Of a stretch of DNA of 64,000 bases, positions 1-64,000 are shown piece after piece. Position 1 is the stretch's first letter, and each line of letters starts with the position of its first letter. The stretch is from the IMG/VR virus record IMGVR_UViG_2706795722_000001, positions 1 to 64,000 of that record; one strand, written 5' to 3'. The position numbers and the translations under genes are program-made. Source of the stretch: a virus (Duplodnaviria; Caudoviricetes). Below the pieces are notes generated by a model. That model was given only the letters and a program-made list of their open reading frames with translations. It ran no database searches and was not told the DNA's origin.

Positions 1-1
1 G

Positions 2-1402
2 CACCCAGGACGCCGGTACGATCTGTATTGGGAGGATCCTTACAAATACGCAGCCCACATGCGAGAGTTGGGCGAGTGTCAGGCATATTTCACTTACACG
101 AACCTTCATTTCAAGCGCATGGACGCCCGTGCGTTCATGCGGCAGAACTTTCATGGTATGCCGTGGAAGTGCTACATCGCCGCAAAGAACTTCACGTACC
201 TGATCGACTATACGTGCGGCCCCGAGGAGCACCGAGGGTCGTGGCCCAATTGGAATGCGCCGCGATACGATCTCGAAGACCTGCAGGACCTGATCCTCAA
301 CCCCTGGGTGGACCGAAAGGTTAATCCTGATGCTCCCTGGTATGAGCATCCGGTACACGGACAACCTCATAGGGTCTTTATTGAGGCTTTGGGGTCCGGT
401 GCAACCGAGTTTGAGCGCAATCGTAGGCGCAGAATCGCCAAGATTCAGCGTCTTTTCCCCGAGGTTGAACTGTTTATCAGGGCTAAAACCTTCAATATTC
501 CGTTCATGTTCGGGTGTGGATTCAGTGCAGGATGCCTCGATCCGTACCGTCATCGCGGCTTAAAGAAGGGCTGCGTGTACACTCCGTCGGGCAAAGAGGT
601 GCATCTTGAGCGCGTAGAAGAGTTCTCAGACGAAATCGAGTACATGGGATTCGATCCCTACGAGGTTCGATACGACCAAGATGTCGGTTTGCTGTACACG
701 ATGGCGTCGGTTCGGTACGCTGCTCACCATTGGGACGACCCTACGGGGCCTTTCTACAATGTTAAGGGGAAGTTCGCTTCTACGGACTTTCATAACCCTG
801 ATATGTACGCTGAGATGCCGTCATATGAGGTCATCAACAACTTCCGAGGCGAGAAGGCCAAGGATACTGACAAGATACTCTGTGATTCATGCTCGCTATG
901 GCGACTGTGTCCAGCGTACCGACCGGAGGCGGTGTGTGGATTGCCCAGTTCAGATTCTAAGAAGCTCTCTGACATGTTCAAGTCGCGCAACGCGGACGAT
1001 GTGGTCGAAGGACTCGCCGCTATCGTGAGCAAGCAGGCCGAGCGTGTCGAGTCCAAGATGGATGACGAGAAGTTCTCGTCCGGTGGGCACGACAAAGAGA
1101 TCGACAAGATGCTCAACAACCTGTTCAAGAACGGAACACAGCTGGCAAAGCTGCGCGACCCGAGTCTCGGGCGCGCCCCGCTCGTTCAGATCAACGCCAA
1201 CAGCCCGCAAGCCCTACAGGCAGGCAAGGTCTCTACCGCCGATCCCCGCGCACTGGCCGCGACGGTTATTCAGGAGATCGAAGCGACCGGCGTTAAGCGC
1301 GAAGACATCACAGAGCAGATGATCGAAGACCATCTGAACAGCTACGCCCCCAAGGCGCTCAACGGGGGCGACGTTCTCGACGCGGAGGTTGCTGATGAGT
1401 AG
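2..1402 (+). CDS. Large protein upstream of terminase (small-terminase position); 5' end lies outside the window
   Basis: The frame of ORF 59..1402 is open back to base 2 (HPGRRYDLYWEDPYKYAAHM...). It overlaps the terL start and carries a C-x2-C-x5-C-x8-C motif (CDSCSLWRLCPAYRPEAVC) and a helical C-terminus. Function is inferred from position only. Confidence 0.55.
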   Translation, partial: HPGRRYDLYWEDPYKYAAHMRELGECQAYFTYTNLHFKRMDARAFMRQNFHGMPWKCYIAAKNFTYLIDYTCGPEEHRGSWPNWNAPRYDLEDLQDLILNPWVDRKVNPDAPWYEHPVHGQPHRVFIEALGSGATEFERNRRRRIAKIQRLFPEVELFIRAKTFNIPFMFGCGFSAGCLDPYRHRGLKKGCVYTPSGKEVHLERVEEFSDEIEYMGFDPYEVRYDQDVGLLYTMASVRYAAHHWDDPTGPFYNVKGKFASTDFHNPDMYAEMPSYEVINNFRGEKAKDTDKILCDSCSLWRLCPAYRPEAVCGLPSSDSKKLSDMFKSRNADDVVEGLAAIVSKQAERVESKMDDEKFSSGGHDKEIDKMLNNLFKNGTQLAKLRDPSLGRAPLVQINANSPQALQAGKVSTADPRALAATVIQEIEATGVKREDITEQMIEDHLNSYAPKALNGGDVLDAEVADE

Positions 1403-3386
1403 TTATGCTCTCGAGGAAGCTAAGTGGCTGGCGCGAAATCCCGAGTTCCGTATGCGCCCGGCCAGTATTCAGGAGTTCGTCGGACCTGGGTATCTCAATG
1501 AGCGCAACGTACGCCCCGGAATCATGGAGGCGCTTATCGAAACCTTCGGTGACGAGGTCAATGCTTACGCGATCAGTGATAAGCGACGCGCACTGCTCAC
1601 CGGAGCTATCGGTATCGGCAAGTCTACCTACGCTGCTATCGCGCTGAGCTACATGGTTCACTGGATCAAGTGCCTCAAGAATCCGAAGGAGTTCTACAAC
1701 CTGTCGGAAGACTCGATCATCGGCTTCATGATGATGTCTACGACCGAGACGCTAGCGCGAGAAGTCATCTTCCAGAAGGTGAAGAAGCGTATCGAGAACT
1801 CGGTCTGGTTCCAGAACTGGGCTCCACTCGATGAGCAGAACAAGCGTCTTCAGAAGCAGATGCGATTCGAGGGCGACATTTGGATCGTCCCGGGCTCTTC
1901 GGAAGAGACATCCTTTGAGGGTTACGATATTCTCGGCGGGATTGTGGACGAGGGCGACTCGCACAAGGTCACAGATCGGAAGAACTACGCCGAAGCGGGC
2001 TACAATACGATTGAGTCTCGCATTGAGTCTCGATTCACCGACTTCCAGACCGGCGAGCATCGCGGACTCATCATTTGTATTGGCCAGGCCAAGGCAAAGA
2101 ACAAGTTCATGATGCCTAAGTACAAGGAGTTCTCGAACGATCCCCGCGCCGTCGCGGTTCGGATGACCATCTGGGAATCTTTCGGATGGTACAACTACAC
2201 GATGGACAAGGGTGACATCAAGCGCGGCTACGAGACCGCCGAGCGTGACAGTTTCTATTACGATATGCGCAAGCGTGTGCTTCTTTCCAAGGAAGCCGCC
2301 CAGCTTGTTATGAACAGCGACCTAATTGAGGTGCCCATGCACTACAAGGGGTCGTTCGAGCGTGATCCAGTCAAGGCCCTCCGCGACCTGGCCGGAATCC
2401 CGCCCGAGGTGGACGATCCGTTCATCTCGCGACCCGATTTCATCACAGAGAATCAGGACTTGTGGCATGAACGATACCCGCATTTCGAGTCGCCTATCGG
2501 CACTGAATCGCAGCTCAATAAGATCGTTCTTCCTCCCTGGTTTGTCCCTGACGCTCTTGGCGGTGGGAACTACCGTCGTGTCATACATGTTGACACTGCG
2601 TATAGCCCTGAAGGCGACGCCCTCGGACTTGCTATGGCTCATGTGCCCGAGAAGGTGGATCAGTACGGAGAAGAGCGGCCGATCATTGTGTTCGACTTGC
2701 TGCTCCGCATCAAGGCGACCCCTTCGGTAGAGATTAACTTCGGAGAGCTGCGCAAGTTCATCTACATGTTGCGCGACGAGCGCGGCTTCGAGATCGACAT
2801 GGTGAGCATCGACGGGTTCAACTCGTTTGATTTCATTCAGCAGCTCCGGAAGAACAAGATCAAGTCCGACTACCTCTCGGTGGACAAGACAAAGGCGCCA
2901 TACGAAGATGTGCGCGAGGCGATCAACGATAAGCGCTGCGAAATGCCTCGATACATGGTTCACTACTCCAACTCTGATACACTCACTGTGAATATCGCCT
3001 ACAAGGAGTTGTCAGAGGTCCAGGATACTGGCAAGAAGATCGACCATCCAAAGGAGGGGAGCAAGGATGTTGCTGACGCTATTACAGGATGTGTTCATAC
3101 TCTCGTATCCAATACTAAGTATGTTCGTGAGGCGCGAACGGTAGTTCGCGGAGATAGCGGTCAGGCTGTTCACAAGGCTAAGGAGTTCGTTACAGACGCT
3201 AATGAACTATTCAAGCGTGATATGTCTGGCGCTATGCAGGAGTCGATCGACGCCAACAGTCCTATCAGCTTCGACGAGTTTCAGCGTGCACAGAACGATT
3301 TCCTATCCGGCCTCACGTCACTGGAGGATCTTCACAAGGGTACGGGTATGCCTGGGTACTCGAGCGGTGAGACCCGCATCTGGTAG
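1395..3386 (+). CDS. terL: Terminase large subunit
   Basis: Walker A GAIGIGKST, Walker B GIVDE, C-terminal nuclease region (VIHVDTA...IDHP..GSKDVADA); GGAGG 6 nt before ATG 1395. Confidence 0.93.
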   Translation: MSSYALEEAKWLARNPEFRMRPASIQEFVGPGYLNERNVRPGIMEALIETFGDEVNAYAISDKRRALLTGAIGIGKSTYAAIALSYMVHWIKCLKNPKEFYNLSEDSIIGFMMMSTTETLAREVIFQKVKKRIENSVWFQNWAPLDEQNKRLQKQMRFEGDIWIVPGSSEETSFEGYDILGGIVDEGDSHKVTDRKNYAEAGYNTIESRIESRFTDFQTGEHRGLIICIGQAKAKNKFMMPKYKEFSNDPRAVAVRMTIWESFGWYNYTMDKGDIKRGYETAERDSFYYDMRKRVLLSKEAAQLVMNSDLIEVPMHYKGSFERDPVKALRDLAGIPPEVDDPFISRPDFITENQDLWHERYPHFESPIGTESQLNKIVLPPWFVPDALGGGNYRRVIHVDTAYSPEGDALGLAMAHVPEKVDQYGEERPIIVFDLLLRIKATPSVEINFGELRKFIYMLRDERGFEIDMVSIDGFNSFDFIQQLRKNKIKSDYLSVDKTKAPYEDVREAINDKRCEMPRYMVHYSNSDTLTVNIAYKELSEVQDTGKKIDHPKEGSKDVADAITGCVHTLVSNTKYVREARTVVRGDSGQAVHKAKEFVTDANELFKRDMSGAMQESIDANSPISFDEFQRAQNDFLSGLTSLEDLHKGTGMPGYSSGETRIW

Positions 3387-3404
3387 AGCCGACTAGCGGT
3401 GTGC

Positions 3405-3433
3405 TAGACACGGCGGTGTGCGTACAGTAATGT
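3405..3433 (+). promoter_or_regulatory. Candidate sigmaA-type promoter for portal/head genes
   Basis: TAGACA-N17-TAATGT in the terL-portal gap; the -10 overlaps a GTACA-GTAA-TGTAC hairpin. Confidence 0.5.
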
Positions 3434-3501
3434 ACCGCCCCAGACCTTAGTTGACAGCGTTTCGCATTTGTGCGATCCCCTGTCCGGTGATAGGAGAAGA
3501 T

Positions 3502-5220
3502 GTGACGTCAGGACTGCTAGGCCCCAATGGCCAGCCGATCGAGAGCTACAAGAAGAGCGATAAGGTGGGCAAGCCGGTAGTAGGCGATGCCTTCGCCGAC
3601 TGGGGCGGACTGAATCGCGACTTCATGCACCTCCCCGGCGGTGGCGTGATCGGCTTCGACACCTCGAAGCTGAAGATCAGCGATTTCCGACGGATGCGAG
3701 AGCATTACCAGATCGGCTCGAGTCTTCATGTCCTGACGTTCATGCTTCACCAGCTGGACTGGCACATCGAGTGTGACGACAAGAAGGTCGAGCAGTGGTG
3801 CACGTACAATCTTGAGCTGATCTGGACTCGCCTGATTCGTGCAATGAGCACCGCGTTCGCCTTCGGATTCTCGGCCAACGCTGTCGAGTGGGAGAACGAC
3901 GTTAACGAAGGCAAGCTGCGCCTCAACAAGATCAAGGACCTCGTCCCCGAAGAGTGTGAGGTTAGCTGGAAGTACGTCGATTCGGCACTCAAGACTGGAA
4001 CCCAGCAGGTGTCGGCTCCGAAGATTCCGATCTTCGACGGTATCCAGCGGCGGGGGACGAACTACAAGGTCCCCGTGGAGAACAGCCTCTGGTACCCGCT
4101 CCTCATGGAGAACGGAAACCACAGGGGTCGGCAGCTGCTGCGCACCGCCTTCCAGCCCTGGTTCTTCAGCACCTTGATCCATCTGTACCAGAACAAGTAC
4201 TTCGAGCGGTTCGGCGAGCCGGTCCCCATTGGCCGGGCGCCTTACAACGACAAGGTCACGGTAGGCGACAAGAGCGTCTACGGATACGACCTCATGGCGA
4301 CGATCTTGTCGAATATTCGTTCTCGTTCGGCGGTTGTGCTGCCTAACACTCGTTCGCGCGAGGGATTGAACGATCAGCCCGAGTTCGACTACCAGGTCGA
4401 ATACCTCGAGTCGCAGATGCGCGGCGCGGATTTCGAGCGCTACCTGACGCGCCTTGACGAGGAGATGTCCCTTGCACTGTTTACGCCCCTTCTGCTGCTG
4501 CGGACTGCCGATGGAGGCGGATTTAACCAGGGGATTGCTCACACTCAGGTGTACCTGTGGATGCTCAACGCTGTGGCAGGTGACATGGCAGAGTATATCG
4601 ACAAGTACATTCTGCGGTACATGGCAGTGTACAACTTCGGAGCCAACGCCAAGCTCCCGCGAATCCGCTTCCGCAAGCTTGGTGTAGCTCAGCAGGAAAC
4701 CATGCGAGCTGTTGTCCAGGCAATGATCGGCAAGGGCACTGTCAAGCCGAATGTCCAGGAGCTTGGTCAGCACATCGGCCTTACCCTCGAAGAGATCGAA
4801 GAGGTTACCGAGGATGAGACCGACATCAACGGTCTCGAGGAAGATGATACCGAGGACAACGGCAACAAGGACGGTCGAGTCGGTCGTGACGAGCGTCTTA
4901 AGGATCAGGACGGAATCAAGCCGGGAAGCACAACCAAGGCGATCAGCTCGCGCATCGGAGAGCAGATCACCAGGGCGTTCCGACGTGGCGATCTGACTGA
5001 TTGGAATCCCGCTCCGGGATTCCGTAGGCAACTAGTCGCGGAATTGCAGGCAAACGGCCACACGGACGCACGGGGGGCCGCATCGCGGTTTGACGCGCAC
5101 GTCATCGGCGTCCTGTCCGACGCGGCGCGGGGTATCTCGTGGAGTAACGCGGAAGAGTTCATCAAGTACGCCAATGGCGTAATCGAAGCCGAAGGAGGGC
5201 GGCTCTATGGCGCTGCCTGA
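3502..5220 (+). CDS. Portal protein (Mu gp29/DUF935-like) with C-terminal extension
   Basis: Follows terL; ERFGEPVPIGR and AVVLP...EYLE motifs typical of DUF935 portals; AGGAGA before GTG 3502. Confidence 0.88.
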   Translation: MTSGLLGPNGQPIESYKKSDKVGKPVVGDAFADWGGLNRDFMHLPGGGVIGFDTSKLKISDFRRMREHYQIGSSLHVLTFMLHQLDWHIECDDKKVEQWCTYNLELIWTRLIRAMSTAFAFGFSANAVEWENDVNEGKLRLNKIKDLVPEECEVSWKYVDSALKTGTQQVSAPKIPIFDGIQRRGTNYKVPVENSLWYPLLMENGNHRGRQLLRTAFQPWFFSTLIHLYQNKYFERFGEPVPIGRAPYNDKVTVGDKSVYGYDLMATILSNIRSRSAVVLPNTRSREGLNDQPEFDYQVEYLESQMRGADFERYLTRLDEEMSLALFTPLLLLRTADGGGFNQGIAHTQVYLWMLNAVAGDMAEYIDKYILRYMAVYNFGANAKLPRIRFRKLGVAQQETMRAVVQAMIGKGTVKPNVQELGQHIGLTLEEIEEVTEDETDINGLEEDDTEDNGNKDGRVGRDERLKDQDGIKPGSTTKAISSRIGEQITRAFRRGDLTDWNPAPGFRRQLVAELQANGHTDARGAASRFDAHVIGVLSDAARGISWSNAEEFIKYANGVIEAEGGRLYGAA

Positions 5221-5632
5221 GATCACCACAAACCCCGAGAGGTACGGCACCGTCACTTGGATGGGTCTTGTCTCGCGCATCGACACGGTCGCTGATCCGG
5301 ACGATCTCCCCGACAAGTCGCCCATTGAAGGTGTCATCATCTTCAAGCCGAGCTCGCCCTCTATCGCGTACCCGACAGCTGTGCCCAAGTACACCAGCCT
5401 GTTGTTCAATCGGCAGGTGCCTCTCGCCGACGCGCAGATCACTGAGCAGGATCGCAAGTTCATCAAGCTCGAGGCCTGTGTGCCGGGGATGCTCCCGGCC
5501 ATCCTCACCTGGACGGCGAGCTTCTCGATCGGATTCAACGGAGTGATTGTCAGGATTCCTGACGTTCAGTTCACTCTTGAGCCCGGCCAGGCTATTGACC
5601 TGACGGACTTGATTAGTATGCCTAGTGCATAG
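5207..5632 (+). CDS. Small virion-type protein resembling the N-terminal module of actinophage minor tail proteins
   Basis: YGTV...DTVADPDDLPDKSPIEGVIIFKP pattern; GGAGG RBS; overlaps the portal stop. Confidence 0.55.
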   Translation: MALPEITTNPERYGTVTWMGLVSRIDTVADPDDLPDKSPIEGVIIFKPSSPSIAYPTAVPKYTSLLFNRQVPLADAQITEQDRKFIKLEACVPGMLPAILTWTASFSIGFNGVIVRIPDVQFTLEPGQAIDLTDLISMPSA

Positions 5633-5655
5633 ACCTACGACAAGAAATTGGTGCA

Positions 5656-5964
5656 ATGAAACCAGATGACAGTAAGTACCCACTGAGGTGCACTTGTCCC
5701 ACATCTCCACTACTCGCCTATTACGGGCGCAACGAGCGTGGTCGAGCCTATGTGCATGTGGCCTCGTTCAAGAACAAGCAGCCTCTCTCGCAGGTGTACA
5801 CTACTGATCCTGTGTCAATCTGGTGTCGCGTGTGCGGCACATGGTGGAACATCTTCGTCAAGAACGAGAAGCTGACTGCCGAGGAGCGCATGAGCGCGCC
5901 GCCGGTTCCGGAGCAAAAATCCAAATCGCGGGTATTGCTGGACAATCCTGCGGACGACCAGTAA
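5656..5964 (+). CDS. Zinc-ribbon protein (Mu Com-like)
   Basis: LRCTC...WCRVCGTWW with two Cys pairs, 102 aa, in the head gene cluster. Confidence 0.55.
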   Translation: MKPDDSKYPLRCTCPTSPLLAYYGRNERGRAYVHVASFKNKQPLSQVYTTDPVSIWCRVCGTWWNIFVKNEKLTAEERMSAPPVPEQKSKSRVLLDNPADDQ

Positions 5965-5967
5965 GGT
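5939..5967 (+). promoter_or_regulatory. Candidate promoter for the protease/capsid operon (very short leader)
   Basis: TGGACA-N17-TAAGGT ending 12 nt before ATG 5979, which lacks an SD. Confidence 0.45.
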
Positions 5968-5978
5968 ACGGTTTCATT

Positions 5979-7187
5979 ATGACGACGAACGCGACGCTAT
6001 CGGACGCGCAGAGGCGCAACTGTGTCTTCATGCGTGATCTCGGCGCTCCCGTCAAGGCGTACGAGAAGCAGGTGAAGAACGAGGCGGGAGAAGAGGTCAA
6101 CGCCCTCATCATCGAGGGCAAGGCAATCTTCCGTTCCGGAACCTTCGCTGACTCGGAAGGCTACGAGCACACCTGGGAGTCGCTCCACATCAACCAGATG
6201 GTGGATCATGACGCTCTGCTCCGTGGTCGAGGAATTTTCGAGGACATTCCCGTTCGCAAGGGCCACCCTGACTGGGGTGGCATCTTCAGCGGCCCGAACC
6301 GAAACGCAATGGACGAGCTCATCGGCTACATGAGCAACCTGCGAGCCGAGGATCGGAAGAACCCCGCGGACGGTAATACCTACACCTACTTGTTGGCCGA
6401 CCTCGAAATCCTCGAGGAGACGGCGATCAAGAACATCAAGTCCGGTCTGTGGCGGAATGTCTCCGCCGAGATCAGCACATACGTCACCAACGGTAACGCT
6501 GAGTACTGGCCCGTGATGTACGGAGTGGCCTACGTAGACATTCCGGCAGTCGAGGGCCTCAAGTCGCAGCATTCCAAGGCGGCGAGCCAATTCAGTATCA
6601 TCCTGGAGGAAGATATGACCCAGAAGAACAACGGCCCCGAGGCTCCGAGCGTGGACAACGACAAGGGTACCGGCACGCCGGAGAACACCCCGACTCGTCC
6701 GCAGGCCCCCGAGAAGCCCGAGAACCAGTTCAGCATCGGCGGCAAGAAGACCGCCGACTTCGCTGCGGTCCAGGCGCACATCGACGGCCTCGAGCAGCGC
6801 AACAAGGATCTCGAGCAGTTCCGCGTCGAGTCGATCGAGGCGGGCAAGGCCGACTTCGTGAAGTCGCTGGTCTCGACCAACAAGATCCCGGCCACCAGCG
6901 AGGAGGCGTACCTCAACTACGCCAAGTCGCTGGACGACAAGCAGTACTCGGCGTGGAAGGGTCTCGAGGAGGCCAAGCCCGCGATGTCGATCACCGCACC
7001 GCAGGGTGCGGGCTTCGCGCAGAGCCACGAGCAGGTCACCGAGGTCGATGCCAAGGACGCCCGAGTCGACGTCCTCAAGGGCATCGTCTCGCAGCACCAG
7101 CTCGGCGGCAAGATGAAGGCCGAGTCCATCAAGGAGACGGCTTCGTACAAGGAGCTCATCTCCCTCGACCCGTCGTTCACCCTGTAG
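5979..7187 (+). CDS. Capsid maturation protease fused to scaffold
   Basis: N-terminal protease-like domain (PVRKGHP...VSAEI...GVAYVDIPAVEGL) followed by a charged helical scaffold region; directly upstream of decoration and capsid genes. Confidence 0.8.
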   Translation: MTTNATLSDAQRRNCVFMRDLGAPVKAYEKQVKNEAGEEVNALIIEGKAIFRSGTFADSEGYEHTWESLHINQMVDHDALLRGRGIFEDIPVRKGHPDWGGIFSGPNRNAMDELIGYMSNLRAEDRKNPADGNTYTYLLADLEILEETAIKNIKSGLWRNVSAEISTYVTNGNAEYWPVMYGVAYVDIPAVEGLKSQHSKAASQFSIILEEDMTQKNNGPEAPSVDNDKGTGTPENTPTRPQAPEKPENQFSIGGKKTADFAAVQAHIDGLEQRNKDLEQFRVESIEAGKADFVKSLVSTNKIPATSEEAYLNYAKSLDDKQYSAWKGLEEAKPAMSITAPQGAGFAQSHEQVTEVDAKDARVDVLKGIVSQHQLGGKMKAESIKETASYKELISLDPSFTL

Positions 7188-7220
7188 GGCTGAGCACACA
7201 ACGAGAAGGAAGAAATAACA

Positions 7221-7667
7221 ATGGCTGATTTCGTGTCGGATCGCGAGGATTACGCGGTCCACGGTAAGCGGAACATCCTCCGGAGTGCTCAGCCCGGTTC
7301 GTACACCGTCGTCTCCAAGACGGTCTCGAGCGCTGCGTTCCCGGTGGAGGTCGTCGACGGTCACGACCAGAAGATCCTCCAGGAGGGCGACGTTCTCGTC
7401 GCCCTGGCCACCGGCCCGAACGCGGGCAAGGTCGTCCCGTTCCAGGTCGGAGTGGCCGAGGACCTGGCCACCCTGGTCGGCGTGACCAAGGACTACTTCG
7501 GCTGGGAGCTCAACGAGCGCGACGTGGAGGCGGGTGTCCTCGTTCGCGGCCAGCTGGTCCAGGCCTGGTGCTCCATCCGTGACGCGGATGGCAACCGAGT
7601 CGCCGTGACCAACGCCGTTGCCGACGCTCTGCGCGGCAAGAAGAACCTCGACATCCTCTTCTTCTAA
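7221..7667 (+). CDS. Capsid decoration protein (lambda gpD-like position)
   Basis: 148 aa between scaffold and MCP; extreme GC3 bias typical of abundant virion proteins. Confidence 0.7.
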   Translation: MADFVSDREDYAVHGKRNILRSAQPGSYTVVSKTVSSAAFPVEVVDGHDQKILQEGDVLVALATGPNAGKVVPFQVGVAEDLATLVGVTKDYFGWELNERDVEAGVLVRGQLVQAWCSIRDADGNRVAVTNAVADALRGKKNLDILFF

Positions 7668-7680
7668 GGAGCAAGAAGCA

Positions 7681-8886
7681 ATGACCATCTCGAATGCGCT
7701 GGCGCTTTTCAACAAGCCCCAGGCCCCTTCCCAGTTCGGCGCCCAGCCGCTGGACAAGCTGATCCGCAAGGAAGTCTCGCTCGGCGTCATCCGTGAGATC
7801 GTGAAGCCTGAGGACCACATCGGCCTCAACCTCTTCCCGTTCCACGAGGTGCCCTCGGACGACTACATCTTCTCGTACGTCAAGGGTCTGACGACCGGCC
7901 TGGCCCCGGCCATCGCCGAGTCGGCTGAGTCCGAGCTGGCCCAGAAGGACAGCGGTCTGGCGAACACCGGTCGCGCGTCGCTGATCGACTGGCGCCTGAA
8001 GGACCACTACGACGCCGCCGACGTGCAGCGCTTCCTGGACCTGCAGCTGCTCGCCGAGGCGAACCAGTTCGGTCCGTACGGCCTGCCCAACACCCTCATG
8101 GGTGACGTGAACCAGCTCCCGCAGCGGATCGCGCGTGACACCGCCGAGCGTCGGCGTCGTCTCGACAACCGGCTCGAGTGGCTGACGATGCAGTCGCTCT
8201 CGAACGGTGGCATCGCCTACAACGACGGGAACATCAAGTTCTCCGTCGACTGGAAGCGGCCCGTGGATCAGCAGGCGCAGGCCCCCGCTTCGGGCTCCTA
8301 CGCCTCGACCACTCACGATCCGATCGGCGACATCAACAAGATCAAGCGCCTGATCTACAACCGCTACGGCATCGTCATCACTCGCGCGCTGTGCTCGAAC
8401 AAGTTCCTGCTCAGCCTGGTGAACTCCGACAAGTTCATCCTGCGGGCAGGCCTCGGCACCGCAGCGAACTCGGGTCTGACCAGCTCGGACATCCCCTACC
8501 TGCTCAACAGCTGGGGTCCGCAGGTCGCCATCGACGCCGTCCAGGCGCAGACCGGCGTCACCTTCATCGAGTACGACTCGGGCTACCGCACCAAGCCGGA
8601 CTTCGCTCAGGGGCCGGTGTCGTTCCAGCGGTACACGCCGGAGAACCGGGTGATCTTCCTGCCCGACGACAACGCGATGTCCGAGTACGACTCGAGCCCC
8701 ATCGGCCTCGGCAAGATGCTCACCAGCCCGCACTCGATGGGCAACGGCGCGGCTGGCTTCTACGACTGGGAGCAGGACACCACCGATCCCTGGGGCAAGA
8801 ACATCGGCACGGGCATCAAGGCCTTCCCCTTGTTCCCGCACATGGAGCTGACGTACACGATGGACGTCACGCTCCCGGCTGACTAG
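7681..8886 (+). CDS. Major capsid protein (lambda gpE-like family)
   Basis: AAGGAG before ATG 7681; 401 aa; LDNRLEWLTMQSL motif; position and codon bias. Confidence 0.88.
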   Translation: MTISNALALFNKPQAPSQFGAQPLDKLIRKEVSLGVIREIVKPEDHIGLNLFPFHEVPSDDYIFSYVKGLTTGLAPAIAESAESELAQKDSGLANTGRASLIDWRLKDHYDAADVQRFLDLQLLAEANQFGPYGLPNTLMGDVNQLPQRIARDTAERRRRLDNRLEWLTMQSLSNGGIAYNDGNIKFSVDWKRPVDQQAQAPASGSYASTTHDPIGDINKIKRLIYNRYGIVITRALCSNKFLLSLVNSDKFILRAGLGTAANSGLTSSDIPYLLNSWGPQVAIDAVQAQTGVTFIEYDSGYRTKPDFAQGPVSFQRYTPENRVIFLPDDNAMSEYDSSPIGLGKMLTSPHSMGNGAAGFYDWEQDTTDPWGKNIGTGIKAFPLFPHMELTYTMDVTLPAD

Positions 8887-8897
8887 GAGGTCAGATC

Positions 8898-9089
8898 ATG
8901 GGCAAGAGCACCGTCGTTCTCAAGAAGAAGGGCGCTCGCGGTGGCGTGAATCCCGGTACTGCCGGGGCGAACGCCGGGCGACTGCCGTACGGCGCGGTCA
9001 CGGGCGGTCAGTCCGGGGCCGATCCGGTCGCGACCGTGGCCGCGATGCAGAAGAAGAACCGTCGAGCCGTCGGCTACGGCGACCACTGA
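8898..9089 (+). CDS. Small basic Gly-rich protein
   Basis: AGGAGG RBS, strong GC3 bias, 63 aa. Confidence 0.7.
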   Translation: MGKSTVVLKKKGARGGVNPGTAGANAGRLPYGAVTGGQSGADPVATVAAMQKKNRRAVGYGDH

Positions 9090-9095
9090 TCGAGC

Positions 9096-9138
9096 ACGCC
9101 CCGTCTGAGTATGCTTCCCCGATACTCAGCCGGGGCGT
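9096..9138 (+). terminator. Stem-loop after the capsid genes
   Basis: ACGCCCCG/CGGGGCGT outer and CTGAGTAT/ATACTCAG inner complementary arms in the intergenic gap. Confidence 0.6.
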
Positions 9139-9165
9139 AGTTCGATGAGAATGAGGAGAAGGAAA

Positions 9166-9459
9166 ATGGCAGACGAAGTCAAGAACGGCGAGTCCGTCGG
9201 TCGTCCCAACGCTCCGGAGCCCGCGAACAAGACGGATCGCGTCGTGTTCTCGGACAAGGAGAAGGACGACTACGCACGCTTCGGCTCGACCCCCGAGCCC
9301 GAGGCTGCGAGCCCGGTGTACGAGCCGAGCGAGCAGAACGAGAAGGGTGACGAGGGCGACAGCGATCTCGACAACCCCGGCGAGCGCGGCAAGGAGGCCT
9401 CGCAGCCCGTCCCGACCGGTCAGCCGAAGCCGACCACCCCCTCGACCCCGAAGGCTTGA
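9166..9459 (+). CDS. Acidic/Pro-rich low-complexity hypothetical protein
   Basis: AGGAGAAGG RBS before ATG 9166; GC3 bias. Confidence 0.7.
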   Translation: MADEVKNGESVGRPNAPEPANKTDRVVFSDKEKDDYARFGSTPEPEAASPVYEPSEQNEKGDEGDSDLDNPGERGKEASQPVPTGQPKPTTPSTPKA

Positions 9460-9465
9460 TACAAG

Positions 9466-9978
9466 ATGCCTGCTAACCGCCCGGTGTACTGCACGACTGC
9501 TGCCATTCAGGTGCATCTGCAGAACATCAAGCTGCCTTCAGGGGTGACCTGGGACAGTTTGGCCGAGACCGCCTCGAACGAGGTGGACAGCAACATCGGT
9601 GTGCGGTACCAGACGCCTATTCAGGTCAGCGCGGTCGATCCTGAGACTCGCGCCGCCGCCTACTGGTTGCAGAACGTTTCTGCAATGGTGGCGGCGGCGC
9701 GTTTCATGCTTTCCGTGGCCGCTCCCGGCTCGCAGGACAGTGCGAACGGGTATGGTCGATACCTTCTGAGCAGCGCTCAGAAGCTCATGAACGATGTGAT
9801 CTCTGGTAAGGTTGACCTCAACGGTGCCATCGAGCTCACTCCGCTCGGCGAGGTTCAGGCTCCCACGATCATCAATGGTGACGCCTACTCGCAGGTGGAC
9901 CTCTACTACGAGAACATGATGCCCGAGGGTATCATGCCTGGCTTCGACGTTCCGAGGAGCAAGCCGTGGCCGATCTAG
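9466..9978 (+). CDS. Head-to-tail adaptor (Mu gp36/DUF1320-like)
   Basis: ASNEVDSNIGVRYQTPI motif; position after capsid. Confidence 0.7.
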   Translation: MPANRPVYCTTAAIQVHLQNIKLPSGVTWDSLAETASNEVDSNIGVRYQTPIQVSAVDPETRAAAYWLQNVSAMVAAARFMLSVAAPGSQDSANGYGRYLLSSAQKLMNDVISGKVDLNGAIELTPLGEVQAPTIINGDAYSQVDLYYENMMPEGIMPGFDVPRSKPWPI

Positions 9979-10460
9979 TTCTCGAGACAGTGCTGGACAC
10001 CAAGCGTCCACAGCTTCGACTTCGTGCGATCCAGAACAAGATCGAGGGCGCAGGCCTTGCCGCATTCATGCAGGGCTTTGCCGCACCGCTTCTTCAGGAT
10101 CGCGCAGCAGAACGCTTCAATAACCAGGGCGACGACGCTTCTGGTGCGTGGCAGCCGCTTCGAGACGCGACGATTTCTCGGCGCGAGAAGCAGGGCTACG
10201 TCCCTATCAAGATCAACGATCGCACAGGCGCCCTCCGCGCCTGGGTGGAGAGTGCAAATGGCAGGATCGTGGCAACCAAGTCTGCTGCGGTTCTCGAATG
10301 GCCTGGCACACCATCTAACAAGACGATCGGAAAGAAACTCAAGGTTGCTCAGCAGGGCACGAATAGTCCGTACACTCCAGCCCGTCCAGTGGTTGCGATT
10401 AACAGTGGAGACCTGCTGACCATTCTTGCCGCAATGGAAGCTTGGATTGGAGTCCCGTGA
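9966..10460 (+). CDS. Neck/virion morphogenesis protein (Mu gpG-like)
   Basis: RFNNQGDD..GAWQPL..ATI.RR...L..TG.LR pattern and PARP motif. Confidence 0.65.
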   Translation: MADLVLETVLDTKRPQLRLRAIQNKIEGAGLAAFMQGFAAPLLQDRAAERFNNQGDDASGAWQPLRDATISRREKQGYVPIKINDRTGALRAWVESANGRIVATKSAAVLEWPGTPSNKTIGKKLKVAQQGTNSPYTPARPVVAINSGDLLTILAAMEAWIGVP

Positions 10461-10942
10461 TCGACAACCCCGGGGACATCTTCTTTCCCTACAACGCCAT
10501 TGCACTTCTTGAGACCGCTTGTCGCATTAAGATCGACAGCGATCTCAATATGGAACGTAGGCGTCTGATTGTAACAGACCCTAACGATACGATCGGCATT
10601 GTGCCGGTAAGCTGGAATCCCGTATCGGGCGAGATGGGCAGAGTGGAGCCTACCACTCAGGTTTACACTCTGTACATTCAGACTCTCATTGTTGATCCTG
10701 ACGAGGCGCGTGGCTTGCAGACGCACTCGTATCTGGCGAAACGTGTGAGGGAAATGCTTGTGCGGGATGTCCCGCTACATGTAGCATTAATGTCGCTCAA
10801 GACGGTTGACCAGTACGGCGTGCGTGAATCTTCGCTCAAGAGTTCTGTGGGCGAGCAGGTCTTTCACAATCAGGAAACCGACGGAAACTGGCGTTACCTG
10901 AGCACGCTTGAGCTTCGGCTCGAAACCCAGATCAGTAACTAG
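10457..10942 (+). CDS. Tail terminator-like protein
   Basis: GTGA overlap with the previous stop; position before the tail tube. Confidence 0.55.
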   Translation: MIDNPGDIFFPYNAIALLETACRIKIDSDLNMERRRLIVTDPNDTIGIVPVSWNPVSGEMGRVEPTTQVYTLYIQTLIVDPDEARGLQTHSYLAKRVREMLVRDVPLHVALMSLKTVDQYGVRESSLKSSVGEQVFHNQETDGNWRYLSTLELRLETQISN

Positions 10943-10955
10943 CAAGGAGTTGGGA

Positions 10956-11291
10956 ATGCCATCAGTCGAAGAGCTGCAGGCCAAGCGCGAGGAGCTCGAG
11001 GCGCTGCGCGCCAGCAACGCGGCCGTCCAGGCCGAGCGCGACGAGGATGCCGCCGAGGGTCGTCGTCAGGCCGAGTACGACCGTCTCGAGCAGGAGATCG
11101 AGTTCGCCAAGCAGTCGCAGGCGATCCTCGAGGGCCTGCCGCCGTCGAACGCGCCCGAGACGCCGGGCGACAACACGCCGCCCGACAACACGAACCCCGA
11201 GGTCCCGGCGAGTCCCACGACTCCGCCCCCGGCCTGGCGACCCCCCGCCCCGTCCACCGAGACGGCGAACGACGAGACCGAGGAGAACTAA
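10956..11291 (+). CDS. Coiled-coil plus Pro/Thr-rich hypothetical protein
   Basis: AAGGAG RBS; strong GC3 bias. Confidence 0.7.
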   Translation: MPSVEELQAKREELEALRASNAAVQAERDEDAAEGRRQAEYDRLEQEIEFAKQSQAILEGLPPSNAPETPGDNTPPDNTNPEVPASPTTPPPAWRPPAPSTETANDETEEN

Positions 11292-11294
11292 GTC

Positions 11295-12317
11295 ATGGGT
11301 GTCAGTTCACAGCAGGGCGTCTTCGCTTTCAAGACGCAGACCGCGCGAGGTGTTCCGGCCACCGACATCGGCACGACCGGCGTCGCCCTCTACCGCACGG
11401 GCGGGTCGCTGACTCCGAACCGTGAGCTCATGATTCCGGACGCCGAGATCGGCGGCGGGCGCGACGTGCCCGACGCGCTACTCGGTCCGGTCTCGTTCGG
11501 CGGCGACATCGAGTTTTACACTCGATTCGTCTCCATCGGCACCCTCCTCAAGGCCGCCCTCGGCGTTCCGGTGTCGGCGGCCAAGGCGGGCGTGACGGGT
11601 GCCACCGAGCACACGTTCACCCCGACCGACCTGACGACCCTGCCGTTCCTGACGGTGTACGAGCGCATCGGTGCGAACCTCGAGCGTGTCCTCTACCAGG
11701 ATGTGGTGGTCAACACCCTGCACCTGGAGTCGGACGCGGACGGGTACCTCACCGGCACGGCGGGTCTGATCGGCTGCCGCGCGACCTTCGGCACGCCCGA
11801 CATCGACGTCTCGCAGGTGCTCGATGAGACCTCGATCACCGTCGGTACCAACATCAAGGTCCTGTACGACGGTGCCGACATCAAGGCGAAGTCGTTCTCG
11901 ATCGACATCAACAACAACTTCGAGGATGATGACTTCCGTCTCGGCTCCTTCTACCTGGAGGACCTGACCCCGAAGCGTCGCGAGGTCAACGGGTCGCTCA
12001 CTCTGCGGCACGAGGACAAGAACCTCATGCGGCAGTCGCTGCTCGGTTCCGCCTCGGCGACCCAGGCCGGTGGCCTCACCGCCAAGAAGCCGATCGAGAT
12101 CCAGATCCTCACCTACGGCGAGATCGCCGGCTCGACCCCGCCCGAGGTCTTCAGCCTGAACCTCGAGTTCCCGAAGACGGTGTTCGAGCCCTTCGGCTTC
12201 GAGCCTTCCGGCGACGACATCCTGGAGTCCGATGTGACGTTCCAGGCGCTGCGCCCCGAGTCGGCCACCCCGGTCATGACTGCGGTCCTGACCAACGGCG
12301 AGACCGCCGTGGTGTAA
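11295..12317 (+). CDS. Major tail (tube) protein
   Basis: 340 aa, extreme GC3 bias, beta-rich, upstream of chaperone and tape measure. Confidence 0.85.
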   Translation: MGVSSQQGVFAFKTQTARGVPATDIGTTGVALYRTGGSLTPNRELMIPDAEIGGGRDVPDALLGPVSFGGDIEFYTRFVSIGTLLKAALGVPVSAAKAGVTGATEHTFTPTDLTTLPFLTVYERIGANLERVLYQDVVVNTLHLESDADGYLTGTAGLIGCRATFGTPDIDVSQVLDETSITVGTNIKVLYDGADIKAKSFSIDINNNFEDDDFRLGSFYLEDLTPKRREVNGSLTLRHEDKNLMRQSLLGSASATQAGGLTAKKPIEIQILTYGEIAGSTPPEVFSLNLEFPKTVFEPFGFEPSGDDILESDVTFQALRPESATPVMTAVLTNGETAVV

Positions 12318-12345
12318 GCTCCCAGATTACCTCCTGGGATGGTTA

Positions 12346-12382
12346 GCCCTCCGGCTGTGTTGTCAAGTCGCAGTCGGAGGGC
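12346..12382 (+). terminator. Stem-loop between tail tube gene and tRNA
   Basis: GCCCTCCGGCTG pairs with CAGTCGGAGGGC (12 bp, one G-U); terminator or processing signal. Confidence 0.55.
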
Positions 12383-12389
12383 GACCTTA

Positions 12390-12462
12390 TGGGATATAGC
12401 TCAATTGGCAGAGCAGGCGACTGTTAATCGCCCGGTTACAGGTTCGAGTCCTGTTTTCCCAG
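12390..12462 (+). tRNA. trnN: tRNA-Asn (anticodon GTT), no encoded CCA
   Basis: Acceptor TGGGATA/TTTCCCA, D arm AGCTCAATTGGCAGAGC, anticodon arm GGCGA-CTGTTAA-TCGCC, T arm ACAGG-TTCGAGT-CCTGT, discriminator G. Confidence 0.95.
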
Positions 12463-12510
12463 CGTAACAACTGAATACATGTCAACTAAGACCAGTGAAA
12501 GGGTCAAACA

Positions 12511-13095
12511 ATGACGCAGGCAGCTTACGACCAGGACACCAGCGACTTCGAGGGTCGCCCCGAGGCCGAGCGCGCCAACGAGCGCGCCCTCGCGGCGGGC
12601 GAGCGCATCGAGGATCGCCAGTTCGTGGACTACTTCGCGACGCCCCAGCCGACGCGCTACTACCTTCCCGACGGCGTGCAGTACTTCGACTACGTCGAGC
12701 TGCGCGAGGGTGGCAAGGCCCTGTACGAGAAGGCCACCAACAAGGACATCCGCGTCCAGCGTTCGACCGGAGACGCCCGCCTGTCGGTGGACCCGGCGGT
12801 CCAGCGCCAGACCCTCGTCAAGCTCTCCGTGGTGGACGCGAACCTCCTCGAGTCGGACGGCCACGGCGGATCGCGGAAGATCCCCTTCAACAAGGAGCGC
12901 CCCGGCAAGTTCTGGGAGAACCTGTTCACGTTCTTCCCGGCCAAGATCATCGAGGACCTCAACCAGGAGATCATCAAGGCGAACTCCTGGCTCGCGGCCG
13001 ACGACGACGTCGAGGCCCTCAAGGAGGAGCGTGACCGCCTCGACGAGCGCATCGAGCGCGCGGAGGAGGAGCAGGCAAAAAAGATCTCCTCCTAG
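12511..13095 (+). CDS. Tail assembly chaperone (gpG-like)
   Basis: Position between tail tube and TMP; ends at an A AAA AAG slippery site. Confidence 0.85.
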   Translation: MTQAAYDQDTSDFEGRPEAERANERALAAGERIEDRQFVDYFATPQPTRYYLPDGVQYFDYVELREGGKALYEKATNKDIRVQRSTGDARLSVDPAVQRQTLVKLSVVDANLLESDGHGGSRKIPFNKERPGKFWENLFTFFPAKIIEDLNQEIIKANSWLAADDDVEALKEERDRLDERIERAEEEQAKKISS

Positions 13096-13358
13096 AGCAA
13101 GCGGGGGACTTCGTCAAGGGCAAGGGGATTTCAAACCCTCACCCCGCACTTCTGATCTACGCCCGACTCGAGGCGATGAAGTGGGCGATTCCCTACACTC
13201 CTGGAGGGATGGAAGACCAGAGCGTAATGCTCCTCCGGTGTTTCGACTTGATTAACAGGGTCAAGAACGATCACGAGAGACAAGAGAATAAGAAGCGTGA
13301 ACAAGAGATGAAGGCAAGGCAGAAGACGCCGAAAACCTCAGCTCGACGTAGACGCTGA
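12511..13358 (+). CDS. Tail assembly chaperone -1 frameshift product (gpGT-like)
   Basis: In-frame A AAA AAG at 13077-13083; the -1 frame is open from there (DLLLEQAGDFVKG...MKWAIPYTPGGMEDQ...) to TGA 13358. Confidence 0.85.
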
Positions 13359-13361
13359 AAC

Positions 13362-13397
13362 CACGAAGGGTAGTGCTTGCGAGCACTACCCTTCGTG
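13362..13397 (+). terminator. Perfect 16-bp hairpin before the tape measure gene
   Basis: CACGAAGGGTAGTGCT-TGCG-AGCACTACCCTTCGTG. Confidence 0.65.
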
Positions 13398-13466
13398 TGT
13401 ATTATTGACACGAACTCACGGACACACGAGGTCCATTCCATTGGACTTCGAAGTCTGGAGTAGACC

Positions 13467-16400
13467 TTGAACTCGGCAGCGACGAATATTCTCATCACTG
13501 CGCAGGCAGCTCAGGCGGTCGCTACTCTCAATCGCGTCCAAGCGCAGCTTCGCGCACTTCAGATTTCTGCCAAGACTGCACAGGCCTCGTCGAACGGTAG
13601 CTGGTTCGGCACGATGGCCGCAGGCCAGGGGCGTATCACCGCAACCCAGGCGTCCCTTCGAGGCTTCATTGCCTCGACCAATACCGCGAACGCTGCCAGT
13701 AACAGGCCGTGGTTTGCTTCAATGACAGCTGCTGGTTCCAGGTTACAGTGGATCGGCAAGCAGCTCACAATGAATGTCACGGCACCGCTCTTGCTTGCGG
13801 CAGGTGCGGGCGTGAAGTTCGGCCTCGACATGGAGAAGTCCATGACGCGGCTCAAGAAGGTCTACGGCGACGGCTCGATGAGCGCCAAGCAGCAAACCAA
13901 CGAGGTCAAGGCGCTCGAGAAGGCGATGATCGCCCTTTCGGACACCTACGGCGTAGCCTCGTCCGAGGTAGCCAATGTCGCCGCCGACTGGGCGGCTGCA
14001 GGCAGTTCCGGCAAGGCGCTCGCCGACCAGACGAAGCTTACCCTCGAGGCGATGATTCTCGGCGAGATGGATGCCGAGGAGGCGACTAAGTCGCTGATCG
14101 CCATCCAGGCGCAGTGGGGCGCGGTCACCGAGACTACCTCTGATAAGCTCGACAAAAACGGTAAGATCATTCAGAAGGTCGCCAACGACAAGCTGAGTCT
14201 TACCACCATTCTTCGCCAGCTCAACGCGGTGGAGAACGAGACCGGCACGTCGATGCAGGACCTCGTCACTGCATTCAGCAAGGCTTCCGGTGTCGCCAAG
14301 ACGGTCGGCCTTGATACCGCACACCTCGCGGCTATGGTTGCCGCACTTGTTCCTGCGGCAGGTAGTGCGACCGAGGCTGGTAATGGCCTGAAGACGATGC
14401 TTACCCGCGTCATGAACCCGACTCGAGCGAGTCGTCAGGTTCTCGAGGCGATGGGAATCCAGCTCGAGTCTGCAGGATGGCAGAGCCTTAACGCTGCGCA
14501 GCGACTTGAGATGCTGTCCGAGAAGTTCGGTGGGCTTACTCAGGCTCAGAAGATTCAGGCGTCTGCACTTGTCGCTTCGGTTTGGCAGATCAACAAGTTC
14601 GAAGTCCTTATGGACTCGATGCGCAACAAGATGGGCTACTACCACAAGTCGCTCGCCTTGCTCGCCGACCAGGACCGAGTTGCTGCGATCGCTCAGAAGG
14701 AGCTTAACGCGGTCCTCGAGTCGAGTCCGCAGCGCGCAAAGCAGGCTGGCGCTATCATCAAGAACTCCTTGATGAAGGCGATGGAGCCTCTTATTCCAGT
14801 CATCATTCAGGTGGCTCTTTGGTTCGGCAAGCTATTCCGAGCCTTCTCGGAGATTTCTCCGTCTGTTCGTTCACTCATCGTCTTGATTCTTTTGGTGGCC
14901 GCAGCCCTCGGCCCCATGATCGTGATGATGGGTCTTCTCAAGCTTTCTATTGGTCAGCTCGCGCCGATCTTCATGGCGCTCGGTCGAGTGCTCCTTCTCC
15001 CGCTGGCCCCTCTTAAGCTTCTTACGATTGGTTTTTGGGCTACAGCGCTTCGTTCTGTAGCTATGGCTCGCGTCCTTCTTGGCGTCGTAACTGCCATCAA
15101 GGGTTTTGCGCTCGCTATGGCAGCTGTAGCGGCTATCGCTTCGCCTGTGTGGGCGGCGATGCTAGCCGGAACCGTTGCAGCGGGAAAGGCAATCGTAGCT
15201 GCATGGCGTTTGGCGTGGGCAAGTCTCATTGGAATCCAGCTTGCAGCTGGAATTGTTCTGACTACGCGCCAGAAGATCATGCTCGCGGCCATGCTTACCG
15301 CGCAGATTCTCTGGAATCGTGCTTCGATTGCAGCACAGAAGGCTTGGGCTGTAGCATCGTACGCGGTGCAGTACGCCTACGCAGCGGTCATGATGACTAT
15401 CCAGTCGGCATGGGCTGCCGCGATGATCCTTAAGACTGCCGCAATGCACGTCGCGCTCATGTCGGCCCAGGCCGCAGGACAGGTCGCCCAACTTGCCCTC
15501 CAGCGATCCTGGGCGGCGGCGTCTCTTGTTATCACCACTACCTGGGCAGCGGCTCAGGTGTGGCTTACTATTGCCTGGCGAGAAGCGTCGGTGGCTGCAC
15601 AGACCGCAGCCTATCTTGTCATGCTCGGTCTTCAGAAGGCCTGGGCCGCGGCGTCACTCTTGCTTCAGGCTTCGACCTGGCGCAAGATCATTGCTATTAC
15701 TATGGCAGGCTCGAAGGGGATGGCCGCTGCTGCACTTGCGGGAGGCAGGCTTCTTCTTGCTGCACTGGCATCTCCGTGGCTTCTGGCTATTGGCGTTGTT
15801 GTCGGCTTGATTGTGATGTTCCGCAAGCAGATCTCTGCTGCCTTTAACAACATTGTTAACTACTTCCGAAACCTTCCTGCCGAGACCGCAAAGGGCCTCT
15901 CGCCGCTGACGAACATCTTCGTGAGGGCAAAGAACGCTATTGTTGGCGCTTTCAACGCGCTCCCTGCTGGCGTCAAGAATGCGCTACTCGCGGTCGTGCG
16001 TATCGTTCGCGCAGCTGCCATGAAGGTGTACGAGCTGTTCTCGTACATCAATCCGTTTGCACACCACTCTCCCTCGTTGGTCGAGAACGTCACCAACGGT
16101 ATGGCTGAGGTTAACAAGCAGTTCACCAACTCGGCCTCGGTCGCTAAGCGCGCCATCAGCGAGATGCACGGTTCGATTCGCAGTCTCGAGGGGCTCGGTA
16201 GCGGGCTTAAGGCTTCGAACGAGCAGGCAGACCGGGACAAGGTTGCAAGCAACGCTGGCAAGGCTGGCGTCGGCAACGCAATGGGCGAGTACGACCGCCT
16301 AAACTCCCAGGTCAAGGCTTCCAAGGCTGAACTCGAGCGCATGAATGTTGCGATCGAGGCTCAGGAGGCCAAGCTCAAGTCTGTCAAGGCTGGCGTCGAG

Positions 16401-19400
16401 GCTTACGACGCCGCGCTCGAGAAGATGAACAGCGAGCTGGCGACCACCGAGTCGATCCAGCAGGACGTATCCCGCGCATTGGATGCCGCGAAGGCTCGGT
16501 ATGACCGCTTCGCGAACGCTCAGATCAAGGGCATGGGTGCCGCCGAGGATGCTATCTTTGCCAATACGATGGCACAGAAGCGTCTTCAGCTTCAGATCGC
16601 GAAGATGAAGCAGGCCAACCCTGGCATCGACAACCTCACCGATTCGTACTCCAAGCTGCAGGGCTCGATTGAGGAGCTGACCGCCAAGCAGAAGGAGCTG
16701 CGAGAGGGTGGCGCAGGCTCTGACGTCTTGGGCGAGTACGACAAGATGATCGCCGAGCTGAAGGGTCAGCAGGGCGATGTCATGGGGGGCCAGCTCGACG
16801 GACCCGCCGGAAAGCTCAAGGAGCTCAACGAGCAGCTCGAGAATCTCCAGTCTCAGGCCGAGATCATGGACCTCGAGAAGTCTCTGCAGTTCGATTCGCT
16901 GAACCGTAACATTGAGAAGTTCAAGAACAACGTCGAAGAGCTTCCGTACGGCCAGATCATGCAGGGGATGGACTCCTCTCGCACTTCGGTTAACAACCTT
17001 CAGTACGCTTACGACAGCTTGGGTATTGTGATCGACGGCCAGAAGGCCAAGATTGCAGACACTCAGGCTGCTCGTGATGCACTCCAGAAGACTTACGACG
17101 CCGAGAACACGAAGCTCGAGAAGGTCAAGGAGACCTATCAGGCACTCGAAGAAGCTATCCGTTCCGGCGAGCAGGCGATGCAGGACTTCGCCTCGCAGGC
17201 GGAACAGGCTGTTCAGCGCCAGGAGGAGGCGGCTCAGGCCGCCGAGAAGGCTGCAAAGGCTGGCAAGGGTGGAAAGGGTGGCGGCGGAAGCGACCCCTCC
17301 AATGCGCTGCAGAACTTCGAAGACGCCGCAGCCGGTGACTTCCCGACATTCGGTGGCAAGGACACCATCGGTCGCGAGGGTGGTCTTGGTGATCAGTCTT
17401 CGCAGATTGACCAGTTTACCAAGAGTATCACCGACGGGCTCGAGACGAGCCTCGGTGGCCTGAATCCGTTCGCTCCGCTCATGAAGTGGTGGGACAACAC
17501 TGTCAACTGGTTCAAGGGTATGATGGGGCCGTTTGGTGACATCTTCTCTGGAATCGGCGAGGGTATTCGAGTTGCGTTCAGCTCGGACGACACTGGTGCG
17601 GTTAGTGGTTTTGGTCAGACCATCCAGACGGTCAAGGATTCGCTGAGCGGATTCTGGGACACCCTCAAGACCATCGGCAGCCTCATCGGTGGTCTGTTCG
17701 GCCCTGACCTTATGACCTCCATCTCGGAGTTCGGTAACGGCTTTGCGGACATCTGGGGTAAGATCTCGGGGCCGCTCAAGGACCTTGGCGCCGAGGTAAT
17801 GCCTTTCATCAAGGCCGCGTTCGAGGCGCTCACGCCTGTCATCGGAATCTTCGTTGCCGCGCTAGAGGTTATCTGGGAAGTTATCAACGGAGCCATCGGT
17901 CCCGTCTTCACCTGGCTGGGCGATATTATCAAGTCGATCATCCAGATCATCACTGGTGTTGTCAAGATCATCACCGGCGTTATCAACGTTGTTGTCGGTC
18001 TTGTTAAGACTGTCATTGGTGTCATCAAGGGTATCTTCACCGGAGACTGGAGTACTGCGATCGAGGGGCTCAAGCAGCTCTTCGTTGACGGCTTCGGCAA
18101 GATCTTCAGTGGCATCTGGGACATCGTCAAGGGCATCTTTGGTGCAATCTGGAGCACGATCAAGAACTTCGTCGCCCTGATTATCAATACGATCTACGGC
18201 TTCATCAAGGGCGTCATCGACTTCTTCACCGAGCTGTGGGACGTGCTCGTCGGGCACTCGATCATTCCCGACATGGTCACTGCGATCATCGAGTGGTTCT
18301 TCAAGCTTCCCGGCACTCTCCTCGGTTTGGTTGGCGACCTTGTTGTTAACATCATCACATTCTTCATCTCCCTCCCGCTCAAGATTCTCGCGGGCCTCGG
18401 CGAGCTAGGCTCTCTGCTTGGCGAGTGGCTTGGCAAGGCTTGGACTTGGCTTCAGGAGAACGCGCCTCGCCTCGCCGAGGGCTTCATGCAGTGGGTTCGA
18501 GATTTTCCGAAGAACTTTATTACGGGACTTGGGTTCTTTGGCGACAAGCTCGGCGAGTGGCTCGGCAAGGCGTGGACCTGGCTTCAGGAGAATGCGCCTA
18601 ACCTGATCGCCGGGTTCCTCGGATTCATGGCTAAGATTCCCGGCTTCATTCTCGAGAAGCTTGGTCAGCCTGCCGGTATGCTCCTGCAGTACGGCAAGGA
18701 TATGATCCAGGGTCTGCTCGACGGCGCTGGCTCCTTGCTTAAGGACATTGGCAAGTTTATGCTTGACAAGCTGCCGGGATGGATCAAGGAGCCCTTCAAG
18801 AAGGCAATGGGCATCGCGTCCCCCTCGAAGGTCTTCAAGGGCTACGGCGAGAACATTGGCGAGGGCCTTGTTCTCGGCATGGACGGCCAGCAGAAGCAGG
18901 TCGAGGATTCTTCAAAGGCTCTCGCTGCCGCTGCCGACACCGGGCCTATCGGAATCAGTGCCGCTCCCGATACTTCGAGCGTGACCGGTGCGATGGATGC
19001 CGTAGCCAAGCAGGCTGCCGCCGCGCCCGCAGCAACGGCCACTATCGACGCGCAGGCGGGCGCGGTCGCCGCCGCCGACCCGTCGCAGCTCAACCTTGAC
19101 TCCACGACTGCGGAGCTCGACGCATTCATCGCAGACTCGACTGCCAAGTTGGCTGCATTCAATGCGCAGGTGACCGGCAGTATGGTTGCGATGGCCGAGG
19201 CTATCGCTGCGGCGTTCAAGGCTATCGAGACTTCGGCCTCTACCTCGTTCACCGCACTCGCGGGAACCGGCGTTAGCCAGTTCACGACGATGCAGACTAC
19301 CCTCGTGGCTATCGTCACCAAGATGGTTGCAGACATCGCAGCCCAGCTGCAGTCGCTACTGGAGCAGGTCAAGGCGTTCACCACTCAGTTCGCTGCCGCA

Positions 19401-22205
19401 TGGCAGGCGCTGTGGGATAGCTGGAGCACCAAGAGTGTTGAGGGTGTAGACAAGACCCTGACCGAGTGGGAGCGCCTCGCCGAGGGGCTCAACAACACGG
19501 TCGAGACTGGTATCAAGCCCGTCTTCGACAGCCTTGGCGAGATGCTCAAGCAGACCGAAGAGGGCTTCACCAAGTCTGTCGAGAACATCGGTACGGCTTG
19601 GGGTGGCCTCAAGGAGGGCACCGCCGCTCCGGTCCGCTTCACCGTGAACACGGTCTACAACGAGGGTCTTCTCGCAACCTGGAACGGTGTCGCTGATCTC
19701 ATCGGCGGCAACAAGATGAGCCCGATCTCGCTCAAGTTCCGCGACGGTGGTCCGGTGCGCGGACCTGGCACAGAGACCAGCGATTCGATCCCCGCGCTTC
19801 TGTCCAAGAATGAGTACGTGCTTAGCGCGGACGCTGTGCGCCGCGCCGGTGGCGTCGGTAATCTGAACAAGTTCAACTTCAGCAGCACCTCGCCACAAGG
19901 CATGTTCGGCATCGGCGGGCGTGGTCAGGTTATCCGTCGTGCGACGGGTGGTCCTGCCGATCCCGGCTCGCCTTCGCACGAGGCGCTCCAGCGCGGCTAC
20001 CTGTACGCTCGTAAGATCGCCCCCGGCCCCTACGTCCTCGGTGGCAGCTCGGGCGGCTCGAGCGCCAACGGTACGGACTGCTCCGGTTACCAGTCGGAGA
20101 TCGCAGACGTCATCATGGGCGGTCCAGGTGGTGCTCGCAAGTGGGCGACCGGCTCGTTCCCAGGCGGCGGCGGATCGCAGGGTTCTGTTGTCCGTATCGG
20201 TAATCAGACCTGGCTCAAGGGCCTCGGCGCAGGCCACTCGGTTGGCATCTCGGTCCCCCACGCGGCGGGCACCCTGGGCGGTGTTCCCGGCCTCCCGGCG
20301 GTGAACGTTGAGTCCGGCGGCGGAACCGGCCAGGGCGCTACGTTCGGCGGGCGCGCAACAGGCGCTGACGATCGTCAGTTCCCGACTCAGTACCACCTTG
20401 CTATCCTCGACTCGGCGTTCGTCTCGGGTGGCGGCGGCAGTGGCGCCTCGATGAAGGAAATTCTTGGTGGCATGGTCAAGCCTGGCCTCGACAAGATGAT
20501 GCAGCAGGCCAGCGACTACAGCGCCAATGCCAAGGGCTTCAACGGTCAGATTCCGAAGTTGGTTGCCGCCAAGTGGAACGAGACTACCCTCAAGAAGATC
20601 GAGGCAGAGTCTGCAAAGCTTGACGTCAGCGGCCCCGCTGCCGTTGGTGGCGTCGAGAGTGTCGAGCGCTGGCGTCCGATGGCGACCGCAGCCCTCAAGC
20701 GTAATGGATTCTTGGGCGACAAGCGCGACCAGGACCTCATGCTCAAGCAGATTATGACCGAGTCGGGTGGCCGACCTGGCGTTCTGCAGACGGTTCAGGA
20801 CGTCAACTCGGGAGGCAACGAGGCGCAGGGTCTGCTTCAGATCGTGCCCGGCACCTTCGCGGCCTACCGAGACCAGACGCTTCCGAACGACCGCACCGAC
20901 CCCTGGGCGAACATGAACGCTGCCCTGCGGTACTACAAGGACCGCTACGGCAACGACCTCGGTACGCACTGGGGCAAGGGCTTCGGTTACGACAGTGGTG
21001 GCTTCCTGCAGCCCGGCATCATCGGCAACTTCACCGGTGGAGTCGAGCCGGTTCTGACGCAGCAGCAGTGGAACGCGATGTACACTATCGCCGCCAACTC
21101 GCCACGACTGAACCAGCAGACGATGCAGGAGGCTGTCGAGCAGGCCAACGAGGAGACTGGCAACACCGACAAGAAGCAGACCGAAGCTGTCATCAAGGGC
21201 ATGGAGGTTTGGCAGGAGGCTTGGAAGCCGCTCGTCTTCGACGCAACCGAGAAGTCCACCAAGGCTTCCGAGGCTATGACGAAGGCTACCGTCGCCTCGA
21301 CCGGTTCCACTCAGATTCTCACTAAGAGTATCGGCAAGTGGGACACTACGGTCAAGGAGCTGTCGAAGGCGCTTACCCAGTTCTCGCAGTCGATGCAGCA
21401 GTCCATCCAGGTTCAGCAGGGTGGCGGCAGCGGCGGAAGCAGCTTCGGTACCATCAACTTCGGTGGAGTTAACGGTGCGGGCGGCGGCTCTGGTGCCAAT
21501 AGCGGCGGGTTCAGCATGAAGGCTCCCACCTTCGGCGCATGGGCTCCGATGCTTAACGTTATGGCCGACCTCCTCGAGGCCCTGCCGTACGCAGAGCGCA
21601 ACTGGCAAGCGGATAACCCGGTTCCCGGCGAGACGGAGAAGCAGCGCAAGCAGCGTATCGCGGCGAACAACCTCACGAACTTTGCCAAGGGTAGTTACAA
21701 CGTTGTCAAGGACGTTGGGCCTCCCGTCCTACGCCACACGGCCATTATCGGCAGTGCGGTGGAGAAGCTCGTGTACGAAGATGGCGAAGCCTGGAGTGCG
21801 GCGTTCGCGGCGATTGCCCAAAACAACCCTGCGGGTTACGCTATCGCAGTCCTGTTGGGTATTAAGACAGTCGCCACGCTCGCGCCTCTGATCCTGGCTG
21901 CGATCATGGATATTGTGCCCGCGCTAATCCGTGCTATTGTTAGGTTCCTAACCCAGTTCATGCCTGATTCGGTGTTCGCTTACGCCGATTTGGCAGCCGC
22001 CGAGAACGCAGTACTGGAGCAGCAGGAGGGCGGCGAGGTCGCGCAAGGCCAGGGCCGACGCTACCCGACTGAGGCGATGGTTAGCCCGAGCGGTAACGCC
22101 CCTGTCAACCTCTTTATCTACGGAGACCTCGAGATGCCGAACGTTAGCGATGGAAGCGACGCGAATGAGTTCGTCGACCAGCTCCGACTGTTGGCGAGCA
22201 AGTAA
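13467..22205 (+). CDS. Tape measure protein (2912 aa) with cell-wall hydrolase domains
   Basis: TMP_TP901-like N-terminal core, Trp/Ala helical repeats, GTDCSG (NlpC/P60-like) motif and lytic transglycosylase motifs (ESGG...GLLQIVPGTF...NMNAALRYY). Confidence 0.95.
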   Translation: MNSAATNILITAQAAQAVATLNRVQAQLRALQISAKTAQASSNGSWFGTMAAGQGRITATQASLRGFIASTNTANAASNRPWFASMTAAGSRLQWIGKQLTMNVTAPLLLAAGAGVKFGLDMEKSMTRLKKVYGDGSMSAKQQTNEVKALEKAMIALSDTYGVASSEVANVAADWAAAGSSGKALADQTKLTLEAMILGEMDAEEATKSLIAIQAQWGAVTETTSDKLDKNGKIIQKVANDKLSLTTILRQLNAVENETGTSMQDLVTAFSKASGVAKTVGLDTAHLAAMVAALVPAAGSATEAGNGLKTMLTRVMNPTRASRQVLEAMGIQLESAGWQSLNAAQRLEMLSEKFGGLTQAQKIQASALVASVWQINKFEVLMDSMRNKMGYYHKSLALLADQDRVAAIAQKELNAVLESSPQRAKQAGAIIKNSLMKAMEPLIPVIIQVALWFGKLFRAFSEISPSVRSLIVLILLVAAALGPMIVMMGLLKLSIGQLAPIFMALGRVLLLPLAPLKLLTIGFWATALRSVAMARVLLGVVTAIKGFALAMAAVAAIASPVWAAMLAGTVAAGKAIVAAWRLAWASLIGIQLAAGIVLTTRQKIMLAAMLTAQILWNRASIAAQKAWAVASYAVQYAYAAVMMTIQSAWAAAMILKTAAMHVALMSAQAAGQVAQLALQRSWAAASLVITTTWAAAQVWLTIAWREASVAAQTAAYLVMLGLQKAWAAASLLLQASTWRKIIAITMAGSKGMAAAALAGGRLLLAALASPWLLAIGVVVGLIVMFRKQISAAFNNIVNYFRNLPAETAKGLSPLTNIFVRAKNAIVGAFNALPAGVKNALLAVVRIVRAAAMKVYELFSYINPFAHHSPSLVENVTNGMAEVNKQFTNSASVAKRAISEMHGSIRSLEGLGSGLKASNEQADRDKVASNAGKAGVGNAMGEYDRLNSQVKASKAELERMNVAIEAQEAKLKSVKAGVEAYDAALEKMNSELATTESIQQDVSRALDAAKARYDRFANAQIKGMGAAEDAIFANTMAQKRLQLQIAKMKQANPGIDNLTDSYSKLQGSIEELTAKQKELREGGAGSDVLGEYDKMIAELKGQQGDVMGGQLDGPAGKLKELNEQLENLQSQAEIMDLEKSLQFDSLNRNIEKFKNNVEELPYGQIMQGMDSSRTSVNNLQYAYDSLGIVIDGQKAKIADTQAARDALQKTYDAENTKLEKVKETYQALEEAIRSGEQAMQDFASQAEQAVQRQEEAAQAAEKAAKAGKGGKGGGGSDPSNALQNFEDAAAGDFPTFGGKDTIGREGGLGDQSSQIDQFTKSITDGLETSLGGLNPFAPLMKWWDNTVNWFKGMMGPFGDIFSGIGEGIRVAFSSDDTGAVSGFGQTIQTVKDSLSGFWDTLKTIGSLIGGLFGPDLMTSISEFGNGFADIWGKISGPLKDLGAEVMPFIKAAFEALTPVIGIFVAALEVIWEVINGAIGPVFTWLGDIIKSIIQIITGVVKIITGVINVVVGLVKTVIGVIKGIFTGDWSTAIEGLKQLFVDGFGKIFSGIWDIVKGIFGAIWSTIKNFVALIINTIYGFIKGVIDFFTELWDVLVGHSIIPDMVTAIIEWFFKLPGTLLGLVGDLVVNIITFFISLPLKILAGLGELGSLLGEWLGKAWTWLQENAPRLAEGFMQWVRDFPKNFITGLGFFGDKLGEWLGKAWTWLQENAPNLIAGFLGFMAKIPGFILEKLGQPAGMLLQYGKDMIQGLLDGAGSLLKDIGKFMLDKLPGWIKEPFKKAMGIASPSKVFKGYGENIGEGLVLGMDGQQKQVEDSSKALAAAADTGPIGISAAPDTSSVTGAMDAVAKQAAAAPAATATIDAQAGAVAAADPSQLNLDSTTAELDAFIADSTAKLAAFNAQVTGSMVAMAEAIAAAFKAIETSASTSFTALAGTGVSQFTTMQTTLVAIVTKMVADIAAQLQSLLEQVKAFTTQFAAAWQALWDSWSTKSVEGVDKTLTEWERLAEGLNNTVETGIKPVFDSLGEMLKQTEEGFTKSVENIGTAWGGLKEGTAAPVRFTVNTVYNEGLLATWNGVADLIGGNKMSPISLKFRDGGPVRGPGTETSDSIPALLSKNEYVLSADAVRRAGGVGNLNKFNFSSTSPQGMFGIGGRGQVIRRATGGPADPGSPSHEALQRGYLYARKIAPGPYVLGGSSGGSSANGTDCSGYQSEIADVIMGGPGGARKWATGSFPGGGGSQGSVVRIGNQTWLKGLGAGHSVGISVPHAAGTLGGVPGLPAVNVESGGGTGQGATFGGRATGADDRQFPTQYHLAILDSAFVSGGGGSGASMKEILGGMVKPGLDKMMQQASDYSANAKGFNGQIPKLVAAKWNETTLKKIEAESAKLDVSGPAAVGGVESVERWRPMATAALKRNGFLGDKRDQDLMLKQIMTESGGRPGVLQTVQDVNSGGNEAQGLLQIVPGTFAAYRDQTLPNDRTDPWANMNAALRYYKDRYGNDLGTHWGKGFGYDSGGFLQPGIIGNFTGGVEPVLTQQQWNAMYTIAANSPRLNQQTMQEAVEQANEETGNTDKKQTEAVIKGMEVWQEAWKPLVFDATEKSTKASEAMTKATVASTGSTQILTKSIGKWDTTVKELSKALTQFSQSMQQSIQVQQGGGSGGSSFGTINFGGVNGAGGGSGANSGGFSMKAPTFGAWAPMLNVMADLLEALPYAERNWQADNPVPGETEKQRKQRIAANNLTNFAKGSYNVVKDVGPPVLRHTAIIGSAVEKLVYEDGEAWSAAFAAIAQNNPAGYAIAVLLGIKTVATLAPLILAAIMDIVPALIRAIVRFLTQFMPDSVFAYADLAAAENAVLEQQEGGEVAQGQGRRYPTEAMVSPSGNAPVNLFIYGDLEMPNVSDGSDANEFVDQLRLLASK

Positions 22206-24736
22206 TGGCTAGGCTGATTCATCGACCCAACCAGGCGGTCGATTACGGAACCGTCGAGACTAACGGCTCGGGCAACGTCCTCGGCGACGGCGACAATAAC
22301 ACTCGTAAGCAGTACTACGAAGATTCGGGCAGTATCCTGCTGTACCCGACCTTCGACCCGCTGCTGGTGCCCGACGGGCGAGTCATCCTCGCGGTCAAGC
22401 CCGGCCTTGTGCAGCAGAACGGCGGATCGCTGATCCTGCTGCACAACGGCTGGGTCATGGGGTACCTGCGCATTAACAATCAGCGCGTCGGCAAGTCGCG
22501 TATCTACCGTCAGGACGGATACAGCACGACCCCTCGCGCCATCGAGGGCGCGCCGATCTACAACACCGGACTCGCTCCCTGGCGGGCAGTCGACATCGAC
22601 AAGATGACCACCGATGTCGGCTCCCCCACGGGAGAGTTCGGCCCGAACACCAAGAAGCTTTGGTGTATCTGCAATGAGTCATACATCGTTCTCGTCATTG
22701 ACGACGACGTTGTTACTCCGTCGATCAACTACCCTGCTGACGGCGCGATCATCAACACTTCGTCTGTCGACTTCAAGGGTAACGTTAACGTCACCCAGGA
22801 AGAGCAGCCGGTAGCGTGCGTGTTCCAGGTCTGTCGTACCGAGTTCTTCGATGACGAAACGGTGGACACCTTCATCGGTGGTCTGGTACAGAAGAGTGGT
22901 GACACGAGCAACTACGACTCTGTCGTGAACCGTCCGAGCTACACTCGCCTCGGTCCCGGCAAGTGGTACATTCGAGTCAAGGCGAAGGACTACCGAGGAA
23001 CCGAGTCGGAGTGGGGCGATACCACTTCATTCACGATCGTTCACGGACCTCTTCCTGTTCCTGTTCCGAACAACCCTGGCCCTGATGTCACCAAGAACAC
23101 GCCTTACGGATACCGCGAGGCGGTTCTCCAGACGACTCCATCGGGCGACCGGTACGTCGGCATCGACTGGCAGTTCTGTCAGAATCCCGACTTCGCCACA
23201 GGTCCGGTGATTGAGTGGCGCAACAATGCTGTAGGTCGCTACAACGCTGGCCCTGTCGGTTACACCGCTGATCCGAGCCCCGACGTCAAGCCGGGACTCA
23301 ACAGCGAGAAGGTCTCTACCGGAGACCCGGATCAGTATCTCGTTCAGGGCGAGTGGTATGTCCGAGCTCGCGCGGTGGACGTTTGGAACCAGACGGGCGA
23401 CTGGTCTGCGGGACATAAGTTTGTCGTCTCGCACCCGCCCGTGGTTCAGCAGCCGTGGCCGAGCGGTGATCGAGGCTTCGATGATGACGCTTACCCTGTG
23501 CGGTGGACCTTCGGCGACCCCTGGAAGGGTGACACGCAGAGTGCCTACCAGGTGATCGTGCGAGACCCTGCCGCGAACATCTTGCACGACAGCGGCAAGG
23601 TCGTCAGCCCGTTCACCACCGCCAAGGTGAGCATCGGCGACGAGTGGAAGGAGCAAATCCTCGGTCTGTCGATTCAGATCTGGGACAAGGATGGCGTGCC
23701 ATCGCTCGTCTGGACCGGCACCTTTCGTCACTCGACCGCACCGAAGATCACCCTGCCGTACCCGGCACCGGACGAGGAGATTATCACAGGTCAGCCCGAC
23801 CTGTCTTGGTCTGTCGAGTACGCGCCGGGACAGAGTCAGAAGTCCTACCACATCGCGTTCATTCGACGTGACAAGGGCACGATTGAGTGGAAGAGTGACA
23901 TCACTCAGAGTGCCGCTACCACTTGGCACGCGCCGACAGCGATCCTCAAGAACGTGTCTCTGTACCAGCTCGCACTGACTATCGTGGATACGCAGGACTT
24001 GGGTACGACGCTTCTGCGTAACTTCAGCACGAACTACGTGCGGCCTCCGACGATCTACTGCTCGGCGTACGCGACGGACTACGAGGAGAACGGCTACGTC
24101 TCGATTCTGTGGCCCGACACCTCGGTAGACCCTCAGTTCATCGAGTTCCGCCTCTACCGGAAGAACGTCGATGTCGAGGGTTCCGAGTGGGAGCAGATCG
24201 GAACGGTTGCCGATCCTGAGGTGTGGCAGTTCCGTGACTGGTCTACCTCCGGTCCATACCGCTACAAGTACGCGATTACTCAGGTTGTCATGCTATACGG
24301 AGCGCTCGTCGAGTCTCTCCCTGACGAGTATGGCGATGTTGTGCAGGTCGTGTCGAGTCACTACTGGCTCATTCTGCCCGACAACGAAGAACTGAACACC
24401 AAGCTCTACCATGTCACTGACGACAAGTACAGCTCGAAGATCGAAACGAGCTCGCACGTCATCATGGGCGGCGGTGGAGCTCGAGTGGTGTATGGTTCGC
24501 CTATCGGCATCGAGGGTTCACTCACCGCCCAGGTGCGCGGAGCCTCGCCGCTCAACGTCAAGCAGCAGCGCGAGCGTATTCTGCGTATCCAGTTCGAGAT
24601 GGGGTACTGCTACCTGCGCGACCCGTTCGGCAACTACACCAAGGTTGCAATCGGCGAGATTGCTGTGGCTCGTATGCCTGGCGTCGGCATCAACGAGTTC
24701 GTGGACATCGAGGTGCCTTACATGGAGGTGAAGTAA
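22205..24736 (+). CDS. Minor tail protein with multiple FN3/Ig-like repeats (distal-tail position)
   Basis: Repeated G.WY.RV.A.D....S.W motifs; C-terminal YLRDPFG. Confidence 0.75.
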   Translation: MARLIHRPNQAVDYGTVETNGSGNVLGDGDNNTRKQYYEDSGSILLYPTFDPLLVPDGRVILAVKPGLVQQNGGSLILLHNGWVMGYLRINNQRVGKSRIYRQDGYSTTPRAIEGAPIYNTGLAPWRAVDIDKMTTDVGSPTGEFGPNTKKLWCICNESYIVLVIDDDVVTPSINYPADGAIINTSSVDFKGNVNVTQEEQPVACVFQVCRTEFFDDETVDTFIGGLVQKSGDTSNYDSVVNRPSYTRLGPGKWYIRVKAKDYRGTESEWGDTTSFTIVHGPLPVPVPNNPGPDVTKNTPYGYREAVLQTTPSGDRYVGIDWQFCQNPDFATGPVIEWRNNAVGRYNAGPVGYTADPSPDVKPGLNSEKVSTGDPDQYLVQGEWYVRARAVDVWNQTGDWSAGHKFVVSHPPVVQQPWPSGDRGFDDDAYPVRWTFGDPWKGDTQSAYQVIVRDPAANILHDSGKVVSPFTTAKVSIGDEWKEQILGLSIQIWDKDGVPSLVWTGTFRHSTAPKITLPYPAPDEEIITGQPDLSWSVEYAPGQSQKSYHIAFIRRDKGTIEWKSDITQSAATTWHAPTAILKNVSLYQLALTIVDTQDLGTTLLRNFSTNYVRPPTIYCSAYATDYEENGYVSILWPDTSVDPQFIEFRLYRKNVDVEGSEWEQIGTVADPEVWQFRDWSTSGPYRYKYAITQVVMLYGALVESLPDEYGDVVQVVSSHYWLILPDNEELNTKLYHVTDDKYSSKIETSSHVIMGGGGARVVYGSPIGIEGSLTAQVRGASPLNVKQQRERILRIQFEMGYCYLRDPFGNYTKVAIGEIAVARMPGVGINEFVDIEVPYMEVK

Positions 24737-26484
24737 TGCCGCTCCCGCCCCGGCCTGATATTCAGGCGGCATTCCTCGCACCCGTCGTAAATATCACTCG
24801 CCGCATCGAGATCTACGAGCAGGACGGCACGACGCCCTGGCGTCAGGACCTGTGGCCCGACCTCCTGGTCGGCGGTAACATCAATCTTGATTACGACCGA
24901 GACGAGCGTCGCACGATGGATTGCGAGCTCGACAATGTCAATCAAGATCTCAATCCAGAGGCGGGCAAGCTCTGGTACGACAAGCGGTTCAAGCTGTTCT
25001 ACGGCATTCGTCTCGACCAGGATGATCGAGGCGTCAAGGTCGCCATTGTGGAGCAGAACCTTGCGGACGGGCAAGCGTTCGAGCTCAAGAAGCATCTGTC
25101 CGCGAATGGGATTAGCGAGGTTCACTACCTCCCTACGGCTACGGAATATGAGCAGGTCGAGAACTATGACGTGCTAGTGGCGGTTTCGAGCACCCAGTTG
25201 CAGAAGACTCAGTTCCTGAGCCAGTGTTACAACAGGGGCAAGGGAATCGTGACGTTCTCGATGGATCAAGCGTTCGGGTCGTTGCCCGCGCTCATCGGGA
25301 ACGCGGGCACGGGCACCGTCGTATCGGGCGGTGATCGCGTCTACGCTCCATCGGCTACCGGTTCGGGTGTGTCGATAGGGTGGGACGATTGGAGTACGGA
25401 TTCGGACACTCCGTATCGTAAGATTCTAGCACCAGCGTCTGGTGCAAAGATCGCCGCGATCATGGAGGACGACAACGGTCAGTCTGTGAGCGCGGTATCC
25501 CGCGAGGACACAGACGGTCGACGATGGGTACACTGTGTGGCATCAGACTTCACCGAGGATGCACTGCCGGATGGGTACGAAGAGTTCGGAAGGTTTGTCA
25601 GCAGGGCAGTTACTTGGACGTCTGCTTACGAGGCGCTCGAGGAATGGGAGATTCAGCTCGGCGAGTTCATGGCCGACTCTATCTCACTGGGGCAGTCGTA
25701 CTCGACTATCTCGGTCAACGGCCGGGACTTGACAAAGATGTGCCAGCAGTCGAAGTTCGTAGTCTCGACGACATTCAAGGCGAAGACGCCTATCGAGAGT
25801 GTTATCAAGACTGTGGCAACGAATGCAGGTATCTCAAAGTTTAAGCTACCCATCACAGACAAGATCCTTGACAAGGACATGACCTGGGAGCGTGGAACCT
25901 CCCGTTGGGATGTGATTCGAGATGTTTCACACAGCAACAATTATGAGGTATTCTTCGATAACGAAGGTTACCTGTTCATGCGCGAGTTTCGCGATCCACT
26001 CCTCACTCCGCCTACTCTTGAGCTTAGCGCTGGTTTGGGAGGTAATCTCATCTCGCGTGGAGGGAAGACCTCTGACAGCCAGCTTTTTAATCATATCGTT
26101 GTTGTTGGTGAATCTTCTGATTCATCGACTCCACCTGTGTATGCAGAGGCGATTAATACTACGCCGACTTCACCTACAAGCGTTGCCGAGATCGGTGATC
26201 GCGTAGCTGTTACAACCCTCAGCATGATTACTACAATTCAGCAGGCACAGAAGTATGCCAACACCCTCCTGGCCGTGTCGGCACTCGAGGAGTTTGAGCT
26301 TGACTTCGAGGCAACTATGCTTCCCTGGATTGAGGCTGGCGACATCTTGGAGATGAAGAGGTCGGATAGCCGTTACTGGGGACCGGATCGGTACCTACTT
26401 ACGAATCTGTCATTTCCCTTAGATCTGACGCCTATGTCTGGCAATGGGAAACGAATCGAAAAGGTAGAGGCGGCTGATAGCTAA
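24736..26484 (+). CDS. Baseplate hub/Tal-like minor tail protein (DUF5047-like) with inserted domain
   Basis: RTMDCEL...KLFYGIRL and EWEIQLGEF...NGRD.TK, TWERGTSRWD, FFDNEGYL, LFNHIVVVGE motifs. Confidence 0.75.
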   Translation: MPLPPRPDIQAAFLAPVVNITRRIEIYEQDGTTPWRQDLWPDLLVGGNINLDYDRDERRTMDCELDNVNQDLNPEAGKLWYDKRFKLFYGIRLDQDDRGVKVAIVEQNLADGQAFELKKHLSANGISEVHYLPTATEYEQVENYDVLVAVSSTQLQKTQFLSQCYNRGKGIVTFSMDQAFGSLPALIGNAGTGTVVSGGDRVYAPSATGSGVSIGWDDWSTDSDTPYRKILAPASGAKIAAIMEDDNGQSVSAVSREDTDGRRWVHCVASDFTEDALPDGYEEFGRFVSRAVTWTSAYEALEEWEIQLGEFMADSISLGQSYSTISVNGRDLTKMCQQSKFVVSTTFKAKTPIESVIKTVATNAGISKFKLPITDKILDKDMTWERGTSRWDVIRDVSHSNNYEVFFDNEGYLFMREFRDPLLTPPTLELSAGLGGNLISRGGKTSDSQLFNHIVVVGESSDSSTPPVYAEAINTTPTSPTSVAEIGDRVAVTTLSMITTIQQAQKYANTLLAVSALEEFELDFEATMLPWIEAGDILEMKRSDSRYWGPDRYLLTNLSFPLDLTPMSGNGKRIEKVEAADS

Positions 26485-28415
26485 TGGCTACAGGCTTTGG
26501 CGAATGGGCGAACACAGTTCAGGCTCATAAGGTTATCACCCAGATTGCGGCCAACGAGGTTAATCGCCTTCGGCCCGCGTCTCGTCTGGCCGAGGTAACT
26601 TCGATTGACACGCTCGACAAGTCGGTCATGGTTAAGTTTGTCGGCGAGAGCAACGAGGTTCGTGTACCATATACCTCCACTTCTCCTGCGAACACCGGCC
26701 AGTACGTCCGCGTCGGCGGGACAATGCACGACAGGCATGTTGAGGATGTCGTAGGAACTACGGCGACCGAGGCGCGCCTTGCCGACACCGAGAATCACGT
26801 TGACTCGCTCATGTCCAGCATCCTGGGTAACGAGTGGGCGAGCGAGGACGATGGAGAGTCGGGAAGCTTTATAGACCGCATCACCAACTTCTTTGGTGGC
26901 CTCGGTGGCAATAACGAAGATCTGCTCAGCCTCATTGGGGCGCTTGCGGACAACCCGCTCGGCACGATCAATGACGCCAAGAACAAGATCAAGAGTATGC
27001 TGGAGTCGGCATTCGGTCTGATCGACCCGAGTCGAATCCCGCTGCTGCCTGCCTCGCACATCGGCAAGGCCGAGCCTGACATCCTGGCGAACTACACTTT
27101 TGACAGTGCGATCACCATCGACACCACTGGAGCTTGGGAGTGGGACGAGACGGTCGGCCACAGCGCGCCTGGTTCCGCTCGAACCATCGGAAACGGAACC
27201 AGGCGTGTTCTGACTTCGGTCCCCATCAAGGTGGACAAGCTACAGAAACTCGATGTAGCCGGGTGGGTGAAGTGGCAGAGTGTCACTGCCGTCGGTAACG
27301 CTTTTCAGATTGTCATTCTCGCGTCCGACGACATCTCGCCTGTGTCAGAGACTGTGGTCCAGTCGATCACCAATCCGGCAGCGAATGGTGACTGGACCAA
27401 GATGTCTGGCCAGTATGTGGTGCCCGAAGGCATCACGTCAGTCCGAGTCAGGCTTGTTGTTACCTCGACGACCACTGTCGGCACAGTCTGGTTCGATGAC
27501 ATGTCGATGAGCAAGATCAACGAGGTCCGACAGGGTCTCATCGAGAACCTTATCCCCGATCTGTCTGGACTGTGGGGCAACTTCACGAGTGTCTTCGAGA
27601 AGATAACCGGAGTCCTCGGCGCGGGGCCGATGCAGCTACAGCAGTGGATTGGACAGCTCAAGAACATTCTGTCGGGGGTCGCCATCCCTGGCGGGGACCT
27701 GTTTCCGACTCTGTCGCAAGCGATCAACGGTGCGATCAGTAACGTTCAGACGTTTTCCCAGAATCTGCTCAACGGCATCCTCAGTGGCATCCGAAAGATT
27801 CCGGTTGTTGGCGGCTCGATTGCAGATGTCATTTCGGAGCTCACTGGACTCAAAGACACCACCCAGACGGCGGTGGATGCTGCAGGAACTGCGCAGACGA
27901 CTGCTGACATGGCGCATGTCGCGGCAGACAATGCGGTCTCGACTGCAGTTGATACCGTCAAGCAGGGACTCAACAACGCGGGTCCGCAGGCAGCTCCGAT
28001 TCAGAGTGCACTCAAGTCGTTCATTGACCTTATCTTCGGTTCGGGTACCTCGTCCGGATCGACTCCGATTGTTCGGTGGTCGCAGGAGGTTCTGCTCTGT
28101 TCGAGTCCGGTGATCGTGGGCTTCAATGACATTCCGCTTGGATTCCAGTCCCCGTACGGCGCAACCATTACTTCGATCAACGCGCGCACATCTGACCACC
28201 TCAGCACCGGGGCCGGATCGAAGGTTGTCATGCAGATTCGCAAGAACGGCACGACGATCCACACGATTACCTGGAACGGCGGCAGCAACACTTACAACTC
28301 GGGAGCGCTGAATCTTACCGGAATCAACGTTAACGACGTGATTACCTTCTATGTCACTGAGGCCAGTTCGCAGATGGCTAACATGTCGGTGACAGTGGCA
28401 GGGAAGTACAACTAA
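26484..28415 (+). CDS. Minor tail protein with carbohydrate-binding-like module
   Basis: WTKMSGQYVVPEGITSVRVRL...VWFDD jelly-roll (CBM4/9-like) pattern common in actinophage minor tails. Confidence 0.7.
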   Translation: MATGFGEWANTVQAHKVITQIAANEVNRLRPASRLAEVTSIDTLDKSVMVKFVGESNEVRVPYTSTSPANTGQYVRVGGTMHDRHVEDVVGTTATEARLADTENHVDSLMSSILGNEWASEDDGESGSFIDRITNFFGGLGGNNEDLLSLIGALADNPLGTINDAKNKIKSMLESAFGLIDPSRIPLLPASHIGKAEPDILANYTFDSAITIDTTGAWEWDETVGHSAPGSARTIGNGTRRVLTSVPIKVDKLQKLDVAGWVKWQSVTAVGNAFQIVILASDDISPVSETVVQSITNPAANGDWTKMSGQYVVPEGITSVRVRLVVTSTTTVGTVWFDDMSMSKINEVRQGLIENLIPDLSGLWGNFTSVFEKITGVLGAGPMQLQQWIGQLKNILSGVAIPGGDLFPTLSQAINGAISNVQTFSQNLLNGILSGIRKIPVVGGSIADVISELTGLKDTTQTAVDAAGTAQTTADMAHVAADNAVSTAVDTVKQGLNNAGPQAAPIQSALKSFIDLIFGSGTSSGSTPIVRWSQEVLLCSSPVIVGFNDIPLGFQSPYGATITSINARTSDHLSTGAGSKVVMQIRKNGTTIHTITWNGGSNTYNSGALNLTGINVNDVITFYVTEASSQMANMSVTVAGKYN

Positions 28416-29767
28416 TGTCAAACCTACTGAGGCCCTCGATTAACACTCGAGGTGGCGCAGACCCGGCGCTATGGGAGAAGCCTGTCAACCAGGCAAGTAA
28501 GTGGCTGTGCGCCAGGTCAGGAAGTACTCCATCCGGTAAGCCGCCTATGCGCTTGCTCCAGGAGGGTGGGTCCATCACCGTCGAGAATAACAGCTCACAG
28601 GAGTTCTTGATCTCGGTCTTCCTTGGTGATGGCGGATCGGCCAACCTGGGCGGCGCATCCGGCAATAGCACGGTTCAGATCAGTCGTGCCGGGTCAACTA
28701 TTACTGTTAAGTGTCAAGCACAGAAGGGTACTAACGGAACTCAGACTTTCACCACATCTGTCGGAGCAGATAGGTGGTCCAATATATATCTCAAGTGCAA
28801 CAAATACGGCGCGTTCAGCGATCAGGTCCGAGTCACTGCCATGTGTGACTTCAACGAGACTAAGCAATTGATCGCAACAGGCTCGTTCTTGGGTGAAACC
28901 TTTGTCACGAACGGCAAAACTTTCACAGCCAACTCGCTTTCGGGGTGGGCCTGGATCGCCTCCACCACTGGTGGATTCTGGGGAATGTTCGGACAGTCGT
29001 CTGTTCCGATTACCGATGTTAAGTATCGAGAGGCGTTTATCAACAACGCCACTTGGGATCTCGACATCAACACCAGCCAGCACGATTGGCAGCGTCCTGC
29101 GGACCTCAAGACTATGCGCGCTTGGATCATTCAAGCTGGCGGTGGCCCAGGAGGTCCAGGTGGTAATGGTGGTGACGGCGGCGACGGCCGACAGGGTGAT
29201 AACGTTCAGCCGCGAGGTTGTACTTCCGGCTCTAGCGGCGCCTCGGGTGGCCCAGGCGGCAAGGGTGGCCCAGGTGGACAGAATGGCTCTCCAGGGCAGA
29301 ACGGGTCAGCTGGCTCAAGCGGTGGGTTTGGCGGCATGGCCTCATTCAGTCCTAACACCGGCAACCCTGAAGATTACACATCTTGTAGCCCGGGCTCTGC
29401 CGGTTCCGGTGGTTCGGGTGGCTCCGGTGGCGCAGGCGGTCTAGGTGGGCGAGGTAGGGTGAAGCAAGTTGCATTCACGCAGGCTGTTGTGCCATGTCGA
29501 GTAGGCGTTAGGGGGTCGACAGGTGCGCCCGGTACGCGCGGAACCGACGGCAGCGACGCTGGTACGTTCTCAAGCCCGTCCTCTGGTGGGCCAGGTGGGG
29601 ACGGCAGTCCCGGCGGTCCCGGTGGAGCTACCTACTTTGGCAACGAGGATACAATTGACGCTACCGACATCTCGACGCCTACAATTAAGTTCGGAGCCAC
29701 TGAGTTTGAGCACGGCTGTGGTGGCCCAGGACAGGACGGCGGCGTCGTCCTGTATCTCATCTGGTAA
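28415..29767 (+). CDS. Gly-rich tail fibre/minor tail protein
   Basis: Long G-x-x-G tracts (GGPGGPGGNGGDGGDG...), C-terminal GGPGQDGGVVLYL. Confidence 0.7.
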   Translation: MSNLLRPSINTRGGADPALWEKPVNQASKWLCARSGSTPSGKPPMRLLQEGGSITVENNSSQEFLISVFLGDGGSANLGGASGNSTVQISRAGSTITVKCQAQKGTNGTQTFTTSVGADRWSNIYLKCNKYGAFSDQVRVTAMCDFNETKQLIATGSFLGETFVTNGKTFTANSLSGWAWIASTTGGFWGMFGQSSVPITDVKYREAFINNATWDLDINTSQHDWQRPADLKTMRAWIIQAGGGPGGPGGNGGDGGDGRQGDNVQPRGCTSGSSGASGGPGGKGGPGGQNGSPGQNGSAGSSGGFGGMASFSPNTGNPEDYTSCSPGSAGSGGSGGSGGAGGLGGRGRVKQVAFTQAVVPCRVGVRGSTGAPGTRGTDGSDAGTFSSPSSGGPGGDGSPGGPGGATYFGNEDTIDATDISTPTIKFGATEFEHGCGGPGQDGGVVLYLIW

Positions 29768-29781
29768 CAAAGGAGAAAGTA

Positions 29782-30327
29782 ATGCTTCGTCCGCTTATTG
29801 AGGTTTCGTCTAACTACCCGTCGAATCCGTCTTACTTGATTCGGAAGTTCTGGATAGCGGATGGCTGGATCGAAGATAGTGGTGATCTTGCGTGGCAGTA
29901 TTACGAACTGGTTAATGAAGCTCGAGATCATCTCGGACAGTCGTTCTGGATTTCGTATGGTCGCGGCAGAAGTCTTTCCGACTTCTGGGGGCCTGGAACT
30001 GACAGTCAGTTGATATTTACCAACGGCTCTAATCCTCCGAACGACGACGACGTCTTGGAGCAGTTGGGGTTTGAGGTTGTCACGGGAACTGCAACCCCCG
30101 CCGCGGAACCCGAGCTTCATCTCGTCGGAAGTGTCGCAACCCAGTCCGTGCTTCCTGCGACTGGAGAGCCGATGGGTATCTACTCAACCCGAGACGATCT
30201 TTCGGTGATCTACGGATTCTGGACTAACGCGAGAGGGGACCTCGACGGCATAGCTTCATGGGCCCAAGGAACCTGGGATGAGCTTATTACGCTGTTTCCC
30301 AATCCTGTGTTTCCTCAACTAGATTAA
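29782..30327 (+). CDS. Hypothetical tail-region protein
   Basis: AAAGGAG RBS, 181 aa. Confidence 0.65.
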   Translation: MLRPLIEVSSNYPSNPSYLIRKFWIADGWIEDSGDLAWQYYELVNEARDHLGQSFWISYGRGRSLSDFWGPGTDSQLIFTNGSNPPNDDDVLEQLGFEVVTGTATPAAEPELHLVGSVATQSVLPATGEPMGIYSTRDDLSVIYGFWTNARGDLDGIASWAQGTWDELITLFPNPVFPQLD

Positions 30328-30336
30328 GGTAGACTG

Positions 30337-31377
30337 ATGCCAGTAGGCTGGAGTACTGATGGACCCCCTCCCTGGGTGCCTCAGCCCATTCGAGGGTGGG
30401 CTGATGTTCCTCAGCTCGCAGGTGTGGACGCAGGTCGTGGCACCGACCTTGCGGTTGTAGAGGCGAACCTTGTTGTCCCTGAGTATGCTCGTGGAACAGA
30501 CCTCGCGATAGTTAAGTCTAAGATTACAGTCATCGACCTCGGGCGTGGCACGGATCGAGTTACCGTTAAGGGTAAGCTTGTCGTGCCAGACCTCGGGCGT
30601 GGACGCGATTACGCAACCACTGGAATCCGGCCAGTAGAGGGAGGGCGTGGCACAGATCTTCATGTCGTTAAGGGTGTCATTACCGTTAACGAGTATGGGC
30701 GTGGCACTGACCTGGGCATCTTTAACAAGGCTGCGCTCGGAGAAGTTCGTAGCGGGGGCAGGGCCACTGATACCGGAGTGGTTGTCTTTTCGCCCTGGGA
30801 TGCGACAGGAAGCTACACCCAGACCAGTGCTGTCAACCTTAAGATTCCAGTTCAGTGTCGATTCATAGACCTCATAGCTATCGGCGCTGGCGGTGGCGGG
30901 CAGGGTGCAGGATGGGCTATCGACGGCAAGGGCGGAGGCGGCGGAAACTTTGCGTACGTCACGCTCGAACGCGGTGTGCACATACCCTGGACAGCAATTG
31001 CTATTACCGTTACGGTAGGCGCTGGCGGTGCGCGTGGCTCCGGTGGCGCAATTCCAGGCTCGGGAAGCACGGGCGGAAATACTGTCATCACAGTCGAGGG
31101 GTATGGAACACTTACGGCAAATGGTGGACAGAGTGGCGGCGACCGAGGGGTAAGCAATGGCTCTCGTCCCGGCGGCGGTGTGCTCGGAGGCAACGTCAAC
31201 ACTGCGGGAAGTACCCAGAACGCGCTCGACTTGAACGGTAAGCGATACACTGGAGCGGGAGACCACTCGAGTACGACAGCGCCAACGCCTGGCGCTGGCG
31301 GATACGGTGGCGCAGTCTTCTCTGGCAACGGCAACGCGGGGGCAAACGGCATGGCTTGGGTAAGGTGCTGGCGATGA
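30337..31377 (+). CDS. Minor tail protein with GRGTD repeats and Gly-rich domain
   Basis: Seven (G)RGTD-like repeats, then AIGAGGGG...GGGGG glycine-rich module. Confidence 0.7.
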   Translation: MPVGWSTDGPPPWVPQPIRGWADVPQLAGVDAGRGTDLAVVEANLVVPEYARGTDLAIVKSKITVIDLGRGTDRVTVKGKLVVPDLGRGRDYATTGIRPVEGGRGTDLHVVKGVITVNEYGRGTDLGIFNKAALGEVRSGGRATDTGVVVFSPWDATGSYTQTSAVNLKIPVQCRFIDLIAIGAGGGGQGAGWAIDGKGGGGGNFAYVTLERGVHIPWTAIAITVTVGAGGARGSGGAIPGSGSTGGNTVITVEGYGTLTANGGQSGGDRGVSNGSRPGGGVLGGNVNTAGSTQNALDLNGKRYTGAGDHSSTTAPTPGAGGYGGAVFSGNGNAGANGMAWVRCWR

Positions 31378-31682
31378 GCGAGGAAGATCGCCTTGAGATG
31401 GCAGCCGCCGAAGGTGACGGAGGCTTCAATCCAGATGATTACCAGTCGCCCCCCCCGCACGACGGCGTCTGGTCGGACAACTTCATAATCAACAAAGCCT
31501 GGGTAAACGGGGTTACTACTTCTTGGAGGAATATTCCGAACTCAGGCGGACTCAAAATCAGGCGCGTTGTTAAGGTTATCTACATCAAGGACGACGCTAC
31601 TGCTTACATGGCTTCATACAGAATCGAACAGACGGCCCTCTACTATGACGTAGAGGTCTACATCGCAGAGAGGATTTCATAA
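31374..31682 (+). CDS. Hypothetical protein
   Basis: ATGA overlap with the previous stop; its stop abuts the next start. Confidence 0.6.
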   Translation: MSEEDRLEMAAAEGDGGFNPDDYQSPPPHDGVWSDNFIINKAWVNGVTTSWRNIPNSGGLKIRRVVKVIYIKDDATAYMASYRIEQTALYYDVEVYIAERIS

Positions 31683-32047
31683 TGCCCGCAGAATACGAGG
31701 ACGCTCATCTCATTGCGGCGGCTACCGCTGTCACCAACCTCGGCAACAGGATCGGCCTGTTCTACGGCAATACCCGAGTCGGAACAGCCTACACGGATAC
31801 GACCTGGGGCACAGCTACCGCTGTGACCGATGGCGGCATCCGCAAGGGTCGTCGCCCCGGCAGCAATGTTACGATCTCGGTTCCGGCCAGCACGGTGCCG
31901 AACGGGACGGTGATCGACAAGTACGGAGTCTTCAACGGCACCACACTTCTCCGCAAGGTGCCACTCACAGTCTCGCAGGTGGTGAACGACGGCTCGCAGG
32001 CATTCAGTATTGATGTGACGCCCGTCTACCTCTTCGAGGGTGTTTAA
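31682..32047 (+). CDS. Small tail-associated protein
   Basis: 121 aa beta-rich, TAATG coupling. Confidence 0.65.
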   Translation: MPAEYEDAHLIAAATAVTNLGNRIGLFYGNTRVGTAYTDTTWGTATAVTDGGIRKGRRPGSNVTISVPASTVPNGTVIDKYGVFNGTTLLRKVPLTVSQVVNDGSQAFSIDVTPVYLFEGV

Positions 32048-32079
32048 GTGGTACCAGCATTTGCTTTCACAGGCAATGC

Positions 32080-32108
32080 TTGACCATTATAAGCTTCAAG
32101 TGTAAGAT
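32080..32108 (+). promoter_or_regulatory. sigmaA-type promoter of the lysis cassette
   Basis: TTGACC-N17-TAAGAT with TG close upstream of the -10; AGGAGG RBS follows before the holin ATG 32133. Confidence 0.7.
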
Positions 32109-32132
32109 ACAACCCTGACACAGGAGGTAGAC

Positions 32133-32570
32133 ATGACCACGAATCAAGTCCCCGGCACGCAGACCGTAGTGCCCCCGAACGTCTTCCAGATCCGGTCGAA
32201 GAACGACCTGATCACCCTGCTCTACTGGATCGTCCCGCTCACCTCGGCGGCGCTGGTTTCCTACGGCGTGGTGCAGGACAGCGACGCGACCCTCTGGGCA
32301 GGCGTCGTGACTGGCGCGCTGCAGCTGGTTCTCCAGTTCGCGCGCACGCAGGACTACGCCCGCAAGGCCATCTACACCGTGCTGAACCTCGCGAACACCG
32401 TCCTGATCGCCTACGTGGCAGGCTGGAATCCCGACGCGCTGACTCACGTGATGCCGATCCTCACCCTGATCCTGGGTGGCGCACCGGCTGCGCTGGCCAC
32501 CCAGAACGTGAACAACTCGGGCGACGAGGGTCGCGAGTTCTACGTCGGTGAGCACCGGGCTGGCGAGTAG
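32133..32570 (+). CDS. Holin-like membrane protein
   Basis: About four hydrophobic segments, acidic C-tail, first gene of the lysis cassette. Confidence 0.7.
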   Translation: MTTNQVPGTQTVVPPNVFQIRSKNDLITLLYWIVPLTSAALVSYGVVQDSDATLWAGVVTGALQLVLQFARTQDYARKAIYTVLNLANTVLIAYVAGWNPDALTHVMPILTLILGGAPAALATQNVNNSGDEGREFYVGEHRAGE

Positions 32571-32572
32571 TC

Positions 32573-32899
32573 ATGCCTATCGCCTATCACCGCAATAACT
32601 ATGATCCGAGTGTGCTTCAGGCTACTACGGATCATGTGATCGCCCACATCTCGTCTGTGGCGAGTCCGACCGACAGCCCCGACGAGTTCGCCGACTTCGT
32701 GCAGATCAAGTACTCGCAGAACGAGGACGGATCGACTCGCGTGTACGGCGAGCTAAACCAGGAGCCCTGCTGCGACTACTCTCTGCCTGACGATTACGTC
32801 AAGCCTCCCGAGAGTCAGTATCAGCAGGGCTTCGGTGAGCGCAATATGACACCAGAGGAGCTCCAGGAGCACCTCATCGAGAAGGCGAGTCGCAAATGA
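32573..32899 (+). CDS. Acidic hypothetical protein in the lysis cassette
   Basis: 108 aa ORF overlapping the amidase start. Confidence 0.6.
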   Translation: MPIAYHRNNYDPSVLQATTDHVIAHISSVASPTDSPDEFADFVQIKYSQNEDGSTRVYGELNQEPCCDYSLPDDYVKPPESQYQQGFGERNMTPEELQEHLIEKASRK

Positions 32900-33525
32900 G
32901 TGTCAAGATCATCGGAGACATCGCCGCTGAGTTCAACCGCCTCGGAGGCCGCTCGGTCTTCACTCGAGGATGGGAGTCGCGAGGAAATGGACAGACCTCC
33001 AATTACGGCGGACTCCTCCTCCATCACACCGCAGGCTCCCGCAACGTCAATATTGATCAGATTCTCATCTCTGGGAGATGGGACCTTGCAGGGCCCTTGT
33101 GCAACTTCTGCATCATGTACGACGGCGACTTGGGCGTCATTGCTGCACACCCTGCGAACCACGCTGGAGCCAGTGGTGGATGGGATACAGCGCCTTTTCC
33201 GCGAACTGGCCTCTTCAACCGAGAGATCATCGGCTGCGAAATCCAGTATCCCGGAGTGGAGCCGATGGCTCAGGTTCAGTACGAGTCCGCAAAGCGTCTT
33301 GCCACCGCAACCCTCAATGTACTTGGCAAGGCTGGACAATACCAGTGGGTCAAGTTCCATCAGGGCACCTCCATAGAAGGCAAGTGGGACCCTGGCTACG
33401 CTGAGGGTAAGACGTACAACATCTCGTCCTTCCGCAACGATGCGAAGGGCACCGTCCAGGGCGAGGATATGAACAGTCTCGACTGGAAAGACAACCTTCG
33501 TCAGCTAGTGGGGTACCCCGAATGA
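32896..33525 (+). CDS. Endolysin part 1: N-acetylmuramoyl-L-alanine amidase (Amidase_2)
   Basis: LLHHTAG, ANHAG, IGCEI, FHQ...GKWDPG zinc-amidase motifs. Confidence 0.88.
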   Translation: MSVKIIGDIAAEFNRLGGRSVFTRGWESRGNGQTSNYGGLLLHHTAGSRNVNIDQILISGRWDLAGPLCNFCIMYDGDLGVIAAHPANHAGASGGWDTAPFPRTGLFNREIIGCEIQYPGVEPMAQVQYESAKRLATATLNVLGKAGQYQWVKFHQGTSIEGKWDPGYAEGKTYNISSFRNDAKGTVQGEDMNSLDWKDNLRQLVGYPE

Positions 33526-33668
33526 GCGGCTGGATTGCGCCTCGAACGGGCGGTTACCGCCCAGGCTTTGGCTTTCGAGCCCCTCCGGAGCCCTTGCCTG
33601 CTAGAACAAAGCCAGTACCTCCTCCGCCAAAAGGTGGCGGTGGCGTCGCAGTAAGGAAGTCTCAATGA
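33522..33668 (+). CDS. 48-aa Pro/Gly-rich micro-ORF
   Basis: MSGWIAPRTGGYRPGFGFRAPPEPLPARTKPVPPPPKGGGGVAVRKSQ; ATGA overlaps at both ends; below the ORF-track cutoff. Confidence 0.55.
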   Translation: MSGWIAPRTGGYRPGFGFRAPPEPLPARTKPVPPPPKGGGGVAVRKSQ

Positions 33669-34528
33669 GCAAGCGCTTCTTCATCTTTGATGCTCGAGGC
33701 ATTACTGAGTCGTACGAGCCTGTCGGCAACTTCGTACCGATGCTCACCCGAGTGGTTCGACTGGTCAAGAAGGTCCACCCCGATGTCATCGTGGAGCATA
33801 TCCAATACCGGGCCTCGATCAGCGCGATCAACGCTGATCGAGACCCGTTCGCTCCTTCCGGCGACAACGGGGCCAACGACATCGTCAAGTGGCTACGCGC
33901 TCGCATCGCGAAGCTCGGACCTGAGGACTACTACATCGTCGTGGGCTACAGCGGCGGCGCGGTGGGAACGACTCGTCACCTCAAGCTGTTCGGTGGCGAT
34001 CACCGGTGCCTCATGTACGGCAACATCGCGAGCCCTTCGCGCTCGTCGGCGACGACCTACGGCCTCGGAAACGGTTTCGACTGGAATCCGATCACTCGGT
34101 TCAACGAGCCGCGCTCGGGCATCTACTCCACCCAGGGCACGCGCACCACGGTTCACAACCTCGGCACTGCGATTCCGCTTGTGGAGATCGCCAACCCCGC
34201 TGACGTGATGACCTCGTGCCCGCAGGTGTCGCCGCTGCACGTCTTCGCCGGTCCCGTGATGGCGTTCGACCTCAAGAACCCGCTGGAGCTCATCGGACAG
34301 CTACAGGCTCGAGGTATCGACGACATCGCGCGGAACATGCTCACTCCGACGAACTGGCTCTGCCCCGGCTGGACCAGTTGGCCTTCGGACCTGATCGCCT
34401 ACTCGAGGCACACTCACACGACCGACTACTTTGACCTGAAGCTGTTCCGCGACAGTGCGAACAAGGCGATCTCGGGTGTGGAGTTGCTCGCTCGACAGAT
34501 CAACTGGCGAATCTCGCGTGTCCGATGA
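33665..34528 (+). CDS. lysB: Lysin B-like cutinase/serine esterase
   Basis: IVVGYSGGA nucleophile elbow, NPADVMTSCP, C-terminal HT..Y His region. Confidence 0.8.
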   Translation: MSKRFFIFDARGITESYEPVGNFVPMLTRVVRLVKKVHPDVIVEHIQYRASISAINADRDPFAPSGDNGANDIVKWLRARIAKLGPEDYYIVVGYSGGAVGTTRHLKLFGGDHRCLMYGNIASPSRSSATTYGLGNGFDWNPITRFNEPRSGIYSTQGTRTTVHNLGTAIPLVEIANPADVMTSCPQVSPLHVFAGPVMAFDLKNPLELIGQLQARGIDDIARNMLTPTNWLCPGWTSWPSDLIAYSRHTHTTDYFDLKLFRDSANKAISGVELLARQINWRISRVR

Positions 34529-34556
34529 GGCTGATCGTATCTGGCTAGATGTGTGT

Positions 34557-34584
34557 GCGGCAGCGGACTTCCCTCCGCTGCCGC
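34557..34584 (+). terminator. Hairpin between lysB and the M23 gene
   Basis: GCGGCAGCGGA-CTTCCC-TCCGCTGCCGC, 11 bp perfect; function uncertain. Confidence 0.4.
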
Positions 34585-34610
34585 CCCTTCCTGAGATTAA
34601 GGAATCAAAG

Positions 34611-35456
34611 ATGCCCACACGGTATCATCCCCTCAAGAAGGGGTACGTCATCACCAGTCCGTTCGGCTGGCGCGCCTTCGACAACGCGGTGCACACCGGA
34701 ATCGACTTCGGGAGTAGCACAGGATCGCCCGCCAACTGGCCGGTCTACGCAATCCAGGGCGGTACAGTGCTACACTTCGGCGCTGCGTCCGGTTACGGTG
34801 GCCCCGATCCTGCAGGCTGGATCGTGATCGACTCGAGCGACGCGGAAGGGTCGGGCGTTTTCGAGTATGGTCACATCATTCGTGAGCCTTGGGTCAAGGA
34901 GAACGCCAAGGTGAAGGCTGGCGACAAGATCGGATACATCAATCCAAACAGGAACACGAACGCTGGAGTCGATCCCCACCTGCATGTGTCGTACATGCCG
35001 TACGAGTACAACCCCAAGAAGAAGAAGGACTTCGCGCCGCTACTCTCGGGCGCGCGCTTCGCTGGCGAACCCTTGCCAGTGGAACAACCGAGCACAGGAG
35101 GAACGAAAATGAGTGATGGCAGCGAGGTTCGCGTGCAGTTGCGCGGTCCCGGTGACAACGGCTGGACCCAGCTCGCTCCGCAGCCCGACGATCAGGGCAA
35201 CAGGTTCAGCATCTTCAAGGGTCGAAACGTGACCGCCCAGACGGTTGTGGAGGCTCTGGCGACCATCGTCTTCGAGCTCACCTTCCGCCTGCCGCGCGCG
35301 GGTCGTGGTTACCTCGACTTCAAAAAGCGCAAGGGCGATACAGTTCTCGGCCATTCGGCAAGTGCTGCGGCAATCGCCGCTGAGAACCAGGAGATCCTTC
35401 GGCGGATCGCCGCAAAGATGGAGGTGGACGTTAGCGACATCGGAGGCACTCAGTGA
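34611..35456 (+). CDS. Endolysin part 2: M23 peptidase with C-terminal domain
   Basis: HTGID, YGH and PHLH M23 motifs; C-terminal QLRGP..GW.QL domain seen in actinophage lysins. Confidence 0.88.
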   Translation: MPTRYHPLKKGYVITSPFGWRAFDNAVHTGIDFGSSTGSPANWPVYAIQGGTVLHFGAASGYGGPDPAGWIVIDSSDAEGSGVFEYGHIIREPWVKENAKVKAGDKIGYINPNRNTNAGVDPHLHVSYMPYEYNPKKKKDFAPLLSGARFAGEPLPVEQPSTGGTKMSDGSEVRVQLRGPGDNGWTQLAPQPDDQGNRFSIFKGRNVTAQTVVEALATIVFELTFRLPRAGRGYLDFKKRKGDTVLGHSASAAAIAAENQEILRRIAAKMEVDVSDIGGTQ

Positions 35457-35908
35457 GCTTCAAGGGAGGCCAGGGAGGGCCATTTCAGAAACAGCCCGAG
35501 GCCGAGAATAAGCCCGAAAGCATCAAGGGCTATCTCGCGCTGACGGCTTATGCTCTGTCGGCGTTTCCGATCTACTACGGCGTTCTCACTCTGGTCTTCG
35601 GTGAGCGTCTGTGGAAGCCGGAACGCAGCGCCTTCGGAATCCCTCTTGCTCCACAGTCCGTGGGAGTCGTTATGATTCTCGCAGGACTCGCTACGGTCAT
35701 CGTGTCGAGTCGACGACTCAAGTGGGGCCGCTACGTGTCGTGGTGTATGAAGACCATGACGCTCATGTGGGGAATCTTCTCTGTGACCTTCATCATCGAC
35801 GCTATTCAGGGCGACTCGCCGGAGGTGTACGTCCCCATTGGGGCGTACATTCTGCTGTCAGTCCTCTGCGCGGCGCGCGCAATCTTGGAGGACCAATGGC
35901 GAACGTGA
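35453..35908 (+). CDS. Multi-pass membrane protein (lysis-associated)
   Basis: Four hydrophobic segments; GTGA overlap with the lysin stop. Confidence 0.7.
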   Translation: MSFKGGQGGPFQKQPEAENKPESIKGYLALTAYALSAFPIYYGVLTLVFGERLWKPERSAFGIPLAPQSVGVVMILAGLATVIVSSRRLKWGRYVSWCMKTMTLMWGIFSVTFIIDAIQGDSPEVYVPIGAYILLSVLCAARAILEDQWRT

Positions 35909-36399
35909 TTGAGAAGATCAAACTCGGGTTCCAGCACACCCGCAAGGTGTACTCGGGCTCGTATCCGCTCTACCGGATGATCTGCTTCTTTGGAGTGGTT
36001 TCCGGAGTTCTGTCGTTCGGCCTGAACTCTTGGCCCGCGTCGTTCGTGGACGCGACCAGGGATGGGGCGATCTATCAGAACATCTTCGGTGGTATGCAAC
36101 TCGTAGGTTGCCTTCTCGTCCTGGTGGGAATGTACTTCCACAAGGAGGATGAGCCGAGTCTTCAAAAGGTGTCGACGGCGCTGTATCTGGAGCGAACCGG
36201 ATGCAGTCTGTTGGTGCCAGTGGTGGCTTCCTATACCTGGGGTGTGATCCAGATGAACATGGGGCCGCCTACGACGTGGGCGACTCTGACGCTTGTAGCG
36301 GCAGGTCTCTACTTCGTTATCAGGTTCATCGAGATCGGACGTGTCCTGAAGACAATTCGACAGGAGACCCCGAAGGCCGAGGAGTTGAAGGGTGAATGA
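35896..36399 (+). CDS. Multi-pass membrane protein (lysis-associated)
   Basis: GGAGG before ATG 35896; four hydrophobic segments. Confidence 0.7.
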   Translation: MANVIEKIKLGFQHTRKVYSGSYPLYRMICFFGVVSGVLSFGLNSWPASFVDATRDGAIYQNIFGGMQLVGCLLVLVGMYFHKEDEPSLQKVSTALYLERTGCSLLVPVVASYTWGVIQMNMGPPTTWATLTLVAAGLYFVIRFIEIGRVLKTIRQETPKAEELKGE

Positions 36400-36757
36400 C
36401 GTTATCACCTTGCTGCTTGGCGGCGGACTTGCTGCGAGCATCATCGAGACAGTCAAGTTCTTTGCCACCCGCAGGCAGGTAAAACGAAAGGACGAGGCCT
36501 CCTCGCTTCGCGAGGAGGCCTCGGCTGACGCAACGGTTGGTGGCGCATGGCGCGAGCTGTGGCAGACCGGCGATCAGTGGAACAGTAAGCTTAACAGTGC
36601 CCTCAAACTTGAGGTCACGAAGAACGAACAGCTAGTCGATTTGGTACAAGAGGCCACAGCTCAGCTCGACCGGGAAAAGGCTGAGCCAATCCTGGACAAG
36701 ATGCACGTCATTCGAGCCAGCGTCAGTATTCGGAGTCTGGACGACTCTTCACACTAG
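36392..36757 (+). CDS. Single-TM coiled-coil protein ending the lysis cassette
   Basis: N-terminal VITLLLGGGLAASII followed by a charged helix. Confidence 0.7.
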   Translation: MNDVITLLLGGGLAASIIETVKFFATRRQVKRKDEASSLREEASADATVGGAWRELWQTGDQWNSKLNSALKLEVTKNEQLVDLVQEATAQLDREKAEPILDKMHVIRASVSIRSLDDSSH

Positions 36758-36771
36758 GTGTCTGATCGCTC

Positions 36772-36807
36772 GAAAGCGGACCACGTCGTTTGACGTGGTC
36801 CGCTTTC
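36772..36807. terminator. Bidirectional terminator at the convergence of the two arms
   Basis: GAAAGCGGACCACGTC-GTTT-GACGTGGTCCGCTTTC perfect 16-bp stem. Confidence 0.8.
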
Positions 36808-36864
36808 TTCTTCTCGGGATACTTTGAACACCGCGGCAGGTGTCCGTACTCGCCCATGCACTCG

Positions 36865-37089
36865 TCACACTCGAACATGGTCCACCACCTTTGCGAGCTT
36901 CTTGGCTTCTCGGCGCTCTGAGGAGGTCATCTCTCCGTATGTGAGGTACTGGTGCATACGCACCAGGAAAAGGTCGCCACACTTTCCGCACTGAAGGAAG
37001 GTGCCATCGGGGTATCGAGGGTTACCGTTCGGTTCGTATTCGAGCTCACAACGACAGCGCTCGACTCCCAGCTTGAGTACTCGCATCAT
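36865..37089 (-). CDS. Small Zn-finger-like protein
   Basis: CRC...CGKC motifs. Confidence 0.6.
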   Translation of the reverse strand: MMRVLKLGVERCRCELEYEPNGNPRYPDGTFLQCGKCGDLFLVRMHQYLTYGEMTSSERREAKKLAKVVDHVRV

Positions 37090-37093
37090 TCAC

Positions 37094-38290
37094 CTACTTC
37101 ATCTTCTTAACGATCTTGGGCTTCGGTTCGGATATGGTTTCCTTCACCGACGAACGAAGCAGGGACTTCTGAGACGGCGAAAGGGCCGCACCCTTGAGGA
37201 GCTTTTCGACCTCCGCGTTTGTGACCTTGTCCATCTGCGCAAAGATGGCGTCACCCACGATCTCTCGAACCTTGGCCGGTTCGTAAGACTTGCGTCGGGA
37301 CGACTTGAACTCGACGCTGTAGTCCTCGGTGTCGTACTCGACTTCGTCCTGGTCCATCGCGTCCTTGAGCATTTCTTCGACGATCTCGTCGATGGCGTAC
37401 TTGATTGCCTTCGCTGCGCCGTCCAGTTCGAGGAAGCGCTTAGCCATCTCGTTGCGGTCGCCCTGAATCGCCATGATGCCGCCAGCATCGACGTTCTTGG
37501 TTACCAGAGGACAGGTGGACTTAGCTACACAGAACTGGCACTCCGAGTTTAGGGTGCGCCTGCCGGGGTCAGGCTCGGCGATGATACGCTCGGCAACTCG
37601 CCGAACATACTTCCAGGTCTCGATGTTGTCGTCGCGAGTGAGGCGAACCTCTGCCGTATCGTAACGCAGCTGATCGAAGCAGACCCAGATCTCGTCGGGC
37701 TTGAGCTCCTCGCCAAGCTCGGCAGCGAGCTCCTTGAATGCAAGCTGAATTGCCATGCCGTACAGACGAGCCTGCGGCTTCTCGCGCAGCGCAGTAGACG
37801 TGAGAACCTGTCGCCAGGTCTTGTAGTCCACGACGCGGATGATAACCTTACCATCTTCCTCGAAGCGATCGAGGCGGTCGAAGATGAAGGTGTACGGAAC
37901 ATCGCCGATGGAAGTCTTGATGGGAACGCGGACCTTCTTCTCCACCATGAGCACCTCGACGTTCTCGAGGTTGGTGCGCTCGAACCACCGCTCGAGCATG
38001 TCGAGTCCGTCGGCGTACCAGGTGTTCTTGACGTCCGGAACTGTCTGGAACTGCTTCATGAACTCTTGCTTGAAGTACGCGACGATCCTGGTCCACTCGA
38101 GTTCGCAGACCTTATCGACGTACGACTCGGTGACCACCCGCTCGAGCGTATCGTGCACCGCAGACCCAAGCTTGGCGGGGTTACTACTGCCGCCAGGTGT
38201 GGGCGTGCGCTGCACGTTCTCGAGAAAGAATCGGTGCGTGCAACCCTCGAACGTCTGGAGGGATGACGCGGAAATCGTCGTAAGCTTCAT
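37094..38290 (-). CDS. PD-(D/E)xK RecB/Cas4-like exonuclease
   Basis: SASSLQTFEGC..RF, FIFDRLD...VVDYKT, Q..LY and C-x2-C-x5-C (ECQFCVAKSTC). Confidence 0.88.
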   Translation of the reverse strand: MKLTTISASSLQTFEGCTHRFFLENVQRTPTPGGSSNPAKLGSAVHDTLERVVTESYVDKVCELEWTRIVAYFKQEFMKQFQTVPDVKNTWYADGLDMLERWFERTNLENVEVLMVEKKVRVPIKTSIGDVPYTFIFDRLDRFEEDGKVIIRVVDYKTWRQVLTSTALREKPQARLYGMAIQLAFKELAAELGEELKPDEIWVCFDQLRYDTAEVRLTRDDNIETWKYVRRVAERIIAEPDPGRRTLNSECQFCVAKSTCPLVTKNVDAGGIMAIQGDRNEMAKRFLELDGAAKAIKYAIDEIVEEMLKDAMDQDEVEYDTEDYSVEFKSSRRKSYEPAKVREIVGDAIFAQMDKVTNAEVEKLLKGAALSPSQKSLLRSSVKETISEPKPKIVKKMK

Positions 38291-38520
38291 TTTTTCTTTG
38301 GCCCCCTTGGAGTCGATTTGCCGCCCCAGATTCCATCGGTCGAGCTGGTGCGTTCCCTGTAGTCAGCACACTGCTTTGCAACAGGACACTGCATACATAT
38401 CTTCTTTGCTTCATTGGCGCGGTGCGACTGACCCCGGCCAGGAAAGAAAGCGTCTGGGTCGTGATACCCTACACAGAGGGCTTTGCGGGTCCACTCTTCG
38501 GGCTCGATGTGGAAGGTTGC
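38287..38520 (-). CDS. whiB: WhiB-family Fe-S transcription factor domain, with no in-frame start codon
   Basis: My translation: ATFHIEPEEWTRKALCVGYHDPDAFFPGRGQSHRANEAKKICMQCPVAKQCADYRERTSSTDGIWGGKSTPRGPKKK*. It has four Cys (C-x25-C-x2-C-x5-C) and GIWGG, and its TGA overlaps the exonuclease ATG. Confidence 0.9.
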   Translation of the reverse strand, partial: ATFHIEPEEWTRKALCVGYHDPDAFFPGRGQSHRANEAKKICMQCPVAKQCADYRERTSSTDGIWGGKSTPRGPKKK

Positions 38521-38891
38521 ATGGGAGCCGATGGCGCCTGAGGCTTGTTCTCCTTCGCCGCAGGTGCATTCGTCTCCGACGTCTTGAGTGTTTCGTCCGT
38601 CTGCACCTGATCGAACAGCGAGGGCTCGGCAGATGCCTGTGCACCTAAAGGGGCGCGGCCACCGCGCGCCTCCAGCTCGAAGGCGGTCTGCGGCTCGCCG
38701 GTACCGAAGAGCTCGTCGGCGTCAGACTTAGCATCTGCCTCAGCGCGCTGCTCGGAGCTGAACGCGGTCTGCTGCATGTGCTGCTGGAATGCGGTCTGCT
38801 CGGGGGCGATGGGGCGAAAGTCGGTGTAGTTCACCTCGCCTACACTCTTGATCGGATTGAGCTCGTACGGTCCTGCGGGCTTATTCGCCAT
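38469..38891 (-). CDS. 140-aa hypothetical protein, possibly the N-terminal part of the WhiB gene
   Basis: GGAG RBS, GC3 bias up to about 38525, after which the coding bias switches to the WhiB frame. Confidence 0.7.
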   Translation of the reverse strand: MANKPAGPYELNPIKSVGEVNYTDFRPIAPEQTAFQQHMQQTAFSSEQRAEADAKSDADELFGTGEPQTAFELEARGGRAPLGAQASAEPSLFDQVQTDETLKTSETNAPAAKENKPQAPSAPMQPSTSSPKSGPAKPSV

Positions 38892-38920
38892 CTTTATGCT
38901 CCTACGGTTGTGGTTGTGCT

Positions 38921-38943
38921 ACCGTGTGATAGGTTATCACGGT
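38921..38943 (-). promoter_or_regulatory. Palindrome containing an extended -10 (TGA-TAACCT)
   Basis: ACCGTG(TG)ATA-GGT-TATCACGGT in the gap upstream of the 140-aa/WhiB/exonuclease genes; weak -35. Confidence 0.4.
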
Positions 38944-38957
38944 TTGTGTGTTTCGTG

Positions 38958-39092
38958 CTAGTACGCGGGCACAGTGGCAAGCAATGCGCTGATGCGGTCA
39001 GCGAAGAACCGCTCCACCATATCGGTAGAGCGGTCGGCGGCGCGAGTCCACCAGTGCTTGCGATGGCGACCGCCGCCTCGCGTGAGCTTCAT
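38958..39092 (-). CDS. 44-aa hypothetical peptide
   Basis: MKLTRGGGRHRKHWWTRAADRSTDMVERFFADRISALLATVPAY; starts 1 nt after the upstream stop. Confidence 0.5.
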   Translation of the reverse strand: MKLTRGGGRHRKHWWTRAADRSTDMVERFFADRISALLATVPAY

Positions 39093-39093
39093 G

Positions 39094-39180
39094 TCACTTC
39101 CATCCGGCCGAGATGCCCATGACTGTGATGATGCCCAGGATTATCCAGATAGTAACCTGAATCCAAAGGGTCCAGCTCAT
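39094..39180 (-). CDS. 28-aa single-TM peptide
   Basis: MSWTLWIQVTIWIILGIITVMGISAGWK; ATGA overlap upstream. Confidence 0.55.
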   Translation of the reverse strand: MSWTLWIQVTIWIILGIITVMGISAGWK

Positions 39181-39362
39181 GATATACGTCCCATCTTCTG
39201 TAGTCGAGTTACTTCAAACACGCCAGCTTTTCTCCAGTGTATAGAATTGTGAATCCACACTGTCTTGCAAGTCTTGCACCGATAAACGGTACCGAGAGTT
39301 ACCCTTCCTTCGTACGAAGGACAGTAGGCACAGTTGCTAACTGAACTCGGCGAAGAGGTCAT
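39177..39362 (-). CDS. Small Zn-ribbon protein
   Basis: CAYC...CKTC; AT-rich; start uncertain. Confidence 0.5.
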   Translation of the reverse strand: MTSSPSSVSNCAYCPSYEGRVTLGTVYRCKTCKTVWIHNSIHWRKAGVFEVTRLQKMGRIS

Positions 39363-40059
39363 TGCTATCCTCCTCGAGCTTCTTTGCGGCCCGCTCGTAG
39401 CGAACCTCATCGAGCTCGATCGCTACCGCGTTCCGGTTGCAGTTCTTCGCGGCTCGGACGAGGGAGCCAGAACCGCCAAAGGGGTCGACAAGAAAGGCTC
39501 CCTCGGTTGTGGAATGCTTGATAAGAAGCTCCAGCAGCGCCGGAGGCTTCTCGTGAGGATGGATGAGCGCGTCAGGCCGAAGCTGGGGAATGTGAAGAAC
39601 ACCGTTCCGTCGCTTGGCGTTTCGGGGCGCTCGGCCCTTCTTGAGAAAGATGATGAACTCATGTCCCTGTCCCCACGATTCGAGGTCGCCCATGCCGGGG
39701 CCGTCCTTCTCCCACACGAGCACAGCCTTGCGCACGAACCCGTACTGGCTGCAGAACTCGTCCAGCATGGCGAGCCATTCCTTGAGGACCTGATACGCGG
39801 TGAACACGTACAGGTCGCAGTCTTCCTTGGTTGCCGGAAGTAGCGAGCTCATCACGTCCTTGAAGACCTGAATCGCCACCTCCGGATTCTCGTCGTTCGC
39901 GATCTTCGTTGCGTACTTCTTGCCACCCTCGGTAACCGCCATGTTGCTGAGGTTGTCCACGCCGAAGGGCGGGTCGGTGATGATGCAGTCCACCGAGTTG
40001 GGCTTGAACTTCTGGCACAGCTCGATACTGTCGCCGTGCCAGATCTGATGAATCTTCAC
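39337..40059 (-). CDS. DNA N6-adenine/N4-cytosine methyltransferase (beta class), orphan
   Basis: Motif IV TDPPF before HPHEKP and motif I DPFGGSGS; AAAGGAG RBS. Confidence 0.92.
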   Translation of the reverse strand: MKIHQIWHGDSIELCQKFKPNSVDCIITDPPFGVDNLSNMAVTEGGKKYATKIANDENPEVAIQVFKDVMSSLLPATKEDCDLYVFTAYQVLKEWLAMLDEFCSQYGFVRKAVLVWEKDGPGMGDLESWGQGHEFIIFLKKGRAPRNAKRRNGVLHIPQLRPDALIHPHEKPPALLELLIKHSTTEGAFLVDPFGGSGSLVRAAKNCNRNAVAIELDEVRYERAAKKLEEDSNDLFAEFS

Positions 40060-40253
40060 ATCACTCCTTTAAGTTGAGATTGAGGGCACACAGTTCGTTA
40101 GGCACGCGGTCTGTCGTTTAATGTCAGCAAGTCGCCTCTGCATGACACCCTCAGGTTTGTAGTGGTCACTCGGGCCAGAATCGGAGAAACGCGCCCAATA
40201 CCAGCATTAGCGTGCTAGCCCAAGTCGTTACCGCTGGTGCGACCACAGCCCAG
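40060..40253 (-). ncRNA. Candidate structured leader/ncRNA upstream of the methyltransferase
   Basis: 194-nt gap without a convincing ORF, containing several nested complementary helices found by eye. Confidence 0.35.
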
Positions 40254-40505
40254 CTACTCCGTGACCTCGATCTCGTCATCGTCGGAGAACTCGACATCCT
40301 CGAGCGTGATCTGGTTGATCTCGCCGCCGATCTCGTCGAGGATCAGGTTGAGGTCGCCCTCGTTGCTGTCCACGATGTCGGCCACCTCGTTGTAGGCGGT
40401 CTCGATCTTGTCGTCGTCGGACACGTTCGAGGGGTCGTCGAAGACGTCGCCGTCGATCTTGATGGTCTTGGGGTTGTCGATGTGCAGCTTCAGGGTGAGG
40501 ATCAT
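40254..40505 (-). CDS. Very acidic small protein
   Basis: 83 aa, D/E-rich, extreme GC3 bias. Confidence 0.75.
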   Translation of the reverse strand: MILTLKLHIDNPKTIKIDGDVFDDPSNVSDDDKIETAYNEVADIVDSNEGDLNLILDEIGGEINQITLEDVEFSDDDEIEVTE

Positions 40506-40514
40506 GATGTTCTC

Positions 40515-40769
40515 CTAGTTGTTCTCGTTGTTGGGGATGGTGATGACTTCGTTGTGGATGATCTTGCTGAGTGAGATCTTGACCTCGCCTGTCTCGCCGG
40601 CCAGGTTGAAGATGACCTCCTCGAGGGAGGCCTCGCCTGCGCGGTACATATCCAGGTCGAGGTTAACCGCATCCTGGATGGTTGCGACCCCGCTGGGGCA
40701 GTCGTCGGTCTTGTAGTTGTCGAGATTGACCTCGGCGTCGAGAATCTCGACCTCGAAGTAGAGGCGCAT
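40515..40769 (-). CDS. Acidic hypothetical protein (84 aa)
   Basis: MRLYFEVEILDAEV...; TGATG overlap with the mazG stop (the track's longer start is shadow). Confidence 0.7.
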   Translation of the reverse strand: MRLYFEVEILDAEVNLDNYKTDDCPSGVATIQDAVNLDLDMYRAGEASLEEVIFNLAGETGEVKISLSKIIHNEVITIPNNENN

Positions 40770-41254
40770 CACAAGGCCTTTCCGTGCAGCCTGGGGCGCG
40801 TGGCGTTGTACCTGTACTTGAAGATGTACGCCTCGGCGAGCGACATGCCCCGGCTCTCCGCCGAGTCCGCGATGCGAATGATGGTGTCCACGAACTCTGC
40901 CGTGGCACCCTCTGCCTTGCGAATGGTCTCGCCGTCCTCCTCGTACGGGTCGATGTGCATCTGATCGTCCTTCTTGGAACGGAACCAGAGCTTCGGCTCG
41001 CGGGCGCGATGCGACTCGAGCGCCTCGGACACCTCGGAATGGATGAGGGCGATCTCCTCGGGGAAGCCGCGGTCGGAGTCGTGGAACCCCTTGGTCTCGA
41101 TCATGCGGTGGACGCTCGCCTGCATGAGGTCGAGTGCGCTGGCAACGAGGCCCTCGCCCTCCTCGGTCAGGGCCCCGGTCTCCTTGTCGAACATGTGCCG
41201 CCACTCGGGACCGTTGATCAGGGGATCACTCTGCTGCTCGGTGGGGTACGTCAT
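40769..41254 (-). CDS. MazG-like nucleotide pyrophosphohydrolase
   Basis: EEIALIHSEVSEALE...AEFVDTIIRIAD...KYRYNATR..LHGK. Confidence 0.85.
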   Translation of the reverse strand: MTYPTEQQSDPLINGPEWRHMFDKETGALTEEGEGLVASALDLMQASVHRMIETKGFHDSDRGFPEEIALIHSEVSEALESHRAREPKLWFRSKKDDQMHIDPYEEDGETIRKAEGATAEFVDTIIRIADSAESRGMSLAEAYIFKYRYNATRPRLHGKAL

Positions 41255-41457
41255 TTTGTAACCAACTTTCCATTCTTGTCGACCTCCACAACGAAGGGTC
41301 GATCCTTTGCGTAGCGATTAACGGTCACCAGGAAGTACTTGCCGTCCTTGTGTGCCCAGTACTCACTGTTCTTCGGGGCGTCGGCGATGTATGCGAGTCC
41401 AGCTTGCGCGCACACACCGACGCCAGGGATTGGCTTGGGAATGCTTCTTTTCCTCAT
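41251..41457 (-). CDS. 68-aa hypothetical protein
   Basis: MRKRSIPKP...; ATGA overlap with the RusA stop. Confidence 0.6.
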   Translation of the reverse strand: MRKRSIPKPIPGVGVCAQAGLAYIADAPKNSEYWAHKDGKYFLVTVNRYAKDRPFVVEVDKNGKLVTK

Positions 41458-42020
41458 GGCGTCCACTCGTTGTCTTGTATGTCCTGTCCACCAAGTTCTC
41501 GCTTCAGCATCTCCTGCCATGCGTACAGTCCCTCCGGAGAAAAGAAGCTGTCGTTGTCGCAGATGGCTGTTTCGAGTGTGGTAAACCCTTCGATACTGTG
41601 ACGAACCTCGATCACCACGAACGGAAGAGTGCTCTCCCGCTGTGGTCCATAGAGCCGGGATTCGGTGCGGATCACGTCGCGGTCGTTGCCGAATGCTGCC
41701 CCCTGTAGCGCATCCTCCGTTCCCTTTTGCATATTGGTAACGTCGGCCCAATTGCGAGTTAAAGTTCGACCACTCGCAATCTTTGTCGCCGTGAGCTGAC
41801 GACTGAATGTGAACCTGACACTGTAGTACGGCCCCGGCAGGTCGGTAAGGTCGGTCAGCACAACCTCGGCCCGGATGGCGTCCTGGTACATCTTGAGTAC
41901 CTTATTCGGGGACACCTTCGGAAAGCGTTTCTTGCCTGCCGGGACGATCTGAATATTGCCCATAGCCCAAGGCTCGGGATTCAGCGGAAAAGCAGCCGCA
42001 ACGACATTAGGGTACGCCAC
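41454..42020 (-). CDS. rusA: RusA-like Holliday junction resolvase
   Basis: DVTNMQKGTEDALQG...NDRDV motif; AAGGAG before GTG 42020. Confidence 0.8.
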   Translation of the reverse strand: MAYPNVVAAAFPLNPEPWAMGNIQIVPAGKKRFPKVSPNKVLKMYQDAIRAEVVLTDLTDLPGPYYSVRFTFSRQLTATKIASGRTLTRNWADVTNMQKGTEDALQGAAFGNDRDVIRTESRLYGPQRESTLPFVVIEVRHSIEGFTTLETAICDNDSFFSPEGLYAWQEMLKRELGGQDIQDNEWTP

Positions 42021-42134
42021 AGCAGACTCCTTCCATTCCATTCCTGTCGAGCCAGGTGTCGCGAGTATCCAACCGGGTACTCATCCGGCATGGATCGAGC
42101 GATCTCGCGACCTCGTGCGCTGATCCAGTGGTCC

Positions 42135-42503
42135 CTACCCGACACGAGTATCTCCGTACTCGGTACGGATGAGGCTTGAGTCCGACTCGACTCGCCACAC
42201 CCTGTAGTTGAGGAACTCGGCGAGGTCGAGCTCGCGCATCGCACCGCGTGAGCCTCGCCAGCCAGGAAGGAGGACCAGGTCGGTGCATTCGAGCATCTCC
42301 TTGAGGTCGGCCTTGACGTACTCCTCGTACGGGAGGCTGCCGGGCTCGCCGGGGAGCGAGCGGGCGATCTCGGCGGGCGAGACGACCGTGTACCCCCTGT
42401 TGCGCAGCTCGGCTGCAAAGAAGTCGAAGGTCTTGAAGTTGTGACCCTCGATCCCCGTCATCGGGCCTGCAAGGTAATACTTGCGAAGCGTGTCAAGACC
42501 CAT
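42135..42503 (-). CDS. Nucleoside 2-deoxyribosyltransferase-like protein (DUF4406)
   Basis: YLAGPMTG...NF..F...VVSPAE...D...LLPGW..SRGA..E. Confidence 0.85.
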   Translation of the reverse strand: MGLDTLRKYYLAGPMTGIEGHNFKTFDFFAAELRNRGYTVVSPAEIARSLPGEPGSLPYEEYVKADLKEMLECTDLVLLPGWRGSRGAMRELDLAEFLNYRVWRVESDSSLIRTEYGDTRVG

Positions 42504-43635
42504 CTTCATCTCCTCTGCTCTTGGCGATTTCGGCTCGAGGCATGACGACTCCTTCGTAACCGTCATCCCCGAGGAACTTGACCATCGAGACGGTCTTCTC
42601 GGGATTGTACTCCATGACGAGCTCCCTGCCGGGAGCCTTGGTGATGATGTCCGTGAAGTACTCCACCGAGAACATGAACTTCACGATGTCGTGATCGCCA
42701 CCCGAGATCAGGAGAATGGTCTCCTCGATCTCTTCCGCCGAGTCGCGATCCTTGACCGACAGCGTCATGCTCTCGCCGCCGATGTAGACGTCGAGGCCGA
42801 TCTGTCGATCCGAGGCGCCGATCTTGGACACTCGGCTGAGTGTCGAGATTACGTCCTCCTTGGAGAAGGAGATCGCTGCAGGCATCTCCTTTTCCATGAT
42901 CCTGTTCACCGGATCGAACCGGGGCTCGAACAGGCTGCACTTAATGAAGATGTCTTCGGTGGGCGCGATGACGAGGTTGTCGCCAATCACTCCCATCTGA
43001 ATTTCCTCGAGCGAACGAAGCACCGGGCCGATGAGCTGGTACGGAAGAACGATGTTGTTTCGTCCGTCAGCGAACTTGAACTCGTTCGGAACGCGCACCA
43101 ACGTCTTACCGTTCGTGGCGCACAGGTGGCCTTCGTCCATGTAGACCCCACACCTGGGCGGCAGACCGTCCGACGAAGTGGACCATCCGACCAGGTCGAG
43201 GCGGGTGCCGAAGCCCTTGAGATTGAACATACCCTCAGGCTCAAACATGAACTGATCGGGATCGGGATAGTCACCCGACTTGATCAGCGGAGTGGTGGCC
43301 TTCATTCGCCCGCTGGTGATGCGAATCTTGCCGCCCTCCTCCTTGAGCTTGACCGACCCCGACGCCGCGAGGTTCGAGACGATACCGTGAGTCGAGTTGG
43401 AAGCGACACGCCAGCTTGTGGCTACCGGCACCTCGAGCTCGTTGGGGTAGAGGTACTCGGTGTAGAAGACCTCGCCGTTCGTAACCCGAAGGGTCACATA
43501 CTCCTCGCCGGGGTACAGGTCGATGATAAAGCCCTTGAACTTGTCGAGCTCGCGACCGCGAGTGGGTGCGATGATGTTCGCTCGCTTCACGGCGTCAGCG
43601 AGCGCTGCGTTGTTGAACTCGACCGTTGCGGCCAT
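42493..43635 (-). CDS. dnaN: DNA polymerase III beta sliding clamp-like protein
   Basis: 380 aa, three-domain spacing, DYP, ATNG..L, MFSVEYF and VVMP C-terminal motifs. Confidence 0.85.
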   Translation of the reverse strand: MAATVEFNNAALADAVKRANIIAPTRGRELDKFKGFIIDLYPGEEYVTLRVTNGEVFYTEYLYPNELEVPVATSWRVASNSTHGIVSNLAASGSVKLKEEGGKIRITSGRMKATTPLIKSGDYPDPDQFMFEPEGMFNLKGFGTRLDLVGWSTSSDGLPPRCGVYMDEGHLCATNGKTLVRVPNEFKFADGRNNIVLPYQLIGPVLRSLEEIQMGVIGDNLVIAPTEDIFIKCSLFEPRFDPVNRIMEKEMPAAISFSKEDVISTLSRVSKIGASDRQIGLDVYIGGESMTLSVKDRDSAEEIEETILLISGGDHDIVKFMFSVEYFTDIITKAPGRELVMEYNPEKTVSMVKFLGDDGYEGVVMPRAEIAKSRGDEDGS

Positions 43636-43654
43636 GCTCTACCTCCCTTCCGGT

Positions 43655-44272
43655 TCAGAGGTCGGCGACCGAAGCCGCCGGGCGGTGGACCCAGGTGTCG
43701 AGGCGACGCTCCAGGTCGATGGAGTGCCGGATGTCCTCGAGGACTCGGTGATCCTGAGCCCCCTCGGGGCTCTCGTACTTGGTGGGGTCGTTGTCGATCT
43801 TCTTCCAGAGCGACGGGTACTTGGCCTTGATGCGCTCCATGTCGGAGCTCGAGTCCACGATCCGGTAGTGGAAGAACTCGTTGAGGTTGGGCATCTTCTG
43901 CTCGAGGAACTTGCGATCGAAGTGCACCGAGCTGCCCCACACCGGGAGCCGCTTCGCGCCCCAGGCCTTGACGATCTCCAGGATTGACGCCTCGGCCTCG
44001 CTGTAGAAGCGGGGCATGACGCCGGTTTCCTCGAGCGAGCGCAGCTCGGGGAGCAGGCCGGACTTGGTGTGCATCTTCACGATGAACTCGCTGAGGTCGT
44101 TCAGCTTGAGGCGCGCCTGGATTTGCGGGGTCCAGATGACCGCCGAGTGCTCCTCGACGATCGTCCAGGTGTCGGTGTTGACTCGGGCGATGCCGAGCTC
44201 GATGATCTCCTCGGCCACCGGCGACAGGCCGGTCGTTTCGAGGTCGATGAATACCGCTTCGTTGGGGTTCAC
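43655..44272 (-). CDS. Oligoribonuclease-like DEDDh 3'-5' exonuclease
   Basis: IDLETTGL, GSSVHFDRKFL, FHYRIVDSSS, HRVLEDI. Confidence 0.88.
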   Translation of the reverse strand: MNPNEAVFIDLETTGLSPVAEEIIELGIARVNTDTWTIVEEHSAVIWTPQIQARLKLNDLSEFIVKMHTKSGLLPELRSLEETGVMPRFYSEAEASILEIVKAWGAKRLPVWGSSVHFDRKFLEQKMPNLNEFFHYRIVDSSSDMERIKAKYPSLWKKIDNDPTKYESPEGAQDHRVLEDIRHSIDLERRLDTWVHRPAASVADL

Positions 44273-44454
44273 TTGGTCGACTCCTTGATGTAGTTGGTGA
44301 CATCCGACTTAGGGATGAGCCATCCCTTTCCTGGGCGGGTCGCGTTGGGGAACTTGCCCGCCCGAACCAGCTCGCGCACGGTTGCCGGTTCCACGAGCAG
44401 CATGTCAGACACCTGCTTGGTGTTGAGCATCTTCTGCTCAGGTGCAACGTTCAC
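44269..44454 (-). CDS. Excisionase-like HTH DNA-binding protein (HTH_17)
   Basis: MLNTKQVSDML.V...TV..LVRAGKFP......GWLIPKSDV. Confidence 0.85.
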   Translation of the reverse strand: MNVAPEQKMLNTKQVSDMLLVEPATVRELVRAGKFPNATRPGKGWLIPKSDVTNYIKESTK

Positions 44455-44713
44455 GGTGACTCTCCTTTCCGTAATACTTGTCTATCCGCATGGACTCGAG
44501 CATGAGATCCATAAGCGTCCAATAGACTCTGTTTTGACAGCCCTCACATATGTGACGACTTCTGAGTTCAAGCGGTGCGTTCTTGTACTGACTGTCCCAT
44601 TCGATCTGATACCTGAATGTTGCATCCTCTAGAGATACTGGAATCAGGTTGGCGTGCTTATCGTTCGGAAACTCGCAGCGCTTGCGTGTATTCACGCAGC
44701 CTGTAGCCTTCAT
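44438..44713 (-). CDS. Cys-containing hypothetical protein
   Basis: GC...RC and ICEGC; AT-richer sequence. Confidence 0.55.
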   Translation of the reverse strand: MKATGCVNTRKRCEFPNDKHANLIPVSLEDATFRYQIEWDSQYKNAPLELRSRHICEGCQNRVYWTLMDLMLESMRIDKYYGKESHRERCT

Positions 44714-44719
44714 GCTGCA

Positions 44720-46270
44720 TCACAGAGTCCCTTCGAGGGCGTCCTTGATCTTGTCCATGAAGGACTCGGTCTGGCCATCGGTTGCGCCACCCCTGATCAC
44801 CGCATCGAACGAGAACTTCTTGTCCTTGATGATCTGCTCGACACGGTATTCCGCCGAGTTCTTCACCATGTACTCGAAAACCTGGATCGACGGATGATGC
44901 TCGGACCCAACACGACGAAGGCGACCGATGCCCTGATCGTTGAGCGCAGGGCTGAACTCCTTGTCGATGAACTGGCAGTGGTTGGCTGCCACCATATTGA
45001 GGCCGACTCCCATTGCCTTGATGATTCCGATAATCACGCCAGGCTCTTTATCAGCGGACCACTCCTTGACGATGCCCTGTCGCTTGTCCTTGTTGATGTT
45101 GCCGTGAATCTCGGAAACCTTTGTGCCCGGTCGCGCCTCCTCGAGCCTGCGCTTGTACGCCTCGATGATCGGACGAAACTGTGTGAAGACGATCAGCTTG
45201 TGGCCGTTGTCGAGAATCTCGCAGGCATCCTCAATGGCGAGGTCGAGCTTGGGCGACTCGTCCCAGCCGGGGACTAGCGTGCAGGTGGACGAACAGATCT
45301 GACGGAAGCGCAACTGGCGAACCATCGGCCACTCGAGGCTCTCGTCCTCCTCGTCCGTGAGGGAGGGGATGAACTTCTGCAGCCGGTGCTCAGTGGCAAG
45401 GTGGTTGTACATCTCGCGCGGCTTGCCGGTGAGCGAAACCATACGCTTGATGATGTTGATCTCGGGCAGGTCAATCACGTTGTCGATCTCGCGGCGAAGC
45501 ATGACCTGTCCGAGGCGGGCGTTGAGCTGGCGCTCGTTCTTGACAGCCGTAACCTGCTTGCCGTTGAAGCCGCCGAGAACGCAGTACTTCGCCTTGAATC
45601 CAGCGAACGTCCCCCACTGGCCGGGGGTAACGAAATCGAGGAGTGTCCACAGGTCGTCAACCTGCCCTGTCATTGGCGTTCCGCTCATCGCCAGCGTACG
45701 ATCACGGGTGATCTGGGTAATGTTCTTGTACGCGAGCGTGTTGCGGTTCTTGATGACATGAGCCTCGTCGGCTACGAGCATGTCGATGCCCTGCTTGCCA
45801 CCCTTCAGCATGTTGATCTGCTGAATGTGATCGCCCAAGATCTCGTAGTTGATGACGAGAATCTTGTGGTTGTCGATCTTCTTGAACTCCTCGATCTGCT
45901 TGAAACGCTCAACAACACTGTTGCCGGTCGCTACACAGTAGTCGAAGTGTGTGAACTTCTCGATCTCATCCAGCCAGTTCATGCGCAGGGACGCGGGCAC
46001 GACAGCGACCATGATGCAGCGCGCCTCGGGGTCCTTCTTGACGCTCGTCCAGACGTGCATCCCGAAGTTGAACAACGCCTGGATCGTCTTGCCGAGGCCC
46101 ATCTCATCGGCGAGGATTGCGCCCTTCTTGTTCTTGAGCCACTTCACACCCTCTTCCTGATAAGGCTTGAGGATGATCTCCCGACGAATCCAGTAGTCGA
46201 GCGAGCCGCGCCCCTTACTAGGGTCGTAGGAGGTGAGGGACGTAGGCGCTACGGCGACCGGTGCGCTCAT
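44720..46270 (-). CDS. SNF2-family DNA helicase
   Basis: LADEMGLGKT, VADEAH, SGTP, QGIGRLRRVG; GGAGG before ATG 46270. Confidence 0.92.
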   Translation of the reverse strand: MSAPVAVAPTSLTSYDPSKGRGSLDYWIRREIILKPYQEEGVKWLKNKKGAILADEMGLGKTIQALFNFGMHVWTSVKKDPEARCIMVAVVPASLRMNWLDEIEKFTHFDYCVATGNSVVERFKQIEEFKKIDNHKILVINYEILGDHIQQINMLKGGKQGIDMLVADEAHVIKNRNTLAYKNITQITRDRTLAMSGTPMTGQVDDLWTLLDFVTPGQWGTFAGFKAKYCVLGGFNGKQVTAVKNERQLNARLGQVMLRREIDNVIDLPEINIIKRMVSLTGKPREMYNHLATEHRLQKFIPSLTDEEDESLEWPMVRQLRFRQICSSTCTLVPGWDESPKLDLAIEDACEILDNGHKLIVFTQFRPIIEAYKRRLEEARPGTKVSEIHGNINKDKRQGIVKEWSADKEPGVIIGIIKAMGVGLNMVAANHCQFIDKEFSPALNDQGIGRLRRVGSEHHPSIQVFEYMVKNSAEYRVEQIIKDKKFSFDAVIRGGATDGQTESFMDKIKDALEGTL

Positions 46271-46505
46271 CTTCGACCTCCCATAGGATTGCTTCGTATT
46301 CGTCTCGCGTGCCGCGAACGCGACCTTCGATGTAGTCAACTGGCGTCTTGAACGTGCGCTCGACCCAGTCGATGTAATCGACCGCTTCCTGAGCAGTGTT
46401 AGGTACAGAGCATCGGTGAAGTTCTTCGATGCTTGGTTCCCGGTAAACGAAAGCGTCGTAGCGCTTAGTGGGGTCTTGGTCTCGAACAAATCGCTTCACC
46501 CCCAC
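46218..46505 (-). CDS. Hypothetical protein
   Basis: 95-aa ORF filling the gap before the helicase. Confidence 0.6.
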   Translation of the reverse strand: MGVKRFVRDQDPTKRYDAFVYREPSIEELHRCSVPNTAQEAVDYIDWVERTFKTPVDYIEGRVRGTRDEYEAILWEVEDERTGRRSAYVPHLLRP

Positions 46506-47014
46506 TTCTCCTTGTGCTGGCAGCCCGGGCAGCCGTCGTGCTTCTCTTTGGTCTCGATGTAATCGGCGAGCGAAGCGTACTTCCTGCTACACCCCACGCA
46601 GACGTGAGGCTCGGAAAGCCTCGGGTCGGGAGCCTCGACTACCGGATCGAAGTGAGGCTGAGTGGAGTCCGTAGGCCCGGTGTAAGGCTTGTTGTCAGCC
46701 TCCGCTTCGTCCACCAGGCCGAGTGCTTCTTCGTACGTCTTGCCGTCTACCATGAGACCTCGACGATAGATGCGAGAGCCGACACCGATGCCGATGAGCT
46801 GGTGTGCGTATGGCGTAACGCCGATCTCTTCGATCAGCTTGAGTACATAGCTCAACTGATCGGGACGCAGTTCGTCAATGAACTGCGCGAACGCCGACAG
46901 GTCGGCGTTGTAGTTCTGCTCCTTCTCGCGCTGAGCTTCCTCGTAACGCTTCTGCTGAAACGCCTGGAACTCAACGGCTTCCCGAGCGAACTCGGGGACT
47001 TCATCGTCGGGCAT
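46496..47014 (-). CDS. Hypothetical protein with C-terminal Zn finger
   Basis: CVGC...CPGC; GAGGAAGG RBS. Confidence 0.7.
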   Translation of the reverse strand: MPDDEVPEFAREAVEFQAFQQKRYEEAQREKEQNYNADLSAFAQFIDELRPDQLSYVLKLIEEIGVTPYAHQLIGIGVGSRIYRRGLMVDGKTYEEALGLVDEAEADNKPYTGPTDSTQPHFDPVVEAPDPRLSEPHVCVGCSRKYASLADYIETKEKHDGCPGCQHKEKWG

Positions 47015-47045
47015 GAAGGATTCCTTCCTCTTAGGGTCACAGGAA

Positions 47046-47074
47046 AGGGGGAGGCGTTTCCAGCGCCTCCCCCT
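47046..47074 (-). terminator. Intrinsic terminator-like hairpin
   Basis: AGGGGGAGGCG/CGCCTCCCCCT 11-bp stem followed by TTCCT on the minus strand. Confidence 0.7.
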
Positions 47075-47163
47075 AACCCCTGTATCCTCATAATGTCAGC
47101 CGCGCGGGATTGCGCCAGACTCTCGAGTGCGGTAGGGTCTCGATTACCTGTGGGGAAGACTGA

Positions 47164-47319
47164 CTAGAGGGGCTTAATTATCTCCGCGCCGCAGAGACAC
47201 TCTATCGCGTTGTACGGCTCTTTGTAGGTCCAGCCTTCATGACCTTCGTGCTCCGTGCCACGCACGGCTTCCGCGAAGACGACGTCAAGCTGGCCCGCCG
47301 TCTTTGTCGATGCGCTCAT
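47164..47319 (-). CDS. 51-aa hypothetical protein
   Basis: MSASTKTAGQLDVV...CLCGAEIIKPL; TGATG overlap with the SSB-like stop. Confidence 0.6.
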   Translation of the reverse strand: MSASTKTAGQLDVVFAEAVRGTEHEGHEGWTYKEPYNAIECLCGAEIIKPL

Positions 47320-48353
47320 CAGAACGGAGGCTCTTCGTCATCGTCGATCTGGACCGTGCCCGCAGCGGGAGCCGTGGGCTTCTTGACCTTGCCGACTGTC
47401 GAGATGACCTGCTCCTCGGGCTCCGGTTCGGGCTTGGGCTGGCGCGAGGGGGCCGGGGGCGGCGTCGGGGCAGCCGGGGTGTCGACCACCTCGGCGTCGA
47501 TGGTGTTGCCCTCGATGTCGCCGTCCGGAACCTGGTCGGCCTCCGACAGGCCCGCGTTCTCGTCGTCCTCCTTGGGCATCGGAAGCTGATCGAGGAAGGT
47601 GCGCGCCGACTTGAAGGAGTCGAAGTAGTCCTGCCAGGCGTCGGGGTCGGTCTTGGCGACCTTCTTGAACTTCGGCGTGCAGTACTTCACCATGCCGCGC
47701 TTGTTGACCTCGAGCTCGAGCTGCGTGGCGACCGTGAAGATCGGCGTCTTCTTGGTAGCGAACGGAGTCACGTACTGACGGGCGGGCTTGATGCCCGAGC
47801 GCCGGATCGTGAACAGGGCCGGAATCCAGCTCTCCGAGTCCTCGGGGTCCTGGTACAGGAGGGGGAACGTCCACTCCTCCGAGCACCACGGACGCTTGCC
47901 GGTCGGGTCGGTGTTCCACTCCTTGAAGTGGCAGGACTTGCACGGCAGGCTGGGCATCGAGAGGAGGTTCTCGCCGACCGAGATGGGAGCCATGTCACTC
48001 GGCTTGAAGACCGACTGAGCATCCCAGGGAAACTGCTTCGCAGTGGGCAGCTCGGAGTCGATGTTCGGGAAGCCGTCGCGGGTGTTCGGCGACTTGCAGA
48101 GCGGAGCGTCCGCGTCCGCACCCTCGTTGACCTCGCCCCACATGATGCGGGACTTGTGGAGGCCGAGGAGGACGACCGTCAGCTCGGGGAACAGCTCGTC
48201 GGTCTGGCTGTTCTTGAACATGCCCTCGGCGTGGTCGATCGAGAGGCGCGGCATCGTGAGGTCGCTCGAGTCGAAATCCTCGAGGCCGGTTTCCGTGTTG
48301 TCCCACGGAGCGACCTCGGTGCCCGTCGCCTCGCTGGGCTGAAGAGAAGTCAT
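47319..48353 (-). CDS. ssDNA-binding/recombination protein with acidic C-terminal tail
   Basis: Ends DDDEEPPF (SSB-like tail); internal Cys motif (CKS...CKSC...WC); extreme GC3 bias; own promoter. Confidence 0.65.
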   Translation of the reverse strand: MTSLQPSEATGTEVAPWDNTETGLEDFDSSDLTMPRLSIDHAEGMFKNSQTDELFPELTVVLLGLHKSRIMWGEVNEGADADAPLCKSPNTRDGFPNIDSELPTAKQFPWDAQSVFKPSDMAPISVGENLLSMPSLPCKSCHFKEWNTDPTGKRPWCSEEWTFPLLYQDPEDSESWIPALFTIRRSGIKPARQYVTPFATKKTPIFTVATQLELEVNKRGMVKYCTPKFKKVAKTDPDAWQDYFDSFKSARTFLDQLPMPKEDDENAGLSEADQVPDGDIEGNTIDAEVVDTPAAPTPPPAPSRQPKPEPEPEEQVISTVGKVKKPTAPAAGTVQIDDDEEPPF

Positions 48354-48443
48354 GTCTGTTTGCTCGTTTCTGTAGGTCTCGGCTGTTTTGGCTGTCTCGC
48401 ATGTTTCGTAGTTTTGCGTGTTCGTATCCCTACGAACTCATAC

Positions 48444-48472
48444 ATATTACCACACATACCGATGTTTGTCAA
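48444..48472 (-). promoter_or_regulatory. sigmaA-type promoter
   Basis: TTGACA-AACATCGGTATGTGTGG(17)-TAATAT. Confidence 0.8.
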
Positions 48473-48798
48473 ACCCGACGCTTGCCGGGCGCTTTGTTCT
48501 TTAGCGACACCCGCCTCTGCTCAGTGAACCGGATACCCTTGTAGCGCATCCAGAGCTTGAAGGAGGTTTCCGACACGCGCCACACAGGCTTCATCTCGGG
48601 TGTCGCGATATTGATTGCTATCAGGCGGCCTCTGCGCGACCCGACCGACCTGCCGTGGAAGAACAGGAACTCGTCTTCGAGCGACTTCTTGCTGATGTCG
48701 AGCATAAGCGCGATCTGATCGACCGTGAACATGAACTCCCTGGCCGGAAGGTTCACCTCCGAGTCGATCTCGTCTTCAGAGAAGCTGTTGCTGGACAT
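48469..48798 (-). CDS. HTH-like DNA-binding protein
   Basis: FTVDQIALMLDIS...WRVSETSF..WM excisionase-like pattern. Confidence 0.65.
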   Translation of the reverse strand: MSSNSFSEDEIDSEVNLPAREFMFTVDQIALMLDISKKSLEDEFLFFHGRSVGSRRGRLIAINIATPEMKPVWRVSETSFKLWMRYKGIRFTEQRRVSLKNKAPGKRRV

Positions 48799-49132
48799 AC
48801 ACAGACCCTGTCCGGATGTGCGCGAAGTGTCGCGAGCGTACCGGAGGCATGTTGACTCCACTGTTCGACACCGGGAAGAGCTCGCAGTTGCAGAACGTGT
48901 ACAGCAGCTCTGCCAACCAGGGGGAGACGTTGAGCCCATAGCGGGGCGCGCCACCACTCTTGACGGAAGCGTCCGACTCGTCGTAGAAGGTGTCCATCAT
49001 TTCCTTGAGGTACTCGGGCGAACTTGCCGAGCGCGAGTGGTCCTGAAACCTCACGTACACGTACTTGCAGTCGCCGAACTGCTCGAAGCCGGTCCAGACA
49101 ATGTTGTCAGGCTTCGTCGGCAGCGCAACCAT
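48776..49132 (-). CDS. Hypothetical protein
   Basis: GGAGG before ATG 49132; TAATG coupling. Confidence 0.6.
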   Translation of the reverse strand: MVALPTKPDNIVWTGFEQFGDCKYVYVRFQDHSRSASSPEYLKEMMDTFYDESDASVKSGGAPRYGLNVSPWLAELLYTFCNCELFPVSNSGVNMPPVRSRHFAHIRTGSVYVQQQLL

Positions 49133-49434
49133 TAGCGCACCTCCTTGTAAACCTGCTCGGCGTCGTGGACGGTGGCCGCGAACGTCAGCGTACGAGTCGA
49201 CGGGCTCGTCTCCACGACGCTCCAGTAGAACTTCTCGTCGGAGCCGAGGAACACCTTGCGCGCGTCCTGGATCGCGCGCGTCGAGGTCTCCTGTGCGTAG
49301 CTGCGCACCTGTGCATTCCCGGCCTTGTCCACCAGAACCCAGTACCACAGACTCGGCTTGGTGTTGGGGATCGCGAGGCTGCCCTTCGTGATCCTGATGT
49401 AGCGGAGCCTCCCGTGCCCCTTGTGTCCGTTCAT
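49132..49434 (-). CDS. DUF1508/YegP-like small protein
   Basis: WYWVLVDKAGNAQVRSY...STRAIQDAR resembles the DUF1508 pattern. Confidence 0.5.
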   Translation of the reverse strand: MNGHKGHGRLRYIRITKGSLAIPNTKPSLWYWVLVDKAGNAQVRSYAQETSTRAIQDARKVFLGSDEKFYWSVVETSPSTRTLTFAATVHDAEQVYKEVR

Positions 49435-49892
49435 CGTCCCGTCACCTTCCTCTTCTTGCGAGCCTTCGCTCGCTTCTTGTCGAGCTCGGCCTTGCGTCGG
49501 TTGAACTTGGCCTCGAGCTTGTCGACCCGCTCGCACCACTCGCGGTAGGTCTCACCCGGCTCCTGTGATGGGAGTTCGTTGAGAAACTCCCTCATGTGTT
49601 GGCCTCGCCACTGCGACTCTTCTTGCATCAGGTATCCCCTCCTCCGAGGTTCTGCATGTGGAACCAGATCGCCGTCGTAGAAGAACGACTCCTGCTTCTC
49701 GTCACCTCTGATCAGCGCGTCGAGCTTCTCGTGACCGACCTTCCTCTCGTCCTCGCGGTCGAGGTTGAAGTCGTTGAACAGATCAGCAACCTCCTCCTTA
49801 GCCTCCTCATACGACATGCCGTTGCCGCCGTCGTAGAAGCGCTCGAGCAGGTGCGCTTTGACTCGCTCGAGCAACTCTCCCTGGTCTGCCAC
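49431..49892 (-). CDS. Charged hypothetical protein
   Basis: 153 aa, acidic N-terminus and Lys/Arg-rich C-terminus. Confidence 0.7.
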   Translation of the reverse strand: MADQGELLERVKAHLLERFYDGGNGMSYEEAKEEVADLFNDFNLDREDERKVGHEKLDALIRGDEKQESFFYDGDLVPHAEPRRRGYLMQEESQWRGQHMREFLNELPSQEPGETYREWCERVDKLEAKFNRRKAELDKKRAKARKKRKVTGR

Positions 49893-49898
49893 CTTGAT

Positions 49899-50123
49899 CT
49901 ACCTTCCGTAAGGCGAGGGCGCTCGACCCTCGGGAATCTCGGGGAGCGTCGGCCACATTTTGCGCAGCCAATTCCACGACTCCACCGACAGGACAACCAT
50001 CGTAGGCTTCTGGTTCACGCGAACCAGCACTGGCCCATCCTTGGTGAGCTCGCGCACAAGGCGAGGCTGGCCCGACAGGACCGTCGAGGGGATGTCGCCG
50101 CCCAGCTTGGTCGGCTTGCTCAT
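49899..50123 (-). CDS. Phd/YefM antitoxin-like protein
   Basis: IPSTVLSGQPRLVRELTKDGPVLVRVNQKPTMVVLSVESW matches the Phd/YefM DNA-binding fold pattern by eye. Confidence 0.6.
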   Translation of the reverse strand: MSKPTKLGGDIPSTVLSGQPRLVRELTKDGPVLVRVNQKPTMVVLSVESWNWLRKMWPTLPEIPEGRAPSPYGR

Positions 50124-50758
50124 CGCTTCGCCTTCCGCTTGAGCGCTTCGAGTCCGTCGCGCATTCCCTCGAGCGTGAGTCCCTTAAAGTACAGCGGCTT
50201 GTGATTGATCTTGGCGTAGCCGAGACGCTCCCACCGCTGGAACACTGCGCCGATCGCTCCGGTGCTCGGTGGGCTGTCGGGGTCGATGAGGTTCGCGATG
50301 AACTGCGGCGTGCAGGGCTCGTCGAACTCGCCGAGCATCGCGCGGTTGCAGATCTGCTGCACCTCGGTCTCGAGCTGCCCGCGTTGACGGTAGCCCGACG
50401 GCGTTTCGGTGAACGTACGGGCCGATTCCAATAGCCCAGGAGCCGTTTCGCTGCGCTTTTCCGCGCCCCGCGACGTTTGACCACCGGCCAACGAAGCACC
50501 CGGCATATCGCGACCGAAGTACATGGACAGGTCGGGTCCGACGAAGGGAACGTAGTTCGGGTTCTGATGCACTCGCCTGGGCTCGCCCGCCATCTCGTAC
50601 ATGCGGTTGAACTTCTGGTGGCACGCACAGGCACACAGCTCGTATTTCACGCACACCTTCATGTGCTTGCCACTCGGGCTCACCGGGGCGGTGCCCTCGC
50701 AGTGGCCGTTGCTGCAGAACCCGCTGACGTACTTGCTGTTAGGGTCTTGTTTACTCAC
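50120..50758 (-). CDS. Cys-rich N-terminus plus possible winged-helix C-terminus
   Basis: CSNGHC...CVKYELCACACH; PSTGAIGAVFQRW. Confidence 0.7.
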   Translation of the reverse strand: MSKQDPNSKYVSGFCSNGHCEGTAPVSPSGKHMKVCVKYELCACACHQKFNRMYEMAGEPRRVHQNPNYVPFVGPDLSMYFGRDMPGASLAGGQTSRGAEKRSETAPGLLESARTFTETPSGYRQRGQLETEVQQICNRAMLGEFDEPCTPQFIANLIDPDSPPSTGAIGAVFQRWERLGYAKINHKPLYFKGLTLEGMRDGLEALKRKAKR

Positions 50759-51027
50759 GCGGGGTACTCCTCTCTGATGGCTTCGAACTGCCTGTTGATC
50801 TCGCCGAGGTCGCCGGTAAGCTGGACGAGGTTGTGGCGAATGCCGGGAATGAAACTGATTTCCGAGTTGTGGCGATTAACCGAGTTCTCGATAACGACAC
50901 AGTCTTGGATTAACAGGTTGAATCTTTCGATCAACTCGTTGACCTTGTCTGCGATCTCTTGCACCGATGGTGGTGGACCTTGCCATGCGTACTCATTCAG
51001 TGGAATGACGCGCGTAGGATTAATCAA
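50755..51027 (-). CDS. Coiled-coil hypothetical protein
   Basis: 90 aa, AT-richer. Confidence 0.6.
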   Translation of the reverse strand: MINPTRVIPLNEYAWQGPPPSVQEIADKVNELIERFNLLIQDCVVIENSVNRHNSEISFIPGIRHNLVQLTGDLGEINRQFEAIREEYPA

Positions 51028-51580
51028 GGTCGGTCACCTCCGCTCCTTCGCCGTAGACCGCACCCTCCTCGCCCGAGAAGGTTTCTTCCTGCTTGGCCCT
51101 GCTTGCTATCGACCGCTCCTGCTGGCTGGGGTCGATACTGCTTCGGCCTAGCCAGCCAGTGGGGAGGAACTCCAGTGTGTCCTCGAAAGCGGTTCCGCCT
51201 TCGCGCCGCCAAATCACCGGTGGGTCACGAAAGATCCGACCCAGCGAAGTGTCGCCGTCTTGAAGTGCCTCTTCGGCGATCTTGTCGCGCGCCTTCACGC
51301 TGTCGAGCGAGGCCTCGAAGGCTACGTCGATCACACGCTTGATCGCGACTAGCTCCTCTTCGGTCAACGAAGTAAGCTTGACCTGAATCACCCTTCGGCC
51401 CTCGGCCTCGATGAACAGGTCTACATCGACGCCGTAGTTGCGAGTCGAGTTCGGACGCACATACGTCGTGAAGGCGTACCTATACGCCTTGGTCCACATC
51501 CTTCGGAAAGGGCCAAACGACCCTGCGAGAATGTGTGAATCAGTGGCCTTACCCGGCCTGCTTCCGCCTGGCACGCGCAA
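51020..51580 (-). CDS. Hypothetical protein (start uncertain)
   Basis: ORF fills the gap; GC3 bias in the core. Confidence 0.6.
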   Translation of the reverse strand: MRVPGGSRPGKATDSHILAGSFGPFRRMWTKAYRYAFTTYVRPNSTRNYGVDVDLFIEAEGRRVIQVKLTSLTEEELVAIKRVIDVAFEASLDSVKARDKIAEEALQDGDTSLGRIFRDPPVIWRREGGTAFEDTLEFLPTGWLGRSSIDPSQQERSIASRAKQEETFSGEEGAVYGEGAEVTDLD

Positions 51581-51788
51581 CCTTCATCCTCTCGATCCTC
51601 GACATGTCGCGAGGGTAGTTGTAGTCCTTGTCTTCTCCGAGGCAGTTCTCGCACAGCCAGTCGACGGTGCGGGAGCGGAACACGGTCGAGTTGTTTCCGA
51701 TGCCCGAGAACATCACCTTCTTCGAGGTGAGGTCTTCTCGTTTCTTGTCCTTGCCACAGTTCGTGCAAGCGTACAACGGGTCAGCCAT
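51549..51788 (-). CDS. Small Zn-finger protein
   Basis: CTNC...CENC; AAAGG RBS. Confidence 0.7.
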   Translation of the reverse strand: MADPLYACTNCGKDKKREDLTSKKVMFSGIGNNSTVFRSRTVDWLCENCLGEDKDYNYPRDMSRIERMKVARARRKQAG

Positions 51789-51801
51789 TTCGGCCTTTCA
51801 T

Positions 51802-53172
51802 TTAGAAGGGTGCGGGGACGGCGTCCCCAAAGTCGGACGGAGACCTGTAATCGAAGCACTCTGCACACTTGTTGGACAAGGCCAGCACGAGCCGATCGAA
51901 TGACATCGAGTTGAACATCGAGTACTGCTTCTCGCATTCGGTGCAAACGATGTCCACTCCTGCGCCGAGGTCGACGATCTCGTCAAGCGAGCTCACGAAA
52001 GCCTGCTCGACCACCTCAAGTGGAATGTGATAAGTCATCGGAAACTCGCCAATGTTAAGCACGAATAGCGCCTCGTCAGCAATCACCCCAGAGGAGAGGT
52101 TGGCCGCAACAAGTGCGACCAAACGGATGACATCTTCCTCGACGTCGACCTCGGCGCGCAGGCGCGCGTACTGCATCGTCTGGATCACCTTGGACCCGTC
52201 GATCTCCACTAGGAGTGGGAAGTCGAAGTAGGCTTCGGTGTGAATGAGGGTCATGAGAATCGACTCCTGCATCCGCTTCCACTGAACGTAATCCTTGCGC
52301 TCGCCCTGTGTGTCGAAGATCGGACGATACACCGGAACCTTGCCGTACGAATTATCCACCTCGGAATCGAGAAGAACATACAGACCGTTTCTCTGTCCAT
52401 TCGGAGTCTCGATTATACGAGTAGTGAAGTGTTCGTCGGGAGACGCTACCGTGAGGTCGTTTCCCAGTGGACCGAGAACGCAGGTTGCGCGCTGAAACAG
52501 CGGATCATACAGGTCTTCGGTGTCGATGATCTCCCATGCCGAGTGAACATCTCGCCAACGATTATGGAGGCCGAGTTGAATCAGGGGCTGCGAGATCATG
52601 TCCGCAACCCAGTCTGCTTGCTTCTTAAGCTGTGGGTGAATCCTGTTCATCGCCAGACCCCCCTTCGTTGTATCGCTGTAACCGACCGGTGACACCGGGA
52701 TTAAGAACTTCGGAGAACTTTCGGCGGTCTTCTCGGGAGAGGAGGCCGTTCGATTCAAAGGCGCGAATAGCCCTGTGTAAGGCTGTGTCTTGAGATTCCC
52801 CGCCTGACCGCCTTTCCCCCCGCCTTTCCCCCCGCCGCTCCCCGCGACGCGCGCTTTGAACGCGGAAGGAATCTGTTGCATGAGGCCTCTGGCGCCCTCC
52901 GCGCTCACGATGAACTCGTTGCGCTCCACCACTCCCTGGCCCACCGTCTCGCCGGTGTCCGTGTGTAGGGTTATCCCCAGCGTGTTCTGCTTCGCCTGCT
53001 CTTTCTGGAGCTTCTCGAGCTGTTTGTGGATTCGAGTCCCGCTCGACCCCAGTATCTCGTCCGGAGTTACCGAGATATTCTTGATCCACTCTGGAGCTGA
53101 TTGACGGTGGAGCCTTGCGCGGCCCGCGTACTCGTCGTTTCGCTTGTTCCGGTTTCGATTGCCCTTCGACAT
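51802..53172 (-). CDS. Hypothetical protein (456 aa, or 282 aa from internal ATG 52650)
   Basis: AGGAGG before ATG 53172; C-terminal CTEC...CAEC. Confidence 0.65.
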   Translation of the reverse strand: MSKGNRNRNKRNDEYAGRARLHRQSAPEWIKNISVTPDEILGSSGTRIHKQLEKLQKEQAKQNTLGITLHTDTGETVGQGVVERNEFIVSAEGARGLMQQIPSAFKARVAGSGGGKGGGKGGQAGNLKTQPYTGLFAPLNRTASSPEKTAESSPKFLIPVSPVGYSDTTKGGLAMNRIHPQLKKQADWVADMISQPLIQLGLHNRWRDVHSAWEIIDTEDLYDPLFQRATCVLGPLGNDLTVASPDEHFTTRIIETPNGQRNGLYVLLDSEVDNSYGKVPVYRPIFDTQGERKDYVQWKRMQESILMTLIHTEAYFDFPLLVEIDGSKVIQTMQYARLRAEVDVEEDVIRLVALVAANLSSGVIADEALFVLNIGEFPMTYHIPLEVVEQAFVSSLDEIVDLGAGVDIVCTECEKQYSMFNSMSFDRLVLALSNKCAECFDYRSPSDFGDAVPAPF

Positions 53173-53287
53173 CTTTCACCTCCTTCTTGACTGGGGTCTT
53201 GCGAACTTTCTTTGGCTTGGCTGACGTCTCGCACTCGCACGGGAACGAGTCACAGAACATGCACGACTCGGGAAGCTTAGCGGCCAT
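52625..53287 (-). CDS. Overlapping ORF with N-terminal Cys cluster
   Basis: CMFCDSFPCEC; TAATG coupling to the upstream stop; overlaps the previous ORF by 548 nt. Confidence 0.5.
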   Translation of the reverse strand: MAAKLPESCMFCDSFPCECETSAKPKKVRKTPVKKEVKDVEGQSKPEQAKRRVRGPRKAPPSISSRVDQEYLGNSGRDTGVERDSNPQTAREAPERAGEAEHAGDNPTHGHRRDGGPGSGGAQRVHRERGGRQRPHATDSFRVQSARRGERRGERRGERRSGGESQDTALHRAIRAFESNGLLSREDRRKFSEVLNPGVTGRLQRYNEGGSGDEQDSPTA

Positions 53288-53454
53288 TACTCCACCGGCT
53301 GGATTTCCACGATGTTCGTCTTGTCGCTGTACTTGAAGCCGATCGCCTCGTACACCTCACCGTTCGCGCGGTCCACGAACAGGATCTTCTGTGTACCGCT
53401 CTTGTTCTTCGCCATGAGCTTCATGATGGCGTCCTTGAAGTCGAAGACGTTCAC
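53287..53454 (-). CDS. 55-aa hypothetical protein
   Basis: VNVFDFKDAIMKLMAKNKSG...QPVE; GC3 bias; coupled at both ends. Confidence 0.65.
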   Translation of the reverse strand: MNVFDFKDAIMKLMAKNKSGTQKILFVDRANGEVYEAIGFKYSDKTNIVEIQPVE

Positions 53455-53714
53455 AGGTCATGTCCCATCTGGAAAGCGCCGAACACGTTGCTGGCGTACA
53501 TCGACAGGCCGACCGCCTCGGAGGTGTTCCCGGCCAGGGAGGTGGCCCGATGCTGGTCACCCTCTGCGAACGGGGAGTCGAGGGTGAGCGCGAGGATGCA
53601 GGCGCCGATCTGCTGGTCGGGTCGCGCCGCGCCGCTGACGTGCAGGTACTCTGCGATTGCGTCGAGCGCCTTCTGCTTCGCCGCGATCTCGGCGTCACTC
53701 TGGTTCTGGTTCAA
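53451..53714 (-). CDS. Hypothetical protein
   Basis: GAGGAGG RBS directly after a promoter. Confidence 0.75.
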   Translation of the reverse strand: MNQNQSDAEIAAKQKALDAIAEYLHVSGAARPDQQIGACILALTLDSPFAEGDQHRATSLAGNTSEAVGLSMYASNVFGAFQMGHDL

Positions 53715-53740
53715 GTCGGGGACCTCCTCAATGTTCTACG

Positions 53741-53769
53741 ATAGTACCACATCGTAGGGTGTTTGTCAA
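53741..53769 (-). promoter_or_regulatory. sigmaA-type promoter
   Basis: TTGACA-AACACCCTACGATGTGG(17)-TACTAT; -10 overlapped by a CTACGAT/ATCGTAG inverted repeat. Confidence 0.82.
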
Positions 53770-54434
53770 TTCGCGACGAGCTTCTGCTTCTCGTGCTCAA
53801 ACTGCTCGTCGGTGAGCTTGAACATGGACTGGATTGCACCCTCGGGGATTCCCTTGGCGAGCATCTTCTGTAGGTGCTCGCGTTCGTCGTCACCGAACGC
53901 CCTGAACTTGCCAGTCTTCGGGTCTGCCTTCGGGCCGCGCGCGGGTTTGGGTGCCGATTTCGTCGGAGGCTTGACTGCCTCGCGCATCGGGGGCGGCATC
54001 GGGTTGTATCCGTCACAGCCTGGCGTGTCCATGAAGTCGATTTCACCCGTCTTCATGCGGTAACGCTTGAGTGCCCACTTGCTCACGGCAACTGTGCTCT
54101 CAAAATGAGGTACGCTCATCTTCTGGATTGCGATCGCGAGCCCCTGTGCCTGCCCCTTGACGAGATCGAAGCCCTCGCCGGGATTTGCCTTCTGGTCCAT
54201 GATCGCCTTAGTTACGCGATCCAGCTCTTCCCAGAGCTGCTCGATGATACTCGGTCCCGCAGGCATAGGTTCCCCCTCTACTTCTTTGTACGGACAGATC
54301 GCACCGTGCTTGTCATGCGCTGTCCATGCGGCCTTTTCGGACCGATGGTTTGACTCCCACTCGCACTGTGGGTCGCCACAGGTGAACGCCCACCCGGCTT
54401 CAGCCGGGTAGACTTCAGGCCATGAAACCTTCAT
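53766..54434 (-). CDS. Hypothetical protein with N-terminal C2H-type motif
   Basis: CGDPQC...H...C; C-terminal HTH-like segment. Confidence 0.7.
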   Translation of the reverse strand: MKVSWPEVYPAEAGWAFTCGDPQCEWESNHRSEKAAWTAHDKHGAICPYKEVEGEPMPAGPSIIEQLWEELDRVTKAIMDQKANPGEGFDLVKGQAQGLAIAIQKMSVPHFESTVAVSKWALKRYRMKTGEIDFMDTPGCDGYNPMPPPMREAVKPPTKSAPKPARGPKADPKTGKFRAFGDDEREHLQKMLAKGIPEGAIQSMFKLTDEQFEHEKQKLVAN

Positions 54435-54567
54435 CCGGCCTGACCTCTTCCTCTTCCTCCGGTGTCATGGGCACGCGCAGCTTCGACAGGTCCATGACCT
54501 CGTTTGCCTCTTCGGTGTGCGGCTCGGGCGCGTTGTCAGGGTCGGCCCAGTATGGAGTCGAGGCCAC
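54415..54567 (-). CDS. 50-aa acidic peptide
   Basis: VASTPYWADPDNAPEP...EGFMA; GC3 bias. Confidence 0.5.
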   Translation of the reverse strand: MASTPYWADPDNAPEPHTEEANEVMDLSKLRVPMTPEEEEEVRPDEGFMA

Positions 54568-54568
54568 G

Positions 54569-54961
54569 TCAGTAGCACATCGCGATCGAGTAGTTGGGGT
54601 CGTCGTCGGACGACTCGGCCACCTTGTAGCCGTTGACGAACAGGGCGCAGTAGACCGCGTCTCCGTTGATGCCGTTGATTCCGATCCCCACGGACTCGCT
54701 GGTCGAGCCGGTGAAGATCGTCCGCGTGATGCACGTAACGCCACGCACGCTCTGGCCATCCAGGTAGGTGCGCGAGCGCTGCACGTCGTTGCCGTACTCG
54801 TTCTGGTAGGACAGGCTCACGGTCGCGCCGGTGGGCGAACAGAACATTTGGTCCACCTTCGAGTACGAGGGGACGACCTCGGCGTTCGAGTACGCAGCGC
54901 CTGCGGTCATGATTGCCGCCGCGCCCGTCAGGGCGGCGGCGGTCTTGATGATACGGTTCAT
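54569..54961 (-). CDS. Secreted protein with MmpS-like C-terminal motif
   Basis: Signal peptide MNRIIKTAAALTGAAAIMTAGAAYSNA; YCALFVNGYKVAE...AMC; AGGAGG RBS. Confidence 0.65.
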   Translation of the reverse strand: MNRIIKTAAALTGAAAIMTAGAAYSNAEVVPSYSKVDQMFCSPTGATVSLSYQNEYGNDVQRSRTYLDGQSVRGVTCITRTIFTGSTSESVGIGINGINGDAVYCALFVNGYKVAESSDDDPNYSIAMCY

Positions 54962-55019
54962 GGTGATTACCTCCTGATGTTTGGGGACCAGGTTAAACTG
55001 GTACCACCTGCTATTGAAG

Positions 55020-55059
55020 GAATGACCCGAGCAGCGCTCCATTACTGCTCGGGTCATTC
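55020..55059 (-). terminator. Perfect 15-bp hairpin
   Basis: GAATGACCCGAGCAG/CTGCTCGGGTCATTC in an intergenic gap. Confidence 0.6.
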
Positions 55060-55129
55060 GATGCGTATTCGGTCGCCACCTTTCCCTGACGTTACCCAGC
55101 TAAGCTGGCGCGGGAAACTTGTTGAGGAC

Positions 55130-55552
55130 TTACTCGTCCTCGCCGCCGTCCTCGTTATCCTTCTTTGCCGGGGGGTCGGCATGAAAGTGCGAGAGCGGCT
55201 CGTGGTCGAGCTGATCGTGGAAGGCCAGAGCGTCCTCGGGCGACATCGCGTTGATGTCAGCGAGGCTGTAGCCGTGGCGGTCCACGAGGTGACGCTTGAC
55301 CGTGTCGAGGCCGACGATGTTGAGGCGACGCGCCTTCATCTCGGGCTCGGCCTCGGGGGCCACATGGATGTCAGCGATGTCCTCGCGCTTGACGAGCTTG
55401 AGGTTGGACTTGCCCTTCTCCTTGAAGGCGATCATCTCGGGCGACGCCGAGGCGACCGTGCCGGTCACATGCTCGTCGTCACCGACGAGCTTGAGCTCGA
55501 CACGCTTACCGTCGTAGTCGATCAGCTCGAGTTCGGTGGCGGGTGCGGACAT
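55130..55552 (-). CDS. Acidic hypothetical protein, possible Sm/SH3-like N-terminus
   Basis: GKRVELKLVGDDEHVTGTV beta-barrel-like pattern; AGGAG RBS; strong GC3 bias. Confidence 0.7.
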   Translation of the reverse strand: MSAPATELELIDYDGKRVELKLVGDDEHVTGTVASASPEMIAFKEKGKSNLKLVKREDIADIHVAPEAEPEMKARRLNIVGLDTVKRHLVDRHGYSLADINAMSPEDALAFHDQLDHEPLSHFHADPPAKKDNEDGGEDE

Positions 55553-55602
55553 GATTTCTCCTAGTTTCGTGTGGTCAGGGGCGTTCGTGCCCGTACCCGT
55601 TA

Positions 55603-55632
55603 ATGGTACCACGGACACGGGCACGAACGCAA
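55603..55632 (-). promoter_or_regulatory. Candidate extended -10 promoter inside a 14-bp inverted repeat
   Basis: TTGCGT-N18-TACCAT with GTGG before the -10; arms GCGTTCGTGCCCGT (55581-55594)/ACGGGCACGAACGC (55617-55630). Confidence 0.55.
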
Positions 55633-55670
55633 CCCGAACGCGAATGAACTTTGGGTGACCGAAGGTTCAC

Positions 55671-56231
55671 CTACCCGGCGCGGAGAACCTCCAGGGTGCG
55701 CAGACCGTCCACGCCCATGAACTTCACGAGCTCGCTCCAGGTCTTCGGGTTCGTGGTGTTGCCCGAACTGGACGAGAGGAACCACATCTTCTTGGTGTAG
55801 ACGGGGCGGAACGAGAACTGATCGTTCAGCTCCTCGACGCTGACCGTGACGTCCACTCCCACGGCGGTGTAGTCGTAGCACTTGTGCTCACGGAACATCT
55901 TCCGGAAGGCGATCACCGGCGGGCGACCGTCCGAGGTGCTCTTCGGCTCCTGGCCGAGCATCGTGGCGGCAAGCTCTTCCTGGAGGGACTGCACCGTCCG
56001 GTCGTGCTCGGTCAGGCGCGACTCCACGGAGTTCCGTGCACTGATCGCCTCGCCGAGCTGCTTCGCCACGTCGGCGAGCGGTCGAGTCGCCTCGGGCTCG
56101 CTGTCGATCAGGCTGAGCTGCGGAAGCCCAGCCGCCGCCTCGATGCGAGCACGACACTTCGCGCGCTCGTGCGAAGTCGCCGGGTGGGTGCAGTTCTTGT
56201 GACTGACGCGCTTGATCTTCTCTGCTGCCAT
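55671..56231 (-). CDS. Hypothetical protein
   Basis: N-terminal H..C.H...HERAKC motif; AAGGAGG RBS. Confidence 0.75.
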   Translation of the reverse strand: MAAEKIKRVSHKNCTHPATSHERAKCRARIEAAAGLPQLSLIDSEPEATRPLADVAKQLGEAISARNSVESRLTEHDRTVQSLQEELAATMLGQEPKSTSDGRPPVIAFRKMFREHKCYDYTAVGVDVTVSVEELNDQFSFRPVYTKKMWFLSSSSGNTTNPKTWSELVKFMGVDGLRTLEVLRAG

Positions 56232-56243
56232 GTGGGAACCTCC

Positions 56244-56528
56244 TTACTTCTTCTTGTCGTCGTCGGACGGGATCAGGTCCTCGGGATCGGGGCGCGGACC
56301 CTGACCGTCGTCGATGGGCTCGCCGACCTGACGGATGCCCACAGGCTTGATCTTCTCGCCCACGTCGCGGGGCCCGTTGCCCGACTCGATCTTCGCGGCC
56401 GAGGGGCCGGTGCCGAGGTCGCCGTCATTGGCGTTGGTGTTCGGGTCCGCGAAGGCCGACCCGAGACCGAGGCCGCTCGCAGCGAAGGCGATCATGACGC
56501 CGATGAAGAAACGCTTCTTGTTGTTCAT
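56244..56528 (-). CDS. Signal-peptide-bearing, disordered secreted protein
   Basis: MNNKKRFFIGVMIAFAASGLGLGSAFA then a D/G/P-rich tail; AGGAGG RBS. Confidence 0.7.
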   Translation of the reverse strand: MNNKKRFFIGVMIAFAASGLGLGSAFADPNTNANDGDLGTGPSAAKIESGNGPRDVGEKIKPVGIRQVGEPIDDGQGPRPDPEDLIPSDDDKKK

Positions 56529-56701
56529 TTGGAACCTCCTGTGATTGGTTTCTGTTCGGACGGTTTGCCGAACTTGCAGTGCGTGCACTCGTTTCCGTGA
56601 TTGATCCAGCTTCCACACTTCTTGCATGTGGCACGGAACTTGTGCGAGTCTTCGATCTCGGGCGGCGGCGGAATGCTCACCGCCTTTGCCTCGTCAGTCA
56701 C
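56525..56701 (-). CDS. 58-aa Zn-finger protein
   Basis: CKKC...CTHC; ATGA overlap downstream. Confidence 0.6.
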   Translation of the reverse strand: MTDEAKAVSIPPPPEIEDSHKFRATCKKCGSWINHGNECTHCKFGKPSEQKPITGGSK

Positions 56702-56897
56702 GCTGAGTGGCGCGGTGCGTACTCTCGCTCGCCACCCGCTCGATCGTGGCCTCGACAGGCGAGGCGCTCCCTTCGGTGATCGTCGTCAGGGCCTGCCGCG
56801 CGGCCTCCAGAAGGGTACGTCTCGTCACGCCCTGGTCGGCGGTGAGCTCCACGCGATACTCGCGCTCATCCACCTCGAGCTCAATTGATACTCGCAT
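56694..56897 (-). CDS. 67-aa hypothetical protein
   Basis: AAGGAG RBS. Confidence 0.65.
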   Translation of the reverse strand: MRVSIELEVDEREYRVELTADQGVTRRTLLEAARQALTTITEGSASPVEATIERVASESTHRATQRD

Positions 56898-56908
56898 TGC
56901 TATTCTCC

Positions 56909-57166
56909 TTACATGCACTCGCCGTTATGTTCGGTGAAGCAGTCGGAACACATCGGCGTCTTTCGGATTTTGGACTGACGATACCGGGGAGGGTCGTCCT
57001 CCTCGGCGGCTCGCTTTGCCTCCCAGTGGGTGGGCAAGTCGATCCCTGTTGCACACGAGGCGTGTTGCCACGGTCCCGATTCGTGCGGCGTAACCGGGTC
57101 GCCGAGGTGAACTTTCGTTCTACACTCGGGGCAGGTTGACTCTTTCTTGGCTGGTATGACGACCAT
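56909..57166 (-). CDS. Double Zn-finger small protein
   Basis: CPEC...HASC and CSDC..EH.GEC. Confidence 0.65.
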   Translation of the reverse strand: MVVIPAKKESTCPECRTKVHLGDPVTPHESGPWQHASCATGIDLPTHWEAKRAAEEDDPPRYRQSKIRKTPMCSDCFTEHNGECM

Positions 57167-57495
57167 TATGAAGCTCCTACCCTTTCGCGTAGGCGTCGGA
57201 GGGTTGTGCCCGAGCAGTGCAGGATCAGTAGTGCATCCTTCTTTGTCACCTCGCCATCGTTGACCATCTGTGCAATCTTCGCACGGTCGTGCGGATCTTT
57301 GAGGTGATAGTCGCCGAGCTTCTTGAGCGCGATCTCTATCGCTATCGGATCGTGTTCGTCAGGGTTGCCTTTGGGGCGCTCCTGTATTGGCCAGTTTGCG
57401 AGTGTGCCTGCGCGCTTCTCGACTCCGTAACACTCCGGACACAAGCCTCGGCACGGTCGCTCGGTAGGGTTGGCACACTTCAAACAGTTCTGCAT
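57166..57495 (-). CDS. Zn-finger plus HTH-like protein
   Basis: CLKC...RGLCPECY; C-terminal LILHCSGTTLRRL. Confidence 0.6.
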   Translation of the reverse strand: MQNCLKCANPTERPCRGLCPECYGVEKRAGTLANWPIQERPKGNPDEHDPIAIEIALKKLGDYHLKDPHDRAKIAQMVNDGEVTKKDALLILHCSGTTLRRLRERVGAS

Positions 57496-57496
57496 G

Positions 57497-57703
57497 TCAC
57501 GCCCTCTCTATCTTGAGCACCGTACGTAGTAGCGGCTTTCCGGAGCAGATTCGATTGATACGCTTCAACTTGAGCATATGACGATTAGCGAACTCTGGTT
57601 CGTACCAGTTAGTCGAGATAGGTTCCCACTGTCCTCCTGGTTCGGGCTGAATAAATACAGCCAATGTATCGTGGCTATACTTATCAACCTTGAACTCCAT
57701 CAC
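57497..57703 (-). CDS. 68-aa hypothetical protein
   Basis: GTGA overlap; AT-richer. Confidence 0.55.
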   Translation of the reverse strand: MMEFKVDKYSHDTLAVFIQPEPGGQWEPISTNWYEPEFANRHMLKLKRINRICSGKPLLRTVLKIERA

Positions 57704-58236
57704 TCGAGCTCAACCCCCTCCTGCATGATGCCGCGAAGCGCGGAGTCGACGCGCTCCTTGTGCGGGTTGCGTACGTTCTGGCCCTGGTAGCGGGCACCCT
57801 TGCGCATGTCCACGCAGAACTCGCCTTCGTCCGAACCACACTTGGGGCAGTCGATCATGAACGTGTTCACGATGTAGCCCGAGTCGCTCAACGCTTCGGT
57901 GTATCGAAGTGCGATATTCTCTTCGTACTTCTGCTTCTTGACCTCGCGGTCAAGCGCGACCACCTCTCGCGGCGGGAGCGTCTTGCGAACCTCGGTGATA
58001 CGAGCCTTCGCCTCCATCATCTCGGCGTAGGCTCGCACGTCATCGACTGCGCACTGGTGGAATGAGTAGGAAACCACCTGACTGACGAGCCCCTCGTTGT
58101 CGAGGAACACGCCGGATCGACAAGAGTTGACGTCGAGCGGAGCGGACCAGCGCGAGGGAACGTCGGCACGCTTGGCCCAGATGACCGGCTTGCCGCATGT
58201 GTTGCATGAGGTGATGTTGCCTGTGTCATCGGCCAT
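57700..58236 (-). CDS. Two-Zn-finger hypothetical protein
   Basis: CNTCG...HQC and CPKC...FC...H..R; GGAG before ATG 58236. Confidence 0.65.
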   Translation of the reverse strand: MADDTGNITSCNTCGKPVIWAKRADVPSRWSAPLDVNSCRSGVFLDNEGLVSQVVSYSFHQCAVDDVRAYAEMMEAKARITEVRKTLPPREVVALDREVKKQKYEENIALRYTEALSDSGYIVNTFMIDCPKCGSDEGEFCVDMRKGARYQGQNVRNPHKERVDSALRGIMQEGVELE

Positions 58237-58450
58237 CGGCGTACTCCACCTTTCCGAAGAAAGGGTGACCGCCACTGACTCGCTGCCACTTCACGGCAGT
58301 CCTGGTGTACTGCTGCTCCACCAGGTACCCCATCGGGACGCGCTCGAGTGCCTCGTCCAGCTCCGCCTTCGAGGACGTCTCGAGCCACAGCGTACCGTCG
58401 GCGAGAATCACCCGGTACGTATTGCCCGGCTCCCACTTGATGTCACTCAT
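58226..58450 (-). CDS. 74-aa hypothetical protein
   Basis: ATGA overlap with the VWA stop. Confidence 0.65.
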   Translation of the reverse strand: MSDIKWEPGNTYRVILADGTLWLETSSKAELDEALERVPMGYLVEQQYTRTAVKWQRVSGGHPFFGKVEYADGR

Positions 58451-60357
58451 TGCAACCTCTTTCCCAGGTGTTCGACCACCTTGCGGTAATCCTCGGGACC
58501 GTTGACCTGGAAGGTGTCGAAGCCGTATTCCTTCGGCGAGTCAACTCCCATACCCACAGCCATGAGGGTGATGTTGTTCTTCTTGGCGTACTCGATCTCC
58601 GACTTGAGAACCATGAGCTCCTCGTCGTAGTTTGAGGCAGGCATAGCTCCGTCAGTGTAGTACATGACGATCTTCTCGGTTGCCTTGGACTGCTCGGCAC
58701 GCTTGCGGTAGAACTGCAAGCTGTGTCCGTCCAGGTTTCCGGCACACGAGTTGATCGTACGCAGGTTGTTCCGGGCCTTACGGTCCCACGGCTTGCCGCT
58801 CGCCTTGATCTCGTAGAAGACGGGACAACTGTCCTCATATGTCTCGTAGTCGAACTCGGACGTGTGGGCCCAGACCTCAAACGAGATTCCGAGGCGGTGG
58901 CACACGTCGGCCATTGCCAACACTGCCGTCTTCTCGATCTCGATTGTCGAGCCTCCGGTCGATCCCGAGACGTCCATGCCGATCACGACGTGATAGCTGC
59001 GCTTGTCGGGCACGACACGCTTGGCGAACAGCCGCTCGTCACCGAACGGAACACGCCGCGCCAGCATTCGCCCCGACACCTTGCCACTGCGCTGATTGCG
59101 GTGGTGCTCGACGCGAGCGTTCACGCCGAACGCCAGTCGAGCTGCCGTGATAGCGGGACTCAGGTAACGCTCGTCCGACTTGAACGCACCCTCGCTGGGC
59201 GGGTTCTGGTAATACGAACCACTGTAGGCCCTCTGTCCGGGCTCGGGAATGTAGACCTTCGGCGCGCCCACGTTCTCCGGCACACGATCGAGAAGCTTGT
59301 ACGAGTCGATTGCGTTCTGCACGTCCTCTGGCTTAAGCCCTTCGGTGCCAGAAGGATCGTCGCCGTGACCGCCCATCCCCTTCTCATCTTTGTCGCCGAT
59401 CTCGATGCCGTGACCGAACAGCAGCTTCATGAGCTTGTCGATCATTTCGAGCATCTCGTCAATCGCCTCTTCGTCGTGCGGGTCCACGATCATGTAACCG
59501 TTCTCGTTCATGATCGTGAGCACCTCGAGGACAACCTCGAACGTCTCGGCGGTGTCGATTGCACTGAGTGCACGCTTCATGCACCGCTGAAGCGGTACAC
59601 TGTTGTGCATCAGGTCAACAACCTCGGGGTCGAAGTAGCCGTCGATCTCAGTATCGTTAGCCGAGAACAGGAACGCCAGCGCCAACTGCATCTCAACCTT
59701 CATGTCTTCATAGAAGGTGATGGTGCCGTCTTGATTCTGGATACCGTTGACCATGATCTCCTCGTTGAGCGCGCGGTAGGCGAGCTCCTCTTCGGGATCA
59801 TTGGCCAGGCGAGCGGCGTCGCACCGCGCGTCTTCCATGCACAGCATGAGCATACTGAGCCACGGGTGACGCGCTCGATTGACGTGACCAATCAGCGGGT
59901 TCTTGGTGGTTCCGATCGAGTTAGCCATTCTCTGAACGAACACCTCAGGAAGGCTGTACTGATCGCCCACCTGGGTGCCGCACTCCATGAGCAGGTGGGT
60001 GACATACCCGTTGCGGAACTTGTCGAACGAACCGTGAACGATGTGTCCGATCTCGTGCTTAAGCACGGTCATAATGAACTCGCGACTCGCGCACGCATGG
60101 CAGATTAGCAGACCGAACTCGCGCTCGTCGCATACCAGTCGGTTGTGCTTCTGAGGCAAGCCGAGCTCCATCGGCGGAGCGATCGTGATCGTCTTGCCGT
60201 CGGTCTGACTGTTGGCACCCGCCTGGATCTTGAGTTGCGGGTTGCCGGTTTCAGCACGAGCGTACGACTGCAGCGCAGGGATCATCGTGTTGAACCTGCG
60301 CACCGCCTTAGCGGCAAGCTGCCTGCGCTCTCGGACACTATCGTTGTACATGTTCAC
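58447..60357 (-). CDS. VWA-domain protein (CobT-like) with N-terminal HExxH metallopeptidase-like motif
   Basis: MIDAS DVSGS and YTDG; KHEIGHI...EDARCD. Confidence 0.85.
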   Translation of the reverse strand: MNMYNDSVRERRQLAAKAVRRFNTMIPALQSYARAETGNPQLKIQAGANSQTDGKTITIAPPMELGLPQKHNRLVCDEREFGLLICHACASREFIMTVLKHEIGHIVHGSFDKFRNGYVTHLLMECGTQVGDQYSLPEVFVQRMANSIGTTKNPLIGHVNRARHPWLSMLMLCMEDARCDAARLANDPEEELAYRALNEEIMVNGIQNQDGTITFYEDMKVEMQLALAFLFSANDTEIDGYFDPEVVDLMHNSVPLQRCMKRALSAIDTAETFEVVLEVLTIMNENGYMIVDPHDEEAIDEMLEMIDKLMKLLFGHGIEIGDKDEKGMGGHGDDPSGTEGLKPEDVQNAIDSYKLLDRVPENVGAPKVYIPEPGQRAYSGSYYQNPPSEGAFKSDERYLSPAITAARLAFGVNARVEHHRNQRSGKVSGRMLARRVPFGDERLFAKRVVPDKRSYHVVIGMDVSGSTGGSTIEIEKTAVLAMADVCHRLGISFEVWAHTSEFDYETYEDSCPVFYEIKASGKPWDRKARNNLRTINSCAGNLDGHSLQFYRKRAEQSKATEKIVMYYTDGAMPASNYDEELMVLKSEIEYAKKNNITLMAVGMGVDSPKEYGFDTFQVNGPEDYRKVVEHLGKRLQ

Positions 60358-61955
60358 CTCCTTACGTTACGCTGTCGGGCCTTCTTCTCCTGTGCCTTGA
60401 TCTCCTCGGTGACGATGTTGAGCACCACCTCGCGCGTCTCGGGCTCGAGGTAGTCGAGCACACCGAGGCTGTACGCCTTCGGGAGATCGAACCAGGCGGT
60501 AGCGCGGGCCACCTTGATCTGGTTGCGAATGCCCCAGGTCAAGGGCAGCTCGCCGTTGTCGCTCATCTCGCGCAGCGTCTTCGCTACCCGCATGATGACG
60601 TCTTCGTGATCCTGGTTGAGGTTGAAGCCGTCCAGGTCGCAACGGGCACGGATGATACCCCGCTCCACGAGCTCGCCCGGCATGTCCACGAAGATATGCA
60701 TGAGGCGCGATCCGTCAGCGTCACCGATCATCTCGGCACCGACGTTGCGAGCGTCCCAGGCAGGGTTCATCGCCATTCCGAGGAACGCGAAGGCGTGACG
60801 CTTGATGACCTCGCCCTCGTTCTTGTCGTTCACGAGCTGCTTGCTGTTGTCGGTCAGTGGACGGATGTACTGCCACACCTCGGGCGGGCCGGTGTTCGGC
60901 TCGTCCAACACGACGACACACGGCTTGACCCAGGCCTTCGGAATGCGACCCGGCTTGAAGACCGTCTCGTTATTCTCGAAGTGCATCTTCCCGGCGAGGT
61001 CGTCGATCTCGGAGTCACGAGTGATCGAGATACGCTCGAAGGGCAGCTGCATGAGCCACGCCATGTAGCGGAAGAACTCCGTCTTGCCGGTGCCCGCCCT
61101 GCCGTGCAGCGCAGGCGTCTCGTCCAAGTGGAACCACAGCGCGCCAACAGTGTACGAAAGCTGCATGTGATCGACGTACTGCTCGGGGTGCTCGTCGTCG
61201 CCGGTCGCGGGAATCTTTGCTTGCTCGTCAGCACTGAATAGCTCGCGCTTGAAGATCGGCAGGAAGATCTCACGCTTGCCGCTCCGCAGCCGCCGCCAGG
61301 CGCGGATGCCCTGGGCGTCCTGTGCCGGAGTGACCGGGCGATCCGTGGGGTACGTCGCCGGGTCGACACTCGTATCGACCTGATCCGCCGAAGCAGCCGC
61401 AGCCATTTCGCCAGGCAGAATGTACTTAGCGAGCATCGGGTCGAAGTGGATGCTGTCGATCAACTTCTGGAAGTGCGCCTGCGGATCGGTGACGTTGGCA
61501 CGCTCAGAGACCTTGCACTCCTTCGCAATCGGCGCGGCCTTGAGGTCGGGAATCAGCTTTCCGAACTTCGAGCACGCTCCCATCGTGATGTTGCCCTCGG
61601 TGTGCTCAGCCATCTTGGCACCCTGCACATAGAAGTAGCACGCGCGGCAGGTCTTCGCCATGCCAACCTTGGTGGTCGGATCAGGCGGCACGCCGACGCC
61701 GATTGACAGTGCAACCTGCTGCTTGCCAGCGGGTTCGTACGAGTTGTACGTGCGGCACTTCGAGCCGACCTCCTCGGCGCGCGCGCCCTCGTCACCCTGC
61801 GTCATCGAGGTAGTCGCGATGATGGTCCCGAGCAGTCGGCAGGTGCTCATGAGCGTCGGCTTGCCGTACAGGTCGGTCTGCTTGGTGGTGTCTTCGCGCC
61901 TGATGAGGTGGTGGCAATCGAGACAACTCTTGATGCGCTCTTCGTCAGCGGCCAT
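60354..61955 (-). CDS. MoxR/CbbQ-type AAA+ ATPase with Cys-rich N-terminal repeats
   Basis: Walker A GRAGTGKT, DDLAG, Walker B VVLDE, sensor AMNP, SRL; AAAGGAG RBS. Confidence 0.88.
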   Translation of the reverse strand: MAADEERIKSCLDCHHLIRREDTTKQTDLYGKPTLMSTCRLLGTIIATTSMTQGDEGARAEEVGSKCRTYNSYEPAGKQQVALSIGVGVPPDPTTKVGMAKTCRACYFYVQGAKMAEHTEGNITMGACSKFGKLIPDLKAAPIAKECKVSERANVTDPQAHFQKLIDSIHFDPMLAKYILPGEMAAAASADQVDTSVDPATYPTDRPVTPAQDAQGIRAWRRLRSGKREIFLPIFKRELFSADEQAKIPATGDDEHPEQYVDHMQLSYTVGALWFHLDETPALHGRAGTGKTEFFRYMAWLMQLPFERISITRDSEIDDLAGKMHFENNETVFKPGRIPKAWVKPCVVVLDEPNTGPPEVWQYIRPLTDNSKQLVNDKNEGEVIKRHAFAFLGMAMNPAWDARNVGAEMIGDADGSRLMHIFVDMPGELVERGIIRARCDLDGFNLNQDHEDVIMRVAKTLREMSDNGELPLTWGIRNQIKVARATAWFDLPKAYSLGVLDYLEPETREVVLNIVTEEIKAQEKKARQRNVRR

Positions 61956-62008
61956 TGTTGGCGCACTCCTTTCGGTAGTGATGGGCGTTGCTCTTGGTCA
62001 CACGGTAC

Positions 62009-62037
62009 ATAGTACCACATGTGAAACCGTATGTCAA
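62009..62037 (-). promoter_or_regulatory. sigmaA-type promoter of the AAA/VWA operon
   Basis: TTGACA-TACGGTTTCACATGTGG(17)-TACTAT; ACGGT..ACAT/ATGT..ACCGT inverted repeat. Confidence 0.82.
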
Positions 62038-62675
62038 ACGGTTTCTTCCTCGCGGTATTCGCGATGATTCTCGTTCCAGTCCGCACGGTGCGCGTGACAC
62101 ATCGGGACCACTCGATGAGGCCGTACCTGTTGATATTTCGAGGGCGGTAGGTGATCGAGCGACACGAGGCCACCGTCACCCGCACCCTCGGCTGCCTCCT
62201 GGGCGCACACGACACAGATGCGTCGCGGGTGCTGAAGCATCCATCCGTTGCGCTTCTCGAGCGCGTACGTCGGGTCAGGGATAACCTCGTATCCCTGCAC
62301 ACCCTGCAAGCGCTCAAGCTTGTTCAGAATGCGCCGCACCCGACTGATCTTGACATAGAAGTCCTGCCAGACCATTCCGTCGGCGTCCTCTGATGCAATC
62401 AGAACCGGCATGACCGGCTCGCGTGCGGCAGCGGCGGCTGAACTATTGAAGATCGCCGCGCACTCGGTGGTGTCTTCGTCGTCCCACCAGGGCTCGTCGC
62501 ACCCGATGGTCTGTACCCAGTTGCGATGCGTGATCGAGAACGGTCCCTGATTGAGCTCCATGTACGTCGGCTCGGTGGGCAGTCGGTCAACCACTAGCTC
62601 GAGCCGCGCCGGTAGATCGTACTCACCGGACATTGCGGGGTCGAATACCTCGGCGGCGAGGATGTTGAGTGTCAC
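62034..62675 (-). CDS. Hypothetical protein with C-terminal HNH/Zn-like motif
   Basis: CVVC...DHL...C.AH. Confidence 0.65.
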   Translation of the reverse strand: MTLNILAAEVFDPAMSGEYDLPARLELVVDRLPTEPTYMELNQGPFSITHRNWVQTIGCDEPWWDDEDTTECAAIFNSSAAAAAREPVMPVLIASEDADGMVWQDFYVKISRVRRILNKLERLQGVQGYEVIPDPTYALEKRNGWMLQHPRRICVVCAQEAAEGAGDGGLVSLDHLPPSKYQQVRPHRVVPMCHAHRADWNENHREYREEETV

Positions 62676-62833
62676 TCGTTCTCCGTTCCTAGCAGCCGCA
62701 TAGCGGCTTCGATGTCATCTTCGGTTACTGGATTGCCGGTCACCTCGCGGGGTGTCTCGCCTAGCGTTTCACCCGCGCGGGTGACCGGCACCAGTTCGCC
62801 TTCGTCGTTGAAGTGCCAATCCTTGGCGCTCAC
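62672..62833 (-). CDS. 53-aa hypothetical protein
   Basis: VSAKDWHFND...; GTGA overlaps at both ends. Confidence 0.55.
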   Translation of the reverse strand: MSAKDWHFNDEGELVPVTRAGETLGETPREVTGNPVTEDDIEAAMRLLGTENE

Positions 62834-63030
62834 TCGTTCACAACTTCGAGGTGGGCGGCGTCGGCGATCACCTTGAGTGATGCCTCGCGTTCTCTGTGGA
62901 ACCAGGGCACCGGACCACTGCCCGACTTGTTCGTGTTCATGCACCGCGTCTGCGGTGGTGATCCGCACTTCAGACATGTGAAGTCGATGGGCGTGAGCGT
63001 CACACCGTCGAGCATGTACAACTTCTTCAT
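62830..63030 (-). CDS. Small Zn-finger protein
   Basis: CLKC.S.P...C...WFH..R; AGGAG RBS. Confidence 0.7.
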   Translation of the reverse strand: MKKLYMLDGVTLTPIDFTCLKCGSPPQTRCMNTNKSGSGPVPWFHREREASLKVIADAAHLEVVNE

Positions 63031-63039
63031 GACTTTCTC

Positions 63040-63456
63040 CTATCTACAGGGCTCATGCCCTGGGTCTGTGGCGTCGATCGTGGCGGCAGCGTCACCAATC
63101 GACGCCCAGGCATTATTCATCGCCTGCGCAACTCGATTCAGTTCGGCACGCAATGCGGCCTGCTTAACGGAATCCTTGTTGTACAGATTGGCGATGATCT
63201 CGCCCTGAATGCGCTCCAGGTCACCCTTGGACTGCGACAAGACCTTCTGGCCTTCGCGCAACTTCTGGACAGCGTTCATCCAATTGACACACTCGGGTGT
63301 AGCCTTGCCGCGCACCTCCTTCTCGACAGTCTTTGTAACCTGAACCATCATTGCGGGCTGGGGCTTCGCGGGAGCGGGCGGCTCAGGTGCGAACAACGTC
63401 ACACTGAGCACGCCCGCGACCGCGAGGCCGAGCACGAACCATACGAACGAGCGCAT
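63040..63456 (-). CDS. Membrane-anchored coiled-coil protein
   Basis: N-terminal hydrophobic segment, Pro linker, helical body with two Cys. Confidence 0.7.
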   Translation of the reverse strand: MRSFVWFVLGLAVAGVLSVTLFAPEPPAPAKPQPAMMVQVTKTVEKEVRGKATPECVNWMNAVQKLREGQKVLSQSKGDLERIQGEIIANLYNKDSVKQAALRAELNRVAQAMNNAWASIGDAAATIDATDPGHEPCR

Positions 63457-63458
63457 AT

Positions 63459-63998
63459 TCAGTCGCGGCTCGCTGCGCCAGGGTACCAGGCACCGGCCTT
63501 GTTGTCAACGTAATCGACAACGTCAGCGCGCTTCGTGATGCACTCGGAGCCGAGACGGTAGTAGCGGCTCTTGTCATCGGTCAGTTCACGACCGCAGTTG
63601 ACACACTCGGAGAACTTGGCGCCATAGCGGTCAGCACATCCGGCCTTGTCCATCATGATCTGCGTCAACAGGTCCGCAACCGTCGAGCCGTGCACGGTGT
63701 TTCGCCCCGTGACGCTGCCGGTAGGGAAGTAGAACTGCAGGTCATTCCAAGCGTCGGACGACTTGTACTGCACGACACGGTACTCGGTACCGCCGAGCGC
63801 CTTGCTCTTGCGCGTAGACACGCGCATGAAGACAACCTGGGTCTCGTCATCGTTCGCGACAGCGTACCTGCCGTCAGGGATCATGCGCAAGATGTTGTAG
63901 TCGAGCTTGTCTTTCACGGGCGTCACGACAGCGGCGAGCGGGTCGGGTGCACTCGGCAACGTCGAGACGCGCGTGGACTCGTCACGCTGGTCCTCGGG
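63459..63998 (-). CDS. DUF6011-like protein, 5' end outside the window
   Basis: CVNCGRELTD.KSR..RLGSEC motif; frame open to the window edge. Confidence 0.7.
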   Translation of the reverse strand, partial: PEDQRDESTRVSTLPSAPDPLAAVVTPVKDKLDYNILRMIPDGRYAVANDDETQVVFMRVSTRKSKALGGTEYRVVQYKSSDAWNDLQFYFPTGSVTGRNTVHGSTVADLLTQIMMDKAGCADRYGAKFSECVNCGRELTDDKSRYYRLGSECITKRADVVDYVDNKAGAWYPGAASRD

Positions 63999-64000
63999 CA

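Follow-up and report, generated by a model that had tools for sequence, protein, structure and literature searches.

In IS3-family OrfA/OrfAB systems (IS911, IS150, IS3), a -1 shift at an X XXY YYZ heptamer in the upstream ORF fuses its N-terminal part to a startless downstream domain, giving two products with one N-terminus (PMC13313380, PMC4066793). For the phage G/GT tail assembly chaperones (lambda G GGA AAG and its actinophage equivalents), a -1 shift at a heptamer conserved among phages yields a short protein and a C-terminally extended one in a fixed ratio; this shift has been recognised chiefly through comparative genomics, and no other frameshift is routinely annotated in actinophage genomes (PMC4524720). 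Escherichia coli dnaX (tau/gamma) provides a non-structural example of a heptamer -1 shift that yields two proteins with one N-terminus. In this work, we analyzed a phage locus that resembles all three, within a stretch of 64,000 nucleotides of viral DNA (hereafter, the window). The sequence comparisons make it very probable that a 140-aa ORF and the WhiB frame that overlaps it constitute one recoded gene, expressed through a canonical -1 programmed frameshift at C CCU UUA (38652-38646).

A slippery heptamer ahead of a startless WhiB frame

The features of the locus, all on the minus strand, are the following:
38899..38903, minus: Shine-Dalgarno (SD) AGGAG of the 140-aa ORF, read from the sequence, with the ATG 7 nt further on
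38469..38891, minus: 0-frame ORF of 140 aa, the non-shifted product (ATG 38891, TAG 38471-38469)
38659..38663, minus: SD-like GGTGG, 6 nt 5' of the heptamer, tentatively a possible 5' stimulator
38646..38652, minus: slippery heptamer C CCT TTA, proposed -1 frameshift site (0 frame Pro81 CCT, Leu82 TTA)
38290..38646, minus: -1-frame portion of the trans-frame CDS, 119 codons from AGG (38646-38644) to AAA (38292-38290)
complement(join(38290..38646,38646..38891)): full trans-frame product, 201 aa (predicted)
38629..38643, minus: extension Cys pair 1, C-T-G-I-C (C.G[IV]C), immediately 3' of the shift site
38551..38568, minus: extension Cys pair 2, C-T-C-G-E-G (C.CGEG), invariant in alignments
38314..38493, minus: WhiB domain (Pfam PF02467), after which a basic tail, KSTPRGPKKK, runs to 38290
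38287..38290, minus: ATGA overlap of the WhiB-frame stop TGA and the exonuclease ATG
37094..38290, minus: downstream gene, a translationally coupled PD-(D/E)XK (Cas4/RecB-like) exonuclease of 398 aa

The original prediction, made from the window alone, had recognised a complete minus-strand WhiB (four Cys, DPDAFFP, GIWGG) in the -1 frame of the 140-aa ORF (38891..38469), with an upstream stop near 38720 and a TGA overlapping the exonuclease ATG. All of this was borne out. The domain matches PF02467 over residues 54-113 of the -1-frame translation (E 2.3e-15; 57.3 bits, cut-off 23.6), the frame, which follows a TGA at 38724-38722, stays open from 38721 to 38290, and its own TGA (38289-38287) overlaps the exonuclease ATG (38290-38288), an arrangement also present in L106, L107, L108 and TIN3. 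The gene, of an early or middle regulatory class, lies next to a methylase and the Cas4-type exonuclease, and no promoter-like or terminator-like site was found on the minus strand between the 0 frame and the WhiB frame. The claim that the latter frame is free of start codons holds upstream of the WhiB domain, where there is no ATG, GTG or TTG, but not within it: a lone in-frame ATG at 38394 (codon 87, counting CCC at 38652 as codon 1) opens a 35-aa ORF. As this ATG lies beyond the first cluster Cys, it would yield a truncated, non-functional fragment.

The original prediction was mistaken in reporting no canonical X XXY YYZ site. The sequence gcC CCT TTA ggt at 38652-38646 is such a site in the correct phase (0-frame CCT TTA; -1-frame CCC TTT), and it lies about 125 nt upstream of the switch point that had been proposed (38525-38511). 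CCCTTTA occurs once in the whole 64-kb window, both strands counted, and no second in-phase heptamer was found between the -1-frame stop and the 0-frame stop. In the ORFs of the window, TTA makes up 0.9% of the Leu codons, AAA 5% of the Lys codons and TTT 14% of the Phe codons; being disfavoured, these codons indicate that the heptamer is maintained against codon preference. Both C_CC.U_UU.A and C_CC.A_AA.A, the latter found in relatives, have been measured in E. coli as shift-prone heptamers and are under-represented in the genes of that species (PMC4066793).

Conservation of the heptamer and selection on the -1 frame

Alignment to relatives, which the original prediction had proposed, showed that they keep the same split. 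We examined 13 annotated phages (from at least 8 genera), three independent SRA assemblies and eight metagenomic viral contigs, and an in-phase heptamer stands at the homologous spot in all of them: CCCTTTA in TIN3, in Monty-, Woes-, GMA7/GTE7- and Katyusha-type phages and in the SRA assemblies L106-L108; CCCAAAA in Perlina, ReqiDocB7, Mbo2, Gmala1, GMA2, Jumbo, Kampe and the eight metagenomic contigs. The two forms differ by the TTT/AAA triplet, so that slipperiness has been kept and the sequence has not. In Gmala1, Kampe and L046, the heptamer is immediately preceded by a -1-frame stop; in Jumbo and GMA2, such a stop stands one codon further 5'. The heptamer is therefore the sole entry into the -1 frame. 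The -1 translation aligned from its first residue in 105 phage records (tblastn), and the arrangement, kept across at least 10 phage lineages, is common to more than 100 Gordonia, Rhodococcus and Tsukamurella phage records. The split is also kept in TIN3/TIN4 and in the three SRA assemblies, the latter with ORF proteins 65-96% identical to that of the window; in L106 (96%), the entire 144-codon WhiB frame contains no ATG, GTG or TTG. Five distant relatives (Katyusha, Perlina, ReqiDocB7, Gmala1 and Jumbo) carry an ATG or GTG shortly 5' of the WhiB domain, and a short WhiB could therefore be produced there too.

The frame under selection switches exactly at the heptamer, as judged from synonymous:non-synonymous (S:N) counts scored in both frames over eight gap-free Monty/Woes genomes. 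Upstream of the heptamer, these counts were 66:40 in the 0 frame and 13:93 in the -1 frame; in the first 20 codons past it, 2:6 and 7:1; and in the WhiB domain, 2:37 and 33:6, respectively, which at the sequence level places the domain under strong purifying selection. The S:N counts of codons 21-55 past the heptamer favour neither frame, and between 38621 and 38532 the 0 frame agrees better with codon usage than the -1 frame does, both indicating that the middle of the extension is weakly constrained. The frame switch in codon bias that the original prediction had noticed is real (0 frame to about 38530, then the WhiB frame), but it does not mark the shift site, as the selected frame already changes at the heptamer. 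At the invariant residues of the -1-frame motifs, third codon positions vary freely, and across lineages C.CGEG makes use of all four Gly codons and both Cys codons; synonymous variation in the CGEG and C.G.C codons argues for selection on the protein and not on the RNA. Taken together, these comparisons establish, at the level of sequence, the heptamer with its phase and conservation, the startless open -1 frame and the purifying selection acting on that frame from the heptamer onwards.

A 3' stem-loop or pseudoknot located 5-9 nt downstream is common in -1 frameshifting and is not obligatory, as exemplified by phage G/GT sites. No conserved 3' stimulatory structure was found here when sequences of 12 lineages were folded singly and RNAalifold was run on two alignments, in each case for pseudoknot-free structures: fold z-scores for the 60 nt 3' of the heptamer ranged from +1.9 to -2.5, and the RNAalifold consensus energies were -1.8 and -0.4 kcal/mol, with covariation absent. 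On the 5' side, GG[TAG]GG stands at the same distance from the heptamer in all CCCTTTA-type relatives, and GGAGG/GGTGG-like tracts lie at most 15 nt 5' of it, with variable spacing, in most CCCAAAA-type relatives. The anti-SD duplex energy of the SD-like tract places it in the top 1-23% of 25-nt windows nearby; a conserved Gly-Gly is encoded by the same nucleotides, which confounds the possible role of the tract as a stimulator.

Predicted products and alternative explanations

In the mechanism that we propose, translation would start at ATG 38891 and most ribosomes would read the 0 frame to TAG 38469, giving the 140-aa protein. When CCU (Pro81) occupies the P site and UUA (Leu82), a very rare codon, the A site, a fraction would slip back by one base, the tRNAs re-pairing on CCC UUU, and would then read the -1 frame to TGA 38287. 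That slippage takes place at the heptamer, and with what efficiency, is inferred. The 201-aa product would consist of the shared N-terminal 82 residues, a four-Cys extension of roughly 50 aa (C.G[IV]C ... C.CGEG) and the WhiB domain with its basic tail. A shift in a fraction of the ribosomes would fix the ratio between two proteins that share an N-terminus, and frameshifting would be the only route to the WhiB regulator.

The N-terminus of the 140-aa ORF comprises a conserved module, NP(I/V)...DFRP plus three QTAF repeats, and the tail after residue 82 is rich in P, S, T and E and poorly conserved. An SD-like tract also precedes the start of the homologous ORFs in 13 relatives. In Gmala1 and Jumbo, the 0-frame ORF stops at or before the C.CGEG motif. 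No Pfam family was found for the 140-aa ORF, and ESM Atlas gave no usable match for it or for the Cys extension. The "endonuclease" label given to this ORF (PHROG phrog_6890 match, RefSeq) is without support.

The extension carries P.R..C.G.C right from the heptamer and then C.CGEG, with P1, R3, C4, G6, C8, C29, C31, G32, E33 and G34 invariant in the alignments; the first Cys pair is unchanged in 15 aligned sequences. A word-index search of 5.8 billion proteins found no match to it among annotated proteins, and its profile gave only two marginal repetitive matches (E about 5e-4) against 1.84 billion representatives; near-absence from protein databases fits a peptide invisible to gene callers. 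AlphaFold2 modelled the -1 product with low confidence (mean pLDDT 46 for the window version and 57 for a Gmala1-type version); a single element, the beta-hairpin that lies between the Cys pairs in the long-extension type, attained a pLDDT of about 75. The four extra Cys may bind a metal. In the WhiB domain, the ligands C60, C86, C89 and C95 of the -1 translation (C-X(n)-C-X2-C-X5-C) are invariant in the alignments and are accompanied by DPDAFFP and the G[VI]WGG turn (GIWGG here); a PDB profile search matched WhiB, WhiB1, WhiB3, WhiB4 and WhiB7 over the WhiB part only. By analogy with known Wbl proteins, this part would bind a [4Fe-4S] cluster and act on host sigma-A/RNA polymerase.

Several other explanations have to be weighed. 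A startless domain in a -1 frame resembles an indel when one genome is viewed alone, and the original prediction had accordingly considered a 1-nt deletion that left a pseudogene or arose in assembly. The same split in TIN3/TIN4, in the three SRA assemblies, in more than 100 phage records from different laboratories and in eight metagenomic contigs, together with the purifying selection on WhiB (S:N 33:6) and the retained ATGA coupling, leaves next to no chance of an unexpressed WhiB; even the closest relatives do not conserve the ATG (38522-38520) that had been regarded as a former start. A sequencing error, a pseudogene and a near-cognate start can all be effectively excluded. The last of these, also raised in the original prediction, would produce a short stand-alone WhiB (about 70-85 aa) from a near-cognate or non-canonical codon such as ATC 38532, the upstream -1 motifs being by-products. 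The turn of codon usage near 38530, the size of typical phage WhiBs (65-100 aa, with their own start), the ATG or GTG in the five distant relatives and a GAAGGAG within the CGEG codons all speak for it. Against it, nothing start-like follows GAAGGAG at 5-12 nt, no single position has a conserved start or near-cognate codon, the L106 frame has no ATG, GTG or TTG at all, every candidate lies downstream of the invariant Cys motifs, whose codons vary synonymously, and selection changes frame at the heptamer, which in several lineages is abutted by a -1-frame stop; we therefore consider such a product very unlikely.

The original prediction had also proposed a non-canonical recoding event giving a fusion of roughly 200 aa. 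The fusion stands; its route is better described as a canonical -1 shift at the heptamer and not at 38525-38511. A frame change at that other site, nearer WhiB, would agree with the codon-bias crossover near 38530, but even TIN3 and L106 do not conserve the sequence around 38525, the invariant Cys motifs are located 5' of that point, the 0 frame of Gmala1 and Jumbo terminates before the corresponding region is reached, and CCCTTTA is the only in-phase heptamer available, so that we assign it a very slight probability. Slippage of RNA polymerase instead of the ribosome at the heptamer, suggested by the short homopolymer runs in the site, appears scarcely credible: the known sites of transcriptional slippage depend on runs of roughly 7 or more identical bases, whereas the runs here are of only 3 nt (CCC, TTT) or 4 nt (AAAA), and the conserved pattern is that of tandem slippage, X XXY YYZ in the correct codon phase.

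Within the preferred reading, -1 frameshifting by the ribosome at CCCTTTA, it is tempting to speculate that the site might be a regulated switch instead of a fixed-ratio device, its output tracking host translational or sulfur/Fe-S status, although we regard this as rather unlikely. The A-site codon of the heptamer is always UUA-Leu or AAA-Lys (UUA being 0.9% of Leu codons here), and it would be read by a scarce or modification-dependent tRNA; the product may combine the WhiB cluster with a second metal or redox site, formed by the Cys4 extension. Frameshifting in lambda G/GT responds to the thiolation of tRNA-Lys, a modification that is in competition with the biogenesis of Fe-S clusters (PMC3296357). 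If such a switch existed, the phage would dose an Fe-S transcription regulator by host physiology, with the 0-frame protein competing through the shared N-terminal module.

Every one of the public records that share the arrangement is mis-annotated in one of three ways: it shows a 33-35-aa "WhiB family transcription factor" fragment, which misses two of the four cluster ligands; a too-short WhiB, which begins past conserved residues; or no WhiB feature. PHROG 11832 seems to have been assembled from such WhiB fragments. We found no published description of a frameshifted WhiB in the literature on WhiB, Gordonia/Rhodococcus phages, PRFect and UUA recoding. With this gene, a transcription regulator would join the short list of phage genes made via programmed frameshifting, and the recoding field would gain a clean, deeply conserved bacterial -1 site without an obvious 3' structure. 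The predicted three-part product also changes what should be cloned when testing genes for host take-over or toxicity.

Comparison with described systems

The IS3 family differs in encoding a transposase and in usually relying on A AAA AAG together with SD stimulators and a defined stem-loop or pseudoknot, whereas the gene in the window encodes a predicted transcription regulator and no conserved 3' structure was found. G/GT is a structural/assembly pair of the late operon, in contrast to the early or middle regulatory gene described here. The dnaX frameshift is aided by an upstream SD-like sequence; its SD spacing (10 nt) and stem-loop are unmatched at our locus, and it truncates the protein, whereas the shift proposed here would add a functional WhiB domain. 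Stand-alone phage WhiBs (WhiBTM4 of TM4 and those of cluster F/K mycobacteriophage) share the Pfam domain, the four Cys ligands, G[IV]WGG and a basic C-terminal tail, but they are 65-100-aa ORFs with their own ATG, without the N-terminal module, the four-Cys extension or recoding. A metagenomic sequence, L093 (IMGVR_UViG_3300042923_000666), likewise places a short CP.C ... C..C segment ahead of WhiB; it has an ordinary ATG, a single frame, a different motif and no detectable sequence relationship to the extension, and its layout indicates that Cys-rich N-terminal add-ons to WhiB occur elsewhere.

A slippery heptamer ahead of the WhiB domain

The WhiB domain of this locus lies in the -1 frame of an upstream 140-aa ORF, referred to here as the 0 frame. 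The features read from the sequence are as follows.

38891-38469, minus: 140-aa 0-frame ORF, from ATG 38891 to TAG 38471-38469
7 nt ahead of the 140-aa ORF start, minus: AGGAG
38652-38646, minus: heptamer gcC CCT TTA ggt, canonical X XXY YYZ in the correct phase
38721-38287, minus: WhiB frame, -1 relative to the 140-aa ORF, open from 38721 (after TGA 38724-38722) to TGA 38289-38287
Minus, its ATG overlapped by the WhiB-frame TGA: exonuclease of 398 aa, PD-(D/E)XK (Cas4/RecB-like)

The domain is complete in the final 68 residues of the -1 frame (Pfam PF02467, 57.3 bits, E 2.3e-15), and its family profile matches the solved structures of WhiB, WhiB1, WhiB3, WhiB4 and WhiB7, in the WhiB part only. 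The original description of the locus was essentially right, except that one internal ATG is present in the frame and that the slippery heptamer had been overlooked. The former, ATG 38394, is the sole ATG, GTG or TTG of the WhiB frame; it lies past the first cluster Cys and yields a 35-aa fragment. As to the latter, no canonical X XXY YYZ site had been recognized, and C CCT TTA stands in phase at 38652-38646, its codons being CCT and TTA (codons 81 and 82) in the 0 frame and CCC and TTT in the -1 frame. No other in-phase heptamer occurs in the stretch that is open in both frames; CCCTTTA is found once in the 64-kb window, where chance would give 2.2 occurrences, so that uniqueness is no evidence by itself. 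In the long ORFs of the window, TTA accounts for 0.9% of Leu codons and TTT for 14% of Phe codons. Measurements in E. coli place CCCTTTA and CCCAAAA among shift-prone motifs, and both are under-represented in its genes; C_CC.A_AA.A belongs to the V_VV.A_AA.R class, named the most efficient (PMC4066793).

Two side observations may be added. The only tRNA in the window is one tRNA-Asn (GTT; 12390-12463, plus), and no tRNA-Leu(UAA) for the A-site UUA of the heptamer is encoded among the window tRNAs. The basic tail of WhiB ends AAG AAA AAA TGA (38291-38300, minus), a six-A run abutting the ATGA that WhiB shares with the exonuclease start, which probably represents just Lys codons, though at the translational coupling point.

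Conservation of the site and the frame under selection

The source virus record is 76,964 bp long, and its closest named relatives are the Tsukamurella phages TIN3 and TIN4 (85.5% nucleotide identity over the region). Megablast finds the same split in these two phages and in 31 Gordonia phage records, and 105 records cover at least 80% of the -1 translation taken from the heptamer (tblastn), most alignments starting at residue 1. Three independent assemblies of public sequencing runs (L106-L108), with ORF proteins 96% and 65% identical to that of the window, retain the ORF, the uncalled gap of ~175 nt, the heptamer and the ATGA overlap; in L106 the 144-codon WhiB frame lacks ATG, GTG and TTG altogether. 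A sequencing error or a pseudogene was rejected on this persistence of the split in TIN3/TIN4, Gordonia phages and the three assemblies. Nor does the ATG at 38522-38520, once proposed as a former start, hold up, since it is missing in TIN3 and L106.

The wider comparison comprised 13 annotated relatives (genera Tinduovirus, Montyvirus, Woesvirus, Getseptimavirus, Demosthenesvirus, Gordtnkvirus, Gorjumvirus and Orchidvirus, and the Rhodococcus phages Perlina, ReqiDocB7 and Mbo2), together with metagenomic contigs and the IMG/VR copies of related isolates, GMA2 among them. In all relatives examined, the homologous position holds an in-phase heptamer: CCCTTTA in the TIN, Monty, Woes, GMA7/GTE7 and Katyusha groups, and CCCAAAA, differing in the TTT/AAA triplet, in Perlina, ReqiDocB7, Mbo2, Gmala1, GMA2, Jumbo, Kampe and eight uncultivated viral contigs. 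As judged from these sequences, it is slipperiness that is retained at the site, not the sequence. The -1-frame stop lies directly 5' of the heptamer (TGA) in Gmala1, Kampe and the comparison sequence L046 and one codon farther upstream in Jumbo and GMA2, with no start-like codon there in any of the five; their -1 frame can therefore be entered only at the heptamer. Six metagenomic IMG/VR contigs from more distant uncultivated phages (L109, L110, L111, L117, L118 and L120) keep C CCA AAA followed by PKR..C.G.C, with a changed second motif (CG.G.W, C..TC.LGRW, CVCDEG) and an extension lengthened to ~100 aa. Going by such contigs, the heptamer-WhiB family is wider than isolates suggest.

No conserved hairpin was found downstream of the heptamer. 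Upstream, every CCCTTTA-type genome has GG[TAG]GG 6 nt from the heptamer, and most CCCAAAA-type genomes have GGAGG/GGTGG-like tracts within 15 nt. Compared with other local windows, the anti-SD pairing of this tract falls within the best 1-23%. The tract may act as an SD-like 5' stimulator of the kind known from dnaX, although its spacing varies and a conserved Gly-Gly is encoded by the same bases.

Between heptamer and WhiB domain lies an extension of ~50 aa with four invariant Cys (C.G[IV]C ... C.CGEG). Counting CCC at 38652 as codon 1, P1, R3, C4, G6, C8, C29, C31, G32, E33, G34, W54 and the WhiB residues are invariant in three alignments of -1-frame translations (A1, A2 and A3). Across lineages, both Cys codons and all four Gly codons occur in the motifs, as do GAA/GAG and ATC/GTC/ATA; this synonymous variation indicates that constraint acts on the -1-frame amino acids, not on the RNA. 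Neither does it act on the 0-frame protein, because the variable motif bases are second codon positions there; the 0-frame ORFs of Gmala1 and Jumbo stop at or ahead of C.CGEG.

Synonymous:non-synonymous substitution counts in eight Monty/Woes-type genomes with gap-free alignment
Region; 0 frame; -1 frame
240 nt upstream of heptamer; 66:40; 13:93
First 20 codons past heptamer; 2:6; 7:1
Codons 21-55 past heptamer; 9:24; 10:23
WhiB domain; 2:37; 33:6

These counts, together with a fall in variable sites from ~37% upstream of the heptamer to 13% just past it, place the switch of selected frame at the heptamer and argue that the -1 frame is the selected coding frame from there onward. The codon-bias switch originally described near 38525 stands in so far as codon usage in 38621-38532 favours the 0 frame, although the selected frame does not change there. 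We infer that this stretch is an overlap that most ribosomes read in the 0 frame, so that frameshift efficiency would be modest.

Annotation of the locus and novelty

Annotators of the relatives left a 33-aa "WhiB family transcription factor", empty space or, in distant relatives, a short WhiB from a domain-adjacent ATG/GTG. PHROG 11832 (33 aa, "unknown function") matches the last 33 residues of the WhiB frame (38287-38394, minus; E 9.5e-16), and several GenBank records give the transcription factor name to homologous fragments such as L002:1898-1999, from another comparison sequence; this PHROG appears to be built from mis-called WhiB fragments. The upstream ORF family (38469-38891, minus) is labelled "endonuclease" in RefSeq and PHROG 6890, and with no nuclease support in Pfam or other evidence this seems to be an error passed on between records.

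No published description of a frameshift-made WhiB was found in the searchable literature, and a join annotation is absent from all database records inspected. The extension had no match among 5.8 billion proteins and two marginal repetitive matches only among 1.84 billion representatives. The proposed mechanism is textbook; what is new is the gene class, together with the Cys4 extension.

Predicted fusion protein and working model

By tandem slippage the site would be decoded as Pro, Leu, with AGG (38646-38644) as the next codon, giving ORF residues 1-82 plus 119 -1-frame residues, a 201-aa product (complement(join(38290..38646,38646..38891))). The N-terminal part, which has no Pfam family, is homologous in all lineages (32-103 aa, NP(I/V) ... 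DFRP motif) and carries three QTAF repeats in the CCCTTTA group. Past the heptamer, the 0-frame tail is P/S/T/E-rich, 49 to 70 aa long and without visible purifying selection.

Predicted structures of the -1 product gave no confident model; the four extra Cys might form a metal site, as suggested by their invariance. In the Gmala1/Jumbo/GMA2/Kampe group, ~42 aa with conserved G.[FY].W..VT features separate the Cys pairs (Gmala1-type -1 product, L038:1186-1617); this segment was modelled as a beta-hairpin (pLDDT ~75), which suggests a small folded insert. A metagenomic phage WhiB (L093:1141-1491, IMGVR_UViG_3300042923_000666) starts at an ordinary ATG and carries a CP.C ... C..C segment at its N-terminus, so that a Cys4-plus-WhiB architecture is conventionally encoded there, although in a sequence unrelated to the extension described here.

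Known Wbl proteins bind sigma-A region 4 and DNA through their Fe-S WhiB domain and basic tail, and family membership leads us to expect the same of the WhiB part of the fusion. In the most likely working model, a single mRNA with a single start would yield a set ratio of short and long proteins with a common N-terminus, the Fe-S WhiB domain and basic tail being present on the long protein only. This arrangement resembles OrfA/OrfAB of the IS3 family and G/GT of lambda.
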